A stretch of 64,000 nucleotides of DNA from Chrysomallon squamiferum. Taxonomy: Eukaryota > Animalia > Mollusca. This document shows positions 1-64,000 of this stretch, piece by piece. The stretch's first letter is position 1; every line of letters begins with the position of its first letter. Under the pieces are notes generated by a model. It worked only from the letters and a program-made list of their open reading frames with translations, did not search any database and was not told where the DNA came from. The position numbers and the translations under genes are program-made. Location of the stretch: the NCBI GenBank assembly GCA_012295275.1, contig CM022672.1, positions 27,466,001-27,530,000 of the forward strand, given 5' to 3'.

Positions 1-781
1 GACGAGAACCTGGTAAAAAAATTTTAAGAGAAAATGTTGACGCTGTAACTGACATGCAGATAAATCACCATTTCACGCATCAAGACGTCTGCGTTCAGAT
101 TTGTTCCAATACTGATTTACATCACTCCGACTGCAGCACTGTTTGCGTGCTGACCGGTTTGTGGTGTGAGGGTCAAACTGTGGACATACTTCACTGGACA
201 ACACTGACTGCTAGGACAACAGATATTGTTCTGACATCCTGTTGCCACCTATTACACAACACTGTCAAAGGATTACATGTCAGTAATTTCTCGTTTGTCA
301 CAAGAGAGACCATCATGGAAAAATACCTGTCCAGTTAATGGAAGAATTTTTTTTTTTTTTTTTTTTTTAAGACAGGTTACCTTTGAAACCTGTCCTGTGA
401 TGTTTGATACCACGTTTTCCAAAGCACCTTAATGACATTTCGTACAATGTGTTCTGTGAATTATGATCATTTCTGACTTGAAGGCTTATTACCAGTTCTA
501 AAAGTGGGTCAAACAGGAGTTTGGCATAATGGATGAGTGATTTCTAAAAGAAACTCGACATATTTATTATTGCGTAAACACGATGTAAAGTTTGGGTTAA
601 AGCACGCTGTGTTGGAAACACTTATAAGTGTGTTGATAAAAGTTTCTGCTGCATTTTTTCTTCTGTCAATATAATCATACTCTGAATTATAAAAATGCGA
701 GAACATGATTTAACTTTGTTATTGAACGATGAAAATTTTAAAAGTAAACTTTACCTTCACACACTCCTGGTTAATGTGAGA

Positions 782-970
782 AATAAAATAACTGCTGAGT
801 TGTCAAAGAATACAATAACTGCTGAGTTGTCAAAGAATACAATAACTGCTGAGTTGTCCAAGAATAAAATAACTGCTGAGTTGTCCAAGAATAAAATAAC
901 TGCTGAGTTGTCCAAGAATAAAATAACTGCTGAGTTGTCAAAGAATACAATAACTGCTGAGTTGTCAAAG
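782..970. repeat. 27-bp minisatellite, 7 head-to-tail copies (aata[a/c]aataactgctgagttgtc[a/c]aag)
   Basis: Read directly: unit starts at 782, 809, 836, 863, 890, 917, 944; only two variable positions; no spacers. Confidence 0.95.
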
Positions 971-2558
971 GACAAAATAAAAGCTCAGACCAACCTCGCT
1001 TAACTTATTTCAGTTTAGAAATGATGTAATATGTAGGATATAAACACTGTTAGCTAAGTAATCATGTCTTGAAGCGAATATCTGAAATTACTGGTTGTTT
1101 TTGGTCAGGTCGCCAAGTCAAATATTGGTGTAAAAAATTCCCCGGATCGATGTCCACACCTCTGGAGAATCCTTTCACTTACGTATTTCACTAAAATGCA
1201 CCTTTTGTGACCGGAACAATTTGAACGGATAAATCTTGACCCGTTTCAATGGGGACTAAGTTTTGTAAAAACACGATGCGTCAACTTACGGCATAGGGTG
1301 TGTGTTGTTTTAGCCTGGGCAAGTCGCGTTATCGAGACTCCCATGAGGAAACTAAAGCTCGAAGGCATTTTCACTCCTTTTCTCAACAGTCACAAAAGCA
1401 GCGACCAGCTTTAGATCAAGGACAGTCCCGCTATCGAACATTCGTCCACGGGTAAAGTGATAATAGCCTCGATTATCAAGCCAAAGGGCGAGACTAATTT
1501 TATAGCCCAGCTTTGCCCCTATCTTAATCCGTCCAATTTTCTGCTGTGCTATGCCCGGCGACAAATTAGCGAGGGTAATTATGAAGTAATCTCATCTTCT
1601 TCGCATATATCGCCTCGTTTTAATTGTTCATAATGCCGGACTTTATTACTTTTCCTCCAGAGGCTATGTTCTTCCTCGCTTGTAAAACAAGTACCGTACC
1701 TGATGTAGTAAAGTTGTTAATGTCAGTTTAATTAGTTTTTAATTTGACGAGTTATTCAAAGAACATAAAAATAGTTTAAAAGTTCGTCTTGAGGCCTTCC
1801 ATTAAATATTCGGAGTATATCGCTCCCAAATTTTAATTTAATTTTACTCTGTCACCCGAGTTCTGATATCGCTTCTAAAACAAAAACAATGTCTGTGATA
1901 CTAGAAATTCCCACATTTCACAGATAAAACATATTTTAAATGACTGACAAATGTATATTAAATGTGATGCTCTGATTCGTATCACCTTTCAGACAATTTA
2001 TTACAAATATTGGACAATTATATTTTTCAGTAATATTTTTCAGTGTGTGTGTGTGAGAGAGATCTTTGAACATTTTTTATAAGGATTTTTTTCTTTCTTT
2101 TCTTTTTTTACAGAATTAGTCAAAAAAAAAAAAAAACACATTAATGTGAATAATTTCATCTTGATAAACAGAATAATTTCACAACAAACATCTCCCAAAA
2201 TCTATTTACGGTTTAATGATTGTTAAATAATCGTGCTTGTCTGTGATTATGCAATCTAAGATGTCCATACACAACCCGTCAGAAGATGCCTGTGAACTGA
2301 GCAGGTAAAAAAGCGCGCCTGTTACTTCCAGGAGAGTTCTGCGCTTTGATGTCAGGACGCTATCGCGCGAATCAAGTTTCACAGCTACTTGTTAGCTGAA
2401 CGCCGAAGTTTGATTCTTTGAAAAATGACAATTGGGTTTGTTTTTTTCGGTAAGGAGGTTTCCGTTGTTTGTGTTACGTTTTCATTATGACAAAATAAAA
2501 TCAAATAAATAGGGTTGGGGTTTAGTACGGAAATCCTAAGTGCTCTGTGATGTCTGTT

Positions 2559-2594
<36 letters not shown>

Positions 2595-5123
2595 TTAAAA
2601 GAAGAAAAATACAAACAAAAAAACCCCCAATAAATTACTGATATAAAATGCCTTAGTACCGTTCTCCTCTTCATTATTATTATTACTATAAACATCGCCA
2701 TTATTAATAACTTTTAACACTGATTCGCGAAAGTTGTATTTACACCATAATCTGTATGCATTGATAAATCAATCATTTTCCTCCTACTAAAATTATAGAA
2801 AATACGAATAAAATAAAAGGAGCTTTGCAGTTTAAACATAATGTACAAAGTATCTGACAGATCGACTGTATTCGTCATATTCACATATTAAACTGTATTT
2901 ATTTTAAACTCGACGTTTATTATCAAGAGTGATTACGTTTGCAAGTCACTCATTCAAAACAACATCGTGCAGTAACAAGAGTGTAGATTAATACTGTTTG
3001 GATAATCCATTAAGACTGGTTCCCATGTCGCGTTATGCCAAACACTTTTGAACATGTCAAGCGAGCTGGTGGGCAACAGTCGACTCCACGGGGTCTGCGT
3101 GGGGAACAAAACGTAGCTTCTTACTTACAGCAAGTGAATTGTCTGAAGCTTTCCAGACATCCCGCTTGGATTCATTGCAAAGACATTAACACGTCTGACA
3201 GTTTATCCATGTCAAGTCCAGATTGGGAGAAAAAAAAATTAAATCAGCTTTGTTATTATTTTTTGGTGATTTCACCCTCTTATATGATATAGTCGTAATG
3301 ACCACCAGACTTATGTTGAAATGTTCAAAACAGATTTTTAGTGTAATTTTAATTATTTGTCTAAATAATAATAATAATAATAATAATAATTGATATTCTT
3401 TGAAAAAAAAAAAATGAAAAAAAAAGGTGAGGGTGCAGGAGAGGTCAAGATATAACCACTTCATATTTAATGAATTTCATATATATGTATTAAATATGAA
3501 GTATCTAGTATCATAACATTTTGAAAATGTCCAGAAATGGTTATAGTTCATGTTTAATTCATGCTATTCCAAATTAGCTGTTATATAATAACATTTTAAG
3601 AATTGACTTACAAAATGTGATACAGGAACAGAGACTACGTTTGTATATTACTACAATGACAATTTGGTTGACTAAGAAAATAATTCCACACATGTGTATG
3701 TGGGAACAGGGAAACGAGCTCTCTAAGCTCTTCACACTAATACAATTGTCACGTAAGCTGCGAGACCCAGCGTGCAGACACGTTAGAGTCCAGCCTGTTA
3801 GTGCTGAAATAACAAGCGTTTGTTTACCACGAGGCAATGTTTTTGTGCTTAATGACAAAAGTCAACACAAAACCCAGACGAGGAACTGAAAATAAAGTTT
3901 AGATGAGTTAAGGAATAATGCTTGATGTAGCTTTTTACAATCGCTACAAACTAAATAGCTATATTTTTCTGTTAAATATCATTAATATCCAAGATATATG
4001 GATTGAGTCTTTTAATTTAAGCTTCATTACTAAGTGTATTTTTTTATACAAAGATTACCGTTTCATCAGAGACTACATTCTGTTTTATCAGTTTTCCTTT
4101 CTTTTAATAACATCCATTATTAGTACTACAGACAAACAGACACAATAATCCCAGAAAAATCCCTATCTCAAGTTAAAATACAGGTCATGTATTCACAATT
4201 GGAAATCATAATCCTGAAAACAGTAGCTAATTACAATCTGTCATTTTACAGAGTTGCATGTTAATGTCTAATTAATATGGTTTTATGTATCTCATTAAGG
4301 AAGCTGTCACTATGGATACAAAATTTGAATGGTTGCCAAAGGCAATTAACAACCACTGACAAGATAAACGAATTGTTACCCAATTTAAATATCGTAATAG
4401 CGATTTTTAAGTCATTGAAAATCTTTTGTCGTGGTTTTAATTTTTAAGTTGCACTTAATAACAAGTGCTTGTTAATGTCAATTAATACTAGTTACTTGAT
4501 ATTCTTAGGTTCTGGTAGGGTCGACTTTCGGTCTTAATGGCAATAAATAATATTTAATTAACTATACGACGATACTTAAAATATTAGAAATATATTTTCG
4601 TATCAAAAATAATTCACTAGCAACAAAAGATCAAACAGACGTGCGGTTAATCAAAAAAATATCTTCAATATCTGCAACATCGAGCAAAGAATGTATTGTA
4701 AGGCGACACGACAGTGTACCTGCGCAGATGAAAGCCCAGACTGTGAAATCAAAGTGAGGCTACTCGCGTAGAACAAGACAGTGCGAATCAGCAACAGGTG
4801 CGCCAGCTCGGACGTACAATGGAGGCCCCCTTATTGATCATTACCCACAAAAGACGGAGCAAGCTGTCGTTAACAGACCACCATCTGAACGGAAAACCGA
4901 CAGGTGCATCGCCACTAAGGACGCAGGGGTGAGGGCGAAGTCAGATATTACTGAGACAAAACAAGTGTCTTTAAGGAATAAAGGAATGAAAATCCAGCGA
5001 CCTGCGTTTGACATTTGGTTAATGGCATAATAATTATAGTCCGCCGAGCACCCACCACTGAACGCTTGGACTTTATCTTACTCTAGTATGTAAATCAACT
5101 GCTGAAAGAGTGTATCATGTATT

Positions 5124-5410
5124 TCAGTGTGTGTGGTGTGTGTGACTGTGTGTGTGACTGTGTGAGTGTGTTTCTGTGTGTGTGTTTGTGTGTCTGTCTG
5201 TCTGTGATTGTATGTGCACGTACGATAGAGAAAGAATGTGACAGAAAGAGCAGAAAAAGATGAATGACAGAACAGAGAAGAAAAGAAAGAATGACAGAAC
5301 AGAAGAAAATAAAGTAGAGAAAGAATGTGACAGAAAGAGCAGAAAAAGATGAATGACAGAACAGAGCAGAAAAAAGAGGAATGACAGAACAGAGAAAAAA
5401 AAAGAAGAAT
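5124..5410. repeat. (TG)-rich tract followed by purine-rich composite repeat (~22-bp gaatgacagaacagag-type units; ~50-bp block duplicated at ~5227 and ~5316)
   Basis: agagaaagaatgtgacagaaagagcagaaaaagatgaatgacagaacagag occurs twice; shorter units recur. Confidence 0.85.
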
Positions 5411-5699
5411 GACAAGGTCTAAATTTATATACAGTAAAGTATGTATGAAATACATACATATACAGAACTTGTAGAGACGACTATAAAAATTATATTACCA
5501 CTAGCCATTTCTTCAGTTTGTAGAGCTGTCAGAACTTTCTTTCTTGTCAACAAAAAAGTCTTCTTTTATTTTTTTTTCTTCAGTGTAGATGATACCGAAA
5601 TAATCCAAAGTCCTTTAAAAACACGTAGCCACCATGCTAACGTTTGTAACAACTGTGAAAACAGACAGGGCAAATGTTCTCTACACTAAATAAAAACTT

Positions 5700-5980
5700 C
5701 TGCTATCCACGAAAGCTACAGAGACGCAGGTGATCGCAGCAACACACAGGTAAACACTGTTCTAGAGAAACACATCTCACGTCTTTTAATAATTTTCCTC
5801 CCAATTCCTCTCCCCGTTTCTGATTGGTCGAGCGGTCAGAGCCAGTGAACGCAGGTAAGCGCACAGTTTCCACAGTGACTGACGTAAGTTTACAGTGACA
5901 AGACTAAAGGGGTATTCTTCCGTAACTAGTCACGTGACTTACAGCTTGAAAAATTAGCCCGCTCATCACGCCCGAAGCTA
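5700..5980. promoter_or_regulatory. Promoter/enhancer-like motif cluster (CCAAT box, CRE/PAR-like TGACGTAA, palindromic E-box)
   Basis: ATTGG 5823-5827, TGACGTAA 5880-5887, 12-bp palindrome AGTCACGTGACT 5928-5939, CAGGTG/A at 5727, 5747, 5852, in a CpG-richer island. The target gene is not identified. Confidence 0.4.
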
Positions 5981-6180
5981 GTTAACACCATCAATGAAAA
6001 ACAAAAATGAAAAAAAAAGAATACTGGTTTTCTTTGTGCGTTCCGCATTATCATAGGTAATGACTTCATTTTGATCTGAAGTCACGAACTCTACGTTGGA
6101 CATTTTAATTATATACACATTTGAAAATAATAATAAAAAAATCTGTTCAAACTTATATTTACGTATATGAAGAGACATAC

Positions 6181-6915
<735 letters not shown>

Positions 6916-7627
6916 TTACTTCTTCCTTACCATCGAAAAAAAAAAAAAAGAAAAAAAAAATGATAAACATTTATTTATGACAAGAAAATGAAAAAAGAAG
7001 AGAAAAATATAAACATCTGTTAATACAGGTAAGAAGGTACGATATTTCGTATTACATGGATCAAGGTGGAGAATTTTGAGCAGTCTCTCCACCTGGATCT
7101 GAGGTGCCATGCTAATTGTAGATTGCCAGGACTGGAAACTCTTGAGACGGTTCTGGTACAGACACCTGGTGCCATATGATATCCCGAGACAGCGAGTTCT
7201 AAGAGTTTCTAATCACATCCGACAGATCAGTCTATAAGCGTGCTAAACATCTCCAGCTCTTCTAAATGAATTCTTCTCTCCATGTATTGTCAAATTTTTA
7301 AAATTAGTTGTGTACAATGGAGTTATACAGACTGGAATATTCCTAACGTAATTTTGTATCTAGGACTGCTCTGAAGTGAGGTGCGAGATTTATGTCAATT
7401 AGAAAGACAAAACGTCAAGTTTGAAACTAATGTTTAAAAATTGTTGTAGCTGGGAAGGAAGAACTGAAGTGAAAAAGAAAGTAGAAGCCTGAGAGACAGA
7501 GATACAGACAGAAAGAGAGAGAGAGACAGAATGAGACAGAGAAAGAAAGATGTGAATGATTATTATATCCACATAAAAATGTTTGGACTCCATCATCTGA
7601 ATCAAAAATATATTTTTAAAAATGTAT

Positions 7628-7652
7628 TTATTTTATTATTATTATTATTATT

Positions 7653-7747
<95 letters not shown>

Positions 7748-7749
7748 TT
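7628..7749. repeat. (TTA)n/(TTTA)n microsatellite
   Basis: Seen directly. Confidence 0.95.
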
Positions 7750-8587
7750 CGTTAAGAAATCTGTTATTGCTGCATGACGATTAACACAAATGCGTTAATC
7801 ACAAAGGCGCATTACACCTAGTGAGTCTATGTATAGAGATTAACATTGTCCGAATGTATTTTCAGGGTTCGGATTATCTTCACAGACACCGATATAGCGT
7901 GCACATTTTATCCTCTGTCGATAATCAACTTCCATTTTCATGAGATTACCACATCATGCAGTCAGATTTGTTAGAGAGGAGGCGGGTCATGTTTTTCGTT
8001 TAAAGAGAAGAAATCTGACGGAACCACGGACACAGCGGGGAGGGGGGTAGGGATTAGTGAGATTATCTTAACAGATGCAAGACAAGTTTTAAAAAATAAA
8101 TTTTAAAACTAAGCCATAATCCATTCAAGATATCAATGGTAAATTTAATCAATGGTATGTAACTGTTTGTTTGTTTTCCGAAACAGTGCATCATAACGTA
8201 AAAAAAAAGAAAAGAAAAGAAAGAATAGGATAAAACAGAAGGAATAAACAGGAAAGAAGAAAGAAGAATACCTAATAAATTTGTGTGTATTCTGTAGTCA
8301 GAGAAAAAATCAATGAAGAAAAAGTGATAATGGCATATGAAAATGTGGTGGAGAAAAAGTGTATTTATTTAATTGCACGAATAGTGATAATACTATAAAT
8401 TCCACTGATAATATTTTAAAAAAATATAATAATAATAAAATTTAAAAAATGAAGTAATACAGTTTTTTAACAAAATAAATAATTTTCGATTACTGGTGTT
8501 GAAAAGAAAGATATAATTTTATTAATTCATTAAATCTGAACTTTTGTTTAATTATCTCTAACTTTCTGAGATTTCTGATATCTGGAG

Positions 8588-8686
8588 TTATATATACATG
8601 TACATATACATAAACATCATATATATCATATACATATACATATACATAAACATACATCAAATATATCCATATATACCTATGCATTC

Positions 8687-8744
<58 letters not shown>

Positions 8745-8811
8745 ATATATATAAATATACATACATACATACATACATGATCTACATGTGTGTGGATGAT
8801 GTTGTTCTTGT

Positions 8812-8851
<40 letters not shown>

Positions 8852-8914
8852 GGTAGCAGTGGCAGCAGTTTTAGTAGTAGAAGTAATAGTAGTTAGATCT
8901 GTTTTTATTTAATT

Positions 8915-8949
<35 letters not shown>

Positions 8950-9015
8950 TTTGTTTGTTTGTCTATTTGTCTATTTGTCTATTTGTCTATTTGTCTATTT
9001 GTCTATTTGTCTATT
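8588..9015. repeat. Compound (TA)n, (TACA)n, (TAG)n, (TTTA)n, (TTTGTCTA)n microsatellites
   Basis: Seen directly. Confidence 0.9.
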
Positions 9016-9561
9016 CAGTTTTCTGTTTATTATTATTACTATTGCTTTTCTGTTGTTGTGTATCTCATCCAAATTGTACTGAATCGCACAGTTTTGATAA
9101 TAACGTTAATGCATACTTCTAAAAACATCACTTTGTGTATAAAATAATATAAAACTGAACATTCAGAACGGCTTTTGGAAAGCTGGCGCCAGACAAGTGA
9201 TGAAATTAGTTGGAACAACATTCTAATAGAATGGATTTTCCTTTCTGAGGCGTTCACCAATCAACGATTAAAGAAGTTTATTGTGGATACCTTTCAAGTA
9301 ATGTGTTTTTTCCCTTTTGTTGTTTACGTTAGCTCTGAATTTTCCGTCTGTTAGCAGACAAGCTATCCACTTCTAAACTAAACAGGATCGATTCGGTTTT
9401 AATTGGGAACATCAATACCTCTTTTTTTCTTTCTACCTCTCTCTCTGTATCTGTATTATTTTCGCTTTCTCTTTTTTTCTCTATCTATTTAAGTCTGTCT
9501 CGCTCACTCTATTTCTGTCTTTCTCTCTGAGTGACTATTTCTCTCAGTCTGTACTTTAAAT

Positions 9562-9638
<77 letters not shown>

Positions 9639-10293
9639 CATTGCTCAGTTCATTCTGTTATAAGATATGATGGTTTACGATTTACAATATATAATGGACA
9701 ACCTCCGATGCTGGTGAAACAAAAGAAGTAAAATATAAAAGCAATATGTGTGTGTTTGTGTGTGTGTGTGTGTGTATGTGTGTATGAATCTCTTTGGGTA
9801 TGTGTATATATGTATGTATGTATGTCTGTATGTATGTGTGATTCTGTGTGCCTTATTTGTGACTGAATATAAGATCGTCATCTACAACTGTCGCTTGACT
9901 GAAATTTAAAAATAAATACATTCATGGCCTCAGTATACGAATATTATTGAATTAAATTAAGCACGGCAATAATATCTCAGTTCGTCACTTCGAGAACACC
10001 CGTCCATGTGCTGCAAGCTTTCTCGTTTAAATGAAGATTGTGCAGGATGTTTCTTCGGGGTGAGCAATTTTCGGATATGAATTCTTATTGCCCCGGGTAC
10101 TAACAACTTAATGTCAAAAACGTCTTCAAAGTGATAGCAGAGGTCTCGCTGAATGGTCGGATTAGGTTTGAGAAAAGAGAAACACAAAAACAACCGCGGT
10201 AACATCTTGTGAAACAAGAAGATTTCATTACGTGTTGGTCACAAAAGTAACACACTTTCTTCTATACATACACAAACAAACTCGCAAATAAAA

Positions 10294-10304
10294 AAATAAA
10301 TAAA

Positions 10305-10377
<73 letters not shown>

Positions 10378-10379
10378 AA
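10294..10379. repeat. (TAAA)n microsatellite
   Basis: Seen directly. Confidence 0.95.
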
Positions 10380-10667
10380 TGATAAACTGAAATGAAAACT
10401 AATTTCAAAACTATCTTTTTCATAATTGAACATCTTGAAATGTTAATGTTTTGGGTCTTAATGACGTTACTCATGTCTGTCCATTGACACATGAGTATCG
10501 TTAACTGTTGAGTGTGTTTAACACCAGACCACTGACAGAACAGAGGATGGAACACAGACTAAAGACATCTACTACTAAAATATATTCACCAAGCAGTTTG
10601 CTGTTTTTCACACATTGGTAGCGTCCTTTGTTGAATGAGAATAGGATCGCTTTGCTATACAATCTGG

Positions 10668-10702
10668 TATGTTTGTGTATTTGTGTATATGTGTGTGTAT
10701 GT

Positions 10703-10767
<65 letters not shown>

Positions 10768-10995
10768 TATGTGTGTGTATATGTGTGTATGTGTGTATGT
10801 GTGTATGTGTGTATGTGTCTATGTGTGTATGTTTGTATGTGTGTATGTGTGTATGTGTGTGTGTGTGTGTGTGTGTGTCTGTGTGTGTCTATGTGTGTCT
10901 ATGTGTGTCTATGTGTCTGTACGTATGTATCTATGTGTGTATGCGTGTGAGTGTATTTATGTACATATTATGTATGCGTACATGCATGTGTGCGT
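10668..10995. repeat. Degenerate (TG)n/(TATGTG)n microsatellite
   Basis: Seen directly; source of the CVCVCV pseudo-ORFs. Confidence 0.95.
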
Positions 10996-11921
10996 GTATC
11001 CTTCTATGTATATTTTTAAAAGTATAGGTATCTATGTATTTGTTTGTCTGTGTGCACATATGCTTTAATAAGCGCTTATCGAAAGAATATATCCTGTCAA
11101 CAAAATGTTTTAAATCATTACTTAAAACGAAGTGAATGTCGAGACATCTGTCTTTCCAGACAAAGTTCATGTCCACACACCGAGTGTCAAACACAGTTTG
11201 TACTTACTGAATGTCAAGTAATAAGTTTTTCAAACATTCAGAGTGACATACCAGTCCAATGCTGTTATTATTGATGGCGCCGACTAGATTTGTTTTGTTT
11301 TCGCTTTCAGTGAAAGGAAAATCTTAATGATGCTAATGATTGCTTTGTAAAGATTCATTATTAGCTATTAGCTGAAGTAAAATCACGTCGTAGAAAAGTT
11401 TGTTACACGCGAGTTTAGTCTCAAATAAAACAAACTGATGTCACTCACTGCATGCGTGATCTACGTTTTGTGATGATTACTTTGATTCGTAAATTAATGC
11501 ATCATTATGTGCGTCTTAGAGAGAGAGAGAGAGAGAGAGACAGAGACGGAGACAGAGCTACGGAGACAGAATAACAAAAAAAAGTATACTTACATGTTTT
11601 AAAAGGAAAACGTAGTGACTAAGCACATAGATATGTAACAAGCAAATAGCAGTTGCTAGGCATTGACTAAGATAATTATATTCCTAATTAAAAATACCCC
11701 AGAATACCCAATTTATTGTAATTCATTAATCATCAGATAATTAAAATGTAATGAATCTGTAAAGAGAAGCTTGTTTTTATTTTAATGCTTTCATTGTTCT
11801 GTTAATATTATTTTTAATCTTCATTCCGTTTTCTCATCTTATATTATTCGTTATTGTTTTATATCACTCACTCTGCTATTCTGTTTATTATTCACTGGAT
11901 TCTTTTCTGTCATCACCTTTT

Positions 11922-12025
<104 letters not shown>

Positions 12026-13379
12026 TGTCTATTTTATTATTTGACTCTGTGTTTCTCTATCATATATCTGTTTGCACATCATAATTAACAGTGTATTATA
12101 ATTTGGATAATCCTGTGCTTGTAAATGTATTTCTTTGTCCACCATGTGTGTATGTATGTATATATATTTTGCATTTTCCTTCTTTCACAAGATGACAAAA
12201 ACAAATGATCAACAACGAACAATTTTTTTTTTTTAATTGAATCACACAGACACCTTTGTAGACATTAAGTAATCCAGATGACTAACTTTTTCAAGCTGAA
12301 TGAGACGAAATCCTACCACTGAATCAACCAGTTTTCAAGAGATGTTCCTAAGTGTAATCAGGAAATAGTTGGTTATTTTTCGAGCTGGGTGACGTGTTAA
12401 AGTTTTCTCAGAGTTTCTGACCTTGGCACCCCATTATCTTAATCGTAGATGTTGCAGTTTGAAGAAACAAAAGCTGATTTCGCAACAAGTGTTGACTTAT
12501 TCAGCTTTCTCTCTCGTTTTCTCTAATTAAAATGTTTCGTTCTAGTTCATTTACAGAAAGATAAAGATTTTTACAAATAAATGAAATAAAGGGTTTCGTC
12601 AAGTTGATGATGACTATGTCAGATATCGGCAAAATAATGATGAATGTTGTTGAATCATTAGTGATGATTATAATGATGAAGAAAAAATGATAACTTGTCA
12701 TTAAGTTAATAACGATGAAAGAAAATTCAAACTATGGTAATGATGATACTGGGACAAAATAATAATAATGATCATAAAAACTGAATTTCTGCTAACAAAT
12801 CTCTCTCTCTATCTATCTGTCTGTCTGTCTGTCTGTCTGCCTAACTATCTATCTGCCTGTCTATCTAACTATATATATATATATATTTATGAGAGAGAGA
12901 GAGAGAGACAGATAGACAGATAGACATGAAGACAGATAGATATATGTATATATATGAGTCTCTCTCTATATATATAAATATTTATAAGTTATAATGTTAA
13001 TTGGCAAACAGGTCTTTTTGCTTATTCTTACACCGAATCATTTCGTTTGGTTGAATTAGAAGAAATCTGATACCTTTAGTACGTAACATCACACTATACA
13101 AGATTACAATACAGCTTTGTGGCCGTGTTACGTGGATGGAATGAAAAGAGTTTGTAGTATAAGATCGGTAGGGGGTGACGTATCAAACCTCGTCAATGCC
13201 AGTTCGAAATTGTGTTAAAAATCCACCAGTCGTGACGCTTTCAAAGCTAAATTCTTTCTTAACACTTCTTATAAAGAGAAACTTCTTTAAAAGTTGGCCG
13301 GCTACAACCAAAATTATTTAATAGATGGATCAAATTTTTTAGAACAAAGATGACGGTATGCAATCATCATGATTGACAT

Positions 13380-13580
<201 letters not shown>

Positions 13581-14222
13581 CTCTCATACAGCTGAAAAAG
13601 GAAAACATTTATTTTTCTGTGTATTTACTTTACGTAATTTTCTAATCTGGATGACTTTATAAGAAAACAAAACTGTATATCCAGTCTAAAAAGAAACCAA
13701 ACAATTTTGTCCGTGGCTGTAGGCATGTCCAGCACAAACATTTCTTCCAGTAAGTGGACCGAATTAATGACCGTAAATCATTTAATTTGTTAAACGCCTT
13801 TGTTATTCAGCGTTCTTATTTCTGACCTGATCGTAGACTCCTACAACAAGCCTAAAGCAGTTTGGAAAATTACATACGTACTGGTCTGCTATTATCTACT
13901 AATATATTCTAAGAAAAGAATGGCTTTTTCGTTGATGGGATGGTAGCAGTGGACCTAAAAAGGTATTTAACAGTTTGTAAGAAAATTTAGGGTTTCGGTA
14001 ACTGCTGAGAAACAACTCTGATGGGTAATAATTAAAGATAAGTGGTACGCCTGCCTACCAAGTTAGTGTGATTGTCTGTATTTTTCTTAACGTTACTGTT
14101 TGTTTTTTTCTTATCCAAGATTAAATACTCTTTTTCAGGGTTTTCCCCACCATACATCAGAAAATAATAGTTTGTTGAAATTGGGAATACACATTAGAAG
14201 ACTATAAACATAGCTTCCTAAA

Positions 14223-14256
<34 letters not shown>

Positions 14257-14379
14257 TAAATGTACATTTTGGAAAAATGGGATTTAAAAAAAAAAAAATT
14301 ATATTAAATAAAATAAAAATTTTAACTCAGAATAAATCACATTAAATCGAACTATGTTGATTCCAGTCCATTGCAGACC

Positions 14380-14503
14380 AATCAAATCAAATCAGTTCAA
14401 AACAAATCAAATCAGTTCAAAACAAATCAAATCAAATCAAATCAAATCAAATCAAATCAATCAGTCAAATCAGTCAAATCAAATCAGTTCAATTCAAATC
14501 AAA
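14380..14503. repeat. (TCAAA)n pentanucleotide repeat with tcag variants
   Basis: Seen directly. Confidence 0.9.
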
Positions 14504-15049
14504 CCAATGCCGATGCAAATACAAGAAAGACTCATTCCATTAAGAAATCTATGCACTAAAGTTTGAATCTGAAAAGTGTGAATTCATTTGAAATACTACG
14601 AGATATATCTGCGAGCACGGAGAGGCAGCTGGTGGACACGCGTGGTTTACGAACAGCTATGTTCTTGTTTCAAAGCTTCGTTTAAAGGTTTTCAGGTGAT
14701 GGTAACACCCGCCCGGATGTCTAATGTGTGCCACAGGCAGCAGCCCTTTAGAACCAGTCACGACTTGATTCCATTTAGGTTACGTAAAACGAAATTGGTT
14801 CTTTTTAAATACAGCCGTAATAAAAACTTGATGCAGTTTTCAGAGGTTATTTGTTCAAATCTTTTTAACATTCATTCATTCAAAACATTTATTTATTTAT
14901 TTATTCAGCCGGTTGTTCCTGGTTTTTATTTATTCATTTTAACTCAAATGCACATAAAATATTTTGGGGAAGTGATCTATCAATGTATTCAGATAAATTA
15001 TTTTTAGAAAATAAAGCATCCGACTTAAAGGGAAAATTGGTTTTGGATT

Positions 15050-15240
15050 TATTACTTCTGTTACTATTACTACTACTACTACTATTATTGCTACCACCAA
15101 TGTATCTATAACATCATTACTGCCACTGCTATTATTACTACTATCTACTACAGCTAATACTAACACTACTACTACTACTTCTACACTGCTGGTATTATTA
15201 CTGTCATAATTACTACTGCTGCTACTGCTATTAATAATAA
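15050..15240. repeat. Degenerate (CTA)n/(TTA)n trinucleotide tract
   Basis: Seen directly. Confidence 0.8.
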
Positions 15241-16764
15241 TAGATTGTCTAGAAAAACTCATATTTTCAACTTATGTGTTTTGTTTAACTGATATTAGAA
15301 TGACTAATTCTTCTTCCTTTTCTTGTTGTTGTTGTTGTTCTTCTTCTTCTTCTTATTATTATTATTATTTATTTATTTATTATTATTATATATATATGAT
15401 ATATATCTCACAGTCTTTACTGTGTTGACATTATCAGTATATCATCACAGACTGATATGTCAAATCACGTTCTGGATTATAACTCTTCTTTAATGACTCT
15501 GTAATTAGCAGTACTTCAAGTTTAACTCTGATATATAGCGTATGCGAACCGGAGATTTGTATCATTATTCACAGCAAGTAACGTACTGGAAACTGAAACA
15601 GCATAACAACCATGGCTGAGAATTTATCATAATTTACAGCATGTATCATAGGCGAATATCAAATTCATAAGATTCAGAATTAGAAATTAAAAAACTCAGC
15701 GAGGAATACAGATAATTAAAAGATAATAATAATAATAGAAATTAAAAAGCAAAAAAAAAAAAAAAAAATTGATTTTTAATAATAATAATAATGCATATGA
15801 TATTAACATTCTCGCACACATATGTGCAAAATAATTTAGGAACACGCACCTTTTGGACTTTACCAGCGAAATGGAATAGCAATAATCAACGTAATGTGGA
15901 CTTTTGTCTATTTAACAGCGACTGACAGAGTAAAATTTTATCTTATTATTGGACGCCAGCATGAAAATAAAGCAAAAGGCATACGACTTTTAACTTAATT
16001 TATTTTCTAAAAAGGTTTTCACTTATTTTACCATTATTTATGAAAAAAATCTGACAAGTTATTTCTTCGCTGTCGTATTAAAAAGTCGGTGATTTTTTAA
16101 TTTATCCTAACGTTTTAATAAATGATTAATGCAACTGAGTGACACAGGCCCCCTTTGGTGACTCCCTGGATAGCACCGAGTGAGACAGGTGGTGAACACA
16201 GATGGTTTACGCTGAAACTATTCTACCCTGGCTAACAGCCGAAAAGGTAATTATAGAATACTCGTAACTCGTCCACTTTGTTTGGTAGAGAAGTCTAAGC
16301 ATGACAGATTGTACGTGCTAGTGCAAACTACGCATGTTGCTGCTGAACAGTTGTCAGGAGTCAAATGTGTAAATTTTTATCCTTAGGCTTAAGAAATCTG
16401 ATAACCATTTGGATTCCCATACACTCCCAACATAATATAACTGATTACATTCGGTTTAGAAATTTTCTAATTCAAAAGTGCTGATTAGTTTAATCAGAAA
16501 TACTGATTTGATCTGTCGTACGTGATTTGTCGATGTAAACTATATAAGTATGGCATGGACAATAAATGGTAATTCAACCACGACGCACAAACACAAATAT
16601 ATGCCTATATCCTATCTTTCTTTATGTGTGTGTGTGTGTCTCTCTCTCTCTGTTATTTTATTTAACCATCAACCCCAGTACATATACATACAAAAATAAA
16701 CAAGCAAACAGATCGGATATTGATATATTTTAAGTGAAACAAAAGAAGTAAAATATAAAAACAA

Positions 16765-16789
16765 TGTGTGTGTGTAAAGTATACGGAGA

Positions 16790-16852
<63 letters not shown>

Positions 16853-16863
16853 GTATACGGAGA

Positions 16864-16902
<39 letters not shown>

Positions 16903-16916
16903 GTATACGGAGATAT
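16765..16916. repeat. Three copies of (TG)n + taaagtatacggagata
   Basis: The 17-bp unique part recurs three times separated by (TG)n of different lengths. Confidence 0.9.
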
Positions 16917-17445
16917 CAAAGTAGTGCCAAATATTCTGGGGGCGTTCGTTCCTTTTTGCACGAGAGAAATACCGTCCCCCAACCCACCCTCGGAATCATC
17001 CCTAAAGAACATCAAAGAGCACCACTCACAAGTTTTTGCCAAATTTACGAAAACATTTCACTTAAACGTTGGATATTTTAAAAAGATTATAACGCTAACA
17101 GAATACATCCTGCTAAAACAATGAACACGTCTATCAATGGTTAAGAAGTATCTGTTTTAGTCCAGTTGGATAACTGTTTAATTGCTAACACTCTCTCGGG
17201 CCGATGAAATACTGTTTGCATTGCTTAAACTGACTATGTTTTGTGTTATATCGATAGATTAATGGAGGTACGACACCGATACAGTGAAGGTGTTAAAACG
17301 TTTTCCTCGAAAGATGGTTTTTGTGACACCACCCCAGAGGATATGTACCAGGAAGATGTCGTTTGCTATCGGATTAGCTAGTAATTATTTCCATTAAGTG
17401 TTATAAGAATTAAGTTTAGGGTAGGCAAAGATCGTCTAAAATATT

Positions 17446-17448
<3 letters not shown>

Positions 17449-17520
<72 letters not shown>

Positions 17521-17530
17521 AGAAGAAGAA
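17449..17530. repeat. (GA)n/(GAA)n microsatellite
   Basis: Seen directly. Confidence 0.95.
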
Positions 17531-18394
17531 AAATAGGTATGTTTAGAGAAATGTATTAATAACCAAACAGAGAGAGAGAGAGAAAAAAAAAAATTACAGA
17601 ACTGTATGTTAAATGCAGAAATGATATAGACACCGCTGCTTGAAGAAAAAACACAAATATTTTAACTTATATTTCTTATAAAAGGAGTTCTAATTGTATA
17701 GTTTAACTTAATAGGAAAAGTTCTTTATTCTATATTTATTTTATTATTATTATTATTATATTTTTTTTTTTTTTTTTTTTTTGTTCAATAAAATTTAAAT
17801 CGTAATGAATTTTAACAGTGAGACATTGTCGTTTTGATACATTGGCTGGAATGAAAAAACAAGTTCTGCTTTGATTCGGCGTATCATTAATTATACAAAG
17901 TAATAGAAAAGTACCAACTTCAGACTTTTTTGTTAATTGCAATTCCTCTACACATTGATAAACAACAACAAAAAGATGACGGAAGGGAAGTAACTGCTAC
18001 TTTCACAGACATGATCATTTCGACCGATTAGCAAACATCTTCAGTTTATCTTAATATTTTTCAGCGTTGATTTTTAATATTGGTGGGTTGATGTTTGGTT
18101 GATATTTGATTATTCGGATAATTTACCTTATAATCAACCCAAATAAACATAATACTCCATATTTGTTCTAGTTATTTATTAAATCTATTTTATTGAAATA
18201 ATGCAATGAGCATAAATAATTATTGACGCACATCATATTAGTAATTATTAATTTAGAAACGTTTCATCGGAGTATACCGAAATCCGAAGATGACATATCC
18301 AGTTCAATTTTCGTTCTATCGTTTAACAAATTACTAACACAATTTCTGAGATTTCTGAGAAAATAAATTCATGTGTGAGACTAAAATATTTGGA

Positions 18395-18542
18395 GTTCCT
18401 GTAGAGGGCGCCATTAGCGGAAGTTGTGTCCAAATTACCGGAAATAAGAAAATTACCGCGATCAGCGGCAGTCAAATTTTTACTTTTTATATCATTAACA
18501 AAGTCCTGCAAATATTTAAGGGATAATCAGTTAATGAGGAAC
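18395..18542 (+). promoter_or_regulatory. Probable TATA-less promoter/5'UTR of KAT7
   Basis: CpG-richer patch with ETS-like GCGGAAGT (~18417) and CCGGAAAT (~18438) just upstream of the MPRRT start exon. Confidence 0.5.
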
Positions 18543-25465
<6,923 letters not shown>

Positions 25466-27751
25466 CAGCCATCTGTGTAACACAGTCGTTTTTGTAGTCA
25501 GGTTTTACTGTGGAGAGTGAATGAGTGAAACTATGATTTCATATCAGAGAAACTTGATTGTAGAGGATCTTGTTTTGAAATCATTCCTTTCAAGAAAGTG
25601 TTCAGTCTGTGATTCAATTCAGATCTTTTTTGTTTTGTTCATCTTTTATATGTGTTAACCTTTTTAATATGGTTCCTAGTATAGTAGGATCACAATAAAC
25701 TTTTTTTTAATTATTATTATTATTTTTTTTTAATTTTATTGTGTCAGTTATGAAGGATAAAAAATGTAAAAGAATTTATCTATTTATATATTAATGTATA
25801 TATTAAGTTAAATAATTTGTTGAAATAATGTATCAGAAGTTGAATTATTATTTTAAAGATTGTAAATATGTTATATACTAGACTTTTTAGGGTAATGAAG
25901 TTTTATTTTACTTTTTTTGCTCGATATTTTCAGCACCAAGTCCTGCAATTAAAAATTTAAAATAAGTCAAATTGTAAAGCTTATTTTAGTAACAGTTTAC
26001 ATACCCAGCATTTATATAGCTAGTTACTATCATTTATTGTATATGAAGGTGTCTTTTTAGTTACTTTTTATTTTAATAACAGGTCAATTTTAAATGTTTA
26101 TCCATAAGTTGCTAATGAAAATTAAGTATCAATATCTAGTTTATTATTATAAAGTGTATTAGAAACATAAAAAAAAACTACATTTACTTTTTAAAAATTC
26201 ACTGAAAACCACTTTTTAAAAGTTTATTTCATATTTCCATGAAACAGATTATTTTAGTGTTCCCAAATCATGTTTTTCACTCAAAAACACCTTTTTTAAA
26301 AATCCTGGTAACTTAAGAAAGTTATTTTTTTGTAGTAATTTCTAAAATTGATAGGAAGTTGTACATAGTAAATCTGTTGAATTGATTGATTCGTAAACAA
26401 GACTGTTTTTATTGTATGGAATAAATATAGTTTGTTATGAGTTCATGTCCAGCAAAAAAACTGGCAAATACTTCACAATGTTGGGGCACATATAGTATTT
26501 ATGAAATAAGCGATTCAAAATTTTAAGGCTGAAAAATGTGGTTTTAAAATATTATGAGAATTGAATTTGAAAAAAAAATAAATAAATATAATAAAAATAA
26601 AATAAATTTAAATTCCATCCATTCATTTTTAATCAGTTTTGGGGGGGTTTCAGTTTTTATTATTGATAGGGTTGGGGTGGGGGATTTTATGGTTTTTTTT
26701 TGTAATTAAATGCATTTTTATTAAAACTACTCTTCAGTTGTTTATAATTTTAAATTTTTATATTTCAATTTTAATTTAAAAATCAGTATAAAGAAATCTG
26801 CATGTCAAACAGCTGTCTGGTTGTTGAATGCTATAATTTGATATCTTTCTAGTAATAGTCGAGATCTTTTATCAGCTGGCAAAGTGAAAATTTGTAATTT
26901 TAATTAATATTTGTTTTTTATTTTTTATTTCTACTGCCTTGTAAAAGAATAAACTTTATTCTTCAGAAAAAACAACAAACCCAGATTAAAAAAAGAATTT
27001 GCATATAAAGCAGATAATTAAATATAATTTTTTTCATAGTTTGTTATTTAAACTTTTTATCTTTATTAAAATTATGCAGAATTACCATTTTCTATAGTTA
27101 ATGCACAGATTAATTTGTTGTTTTTTTTTTTTTTGTTTGTTTTTTTGATTAAACAAAAGCAGTTTAACATTATTATTAAAAAAAATATATTAAAAATATT
27201 TAAAACAAAAAAATATGAATTGTGCTGTGATTTAATGCTTTATAATACTGTACTTGTATTATTTTTATATTTTTATTACTTTCTGGTTGTCATTTTTTAA
27301 TTATTAATTTTGATTTTATATTTTTTAAATTTTTTTATTGTGTGAACTCAGTATTTTGTATACTAGACTTCACCATGTAAATACTAATGTTTGCTTTGTA
27401 ACATAATTTTGGTTTATTTTTTTATTTTTTTTATTGTGCAGTTATTTAGATACTTGTTTTCTTTGTTTTATTTATTTTAGATCATACTGCTTTAGCTAAG
27501 AGGCATGTTCTGCTAGACAGACAGGAAAGATTTATTTGGTGTATAAAAGATAACTGAATTAATTTTTTACCTACTAATTTCTGAGCCCTACTGATAGTAA
27601 AAACTGTAAAAATAAATAAAAATGCTAAATGTTAAAGTTAAGAAGCAGTAAATTTTCATATAATTTAAAGAATATCTAACATCTTTCTTTACAAAATCTT
27701 GTCTTATTTTTTTTTTAAATTCTATCAATTAAAAAACTAATTTTTATAATT

Positions 27752-27847
27752 GTAAAAATGATATACTTTACAGAAAATGAAATAATGGAATTTTTTATAG
27801 TCGTAAAAATGATATACTGTACAGAAAATGAAATAGTGGAATTTTTT
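27752..27847. repeat. 51-bp-period tandem duplication (2 copies)
   Basis: gtaaaaatgatatact[t/g]tacagaaaatgaaata[a/g]tggaatttttt at 27752 and 27803. Confidence 0.9.
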
Positions 27848-29091
27848 AAGTTGAGAATAATTTATAATTTACTTAATATTGTGCAATACATGGAGAAAGT
27901 GTAAGAAAGGTATTTTTATTTTTGTTGTAATTATTTTTCATTTCTCATTGATTTAATCATTTGTTTGTTTTATTTTATTTATGTTTTTAGTTTTTATTTA
28001 TAATTATTTTACTTTTTTAGTTTCTCTATTTTATTTTTTATTGTTTTGATACTTTATAATGAACTAACACTGACACAGGGTGATCCTACATGTGTGTTTT
28101 TTAGTTAGTGTACATACAGAACTGTTTTATTTAGTGTATATAAAAATGTAAATAATTTTGCAGCATTGACTTTATCATCATGGTTTAAACGCAACAAACA
28201 TTTTTCAATATGGGATCTTTTTGTGTGTAGAATTTAATATAACCACCTTGTTTCCAGAATAATTAAGTAAATTTACAGGTACATTTTTCAGTTTTTCAAA
28301 TACATTTTGCTTTACTTCTTAGTAATATCCCCATTACTAGTCAGATCAAAATCTTCACATTTATCAACTTAATTGTCAGAATTCTTTCATTTTCTAATGC
28401 AGACTGATTTAATTGTTTATTTAATAATAAGAGATATTGCTTTATTTTATTTTTTATTATTTATTTTTTTATTTATGATTTTTTAACTTCTATAGTTTTT
28501 AATTTTCTTTGTTAAACAAAGACCCAAAAACACCACATTTTTTTATTCAGTAATAAGAGTTACTCAGATAATTAGTTTTAATTTTTACTTTTTTTCTTTT
28601 TTTTTAAGACAAAATGTTTATTTAAATTAATCTCAAAATTCAGCATATAACTATCAATAAACTATAAAAAGGAAAGGTTAAAAAAAATGTTGATATCTAC
28701 ATCAACTTTTTAAAATTATTTATTTATTATTTGTTTTCTTCTTATGGAAAATAATACTACTGGCGTGTATATATATAGATACATATGTTATATAAAATAT
28801 ATAGATTAGAATGCATTAGGCACAAATAGTTGTTAAGCACCTCTGTTTGTCATAACTCTATAAATAAAACACCACTGGGATCCTGTGTTGTCATGGAATA
28901 AAATCATATGATGTATTTCTCTTTTATCTTTTTATTATTACTGTTTTTTTTTTTTTATTTATAAATTATAGTCTTGGTCTCTAACAATATGACATAGATC
29001 TAAAATCATTGATAAATGATAAATGTAGCTGGAAAAAATAGTCTGAAAAATAAATTTTATCATACTTTTAGACAGTTAATGAATTATTAGA

Positions 29092-29139
<48 letters not shown>

Positions 29140-29972
29140 GAGTGATAATGAAATCTTATGAGACAATACACCTGAATGATAGCAGTGTAGGAAACTTTTG
29201 TTTCCTTATAAATAGGAAAGCACATATTCTGGTGTTTTGATAACCAAACTTGCATTCTACTATTAAACTTAAACTTGGCTTTTTCTCACTAATATATGAT
29301 TCATTAAGCAAATAATTTTGAAAGTATTTTAAAGTTAATTTAGATCAATTCATGAATTCTTTCTTCCTGCAACGTCATTCATTTATTATAATTTAATATA
29401 AAACTGGTGTTGAAAACTATCCAAGTTCAGTATTGACCAGAAAAGGTACAATTATTAAAAAGAAAATGCTTTTGTTAATCTATGCATATTTAAGTTCAGA
29501 ACAATTCTTTTGTACAGCATGGAACATAAGATCCAGATTTGAGAAACTTCTGTGCAAATGCAATGTTTTGTGAAGTTATAATTACGGTGAAATGTTTCAA
29601 AAACAGAATTTTCTCAGTTCCTGTAATTTGCCAAATCCTAAAGTATAAAACAGTTAACCAAACTTCCCATTTGGTTTTGTCACTTCAATTTTGAGATAGT
29701 TCATGATGTGTGGGGGAGTGGGATGGAACAATCTAGCTTGATATGCCTTAATTCACAACAAGCTTATTGTCATTTTATTTTTGGAATTTTTTTGTTTCAT
29801 ATTTTTATTTTATTTTTTGAAAGAACTGGTAAACAACTACAATCCCCAACACAAAATAAATTTTATTGGAGGTCATTTCTTGGCTAACTATTTATCCTTG
29901 TATAAACATCAATGTAAAAAAACAAAACAAGAAAATATACCCCTACAACAGATCCTGTTAGTGATGGACGGA

Positions 29973-33624
<3,652 letters not shown>

Positions 33625-34193
33625 TGACACCTGAAATAAATAACAATACTGCTTATTAGAGAGAGATAGCCAGTAGTTTAAATTGTCCGTAAACAATATT
33701 TTTTTTTTTTACATAAAAACAATTTTATAATACATTCACTTCATATATGAATCGTATTTTTCTGACAGAAATAATGTTTAGTTTGTAACTTTTTTTTTTT
33801 TTTATAACACTATATTTAAATCTATCAACTTGCAAAGTAGAATGCTTTCAAATCTCCATTTTTTTTTCTTAGCATAAAATTAATAATTGTATACAATATT
33901 AAAAGGTTCTTGTTAAATTTTCTTCAAATTATGATTTCAGGCAAAAATATTAATAACAACTTTGAAACTGAAAAATAGGTTTAATGCATACGGATTTAGA
34001 AAATAAGCAGTTACTTGGTCAACATCATGTACCTTAAGTTACAAAAGAATAAAAAAAAAAAAAAAGAAGAGGAATTCAAAAATAAATAAATAATAATAAT
34101 AATATTACCAATAAAAAAAAAATAATTTAATACTGCTTTTAAGTATTATACTGTATTGACATCAAACTTTTTTTCCTTTTTTTTTCCGTTTAC

Positions 34194-34330
34194 CTTTTCA
34201 CTTCTGTAGTCTTTTTATAGATTACTTGTGAGTGCACAGTATTTGAGTGTGCAGACGTTCCAGGTTGAGATATTTAACCGACGAGAGAACTTGATGGCAA
34301 TAACGTGAACAACAACACCAACGTACCGGG
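34194..34330 (-). other. Probable non-coding 5'UTR exon of the LamG/Pif-like gene
   Basis: AAG|gtaaac donor at 34194/34193 on the minus strand; the ATG exon has an acceptor (tttcag) at 33631, so an upstream exon is expected; no ATG-led ORF here. The 5' end is approximate. Confidence 0.4.
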
Positions 34331-34681
34331 TTAAATTATGTGATATGTCTGCTTGTAAAAGGGAGTGTTTGTAAGACGAAAACAATTATTGGTTTAATTT
34401 ACGCATTTCATAAACAACCTACACAATGGGTTTTTTTTTAATGTTTTTTTTTTTTTATTTTCTTTCTTTTTTTTTATTATAATTTTTATTTAATTTATTC
34501 ATTTATTTATGGGTTTGTCTGTCTGCTGTTCGATTGAAGTCATAAAATTTGCAGCCTTATTTATCAGAATTTGGATATGTTTTTTTGTGAACGTGTCATC
34601 TGACAAACGGAACAACAATCCCAGTGTCATCCCCGTTAAACATGCAAGACAATCAGTGTGTTTTTAAAATTATTATTATTA

Positions 34682-34719
<38 letters not shown>

Positions 34720-37379
34720 AGGAGGGTGAGTGGGGAGTGGTTTTAAAGTGGATAAAGACTTTAGTATAGCATAGATCTTGTTTTATGAATCAGAATCCTG
34801 ACAGTTCAGTATCCTACTCCTCCTGCTCCTCCTCCTCACCATCATCAAATTCTGATGATTATTATCTTTTTTACCCGTGATCCAGCAATTTCAAAATAAA
34901 AGACATACAGTTCAAACTTTAACAAGTGAAAACAAAATTATACAGATAAATACATTCCAATAGACACTATTACCATTTCAGATGAAAGACGAACATAAGA
35001 ACATAACGAAAAGAAAAGAAACGATAAGGCTACATAGTAATAAACATTCGAAATCAACTCGAGTCATCTTGAAGAGATTTGAAACCTTTATCAAAATTAT
35101 ATATCTATTTTAGTGCTGATAAATCTTGTTAGTTGTCTACGATTTGCAAATCCTGGTTGTTGTTGTTGTGTGTGTGTGTTTTTTAATTGTTGGTAGGATA
35201 ATTGTTTTTCCCGGCATTTTAACTATTTTTACATTGTAAATAGCACTCTTTTTATGATAATCAGTTTCGATAAACATTAAAATCTGATCATTTTTTTTTT
35301 ATTATCTTTTTTTTTTTTTAAATTCACTCCGATTTATAATTGACAAATGTGGTACAGAATATACATTATCTTCTGCTATATAATAAAAATTAGTAAACAC
35401 ATTCATGTTTAATTTTTTAACTGTCAGTGTTAGGAGAGAGCATAATAAGGAATATATTACAAGCGAAATAAAGTATTTGTTAGTGATTTAAATGACCACA
35501 ACCATTCACTTGTTTCTTTATTGGAATATCACTTGTCAAACAAACAGATATTCCTAACTTTGATTTCTTTTTTAAAGTCATGTTTGGGGATTTCGAGATT
35601 TTGGAAGATTATGACTGACATATTGTACAGGCCATCACTCTTAATGTTTATATCACGTCTTTCATACAAAGTCATAAAAAAACAGGAAAACGTCACATGA
35701 AGGCATTCAGAATGTCGCCGATACATCATCATTCTGCCAATGAAATTATAACGCCAGAATGCTGACGTTTCCATAATAATATAATTATACATTTAAAAAA
35801 AAAAAAAATAATAATAAACAAAATTGTAAAAAAAACTAACCCCCACAACTTTAGTTTAATAATACGTGACTGTACACTATTACAAGTATGCATACAAAGA
35901 TGTTTTTATGTATAGATGCATTTATGTGTGAGCCTTTGTACGCAAGTATGTATGTATATTTGGGTGTGTGTTTGTGTTTTTGTGTGGGTTTTTGTTATGT
36001 ATGTTTATTTGGGTGTATGCTACAGTTTGAACAATAACAGAAGGTTGTGCTGCATATTAATAATATATATTTGTATTGCCATAATTTACAATGCAATAAA
36101 TGTTTAGAAATGCATTTAGTTAAATGCTGAATCTATCTTTACAGATTTATGGGATTAAACAAAGATTTTATAAAATTATTAATGCATCCATTGGTCATAC
36201 TTCGGATGATCTAATTTGCAATGTTAACCTGGTATTAGGCAGGTTACTCCTCCCAGTTGATGTTAGATACAAAATTGTATTACGATAATAGTTTTTGGCT
36301 TCCAGCATTATTGTTATTGCTGTATCAGCTCTTTTTAATTGTTCCAACCGATAAGAATGGATTAACCCCAGTGTCACGGGAAATGAAAGAATGCATGTTT
36401 ATTTAAAGAAATCTTCAACACATTTGAGAAGTGAATTTTAACCTACTTTGAAGATGGTAAATAAAAGCCATAAAAGATTTTAAATTTTTTCATTTTAATG
36501 TTTAAACATCAAAAATTATTAAAACAAAACCAAAAACAACAATAATAATAAATAAACAAACAAATAAATAAATAAATAAATAAATAAATAAACTAAAGTG
36601 GATACAAAAACATTTCACTCTTTTAAAACAAATACAGTACTCACCACTATTTCAGTACCAAATATGTCCATAACACTGCATGATGACTAAGTACGGAATT
36701 TTGACAACCGAGATGGCAGACTCACGACTGGTTTCAATCACGAAGACATTGGCACTGATGAACGAAAATAACAGCCTGTTTGAAGACTTCGCAAGCATGA
36801 ATATATACAGTACTTTTACTATGTGTTAAAACAATTGCCGTCTTTTTGTGTTTGAAATTATTAATGTAAATAGTAGGACAAGTTTCTTTATGACAAAACT
36901 TTTGCAGTGCTTTATCTACATGCCCTGAAGGCATACAGCGGTTCTATATTTTTCTAGGGTGGACATCCTCCATTTCTTAAACTATTAATTAAATTCCTTA
37001 TTTATTTTCTAATTATTTGGCTATGTGTACATGCTGCAAGTATAACTATGTAACTGGGTGTGTGGTGTTATGGTGTGTTTCTATGTGTGTTAATTTTGTG
37101 ACATGCTTAATGTATTTGAAATAATTTTGGGAATTAGAAACATTTTAAGTACACAATTTCCATAAAATAATAATTAGAAGTTAAGAAATATTTTTAAAAA
37201 TGCTTAAACAATTTACAATGACAACAGCAATAGCAGCAATAACGACAACAAATAGAAATATTTATTTCTTGCAAATAGAAATACGATCGGCTTTCGTAAA
37301 TTGCATTCGTTCATACGAAGTAAACTTTTCTCACATATTGAATGGACCCGAGCCTGGTTTGTCGTGCTCTGACATCTAT

Positions 37380-38850
37380 CTGTGTCAGAGGGAAAAAAAT
37401 GACAGCTGTTGACAGGCACGGGACGTTACCTTGAGATCTGAAAAGGGCGTGGCTCATGTCATTTCAAGTAATAGCTCTCTGCTTTTCTCTAGTCGTGTGT
37501 CTTTCTGATTCCTTATTTTCAGTTGTTCGTGTGTCTCTTTCTGTTCTTTCTCATTCTTTTCCTTTTATCTCTTCAATTTTTCTTTTTAATACTCGTGTGC
37601 CCGTAACATAATCCCACAAATATAATTTTTGTGGTTCTGTTGTTTGAAAGCAAATAATTCTTAATATTTGATGTTGCAAATTTATGAATCGGTGAATCAC
37701 AGAGCCATGTATCTTAATAGAAAATATTCATTCATTCATTAATTGTGACGAATAAAGACTACAGTTCAAACTAAACCAAAATTATTCTTTTATGGAATGA
37801 TATAAAGACGCTATATACTAACACAACAAATTTTAAGCAATGCTTAGGTTTATCTTAAATCAATTATTTTCTCGGAGGTTATAGACTTATGGTTTACTTA
37901 AATTTTGTTATAGTAATTTAGATTTATATGCAACCAAGTCTGTCTAGAACTTTGTTTGGATGCTAAAATAAAAGTGGATCAAAATTTCATTTGCATAATA
38001 TTAAATAATTTATTAAATCTTTTGAACAGCGATGCCGACCGATACACTTTTACTTAATACAAAGAACACCCAAATTGTGCCTTCGACCTACTTTTCTTTA
38101 GCGTTTATCATCAAAGGGAAGTAACTCGAATGCTTGAAGGTACGCGTGGTTGATGAAAGGATTCAGTCAAATTGGGTAAATTTTATTCTTTTTTAATATA
38201 TAGTTTTGCATAAAAGTAATTTTTAATGTTAATTTCAGGTAGTATATACCATAATTATAATTGCGAAACCGATTTTATTAGCAAATGGTTTGAAGTTTAT
38301 CATCTATTTATTGCAAATACTCAGATCAACATCTTTTTATGGAGGTTTCAAATTTTACGGTAGACTTGATCACGTCAAAAGTATTAAATTATCTTAAAAG
38401 AAGAACAAAGGATCTTGTATTAATTAAACAATAAAACTAGTAAAATATAAATAATAACACACATACATATAAGTTCAGTAATTTTAAATGAATCCCTGAT
38501 ATCATTACAGTGTTGAATATTGAATATTTCAGTCATTACATGACAAAGCTGTAGTTTACGCCATTACGGTTACCAAGAGTTCACAATGTCCGTGCAAGCG
38601 ACCCTATTCCGCTGACATGCACCACCTCCAATACTTTAACAAAATTATTCAGGCACAAAAAAAGAAAAAAGAAATGATTATTTTTCATTCCCAAAATTAA
38701 TCGTAAATGAAGATACGGTATTTAGCGTTATTTATACAAACTATTACTCAAAATCTCTCGAAAACTGAGAATTGTTCAAGCTGTAGCCCAAACCATCTGA
38801 TTTGGCGATTAGACCGCCATGTTATCGGCTCATATTAGGCCACGTGATCA
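37380..38850. promoter_or_regulatory. Divergent promoter region between the LamG-like gene (-) and the multi-isoform DNA-binding gene (+)
   Basis: GC box GGGCGTGGC 37445-37453; YY1/Pho consensus CCGCCATGTT 38814-38823; E-box CACGTG ~38841; CpG-richer patches. TSS positions are not determinable. Confidence 0.4.
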
Positions 38851-40862
38851 AATATTATTTTAAATTCTTCTCCAGTAGATTAAGTGTTTGTGATTATTTC
38901 AATATAAATAATTAATTATCAAAAACGGAAAATTTGTATCGATTTTGAATAAATGTTCATATCTGATGAAATTTCGGTATCATTTATAAAAACAATTATT
39001 TAATTCACTGTGTAATTTATGTTAGTATGTTCTCTGAGAAAAAATAAACTAAAAATGAACACAATATTGAAGATGCACTGATTTTTTAATTGCTTTTATT
39101 GATTTTAGCAAACACCCAGGCAATAGTTTAGTGACAAAAATTGAATATGAAAAGCTGTTGGATAAACAATTACTTTTGCCTAATTTTGTCTTATTTGTCT
39201 GTTTGGACATATATGCGTAACACAAATTTTATTTTGCAGACAAGCTAACCTTTCCATTCCATTATTAGGACTATTGTCACAATTAAAAGACTGATAATAC
39301 AGTGATATTTTTGTTAAAGTACTGTATTGGTTAGACAATTTTTTATTAAAAGTTACATATATAGATAATTATTTAGTCTCCTCTTAAATGAATTTATTAA
39401 TTTTTAAACACATAAATTCAATCAGATAGGTCTCTTTCTCAAACAGTGAAAAGTGCCAGTATGAACAGTGTCAGTGAAAATTTGATCAAATATGTACTTA
39501 TTTTGTGCATCTTCTGTTAATAACTGTTTATTACAGTAACATTGTAACACTGTCACTGTCAGATGAACATTTCACAACATTTTAGTTGTCCTGTATTATA
39601 AAGTTTTGTAGAAGCTTTTGTTAAAATTTACAATGTAATAGTGTCAGATGAAATTTAGATAAATTTGTACTTGTATGTGCGTGTGGTAAGTTAAAACCAC
39701 AATTTTTATTTTTTAAATTTATATATTTACTTATTATTATTTTGACATTTCATCTGTTTTAATTTTTTTTTTTTTTTTAAAAATAAAAGTCAGAAGTGAA
39801 TTAGTTTAATTTATTTTATTTATTTTTATTATTTATTACACATACATATTTTTTTTTTTTTTTTTTTGTTGTATATCTGGCAAACACTATAAATAGTGGC
39901 AATATTGATGGCTGTGAAGCAGGTCCCAGACGTGCTTCACAACAGCTTGCTCTGATTAGCACCTTAATTTTTTTCCTATTCCTATTCCTATGGCTAGATA
40001 CAGTTCTGTATTTTTGGTCACTGATGTTTGAGACCTATTTTATTTTTGAAAAGTAATTGTCACACTTTAAGAAAAAAACAAAAACAAACACAAAAATAAA
40101 TGAATCAAAGTATTGGTCTATTTTTATAAAACAGTTGTTATCACTCTTACAGTAAAGACATGAACCCAGTTAGGGTTTTCTTTGATCAGCACACTGTCAG
40201 TTAATACAGATCAACACTGTCAGATATCTGCTAGTATGTTTGAGATTACAAGCTCTGTAGTCATGTCACTGTTTTTTTGATTGTAAATGTTTCTCATTTC
40301 CTTTAACAAACCTGAATGTAATAAAGTTGCATTCTGTTTATTAAAATGGTCATTTTTATAAAAACAATCATCCCCATTTTATTATTATTAATTTTTTTTT
40401 AAAGTAGAAATTAGACAATGGTTGGTTAATGGATTAAAAGATGAAGGTTACTAATTACAGTAAAAATGTCATATTGTCCCTTTCACACATATTCAGATTA
40501 AAAAAATATATATATAAAAATAACAGCATATTGCTACTAGTTGGGTATAATGAAAGAGGTTTTTTTTTTTTTTTTTTTTTTAAATTATTATTTTAAAAAT
40601 ATTTTATTACGTTTATGTTGGAATTACATAGATTTATTATTATTATTATTATTTTTGTTTTCATTGAAAATTTTAAAGATAAGTTGAGGAACATTTATCT
40701 ATTTTGTAAATGCAGGAGGGAAGAGATAATTTATTTATATCCGGTAGTAGAAAAGAAGAATAAAAGATATGTCTTTTTTCAGTTAAAAAAACAATATAAA
40801 CAAATTTGTTATATTTTAAATTACTTTATTTGTTTTCAGATTAATTCTTAAAAAGTGGCATC

Positions 40863-41460
40863 ATGCTGGAGAAGCAGTATTCTGTCAAGTTCTTTTCGTC
40901 CTTCATTGAGGCCATACAAAAAGTATGTCGTGATTTTCTTGATTTTGAACAAGGTGTTGAACTCAGTGGCTATCTGGCTGTGGAAATAGATAACATAAAA
41001 AAGGAGAGATATGTTCTTAGTGAATTCATACAAAGCTCGGGTAATGTCATCAGTGAAAGTTTCTGCACAAAAGCATTCAAAACAGTTCCCAAAAGCTCAC
41101 TGACATCAGAACACCGTGTTTTAAAAGAGCACAATGCTAGTCCAAGCACAGACTTGATGGACAGTTATGGACAAGAACAGGCAGCAATAAATCGCAGAAC
41201 GTATCTTCCTGGAGGTTATTCTTCCAGTCAGAGACATTCCAGTTTTCAGAACACACGCTCCAGTCACTCATCACAGTCTCATTCTCAAATACAACCCAGA
41301 CAATCAACTTCATGGGGAACTTCAGCAGAAACATCTCAGCAAAACATATCGAACAGAAGTTCTTTTCATGGCTCTCCAATCCGTTCCAGTTTTGAATCTA
41401 ATGAGAGAGGATTTAAAAGAAATGCTACAGATTCAGAAGGTTCTCCATCCATAAAATTAG
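40863..41460 (+). CDS. Constant exon 1 of multi-isoform DNA-binding protein gene: unnamed ~75-aa N-terminal globular domain + Ser-rich linker
   Basis: Acceptor ttttcag at 40839, ATG 40863, ORF MLEKQYSVKFFSSFIEAIQKVCRDFLDFEQGVELSGYLAVEIDNIKKERYVLSEFI..., donor TTAG|gtaaaa at 41460 (phase 1). Confidence 0.85.
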
Positions 41461-41834
41461 GTAAAATTAATTTAGTTATTATACCAAAACAAAAGAAATT
41501 CTGTGCAACTCTTTTAATAATTTACTTGGGATTATGCCACTGAAATTTTATTATTATACATATTTAAAAGATTTATTAAAAAAATATTGACAAAAATTAA
41601 TTTAATGTTTTCTACCCAAAAGTTTATGTATATCATATAAATTTAAAAAAAAATATATCAAGTCACTATTACTAGGTTAAAATCTAGGTTAGGTTGAGCA
41701 TGTTTTTTTATTTTAAAGATAAAACATTTGACAAAGATAAGCATTGCAGAAGTAATATCTTTAATTTCAGATTGCCAGTCTGAGTCTTGTTTGTTTTTAA
41801 AAATGAAAACCTGTTAATACTGTTTCATTTACAG

Positions 41835-42202
41835 CACGATCTGGTTCAGCAGATCCTCCGTCAGGTAGCACATCAACAATAGCTTCAGAAACACACTCGA
41901 ACCCTGAATATTCACAAACAGCACAGTCTGGTGGTGAAGAGAGTGTTCATTTACCATTGGCAGCAAAAGTTAAAGAAGAGGAAGATGATGACGATGATAT
42001 CACTTTGATTGAAAACATTAGTGACTTTAATAAAGGTGATGGAGGCTCTGGTGGTTACACTGGTGACTCTGGTGGTTACGCTGGTGACTCTGGTGGTTAT
42101 ACTGGTGACTTTTCAGATATTTTGCAAAATGAGGGTGCCGGAACTTCACAAAATGTTTACATGCAGTTATCAACATCAGGAGAAAAAGTGGAACTTTTTA
42201 AG
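41835..42202 (+). CDS. Constant exon 2: acidic/Gly-rich linker (VKEE, DDDDDITLIE, 3x SGGY[T/A]GD), ends in phase-0 donor
   Basis: Acceptor tttacag at 41834, phase 1 matches the previous exon, open for 368 nt, donor AAG|gtattt at 42202. Constant part totals 322 aa. Confidence 0.85.
42046..42110 (+). repeat. 21-bp coding tandem repeat x3 (ctctggtggtta[c/t][a/g]ctggtga)
   Basis: Seen directly; encodes SGGYTGD/SGGYAGD/SGGYTGD. Confidence 0.9.
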
Positions 42203-45200
42203 GTATTTATTATGTTTTCATTATTTTTTTGTCCTCTTGTTTTATACATTCTAAGAAATAAATCTTTCTGGATGATAAACGCTACATTTTCAGATTTTCT
42301 TCAGCAGTTATTTCATTGTGTTTTTTTTTTTTCACTTATATAGTAAATAATAAAATTACATAATCCGATTGATTATTCCTTTGAAATGTTTCCATAACAT
42401 GAAATTATTTTCTGCAAGAATGTTTTTCTGACAATGAAAATAACTTAAAATATTTTTTTATTTTTAGACATATATGATTTATGTCGGTAAAAAATCGGCT
42501 TATTATTTCAGTATACTTGTGACAGACTTGTATTTGAACATATATATATATATATAAAAACCAAGCAAATAATAATAATAATAATATAAAAGCAGTATCC
42601 AGAAAGGTTTATTTTTTAAATATTTTAACACTGAATAAATTTTAGTATTTGTTTTGTTTTTGTTGTTCTTTTGCTCAATTTTTTAATCTTAGACAAAAAT
42701 AAGGAAAAAACTTCCCACTTTGAGAAGCTTTTCCGGAATATAATTTTTTTCAGGAGAATTGCTGCATTGATTTAGTGGCTAAAAGTAAAAAATAAAAACT
42801 GAAAAACACTAGTCTCAACTGTAATGAAATAATAACTTTTTAAAACTTGCTTTAGTTATTAAAGGAAATCATGTTTTTCTAGAAGTTTGCGTTGATGAGC
42901 AAAGTATTTATTATTAGATGTGAAACATTTGCTGTGAAAGTACAGTTAGAAAAAGCAAAGTGTGCTGGAGCTAGAACAGCATTAAAATATTACTTTTATA
43001 TGCTTAAAAATTAAACTGTCAAGACCTTTGATATAGCAATTTGTAAAATATGTTTTGTAGTCATGATTTAGATTTTACCTTCACATAACAATTTATTATA
43101 TTTAGCACTTTGTTGAAAATGCAAGATACAATTGATTATGAAAAAAAAATAGCCTGTGAACTTACATTATTTTTACATGACACTGATATCCATTTCTTCC
43201 TTGTTTCAAATGTCATCTCTAGATTTTTATGCATTTGTTGAAGGAATTATAAAAAGTAAACCGTCAATGTGTACAGTTTGGTAATATTTATATGTAATAT
43301 TGTTTAATGATTCACAAAAGTTCTTAATCTCTTTGGACTTTGTCTTGTTTACAGTTTGATACTTTGCTTTAATAGCTAACATAATGAATATTCATGGTAC
43401 ATTTGTAAATGTTGGTGTGTGTAAATACATCATTAAAAACAAAAGAATCCCATTTTATGAAACAAGCAAGGCTTTTTCTTATCAGTGTGGTCCTTAAGTT
43501 TACATATATAACTGTTCTAAGTATAGAATTAACAAAACATTTCTTTTAGCCATGAGACCATTTTGTTTTTGTATTTGACGTTAATTAGGTAAATTATGTT
43601 AATTGATTAATACTGATGAAAAAGAAAAAAATATGCATGAAATAAAGTCAACAACAACAAAATAATATTTAAAATAAATGAAATGAATAATAATAAAAAA
43701 ATTAAATAGAATAATATTAAAAAAAAATAATTAATAGAATTAGTAAGTTAAATAAAAGCTTAAAAAAAAAAAAACAGTAAAAATAAATTCAAAACATTAG
43801 TAATAGTACATTATTTTAATAAAAAACAGTTGTTAAACGTTAGCTATTTTGGAGTTAATGCTCAAAATATTTTAGTTCATGAAAGGAAACCATATGTATA
43901 TTTGTATTTAATACAACTGATTTTATTAGGTTTTTTTTGTTATTTTGTGTGTGCAATAAATTCCATGAATGGCAACCCTGGACTATCAGACCCATTAACT
44001 GGGTACCATTAACCCACTAACTGGTTTTGATTTTGTTTTTGAAATTCAGTTCTTTACTTTGTTTCTTGCTGTACTTTGTAAACAAAGTAAATGATCAGAT
44101 TGATAAAAGATACAATTCAAATGAATTAGTATGTACATAAAAGAAAAGAAGACAGTATGTACATGATTATCTATTTTTGGATTTCCAAACTTGGCAGAAT
44201 GTAATCGGTCCATGCAGAATGTTAATTGCACTAGATGCACCATACAGAATAATAAATAAAATCCCAAACACAATTTCAAATGATAAACAAAAAAGTACTC
44301 AGTTTTCTAACTTAATGTCCAGTAATGTGTAAACATTAAGTTGCATTTAACAGCAGTTAGTTTGACACAATTTTTTATTTGTAGGCAGAATACAAACACA
44401 AGTTAACTACAAATGTTTTTTGAAGACTGCCTGTAATTAATATATTATGTAAAGATTCCCTATGCTATGTACAGACTAAGGACTGAGTCAGTCGTATTTT
44501 GTTCTACTTAATCAACAACCTATTGTTCAGTAATTACAAAAGGTAACAGCAAATTGACCATTCCAGTCTTTTGCGTTTCAGAAGGCTAATTTATATTAAA
44601 TCAGTAGTCAGGGACTTTGAAAAATAGAGGTTTTGAGTTACTGATGTTTGAAACATATCACCACTAAAATAAAGAATTTAACCAACTGTCTTTTAATTCC
44701 AAAAAGCAACAGAAGAATCCTTGACAATACTAAATTTGAAATTTTATTAATTAACCTTATTTTTTTCGGGGGGGTGGGGAAGAAATTGCCTAAGTTTCAG
44801 GACTCTAGTCATAGCAGTGCTCAGCACACAATATATAAAATAAATTAAAGGTAATTTAACATTTTTGTTTTGTTTGTGTTTGTTTTGTTTTTGTGTTTGT
44901 TTAAAGCATATTTGTTAAATTGATACTAATTTTTAATATTGTCAGAAGATGTACTTTGAATATGGTTTGTTTTGTAAGCTGTACTTTGGAATTGGTTCTT
45001 TGTTTCTATAGATTATAATGATTACTGCATTTTGGAATTAGTGTGTAGATTTCTTTCATGGAAATAGATATCGTCATTGCAGTTAACACGGAAATAAATG
45101 ATTTGCTTGTTTTTAAACTAATTATGAACATGTATTGTTATATTTTCATTAATAACATGTAATATAAATTCATGTACTTTAAAAACCAGTTCAAAGATTT

Positions 45201-46611
45201 TCTGTGGTTTTTTTTTTATTCGATCTAAATTTCTTAATGACATTGTCATTTGTGTTACTTCATCCAGTTGAGTGTACTCAAAGATGTTAGTGCTTGATAA
45301 GTCATAGTGTATGTTCCTAGTTTATAGTACATTCCATTTTACTGTTTAAATTGATCTTATCATTCAGGAGATGGAATTCTTTACTAACTATTGATAACAT
45401 TAAGAAAGTGTGTCATAAAATTGTTATGTTCTGGCTTTAACACTGTCTATTTTTAAAATAATTCATGTCATGGTCTAGAATGTGTTGATCAGTAAATAAA
45501 ATTTAATATAGATTTACATTTACAGGTTATGTTTTTATCATTATTAGTTTTAAATTGTTATATATAAAAACAGAATGTTGTGAGTAATGTTTGTTGAATG
45601 CATTCTGTCATGTGAGCATTATTCCACAAAATCATTGAACACAAATCACTAAAATTTCTTCCAGTGTATTTTTTAGCTATGTATTAGAAAAACCATGTTA
45701 ATGAAACAAATCTGTATCAAACTTTTAATTTATTTTTATTTGTTATTTATGTTCTATTCATAGTCTTTGTAAAAGAATTTACTGTAAAATATCATTAAAG
45801 GGTTTCAACAAAGTTGCTATATTTTGTCAGTTAAAAATAATTCTTATTTAATTTTATGAATGGGAATTCACTGAACAATGTAATGTGTAATATTTATTTA
45901 AAACATATGAAAATAAAATGTGGAGTTCACACAGAAACCAAGATAACCTTCTAGTAGCCAGGCATATAATGATTCAGATCATGCAGAAATTTACTTTATA
46001 ACTTAAAAAAATGAAAACTGAAAAAAGTGATTAAAACTCAGGAAATTATTATTTGACAGCATAATGGCTCAAAATCATTGACCACTCAGGAATAGAACAT
46101 TTTAAATACAGCTGCAAACTGCACACTGTCAAGAAACTGACAGAAACTTCCTCCTTTAATTAATCATATTCATAAGAGTGGTTTGGATGACAGCTTACAG
46201 ATGCCTGTTTTGATTACAGAGGCAGGTGATACATGTTATGTGCAGTGTACATACAAATGGTACATGCATGTTCTTTATTTATAGCAGTGCATTGATAGGA
46301 ATCTACATTAAACTACATTTTATGATACTTTCGGTTGTTAATATATTATTTGAATATAAATATGCATACTGGTTCAACTAAAACATTACACTACACTATA
46401 GGCCCCCCAGACACACACATGTATTTTGTGACTTTATCGTTAAGATTGTACATAAACTGGCCAGTGTTTGATAATTTTGTTTTTAAATAATGTTACAATA
46501 TTCATAAATGTAAAAATAAACAGCATTCAAAATAGTTTTTTATCAAGGATCTGTTCTGTTCATTAAAATTAATACTTCATGTTGTGGTATACAGGCTTTT
46601 CTAATAATGTT

Positions 46612-46648
<37 letters not shown>

Positions 46649-46841
46649 AGAAATGAAAGAAAAATGGATACAGCTGTGATAAAAAGTAAAACTACGAATA
46701 ACATCAGTTTATTATTACTAATTAAAAATGGGTATTTTTTTTCTGGATTCACTGGATGTTTATATAATGTACAAACTGAATGCTGAAATAATTTACAATT
46801 CAGTTTCTATATGGATTGTATATTTCTCTCCCTTTGTTTAG

Positions 46842-47063
46842 ACTCAACGAATGAAAACATACACTCAATCAGCCTTTAAAGAAGCTATGCACTCTGTCCT
46901 GCAAGAAGGAATGTCACTGAGAAAGGCAGCCAAACTGTACAATATTCCTCACCAGACTCTTTGGAATCACGTCAGTGGCAAACATAAGAAATACAGAGAT
47001 GAAATTCAAGCATTACAATTTTATGGAGCACCTAACCCTCTAGCGAGGGAGATGAAACCATGA
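46842..47063 (+). CDS. Alternative terminal exon 1: Pipsqueak-type HTH domain
   Basis: Pyrimidine tract + tttag at 46841, phase 0; TQRMKTYTQSAFKEAMHSVLQEGMSLRKAAKLYNIPHQTLWNHVSGKHKK...MKP*; fits the Psq consensus Y-x6-A-x3-V-x3-GMSLRKAA-x2-Y-x-IP-x2-TL. Confidence 0.85.
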   Translation, partial: TQRMKTYTQSAFKEAMHSVLQEGMSLRKAAKLYNIPHQTLWNHVSGKHKKYRDEIQALQFYGAPNPLAREMKP

Positions 47064-48859
47064 TGATTTAATTTTGAAGTGGAACTTCCAAATTTTTATT
47101 GAAACAGATTTATTATTATTAGCTATATAAATTTTTGTTTTGTTTTGTTTTGTTATCATAATATAAATCTCAGAGATAGCTAAATTTGTTCATAAAACAG
47201 TCCAATAGATGCTAGCAAAACTTGTCAATGAAGTATTGTCTGATTTCAAAGGTGTCAGAATAAAATGACAGCATTAAAACTTAAGGCATTTTTTATTATG
47301 TCCTCTTTACTTACCTTAATATATTAATTAATACTTTAAAAAAAAAACCTGTTGATCATGTTTTGACAGTCTTTTTATAAATCAATAGTGTTTTGGGGAG
47401 ATTCAGTTATTTTTAAAGATACTTTAACTTTACATCACATGAATAAATTGAAAGTAACTTTTTAAGTTGTTCATGTTACAATTATGTATCGCAACTGGAC
47501 ATATTGCATAAGCTGCAAACATACATAAACTGTTTACTATAATCTTCCATTTTGAGGATCAGGGCATTGACTGGAAATGTATTTGATTTTAAGTACTGTT
47601 TCTAGATGACCCTATTCAGTTACTTTTCAGTTGAGCCATGTGACTGGATAACTGAAGTATTACATTTGTTTTCCTCTATATATGATAAGACATGTGAAAA
47701 TATTTGAACAAGCCTTGAAACTAGATGAAAAGTGGCAGCACATTAAATATTCTCTGCTTGAAAATGGCTTGGGTATTTATGGGTGCCAGTCTTGAATGAG
47801 CCTAATCAAGTATGAACAGTTTTGTATCATATTGAAAAACCCAGCATTTACACTGAAGCTCATTAAATGCTCGCTTTTCTTAGATCTACAGAACATGTTG
47901 CCACATAAAATAAAAATATGTTGACTTGAGTAGCAAAAACTGTTGAGGTGACATTTAATCTTTTTCCTTCTTTGAATATTGTTACTTCTTTTTCATTTGT
48001 AGTACAACAGCAAATGGTGCACATTTCATATGAATTCATATAGAATTGGCCATTTTCTAAAAAAGAAAAAAAAACACCGACAATAATGTTCAGATACTGT
48101 TGTATGATTTAAACTAGAGTTAAATATACACACAAATACATTAACACAAAGTACTGATACCATAATTAAAAGCATTAAATAAAGGAAAGGAAAAATAAAT
48201 CTACTAACCGCTTTTCTCTGTAGTTTGTATTAGTGATAAAAAAACCAAAAAAAAAAAAAAAAAAAAAATTTTTTTATTTGGCATACATATGTTTTGTATG
48301 GATTATACAAAATGTAATATAAATATCTTTGTCATTTTACTGTGATAGGAGTTTCATGGATCAGGCCTCAGTGGAATATTTGAAATGTTTTCATTTTATC
48401 AAAGAATCTTGCTGATTAAGACTAATTTTATCTTTTAACTGTTGTGGCTTCCTATCATTTTTTCAGCATGATAAAAAATTTTGTCTTTAGTTTAATATTT
48501 TAATTAACATTCCCCTGACAAATTATATGTACTGTTTATAATGTTTACTGAACATTTTAAAGCAGGCATACATTGGTAATGGTTTATAGAATTATTCTCT
48601 TTTGTTTTTGAGGATTCCTTATTTTTTTTTATGATTCATTTGAACACAATGCAGTGTTGTCATTTTTAAAAAAACTAAAAATAATGACCCTTATATTTAC
48701 ATATACTTCACATATTATATTGTAATACTGCATTAATAAATAACAGGTGTTACTGACTGATATTATGAAGTGTTAACACCAGATAGGATTCAGACTTTTT
48801 TTTTAAATAAAAGATTTATTAAACGGTATCTCTGAAATAATGTTTCTCTCTCTACCTAG

Positions 48860-49090
48860 GCTCATCCAAAGAAAGCCTATACCCAATCAGCATTTAATGA
48901 GGCCCTGCGCTCTGTCACCGAATGTGGTATTTCCATCCGAAAGGCGGGCAGAATGTACAATATCCCTCACCAGACTCTTCATGATCATATCCGTGGAAAG
49001 CGTAAGAAACAAAGAGAAGAAGTCCCTCTCTCGATGGTTCCTGAGCAGCGTTGCTCATATGAAAGTAAAGATGTCCATGTTGCTGAATAA
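48860..49090 (+). CDS. Alternative terminal exon 2: Pipsqueak-type HTH domain
   Basis: tttctctctctacctag acceptor at 48859, phase 0; AHPKKAYTQSAFNEALRSVTECGISIRKAGRMYNIPHQTLHDHIRGKRKK...HVAE*. The ORF track shows a different, spurious frame here. Confidence 0.85.
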   Translation, partial: AHPKKAYTQSAFNEALRSVTECGISIRKAGRMYNIPHQTLHDHIRGKRKKQREEVPLSMVPEQRCSYESKDVHVAE

Positions 49091-51917
49091 TCTGAACATC
49101 TGTCATGAATTATACAGACTGATGATAATTGTTTTTTCTAAAACTAAAAAAAAAAAAAAAAATGGCCTAGTTGATGGTTCATGCAGCTTCATGATAATTG
49201 ATAGTTAACTAATTTCCCTGTCTAGATATTTTAATCATGTCAATCATTTTCTTGGTATTCAGACAAGAAATCCTAAAGGTGATGATAATGAAATCTGTTT
49301 CTTGGCTAGATTATGTTCTAGAAAATGTAATGGAAAAGTGGTCAGTCATTTGGGTAAATATGGAAAAGATAAATTCTAGTAATTTATTTTTCTTTTAATA
49401 CTAATAAGATTAACTGTTGGATATAACATTGCAGTCTCTTTATAGATTAATATAAACCTTTGAACTGAAGCCAATTTATTAAAATTATATTTCTTTCATT
49501 TATTTTATTCGATTTTATTTTATTTTCCATCATATTTTTCTGAGACCTGGGATCATTTCCAGGCATAAATTAGATACAGTTTTCAGTATACTGCAATATA
49601 TTGTAATTTGTTTGCTGAAGTGTCATTAAATAAATCATTTCAAAGCAGGCTTAGATATATTTCACACAAAATTATCAAAATATTATTAATACATATATTT
49701 TTTTAAATAAGTATCAAGTGAAACTTTTTAAAGCAAAAATTTCAACAATGTTTTTGAAAGAGTGTTGATGATGGTTGTTATGTTCTTTCTCTTTTTTTTC
49801 TTTTTCTTTTTTTTCTTTATTATTTTTTGTTTGTTTTGTTTTGTTGTTTTTGCATTCTGAGACTAACATGAAAATATATCTTTGTTTACTCCTTCAGTAT
49901 AATTTGTAATTTGTTGTTCAGTCTGATGCAGTTTGAAGGTTTATTTTTTCCTATGTATTGTTTTAAAATACCAGAATATATATATATTTGCCAAAACAAA
50001 TAATAATAGGAATCCTAGTGGTGGTTGTATTTCTTTGTTGTTGCTAGTTGTAAAATGTAAGCAAAATCACGGTATACATGAATATGATGACCAAGTTATT
50101 TTGTTATGTACTGTGAAATATTCATTGTAATGGTTGTTGAGTTGTTTTGAGTAAGAACTGCTGGGATCTTACGCAGTCAGCTGTATAATAGCCAACACTG
50201 CTGATGAAAATTACTAACATGTTGAAGCATATAACTCAGATTAGTTTAATGTTGCTCTCAAACACTGTTCAAAATCAAATTTAAAAAATGTTGTTTTAGA
50301 TTGTAGCCTAATTTATATACTGGTGAAATGTATTTGTACATAATTAAAGTGTTAAGTGTTTCTTTTATTATTGTTACTGTTTTATAACTTACTGTACAGA
50401 TTCTGATTTTATTTAATTTGATCTGTGTTATTTATTAATGACATTAACATTTTTGAGTACAGTCATACCTCAGTTCTTCCGAAGAATTAATGTAGATTGG
50501 GTTAATCCATTCCTGATCCCCCAAAATTAAAGTAATTTAATAAAAATATTGCTTATATACCTGCGTAATAATAGTGACATGCATAAAATCACAACAGAAA
50601 CTATAAACACAGTAAATAGATGAAATAAATGAAGATGTAACTGCACTTTACCTGTACTAATCAGAGTCTATAGCATGAGTGGAAGGTGGAGAGAAAAGTG
50701 GAGAGGGAGAAAGATGTTACTGTTTGGAATGGGAATTACCTTGCATAAAAGCATCAGGTAATTTTCCTTGTGGGGTTTTATCTTTTCTCTGCCTTTGCAC
50801 CACTACAAGCTGCTTGAGATTCACTGAACTTCATTTTCACTAAAGACCTGTCTAATGAGGTTTGTCACTACTGTTTAAAAATGTTCATGAAGTAAGAAAG
50901 ATGCTGCATTGTTTACTGAAAAAGTTTATGGTATGGTTTGTTACAACTTTGTCAGTTGTCACAAAACATTGCAACTCTCCCCATTTTCCAGACATTTCTT
51001 TAATTAGTGATTTAGAAACATACTCAAAATAACACATTTCTCTTTCTGTCTTTGACAGTTGATACCTTTATTTTTTTCAAACATGTTGGAGAAGGGAGTT
51101 ATGTGAGAACCTAAGTATCACTCTGCATTTTAAGTTTAAATAACATTTTTTTTTTAAAAACTTTAAAAAAAAAAAAAAATATTCGGTTTTATACAACTTC
51201 AGTTTTGGAGTAATTCCAAGATATTATTGTTTATTTTGTTAATTATTTTTCTAATTTTTGTTAACATTTGGATATTTAATGAACAAATAATGCACATGTA
51301 ACTGCACACACATTTTATCATATCATTAAAATTTTATTTATTTATTTTTTATTTTTATAACTTGCTCCTATAACAGTTCAGAATTATTTTGTGATAAGTA
51401 ATGTATAAAATCAGTTAATACATCCCTGTAGTTATTTGCTACAGTTGGCAATACTGTGGAAAATATTTGCCATTACTATTTAAAGAATATTGGTTTGTTT
51501 ATTTTTGAATTAAATGTGTGACTCGTCAGTTTAACATATAATCATAATAATGGTATGCATGATTTGTTGTATTTTCATTGTTGTGCATCACTAAAAAATA
51601 AAAAAATGTGTTTTTAATAAATTCAGTAATTTTACTTTGCTTTGTTTTTTATTATTTTATTATGACATACATTATGTTTACATTTTAATATGATAGTGAT
51701 TCAGTATTATACTGAGAGAGAAATGATGTCTTAATGTAATACCTAAAATAAGAAACAGAAGAAAGACTGAAAAAAAGAAAAAATACAAATAATTTGCCAA
51801 AATATTTACAGTGTGAAATTCTTTTAAGAATTATTTGCCCCATTTATGGCAGCCATTTTCTTAGCAAGTTTGTAGGTTAAGTGGATTTTTCTAAGACATG
51901 TTCATTTTTCTATATAG

Positions 51918-52112
51918 GCATGTGGGATCCAGCCAACACGAAAAAGGATGCAGTATTCACAGCTGGATCTCAGTGCTGCCCTCAAAGCAATAATGGATGA
52001 AGGGATGTCACTACGCAAGGCAGGAACAATCTATAACATACCTTTCCAAACTCTGCATTTTCATGTGAAACGAAATCGTGAATCCCAGGTTTTGAAAAAA
52101 ATGTTACAATAA
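51918..52112 (+). CDS. Alternative terminal exon 3: Pipsqueak-type HTH domain
   Basis: tttttctatatag acceptor at 51917, phase 0; ACGIQPTRKRMQYSQLDLSAALKAIMDEGMSLRKAGTIYNIPFQTLHFHVKRNRESQVLKKMLQ*. Confidence 0.85.
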   Translation, partial: ACGIQPTRKRMQYSQLDLSAALKAIMDEGMSLRKAGTIYNIPFQTLHFHVKRNRESQVLKKMLQ

Positions 52113-54254
52113 ATGGCAGTGAGAGTTGACAAAAGTATGATGCACTTTCTGTTGCTTTGAAAACTGTTTGCTGCTGGAATGGATTCATTAGTACCATAAA
52201 TGTATAGAGATGGTCTATACAAAAGAAGTTACTTTAATATTATGCTGCAGTTGCTTTGAAATTATCTAGCAGAAAGCATGTATTCAAACATAATAAAAAA
52301 TGGCAGGTGCTATTTGTAATTCAATAAATCTTGTATATAGTTTGTATTGTCCTAAAACATATATGCTTGAGTGAGTTTTGCAATACTGTGTGAATAATAA
52401 TAAAATAACAACTTTTCACAAAAGCAGTGGCTGTTGGTAATATATACCAGACATTGCATTTGTTCGTTTTGCTAGAATTGATTTATATTTTCAACAGTAT
52501 ATGATACTTGTATTAGATGTAGCAGATACATTAATTAATTAAATGATGGCAAGTACCAGATTAATAAATTAGAAATGGGGAACATTTAAAACCGCGGAAT
52601 AGCATTTCAATTTTAATATTATGGTATCTTGATAACATTTAAACTTAATAGATTATACTAGCTAATATTCAAATTTTATAAATGGACATGTATGTTTAAA
52701 TATTATTATTATTGATTTATTAATTTTTTTTATTTTTATTTTTTTGTAAATTCTACTCAGATATAAAGATTATATTTCATATAAGACTTTTTTTATTTTA
52801 ATTTACTTATTTATTAGGTTGTTCTCAAATCACACTTGTACATTTGTTTGAAAACCTATATTTTACTTAGCAAGGACATAGTTTTCTGTTTTTGTTCTTA
52901 ATGGAGTAACATGGACTACATGTTTAAATAATAATTAATCTGTTTTTGCAAAATGCATATTTGTACAGATTGCCGAGTTTTATGATCATGTATATAACTG
53001 AAAAATACTGAAAGATTTGATAAGACATTACTGGTAAAAATTGATTTGTATTAATTTACATTCAATTATTAACTAATAAAGATGTTTTGAAAACAAATTT
53101 CTTAATTGGCAGATATAAAAACGTACAGATTCTGCAAAGGTTATGCTTTAAAATATTTAACACTGAATAAAAGATTTCTTTTATTTATTTTGTTTTTCAT
53201 GATTATCCAAAAACTTTTCATTAGCTGATTATGCCAATTATGAATATTTTTGATATTATTTCAGAATCAAAATCTTTCAGAAGAATTTAAATGATCTTTT
53301 TATTTATATTTTGTAGTTTAGGTTGTTTTATTGTACCCAAAAAAGAATTTGCCTGTAACTGCAAATCAAGCAATAATATATGCTTACTATTATGACCATG
53401 AAGTAATAAAGATATCTTTAAGTTTATTTATATTTTCTGTTTATATGCACAAACACACACACAACTTGTTTTATTTTATTTTCTTCTGTTATTATTAATA
53501 GCCAATATAATTTTTAAGTATAACCAGATGCAGTATAAAATGCACTAAACTTAGAAAGATTACCTTAGCTCCAGTTGTTGTTAACTTTGGAATCAACAAT
53601 AGAAGTGTTGAGGCAAAGTTGCTAATATCAGCTGGTAAAAGTTAAATATTGTTTTCTGTTAAAAATACATACATAGGTTTCAACAGGTTGCTTGTTATTT
53701 ATTAAGAAGCAGCAGCAATGTTAAAGGATTTGTGAACTACCCTTAAATATTGCAATCTGTGATAATAAAATCAATGAATGCAAACAACAAATATTAAGTT
53801 GAACATGATGTAATCACTCCTGTCAATCTATTTTTCCTGTAAGGTCATTAAAGTAAAATGCTGTTACTATCATTCTGTTACAGACTTCATTAATAGGTCA
53901 AAGGCTTAAAATGATGTCACTAGATATATCCTTTAAAAAAGATTTCTTTCCAGACTTATTAATGATTACAAAAGTCATGGTCACAACACTTAAACTGTAA
54001 ATGTATGCGTGTATTTTGGCTTTTCAGTTGTTGCTCAAAGCCTCTGATGTCGTCAGACCAATTATTTAAAAATGAGGAAAGATTATTATATTTTTTTTAT
54101 TTTTTTTATTTTAATACATTTATGATAACTTAAGAGAATAATTGTTTTCTTGACTTTGTTTAGATGTTTTATGTGACCATAAACAACAACATTACAACAC
54201 ATTTTGTGATCTCTATTCACAAATCCTTAAGACTGTTCCTTTCTCTATACTTAG

Positions 54255-54458
54255 GCACAAGAATTTTACACACCTAGAAAACGGCTGCAGTACTCACAGA
54301 TGGACCTCAATGCAGCTCTGAAGTCAGTTGAAGAAAATGGAATGTCCCTTCGCAAAGCTGGTACCACCTACAATGTGCCATTTTCAACACTGCACTTCCA
54401 TATCAAACGTAACCGTAAAACTGATAAGGGAAAAATCAAACAGGTTGAAGACACTTGA
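54255..54458 (+). CDS. Alternative terminal exon 4: Pipsqueak-type HTH domain
   Basis: ttctctatacttag acceptor at 54254, phase 0; AQEFYTPRKRLQYSQMDLNAALKSVEENGMSLRKAGTTYNVPFSTLHFHIKRNRKTDKGKIKQVEDT*. Confidence 0.85.
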   Translation, partial: AQEFYTPRKRLQYSQMDLNAALKSVEENGMSLRKAGTTYNVPFSTLHFHIKRNRKTDKGKIKQVEDT

Positions 54459-56916
54459 AAGTTGCAGAGCAGTTGCTGCAGAATCTTATTTAAAAACAAA
54501 AAAAAGACACCCATAGTTAGATACTTGTCCAGTCTTTAGAGTATTGTGCTGATAAAAAAAAAAAAAATTTAATAATGACTTTTCTGTCATGTACATTGTT
54601 TACTTATGCTAATACATTAAGTTCTGTTTATTCTTTTTTTTTTTTTTTTTTTTTTTTTTTCAACTCTGTGGTATTTTCATGATGATTTGAAGGAAATATT
54701 TCAGCAGTTACAGAACTTTGTCAAAAACAAGACACTGTGAACTTTGATATTGTTTATAGTTCTGTAAAGTGCAGACTTTAATTTATAATTAATTTGCTTG
54801 GATTCAGTTTGAATTATTTCTTATGTTAATTAGTTGTAATCAGAATAAAAACAGTATTAGACTGATCATCGTGTTACTGTAAAATAATTATGATAAAATA
54901 TATGAACCTGAAGTCAGTTATACAGTACAAAAGGTGTTTCCCAGCTGGCATTTTATAAATCCAGGGATAGTTATACAGGTAAAAGACGCCTTGATCACTA
55001 TTCCATGATGTTTAGTAACTAGTCCAGTGTGGAAAAAAAGAAGATAAAAAAACAAAATATTTCCCCTTGCTCTTTTGAAGTGCATTAGTGTCAAAAACAG
55101 CTAATTTCCAAGAGGCTGGTATCAGGAAATAATTAATAGCTTAGTAATTTACATGTGGAAAACTGATATGTCATCTTACAAGGTAATATTTTGAATTATT
55201 ATGTATTTGGTGAAAAACAGCTGGGAAAAGAGTTTATTATAACTAAACAATACCTTTTGAATTTTAAATTAGAATTAACATTATTTTGATTGTTGGTTCA
55301 TTATTTCTAAATGAAAGATTAATGTTTCTTTTCTTTATTGTAATCTCATTTTTTCTTCTTCTCCATCTGTTTTGTTTTTGTCTGGTTTAATGTTAAATAT
55401 TTTCTCCCAACAACCTTTTTAACTTGATTGAACTTAAGTAGCAAAATAAATAAAAGTACTGTTGATGGGTTCTTCAAGAATGTGGACATGTTGCTTTAGT
55501 TATGTTGAAAACTGATGTGTTTCTTGTAGTAATAGACATTTTGAGATGCCAAATATTTGTTCACAGAAGGCTGAAAGATAAACTAAATTTTATATTACAG
55601 TTATCATGTCAGTTTTTATATTACATGTAAAATGTTAATGTCAGTTCTAAATAAAATTAATAATGAATAACATTTTTTAAAGTGTATTTTGTTTGAAATA
55701 ACCCATATTATATTGCATACACTAAAATACACAAATTAGTAAACAGTTCATTAAAAATGATTGAAATCTAAACAAAAACGGTATACTGTAAATAAAATGG
55801 CTGCTTAGACTTCAAATGTGATGCTTCCACCAATTCAAGAAAAAAAATAGTAGATGAAAACATGCTAAGACAGACCAGATATTCTGTTATAACTTAGTAC
55901 TGTGACTGCTAATGAAGTCAAAATCAGGACTGTTCTGAAGATAAGCAAGAACACATGAGAAAGTATTTTTGGTGGGTTTTTAGTATTAATAAATTCTGTA
56001 GAAAATGAAAGAAATCAAATGTAAATATTATAAATATTTCTCATAGATTAACATGGAAAAAATGCTTCAAATTTCAAAATAGGCAGAGAGTATATGAACT
56101 GAAATACAGAATAGAGAATTCTTATTCTATTACTTTTTATTTTACAATTTTTTTTTAGATATTGAGGCAATATGCTCATAGTACTAATTTAAGAATATAT
56201 CTTGGCACTATACTATATATAATCGGGGAAAAAAGAAAAAAGAGAAAAACTATTACTTTTTGCATCCTGTAATAGTATTCTTATCCTTAAAATACTTTGC
56301 TTATTTTAAAAATATATGGAAACTATCGTTATTTATTCATGTAGTGGTTTAAGACCTATGATGAAATTTGTACTTTTTGATTTACAAGCAGCATTGACCT
56401 TACTGGTTTTGTATTACATTTGTATTTCTTACATCACTAACACTATCCATTTTAAGTTTAAATTGGTTATTATTTTTCCAGGTATGTCTGGAAGAGAACA
56501 TATGAATGTGGAATATATAAAAGTCTGATTTCCTAATTTTAATAATTTCAACTTCCATTTTGATAAATTGTCCCCAGTACATACTGGTACTTTTTAAAAA
56601 TATCACTAACATTGAAATATTTAAAGTGTGTATGAAAATTCAAGAAACTGTTATTAATTTCTTCATTGATTATTAGTCATTTTGCGTTTGTGTATGTGTA
56701 TGGTATGTACCTAAATGAAAATAAAATGTGCATCTTAAATATTTTAAGTCTGTCTTAAATGTTTGTTTTAGTGATTTATTTAATTTATTTATTTATTTAT
56801 TTATTTATTATATTTTTTTAAAAGTAAGGAATTTCCTCAGAAGGTTAAGGTTAATTCTGTTAAAGGTGAACCATTTCAATATTTTTTTTAAGTTTCATTT
56901 TGTTTATTATTTTCAG

Positions 56917-57178
56917 GGTTCTTCAATTCTTGGAAGTGACCCAGAACTAGCAGGAAAATTCCCTACTGTTTTAGTTGACAAAGATGGTCTGTTAGAAGCG
57001 GAAAGAAGAGCTGTTTTCAGTCGTGATCCACCAAGTGCTTTGCTCAACCTTGTCATAGACCTTGTGTTCACTCCAGTGGAGTTGGCTAATTCAACAGGAC
57101 TGGGGATCAAACCACGGAGAAGTGGAGCAGATCCCAACAAGCAGCCCCTTGATCCTGTCAAAGTGGACGCCATTAAAG
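56917..57178 (+). CDS. Alternative exon 5: N-terminal ~3/4 of a BEN DNA-binding domain
   Basis: ttattttcag acceptor at 56916, phase 0; ...PPSALLNLVIDLVFTPVELANSTGLGIKPRRSGADPNKQPLDPVKVDAIK, matching the BEN pattern L-x2-LF-x3-L-x2-S-x2-G...LDP-x-K-x2-AIK; likely donor AAAG|gtttgt at 57178 (phase 1). The completing exon was not found. Confidence 0.75.
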
Positions 57179-58614
57179 GTTTGTTTCTTACTTGTTTTCC
57201 TCCATGACAGTCAGATTTATCACACCAATGCCATCTGGTTTATTTATGCATTTACAAGGATTTAAAAAAATAAAAATAATTAATAATAAATAAATAATAA
57301 TAATAATAATTAAATGAAGATGTTAAATAAATACAAAAAATATAAATGTGAATCAACATTAAATACACTTTTCCTGACATAATATATCCTTTAAAAATTT
57401 ATTTGGATTAATTTTTGAGAAAGATATAGTAATCCAATATTTTAGTCCAGCCAGACATACATTAATAAGAGTAGCCACATTTATGTAAGTGCAGATGTAC
57501 AACATATTTGGGTTTTTTTATTTTTTATTACAAATGTAGTTGGTGTCAGAGATTTTTAAACAAATGTTTTAACTAAAATAACACTGTATTAATTTATTGG
57601 GTAAATGATACAGTGATAACTAGTTTCAGTCATTTCACTGTAATTTATTATTAATTTAATTTATTTATTTATTGAAATGAGAAAGAAGAAAACAATTATA
57701 TTAATATCTGTGGGTCTGCAAGTTTAGTTTAATTTTAAAAATGCATTGGTCTAGTTCATAAGAAGTTACTGCAAAATTTACAAATAAATAATACTACTTA
57801 CATTATTGTGAGGATTTTAGAATATTTTTATTTTTATATTTTTTTCATTTTTTTTTTATTTTGGCTTAGCTTGACAGTAAGAATTTTATTACTTAAATTG
57901 TTCAGTCATTATTTGCATTTTTAAAATAACTTATTAATAATAACTAGTCCTTTATTAATGATGTTAAAGTACCATAACTAAATAAGTGACAAATGATAAA
58001 ATTTAAAAAGGAATCTGCACTTGAAATGACACATTGATAATGCTTGAAAATTTGTTAAGAATGCTACAAGTAAAACGTTTATTTTTGGCTTCTTTTTTCC
58101 TTTTTGTATATATATTTAAGAAGTTAAATTTGCATATGATAGTTTTCATGAATTAAGTAATTAAGAAACAGAATGATTCAAATAAAATGCAGTGTAGAAA
58201 TGCCTCTAGTCATATTTCTAAATGGTTAAATTAAGTAATTTATTTGCACTGATCAGCATAATAAATGGATGAAACCTTTGGACATTCATCAATTAGATTG
58301 TTTGTATAAAATTTGGCTGATTAATTCATTGTTAGTCAGATTTTCACTGGTTTACTTTAAGATAAAACAATGCAAAGAGGTTATGAACATTTTAAATGTA
58401 TTTTTAAAAAATAATTATTAACAATTACACTCAAAAAATTAAGAAAATAAATCAAAGTTTTAAAATTTCAAGTGTCATAAGATGACAGTTTTACTTTGTG
58501 ATTATGTGAGGCTGAAGGTTAGGAAAAAAAAAAGTATTCTAATTAATATTTAATATCCTGCCAGTTATAAAAATCCACTTACATGAAGACTTCTTAAATT
58601 TTTATTTATTTAAT

Positions 58615-58618
<4 letters not shown>

Positions 58619-58646
<28 letters not shown>

Positions 58647-58678
58647 TATATATATATATATAAAAAAAAAAAAAAAAA

Positions 58679-58722
<44 letters not shown>
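58619..58722. repeat. Duplicated (A)n-tg-(TA)n unit
   Basis: Two tandem copies of poly(A) followed by tg(ta)n. Confidence 0.9.
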
Positions 58723-58726
<4 letters not shown>

Positions 58727-61700
58727 AATATAAAAAATAAATTATATATATAAATATATAAATAGATAGATTGATAGATTTTGGCTGGAATATCCTTTTA
58801 GTTTTTCTGTGCAGTTAATATGTAATTTCATATTAATTTTCAATTTAAAAAAATACAAAAAGTAATAATAATTGTAATGCAGATTTCAGTGTGCTTTGCA
58901 TCATACTTGAAAACAGAACATTTAATTAAATCCTTCAGTAAAAAATGATCACAGCTTTGTTACATAACAAGATTGAAACGAAATAATTTAACACAAAAAA
59001 AAAAGAAAAAGAAAGTAGAAATAATTATAATAATAATAAATATAAAAAATAAATAATAAAAAATAATAAAAACATAATTTATTATTTCAGAATAGTAATT
59101 AAACTCCATTACCAAGACCATCTTTGGGTTTTTCCTCCTGATTATATACAGCTACAACTTTTATTATTAGTACTCATATTTGTAATGACCATATTGTCTC
59201 AATGTCTTAAACAATAAGACAGATACAATTAGCAGATTTAAGCATTATTTACATTACTTTGACATAGCTGCTGCATAAACTCTTTTTGCAAATGATTCAA
59301 AATATTAATACTTACTGAATATGATTGCTTTCAAATTTTCACCACAGTGTCACTGAATTTATCTCTTCAAACTTAATGATATATAAAACTCTGAGGCAAT
59401 ATCATACAATTAATTTTTGGCTTCAAGTTAGTTAGGTAATTTGTTGGTTTTAGTTTTTAACTTCCTTGTACAGATTTATATTATTATTACAGTATTTGAA
59501 TAAAAAAATTTGAATAAAAAAAACATTTATGCCATAGGTATTTAATTGTGTAAAAAAGAAAAGAAAGAAAAACTCACTGTTTGACAGACTCAAATGGTCA
59601 TCACAGAGAACAGATATTATGGATTCTCTGTTACAGTAAAATTTAATGTTTGTAAAGGAATACATGTTAAGAAATTTTCCTGCAAAAGACTTTAACAGTT
59701 GTAATCAATTATGAAAATAGTTGATTTTAGCCAGAGCATTTTATATAAGAAAATAAAAGAAAAAGAAGAGAAAAAAAGATCTTTATAGTGGAGTATGGCT
59801 ATGTCAAAGTTGTGTTATTAAAATCTGGTGGCTTTGGTGTGATTCTAATCTGACTGTTATCTTATTATTTGAAGATGCTCTCTGCCATTTTAATTTTGTT
59901 AAATTTTATTTTAATTTTTTTTGGGGGGGGTATTTTTTATTTATTTATTTTATTAACTATTTTGTCTTCATTGTTTTGTTTTTTTTACATTATTATTATT
60001 ATTATTTTTTGTTATGTTTGGTGGTTTTGGGGGGGGAAGCTGTGTTTCCTGAGAAAAATAAAGGTCATTTCAAGAAAGTTATATCCAATTCATACAAGTT
60101 GAAAGGTTTTTCAGTATATTTATGGGTCATTAAAATGAAAATGAAAGAAGTTATTAAAGCAGTTGATAGTTACAAGCCTAAAAGTTTGTTTTTTTACAAA
60201 AATTAAGTTAATATATTATTCTAAGAAAGAATCTTCATTTGTGAAATGTAACTATAATTTAGAATTTTAAATAAATTACATTTTCATTGTAATGGAGTGA
60301 CAAAAAAATAAATAAAAATACATTTGCATATAAATGATTTTTGTAATTAACTGATTTAAAAAAAAAAAAAAGAAAAAAAGACATTTTTAAAGTTTTTTTT
60401 ACACTTTTTTTACATGAAATGTTGCATAATGGAATCACCAGTTTTGTATTTGGCATTTTCTGTCAGTGTTAAGAAACTGATCTTTTCATTTATTAATATA
60501 ATTTATTATGGTTATTATTATTATTTTGCTGTGTCTATCTCAGTCATTATAGTACTACACATTGTGTCCCATGTAAATTTTAAATAACTGTAAACTTGTG
60601 TAACAGAAAAAAGCAGACACTTAGACCAGATGTCTGATGAAATGGTTTAAAACCTTTCTTTTAATGACCAAAGGAACGTTTTAATAATAATAAAAAAATA
60701 AAAAATAAATAAATAAAATAAAAAATTAAACTTTGCTCTGAAAGTTTTATTTGCTTTTATATTTTGCTTTTTCAAATCACATGATGCAAGTTTGTTATTC
60801 AGAAGAACCGCTCTTTTGCAGAGAGAAAATATATATAAAATTATGTTCCTGATTTTAAAAGAAATACCCATTAATATAAATAATTAAATAAATAGATAAT
60901 AAAAATATTATTACTTCTAATAAATAACATTACTAATAACACGAAAGAAAGTCATCATACATTAATTGTAATTGAAAATTGTCTTAATTTGTTGATGACA
61001 AGAATCAATAAATAAAATCAAAGCTATGGAAGAAAACTAATTAGATCAAATAGATAAATTATTAATGGAAACATTCTCTTTAACAGTATTAAAAATTGAT
61101 AATAAAATAATAATGAATTAAATATTTATATTTTTAAGCAGCATCAGTATTCTGTATTAGAATAAGAACTGTAAATTGAAGTATATGGTTTTAAATTCAG
61201 TGGAGAGTTTTGAAATGATAATGATTAATGACAAAGGGTGGATAACATAATCTAGAGAAAATAGCATACTAAAGTTTGATTTTAATTTCAGAACACGATT
61301 TCTGTACTGAATATACCACATTTGTCATAGAATCCATATCATAGATTAATGATGTCAAAGATCTTACAAGTAAACCATTTGCAAGTGAATATATATTTAA
61401 TATATTATTATTATTATTATTGAATCTATAATAACCATTGTCATCTATTTAAACTTATTTTAATTATTTTATTTATTTATTTATTTATGTATTTATTTAT
61501 TTATTTATTTAGTTGAATCAGATTATTCAGAATTTCCTAGTGTTCAGAGGGCATCTTCACTATTTATAAGATCAAATTTCTTTTAATATATCATGTATAA
61601 TATTTCATGTAATACCATGTATTTTAGAATGATTGCATCCAGGTTTGATATAGGATAATTTTTCCTTAAGAAAATATATATTTAGCCAGTTACACCTTAT

Positions 61701-64000
61701 TTTAAATTTTTCATTCATATTATAGTGATAGTATGTTCCACATGATTTGAATTATCATGACTGTTAGACATAGTATCATTTTTTAAGTAGTGGCTAAAGA
61801 TTTTGTTTAATGCCTGTGATGGAAATACAAAAAGAATGAAAACATTCAAATTTAGCAAGTCCTTCCTCATTACATAGCAAATGTTTTGCATATAATAATC
61901 CTTTTTCAAAAAGAAATACCATGGATAAGAAGGAGGTTATTGATAGTGTAGTTTGAATAAATTATCTGTACAGGATTTCAGCTGCAAGAAAAGATGTTTA
62001 TACACTAATTACATTGTCTGCTCGAACACAATTTTGTCAGTCTCTTGTCTCTTACACCAAGAATAATTTGAAAATAAGGGAACATGTTTGAAGATTCAGT
62101 AAACTATCTACTTCACCTCTTCTGACAGTTATATTTCACTGGATCAGTTGAATCATCAGTACTGTAGTTTTATTTCAGTGAATATTCAGCTGTGTAGATT
62201 TGGTGTCTGGTAACACTGATACCTGTTTAAAACTGTAATATGTATCATATTTCATTTTGGTTTGTCTTGTAGAATTCCATCACACTGAGAGCAATGATAA
62301 TATTCAGAATTCTGTTTGTTCTTATGATAATACGGATAGTATGAATTGTAATACAAGTTCTACGTCAAAATAACATGTTTGTCATTGGTTCCAAGTGAAT
62401 TGCTGTAAGTTAATAAAACAAACATGACTAAAGTGAAAGAAATATTAATTTTAAAAAAAGCTGGAACGTTAATAAGCAAGCTGCTGGCAAAATTTACAAC
62501 AGCAAATACTAAATCTTTTCTGATGATTAAGAAGATTGTAACATTTTACTGTTTCTTTACTAAATGAAAAATGTATATTAGTCACTTTTGTAATATTACT
62601 CCAGTGAACATTTGTCTTTGCCTTGACACAGTCAGCCATGAACTGAAGGTTCCTGTTTTTAAAATTAGAATGTTCACAGCTGAAGTTATCTGATGATAAT
62701 TTTTGTGTATTAAATTTTATTTCTGAGATTAGCTCAAATTAATGAAAATGTTTTGATTATGTAGGTGGCACTATGTTTTGATCAGGCCTACAAGTGATTA
62801 TGTGAAAGAACTTTACAGTGTAATTGCCCATGATGTTTATATTTGCCTCAAATGTATATGTTTGTAACCTTTTTTCTATTATAATGTAGCATTTCTTTTC
62901 AGCAGTTCAATAGCTTTATATTCTGAAGTGATTAATACCATTACTCTTCAAATACACTTCTTAATATTAATAAGTGTAATTAGACAAAATAAATTGAAAT
63001 GCATACGTATACATGTATGCACATGCACATCAGCCAATTCATTTTCATCTCATCTATTCACATTTCTGGGCTTGAACACATTCACATTTGTCATTTAATT
63101 CAATATTTCTTTACTATAGCCATTTGTAATATTGTACTACTAATAAAATAATGTTGACCAAAAATACAAATTAGTTTAAACAGACAAAATGATTATATTC
63201 TTATTATGTTTCTTTATTTTGTTGATATCTTATTTTTATGTGTTTTTATTGGAGAGGGGTTTGAGAATCTTGTACAAATACCTGAAAAAAAATAATAACT
63301 GGAGGGAACTTGCGTGTCTGTATTTTGTCAAAATCAGTGTTTCACCACTGGTAATTCTGATGGTGGTAATTATGACACTGTTTGATTTATTTGTTCATGC
63401 TGCTCTTCTTGTTGGTGATAACTGCAAGGTTCTTTATTAATTTTGTTCAAAGAAAATGGTATCAGTGGCTTTGGTGGATTATTTAGTAATCTATAATGCT
63501 TTGGAAACACTGAAGGCATGGATTAACATATTAGATAATCTATGATGAATTATTATTATTATGTCATCTTGATTATTTAAAAAAAAAAAAAAAATGTTGA
63601 ATCCATCAGTCTGTGGGGATAAAGTTGTCTTAAGACTTTGTGTTTCTATAACATATAGTTTGTGTGTGAATAATTGTTAAACAGAACACACACATACAAA
63701 AATGAAAATTAATATCTTTGTTAATTAGATGTAAGAAAAGACTAACAATATTTATTTTCATACTGAGAAAATATTGTAAAAGCTGTTTGAACCTAATTGT
63801 TTTGCATCTTCTTCCTTGGTGTACCTAAATGGAATTACAGGAGGCAAAAAAACCCAACAACAACAACAATAACAATAATTAAATAATAAATAAAACCATA
63901 TATGATTGTTTTTAATAACATGCTATATCTGGCTATTTATCTCAGAACGATTTACAGAACTTTACTGTTTCATATAATACATGTATAGAAATACGAGTAT

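Follow-up and report, generated by a model that had tools for sequence, protein, structure and literature searches.

A gastropod gene that joins a constant head to alternative predicted DNA-binding ends

Our analysis indicates, with a probability that we place at roughly 0.87, that a single gene of the gastropod Chrysomallon squamiferum splices constant exons to alternative predicted DNA-binding ends, and that the resulting proteins share an N-terminal head domain without a named family. The variable exons are likely spliced in cis. The exons are listed in Table 1, by position in the 64,000-nucleotide stretch of DNA that was analyzed (the window). A sequence-only reading of this DNA had described a constant head followed by an exon array, and that observation is confirmed overall by exon anatomy, Pfam matches and RNA joins; its interpretation is supported in part, as regards the constant head with alternative tails and the absence of a BTB domain, and it missed both a second tier of alternative exons and a clustered family of related loci. 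The original observation understates the extent of the system.

Table 1. Features of the locus, in window coordinates
Feature	Position	Strand	Basis or remark
First coding exon	40840..41460	+	AG acceptor before 40840; ATG at 40863; phase-1 donor after 41460
N-terminal head domain, without a named family (aa 1-78)	40863..41096	+	One long helix and four strands predicted
Last constant exon	41835..42202	+	AG acceptor; GT donor in phase 0, common to the variable exons
Exon A, an alternative last exon of 73 aa with a Psq-type HTH and its own stop	46842..47063	+	Pfam 7.9e-14; RNA join
Exon B, an alternative last exon of 76 aa with a Psq-type HTH and its own stop	48860..49090	+	Pfam 7.4e-11
Exon C, an alternative last exon of 64 aa with a Psq-type HTH and its own stop	51918..52112	+	Pfam 2.2e-12; decoded RNA join
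Exon D, an alternative last exon of 67 aa with a Psq-type HTH and its own stop	54255..54458	+	Pfam 1.1e-10
Shared BEN first-half exon, phase-1 donor	56917..57178	+	Exact RNA join; orthologue isoforms; model and fold search

Positions 40863-41460 (GT donor, phase 1) and 41835-42202 (phase-0 GT donor) together form an open frame of 322 amino acids, and this reading of frame and splice sites bears out the two constant exons and the phase-0 donor at 42202 described earlier. A non-coding exon upstream of 40840 is implied, and the alignment of the orthologue in the close relative Gigantopelta aegis with the product of the first coding exon begins at Met1. The last constant exon encodes a Ser/Gly/acid-rich linker that is predicted to be disordered, and the orthologous linker has low pLDDT. 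All five downstream islands open at YAG acceptors in phase 0, as had been claimed. In each of the five, this AG ranks first by pyrimidine fraction when all AGs up to 150 nt ahead of the domain core are compared (with one tie, in which the tied AG is likewise in phase 0), an outcome with a chance of roughly (1/3)^5 = 0.004. The exons have a G+C fraction of 0.40-0.47, compared to 0.20-0.30 in their 500-nt flanks, and when 152 homologous tails were compared with both strands of the window, the strong matches (E <= 6e-24) fell on these five islands only, the next-best match lying at E 0.0035. Poly(A) hexamers are present after the stops of the HTH exons, which adds little, as such hexamers are common in DNA so rich in A+T.

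All four HTH exons score above the Pfam cut-off for HTH_psq (PF05225; 41.5-51.5 bits compared to 20.4), in agreement with their earlier assignment to this class, and joining them to the constant exons gives the predicted isoforms of 395, 398, 386 and 389 aa, each ending at its own stop. The G. aegis orthologue has 16 RefSeq isoforms, which are automated models; all 16, as retrieved, share 314 aa up to the same junction, with four HTH tails that pair one to one with the window exons and twelve tails that run through the BEN half-exon, such that all five exon types of the window are present in this species. Over 48 core residues, exon A pairs with isoform X13 (36 identical), exon B with X1 (44) and exon C with X16 (40), and the closest counterpart of exon D is X14 (36). 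Each HTH exon is nearer to one G. aegis tail (36-44/48) than to any sister exon in the window (19-32/48), which we read, together with the third-position bias described below, as a sign of selection. Exon B is a tandem duplicate of exon A, to which it is 71% identical at the DNA level over 182 nt. We also note one donor-like site inside exon B.

Psq-type HTHs descend from pogo transposases, according to the accessible part of 10.1101/2022.12.18.520930, and the four HTH islands could accordingly be read as remnants of pogo/Tc5-type transposons, or as splicing noise, with the BEN path or one tail alone being functional. The RNA data leave room for this, as they show just two of the four HTH joins, both on short contigs of 57-58 nt. 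However, the G. aegis counterpart of every island is intact, and the divergence is biased toward third codon positions, which are the most divergent in six of six exon pairs. In addition, we found no Pfam match to a second HTH, a DDE domain or Tc5, the stop follows directly after the single HTH, and the longest inverted repeats (the 25 listed out of 1153) are low-complexity A/T pairs. We therefore consider this reading very unlikely, and take the HTH islands to be alternative last exons of the one gene.

The RNA evidence consists of assembled contigs from one study, which carry no information on strand, level or 3' ends, and was examined at the last constant exon only, where the contigs leave the exon body uncovered. 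The contigs come from two of the four runs, and the fact that runs X2 and X4 have no contig on this exon is not evidence of absence. All four contigs begin in the final 30-31 nt of the exon and then leave the genome sequence at 42202, with continuations at 46842 (one contig), 56917 (two) and 51918 (one), and none into the intron. The join from 42202 to 46842 is explained at 28/28 letters (run X3), and the join to 56917 at 30/30 letters in run X3, being also decoded in run X1; the join to 51918 is derived from a merged two-contig consensus in run X1, with 30/30 letters explained. Five joins from 42202 had been proposed, and these data thus provide two exactly (46842 and 56917) and one by decoding (51918), with those to 48860 and 54255 not seen. 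The two BEN-bearing contigs extend about 170-280 nt beyond the half-exon, into either a further exon or the intron.

Junction contigs of this kind cannot separate splicing in cis from splicing in trans, in which variable exons with their own promoters would be attached to a head transcript that ends separately. The layout of the locus equals that of lola and mod(mdg4), both of which trans-splice, as described in the accessible parts of PMC4387717 and PMC6237743. The five exons are, however, collinear, downstream of the head and on one strand, with no tail-like exon on the minus strand of the window, and cis-splicing therefore suffices. The intron at 42203-46841 contains no exact match to the core of the TSA-type motif, an intronic U1-binding element of the fly loci, and a single match with one mismatch on the plus strand, and in the window as a whole the motif falls below chance (48 occurrences compared to 69 expected), a weak argument, since the motif of flies may not be conserved. 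Taking these points together, trans-splicing appears improbable, and we retain splicing in cis as the preferred reading. As for the choice between exons, no Dscam-like pair of docking and selector sequences was found among the 20 repeat families and 25 inverted pairs listed.

The exon at 56917 had been read as a further variable DNA-binding exon. Its phase-0 acceptor and its RNA join hold, but it encodes half a domain and is an internal, shared exon, neither complete nor last. It is predicted to encode helices 1-3 and the beginning of helix 4 of a BEN domain, is identical to its G. aegis counterpart at 85 of 87 aa, and scores 14.3 bits in the window, below the Pfam BEN cut-off (PF10523) of 23.2. 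No second-half exon was found anywhere in the 64-kb window, and a second tier of alternative exons is expected in this species beyond position 64000. In G. aegis, 12 isoforms pass through the half-exon, 11 of them with differing full second halves, between which the identity over 34 aa averages 31% and ranges from 15% to 53%; all 12 second parts start with D, V, E or G, as the phase-1 G requires. BEN is the sole Pfam match in all 14 spliced BEN isoforms, six of which lie at or above the cut-off.

In a model of the full-length G. aegis isoform X11, built on an alignment of 15 near-identical rows, the pLDDT of the head is mostly below 50, and the BEN part alone was therefore used. This part has five helices, with the exon junction inside helix 4 and helix 5 entirely in the variable exon. 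The top 13 rows of a Foldseek search with it are all BEN domains (best E 0.0076, none reaching 0.001), and its best matches by both sequence and fold are NACC1 and Bsg25A. In solved human BEN-DNA structures, helix 5 reads the bases (accessible part of PMC11472053), and the positions corresponding to NACC1 D462 and T465 differ among the isoforms. The variable second halves are thus predicted, based on this model, to carry the recognition helix.

The head itself is conserved at 77 of 78 residues between C. squamiferum and its G. aegis orthologue, and its model has a mean pLDDT of 86.6. The earlier statement that BTB is absent is upheld by Pfam, in that the exon-1 product has no BTB match and none of 19 head sequences matches a BTB model at E <= 1. 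Comparison with solved sequences found no relative, and the ESM Atlas gave no usable match. Fold searches returned no match at E <= 0.001 or Z >= 8, BTB included, an absence that excludes nothing: the best Foldseek E values were 0.054 (PDB) and 0.011 (viral models), and the best Z was 5.4, to a pseudopilin (rmsd 3.1 over 68 residues), a value that common arrangements also reach. The lack of a clear fold match is no proof of a new fold.

We also considered whether the head represents a BTB domain that has been trimmed and has diverged strongly, such that the locus would be distantly homologous to the insect BTB loci instead of convergent with them. The N-terminal position of the head and the tail classes (C2H2, Psq, BEN and FLYWCH) are as in the insect loci, and the fold searches lack the power to exclude a family. 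Set against this are the Pfam result above and the architecture, with about 75 aa, one helix and four strands in the head, compared to 100-120 aa, five helices and three strands in BTB (accessible part of PMC11426971). We consider a BTB origin very unlikely, and continue to treat the head as a domain without a named family.

The head begins at least 10 loci in G. aegis, all on one contig, and comparable head-led arrays are found in Aplysia, Biomphalaria and Physella. Six G. aegis loci have 16, 13, 13, 13, 15 and 15 distinct C-termini, compared to 18 and 14 in Aplysia loci, 16 and 7 in Physella and 11 in Biomphalaria. The tail classes across the family are C2H2, Psq, BEN and FLYWCH, and many relatives end in DUF3504. 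The matches do not reach the lophotrochozoan scope that had been suggested: arrays were seen in gastropods only, the two bivalve matches consist of head plus DUF3504, and no named match lies outside Mollusca. A search targeting non-gastropod relatives returned seven proteins, of which the six named are all gastropod, and in a profile search the named ones among the best 120 of 297 matches are likewise all gastropod, so that relatives may exist in other phyla as well. A head tree (129 distinct heads plus that of the window, 78 aa, FastTree, midpoint root), which left out heads under 60 aa and 7 of 334 proteins without a head match, gives two subfamilies with array loci in both, and is too weak for the order of events.

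Like Drosophila mod(mdg4) and lola, which have at least 30 and 20 isoforms, respectively (accessible part of PMC11426971), the locus has constant 5' exons followed by one of many 3' exons encoding a DNA-binding-type domain; alternative 3' exons of this type are one of the features of Tramtrack-group loci, and are found here through three of five RNA joins (one decoded) and the orthologue isoforms. Further features of that group are trans-splicing and an N-terminal BTB domain through which its proteins form homo- and hetero-multimers. Unlike the fly loci, the gastropod locus has a head of about 75 aa without a named family in place of BTB, combines tails of several classes, has a predicted nested second tier by which a single BEN domain is divided, and belongs to a large set of paralogous arrays, which in G. 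aegis share one contig. Its BEN part resembles NACC1/2, BANP, BEND3, Insensitive and Elba1/Bsg25A in the modeled five-helix fold with a C-terminal major-groove helix, and differs from them in its division over a shared exon and a set of alternative ones, by which the predicted recognition helix is exchanged. Such a swap is not described in the accessible parts of PMC8887127 and PMC11472053, the former of which does not contain the term "alternative splicing". The four HTH exons belong with Psq-type HTH proteins (PF05225) and transposon-derived transcription factors by the family cut-off, and differ from other Psq proteins in supplying one HTH per isoform through alternative exons. Independent Psq expansions in Aplysia and Biomphalaria have been reported as gene counts, with no use of "isoform" in the main text (10.1101/2022.12.18.520930). 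Finally, many head-bearing relatives end in DUF3504, as do the Crypton-derived genes KIAA1958, ZMYM and KCTD1, and vertebrate KIAA1958 has two alternative DUF3504 exons; none of the five exons of the window locus encodes DUF3504, and the head is not described in the accessible part of PMC3212892.

We propose that each HTH exon would serve as a last exon, picked by competition between splicing in and skipping onward, with cleavage occurring in its own 3' UTR when it is chosen. Skipping of all four HTH exons would lead to the shared BEN half-exon, which would then take up one second half out of about eleven, a choice that would exchange the major-groove helix on a fixed scaffold (as annotated in G. 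aegis and predicted in C. squamiferum). Judging from their sequences, the alternative tails may recognize different DNA sites. By analogy, and in view of its position, the head is somewhat more likely than not to be a self-association or cofactor module, in the role that BTB fills in lola and mod(mdg4) of flies. Tandem duplication of exons and capture of transposase-type DNA-binding modules are the likely sources of the array, and snails likely evolved their own version of the constant-head design of flies.

Insect BTB genes of constant-head design control the wiring of the nervous system, the insulation of chromatin and development that differs between the sexes. Our search of the literature, which covered titles and abstract openings with few subscription journals and no supplements (such as the Aplysia survey tables), returned no description of the gastropod system, and its isoforms are filed in RefSeq as "uncharacterized" or, misleadingly, as "zinc finger and BTB domain-containing", such that mollusc transcription-factor counts may need revisiting. 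More tentatively, at what we judge to be slightly under even odds, molluscs and perhaps other lophotrochozoans may possess an undescribed family of transcription factors, clustered on the chromosome and based on a novel fold that self-associates, with 10-40 spliced-in DNA-binding cassettes per locus, some of them two-tier and exchanging only the BEN recognition helix, in which shared heads would allow combinatorial assembly, as an independent counterpart of the insect BTB system. If true, much of the snail "zinc-finger gene" catalogue would consist of isoforms of a few such loci. The split BEN domain offers a natural panel of eleven predicted recognition helices on one scaffold, on which a BEN recognition code could be tested directly. 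In insects, the constant-head, variable-tail design is known from BTB genes, and its presence here on an unrelated domain, in many loci across gastropods (the model species Aplysia and Biomphalaria included), suggests that it is a general way for DNA-binding repertoires to expand.

The constant part of the locus is encoded by two exons that, once joined, form an open 322-aa frame with canonical GT-AG sites and a phase-0 donor at 42202, in agreement with the sequence-only reading. All five downstream islands lie 3' of these exons and are richer in G+C, and in each of the five the start is the most pyrimidine-rich AG near the domain and falls in phase 0, which bears out the polypyrimidine-AG acceptors originally claimed. 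The four helix-turn-helix (HTH) islands, exons A to D in order of position, all match Pfam HTH_psq above the cut-off and carry their own stops, again as proposed. The fifth is BEN-type and in phase 0, as proposed, but encodes only the first half of the domain, scores below the Pfam cut-off, and ends in a phase-1 donor. No further tail islands were found in the window when both strands were searched with 152 homologous tails, nor was a BEN second-half exon found there with a profile of BEN second halves. Because exons A and B have 71% of 182 bases in common, acceptor included, and third codon positions are the most divergent in all six exon pairs, sequence comparison suggests that A and B most likely arose by tandem duplication, followed by purifying selection.

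Positions of features in the window
Feature	Position	Strand	Remarks
MYST-family histone acetyltransferase exons	19498-24788	+	zf-MYST, E 1.5e-7; MOZ_SAS, E 6.9e-14; weak zf-C2HC
165-aa open frame	32232-32726	-	coding-like composition; weak Pfam match to RUBC_PIKBD, E 0.034
Coding exon 1	40863-41460	+	canonical GT-AG sites; open frame
Constant exon 2	41835-42202	+	canonical GT-AG sites; frame ends in phase 0
Gly-rich short tandem repeat	~42040-42110	+	last constant exon; ~15 residues extra relative to the Gigantopelta aegis orthologue
Four Psq-type HTH islands (exons A-D)	starts 46842, 48860, 51918, 54255	+	Pfam, above cut-off; own stop each
BEN first-half island	56917-57178	+	Pfam, below cut-off; phase-1 donor at 57178
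Read-through of BEN half-exon into intron	57179-57207	+	stop after 9 more residues

Elsewhere in the window, the domain order of the MYST gene suggests KAT7/HBO1, and the minus-strand frame probably belongs, as an exon, to a gene that lies divergent to the array gene.

Five public runs cover part of the window, and splicing from 42202 was assessed in the four of them that are RNA, all from one study, by aligning contigs, which carry no strand, level or 3'-end information, to the last constant exon. Two of the four runs gave contigs there, two each, and all four contigs begin within the exon's final 30-31 bases and exit at the donor. In run X3 (run labels are unrelated to isoform numbers), the loose end of one contig reads from 46842 onward (28/28 letters) and that of the other from 56917 onward (30/30 letters), both unique in the window. 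The two contigs of run X1 are merged in one consensus, which was decoded against 12 ordered acceptor pairs: 56917 for the long contig with 51918 for the short one explains 30/30 letters, the reversed pair 27, and the remaining pairs at most 20. Thus, splicing from this donor reaches three acceptors, 46842 and 56917 by exact match and 51918 by decoding, while joins to 48860 and 54255, also anticipated from the sequence, were not seen among these four contigs (two of four runs, one study).

The closest named relative is G. aegis LOC121383032, with 77 of 78 head residues identical, for which 16 RefSeq isoforms (X1-X16, automated models) were retrieved. These have 314 residues in common, up to the junction that is also found in the window gene. 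Four isoforms carry HTH tails, and every window HTH exon has its own nearest counterpart among them, which it matches at 36-44 of 48 core residues, in comparison to only 19-32 of 48 between sister exons. The BEN half-exon is present in 12 of the 16 (85/87 residues identical to the window), 11 of which continue into different second halves (mean identity 31%) and one into five residues. Read-through of the window half-exon would yield a product of 418 aa that lacks the recognition helix; G. aegis X15 likewise ends five residues past the half-exon. In the paralogue LOC121383526, from which three second halves were retrieved, BEN is split at the identical residue, and this second tier of choice is thus likely older than the duplication separating the two genes.

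In the structural model of isoform X11, the BEN part forms five helices, with the junction within helix 4 and helix 5 entirely in the variable exon. A Foldseek search with this part returned BEN domains in all top 13 rows (best E 0.0076, probability 0.90-1.00), and NACC1 is matched in sequence by a paralogous isoform (E 0.003). Only 6 of 14 spliced BEN isoforms exceed the Pfam BEN cut-off. According to the excerpted text of PMC11472053 and PMC8887127, only helix 5 enters the major groove in solved human BEN-DNA structures. As the variable exon holds helix 5 and the positions equivalent to NACC1 D462 and T465 differ between isoforms, the second tier likely serves to swap DNA specificity on a fixed scaffold. 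Nested choices occur at other loci too, where tails of the collected head-bearing proteins (P-numbers) are alike in their first part and then diverge (P0105/P0100, P0036/P0110, P0164/P0201).

The head, the conserved first ~75 residues, is confidently modelled, at a mean pLDDT of 86.6, as a single helix with four strands, unlike BTB as described in the excerpted text of PMC11426971, and none of 19 head sequences exceeds any Pfam cut-off, upholding the claimed absence of BTB. Fold searches with the head gave no informative match. A full HMMER search yielded 91 representatives, in nearly all of which the match is N-terminal, and the domains C-terminal to the head among relatives include C2H2, HTH_psq, Tc5-type HTH, FLYWCH, zf-Tnp_2 and DUF3504. 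G. aegis has at least 10 head-bearing loci, all on one 91.7-Mb contig, six of them with at least 13-16 distinct C-termini each (at least 85 in total). Further arrays are present in Aplysia (two sets of retrieved tails, 18 and 14), Physella (16 and 7) and Biomphalaria (11), and annotated isoform numbers reach X37 in Physella, X30 in Littorina and X26 in Pomacea. The two bivalve head proteins, from Solemya and Sinanodonta, both carry DUF3504. No head outside Mollusca was present among the named matches, and the arrays observed are in gastropods, so that the spread seen among these matches is narrower than the lophotrochozoan one first suggested.

The locus numbers of head-bearing genes that share a contig are often adjacent, which suggests tandem clusters. 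Three such pairs combine a DUF3504 gene with a multi-isoform gene (LOC121383525/6, P0039/P0025; LOC112564034/5, P0188/P0176; LOC124284552/4, P0044/P0139), and two further pairs are head-bearing genes (LOC124149198/9, P0047/P0147; LOC131934880/2, P0328/P0242). Many tails in Aplysia, Physella and Biomphalaria (P0230-P0240, P0256-P0266, P0214-P0225) belong to an extended zinc-finger type marked by a conserved Trp and, at the C-terminal end, an Asp-Pro motif; most have no precomputed Pfam match, and they possibly represent an unnamed finger family. By eye, individual cassettes appear conserved one-to-one between Biomphalaria and Physella (P0254/P0253, P0224/P0261, P0225/P0265, P0215/P0258, P0214/P0256, P0217/P0249). 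The tails of P0017, P0178 and P0226, with Arg-rich predicted helices and no Pfam match, may be a further DNA-binding type.

We propose as the most likely mechanism that, in a single pre-mRNA, donor 42202 would be joined to one of five acceptors; choice of an HTH exon would end the message, and choice of the BEN half-exon would lead to a second selection step. Cis-splicing would be enough for this, since the exons are all collinear. The first variable intron holds no exact copy of the fly TSA motif as given in the excerpted text of PMC4387717, although this says little for or against trans-splicing. Tails of transposase type at other loci of the family fit repeated capture of mobile-element domains, as treated in the excerpted text of 10.1101/2022.12.18.520930 and PMC3212892. 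By analogy only, the head may oligomerise or recruit cofactors.

Lola and mod(mdg4) work in the same way (PMC6237743, PMC13490949), with a constant part and alternative tails; however, the snail gene shows no sign of their defining BTB in Pfam searches or in the predicted structure of its head and hence does not belong to that family. The sequences are already public as automated RefSeq isoforms, and no description of the system was found in the literature searched, which covers few subscription journals. Two features are apparently undescribed, the family of unnamed heads and the nested swapping of the BEN recognition helix, and the locus itself is real, expressed, conserved, and a member of a large family.
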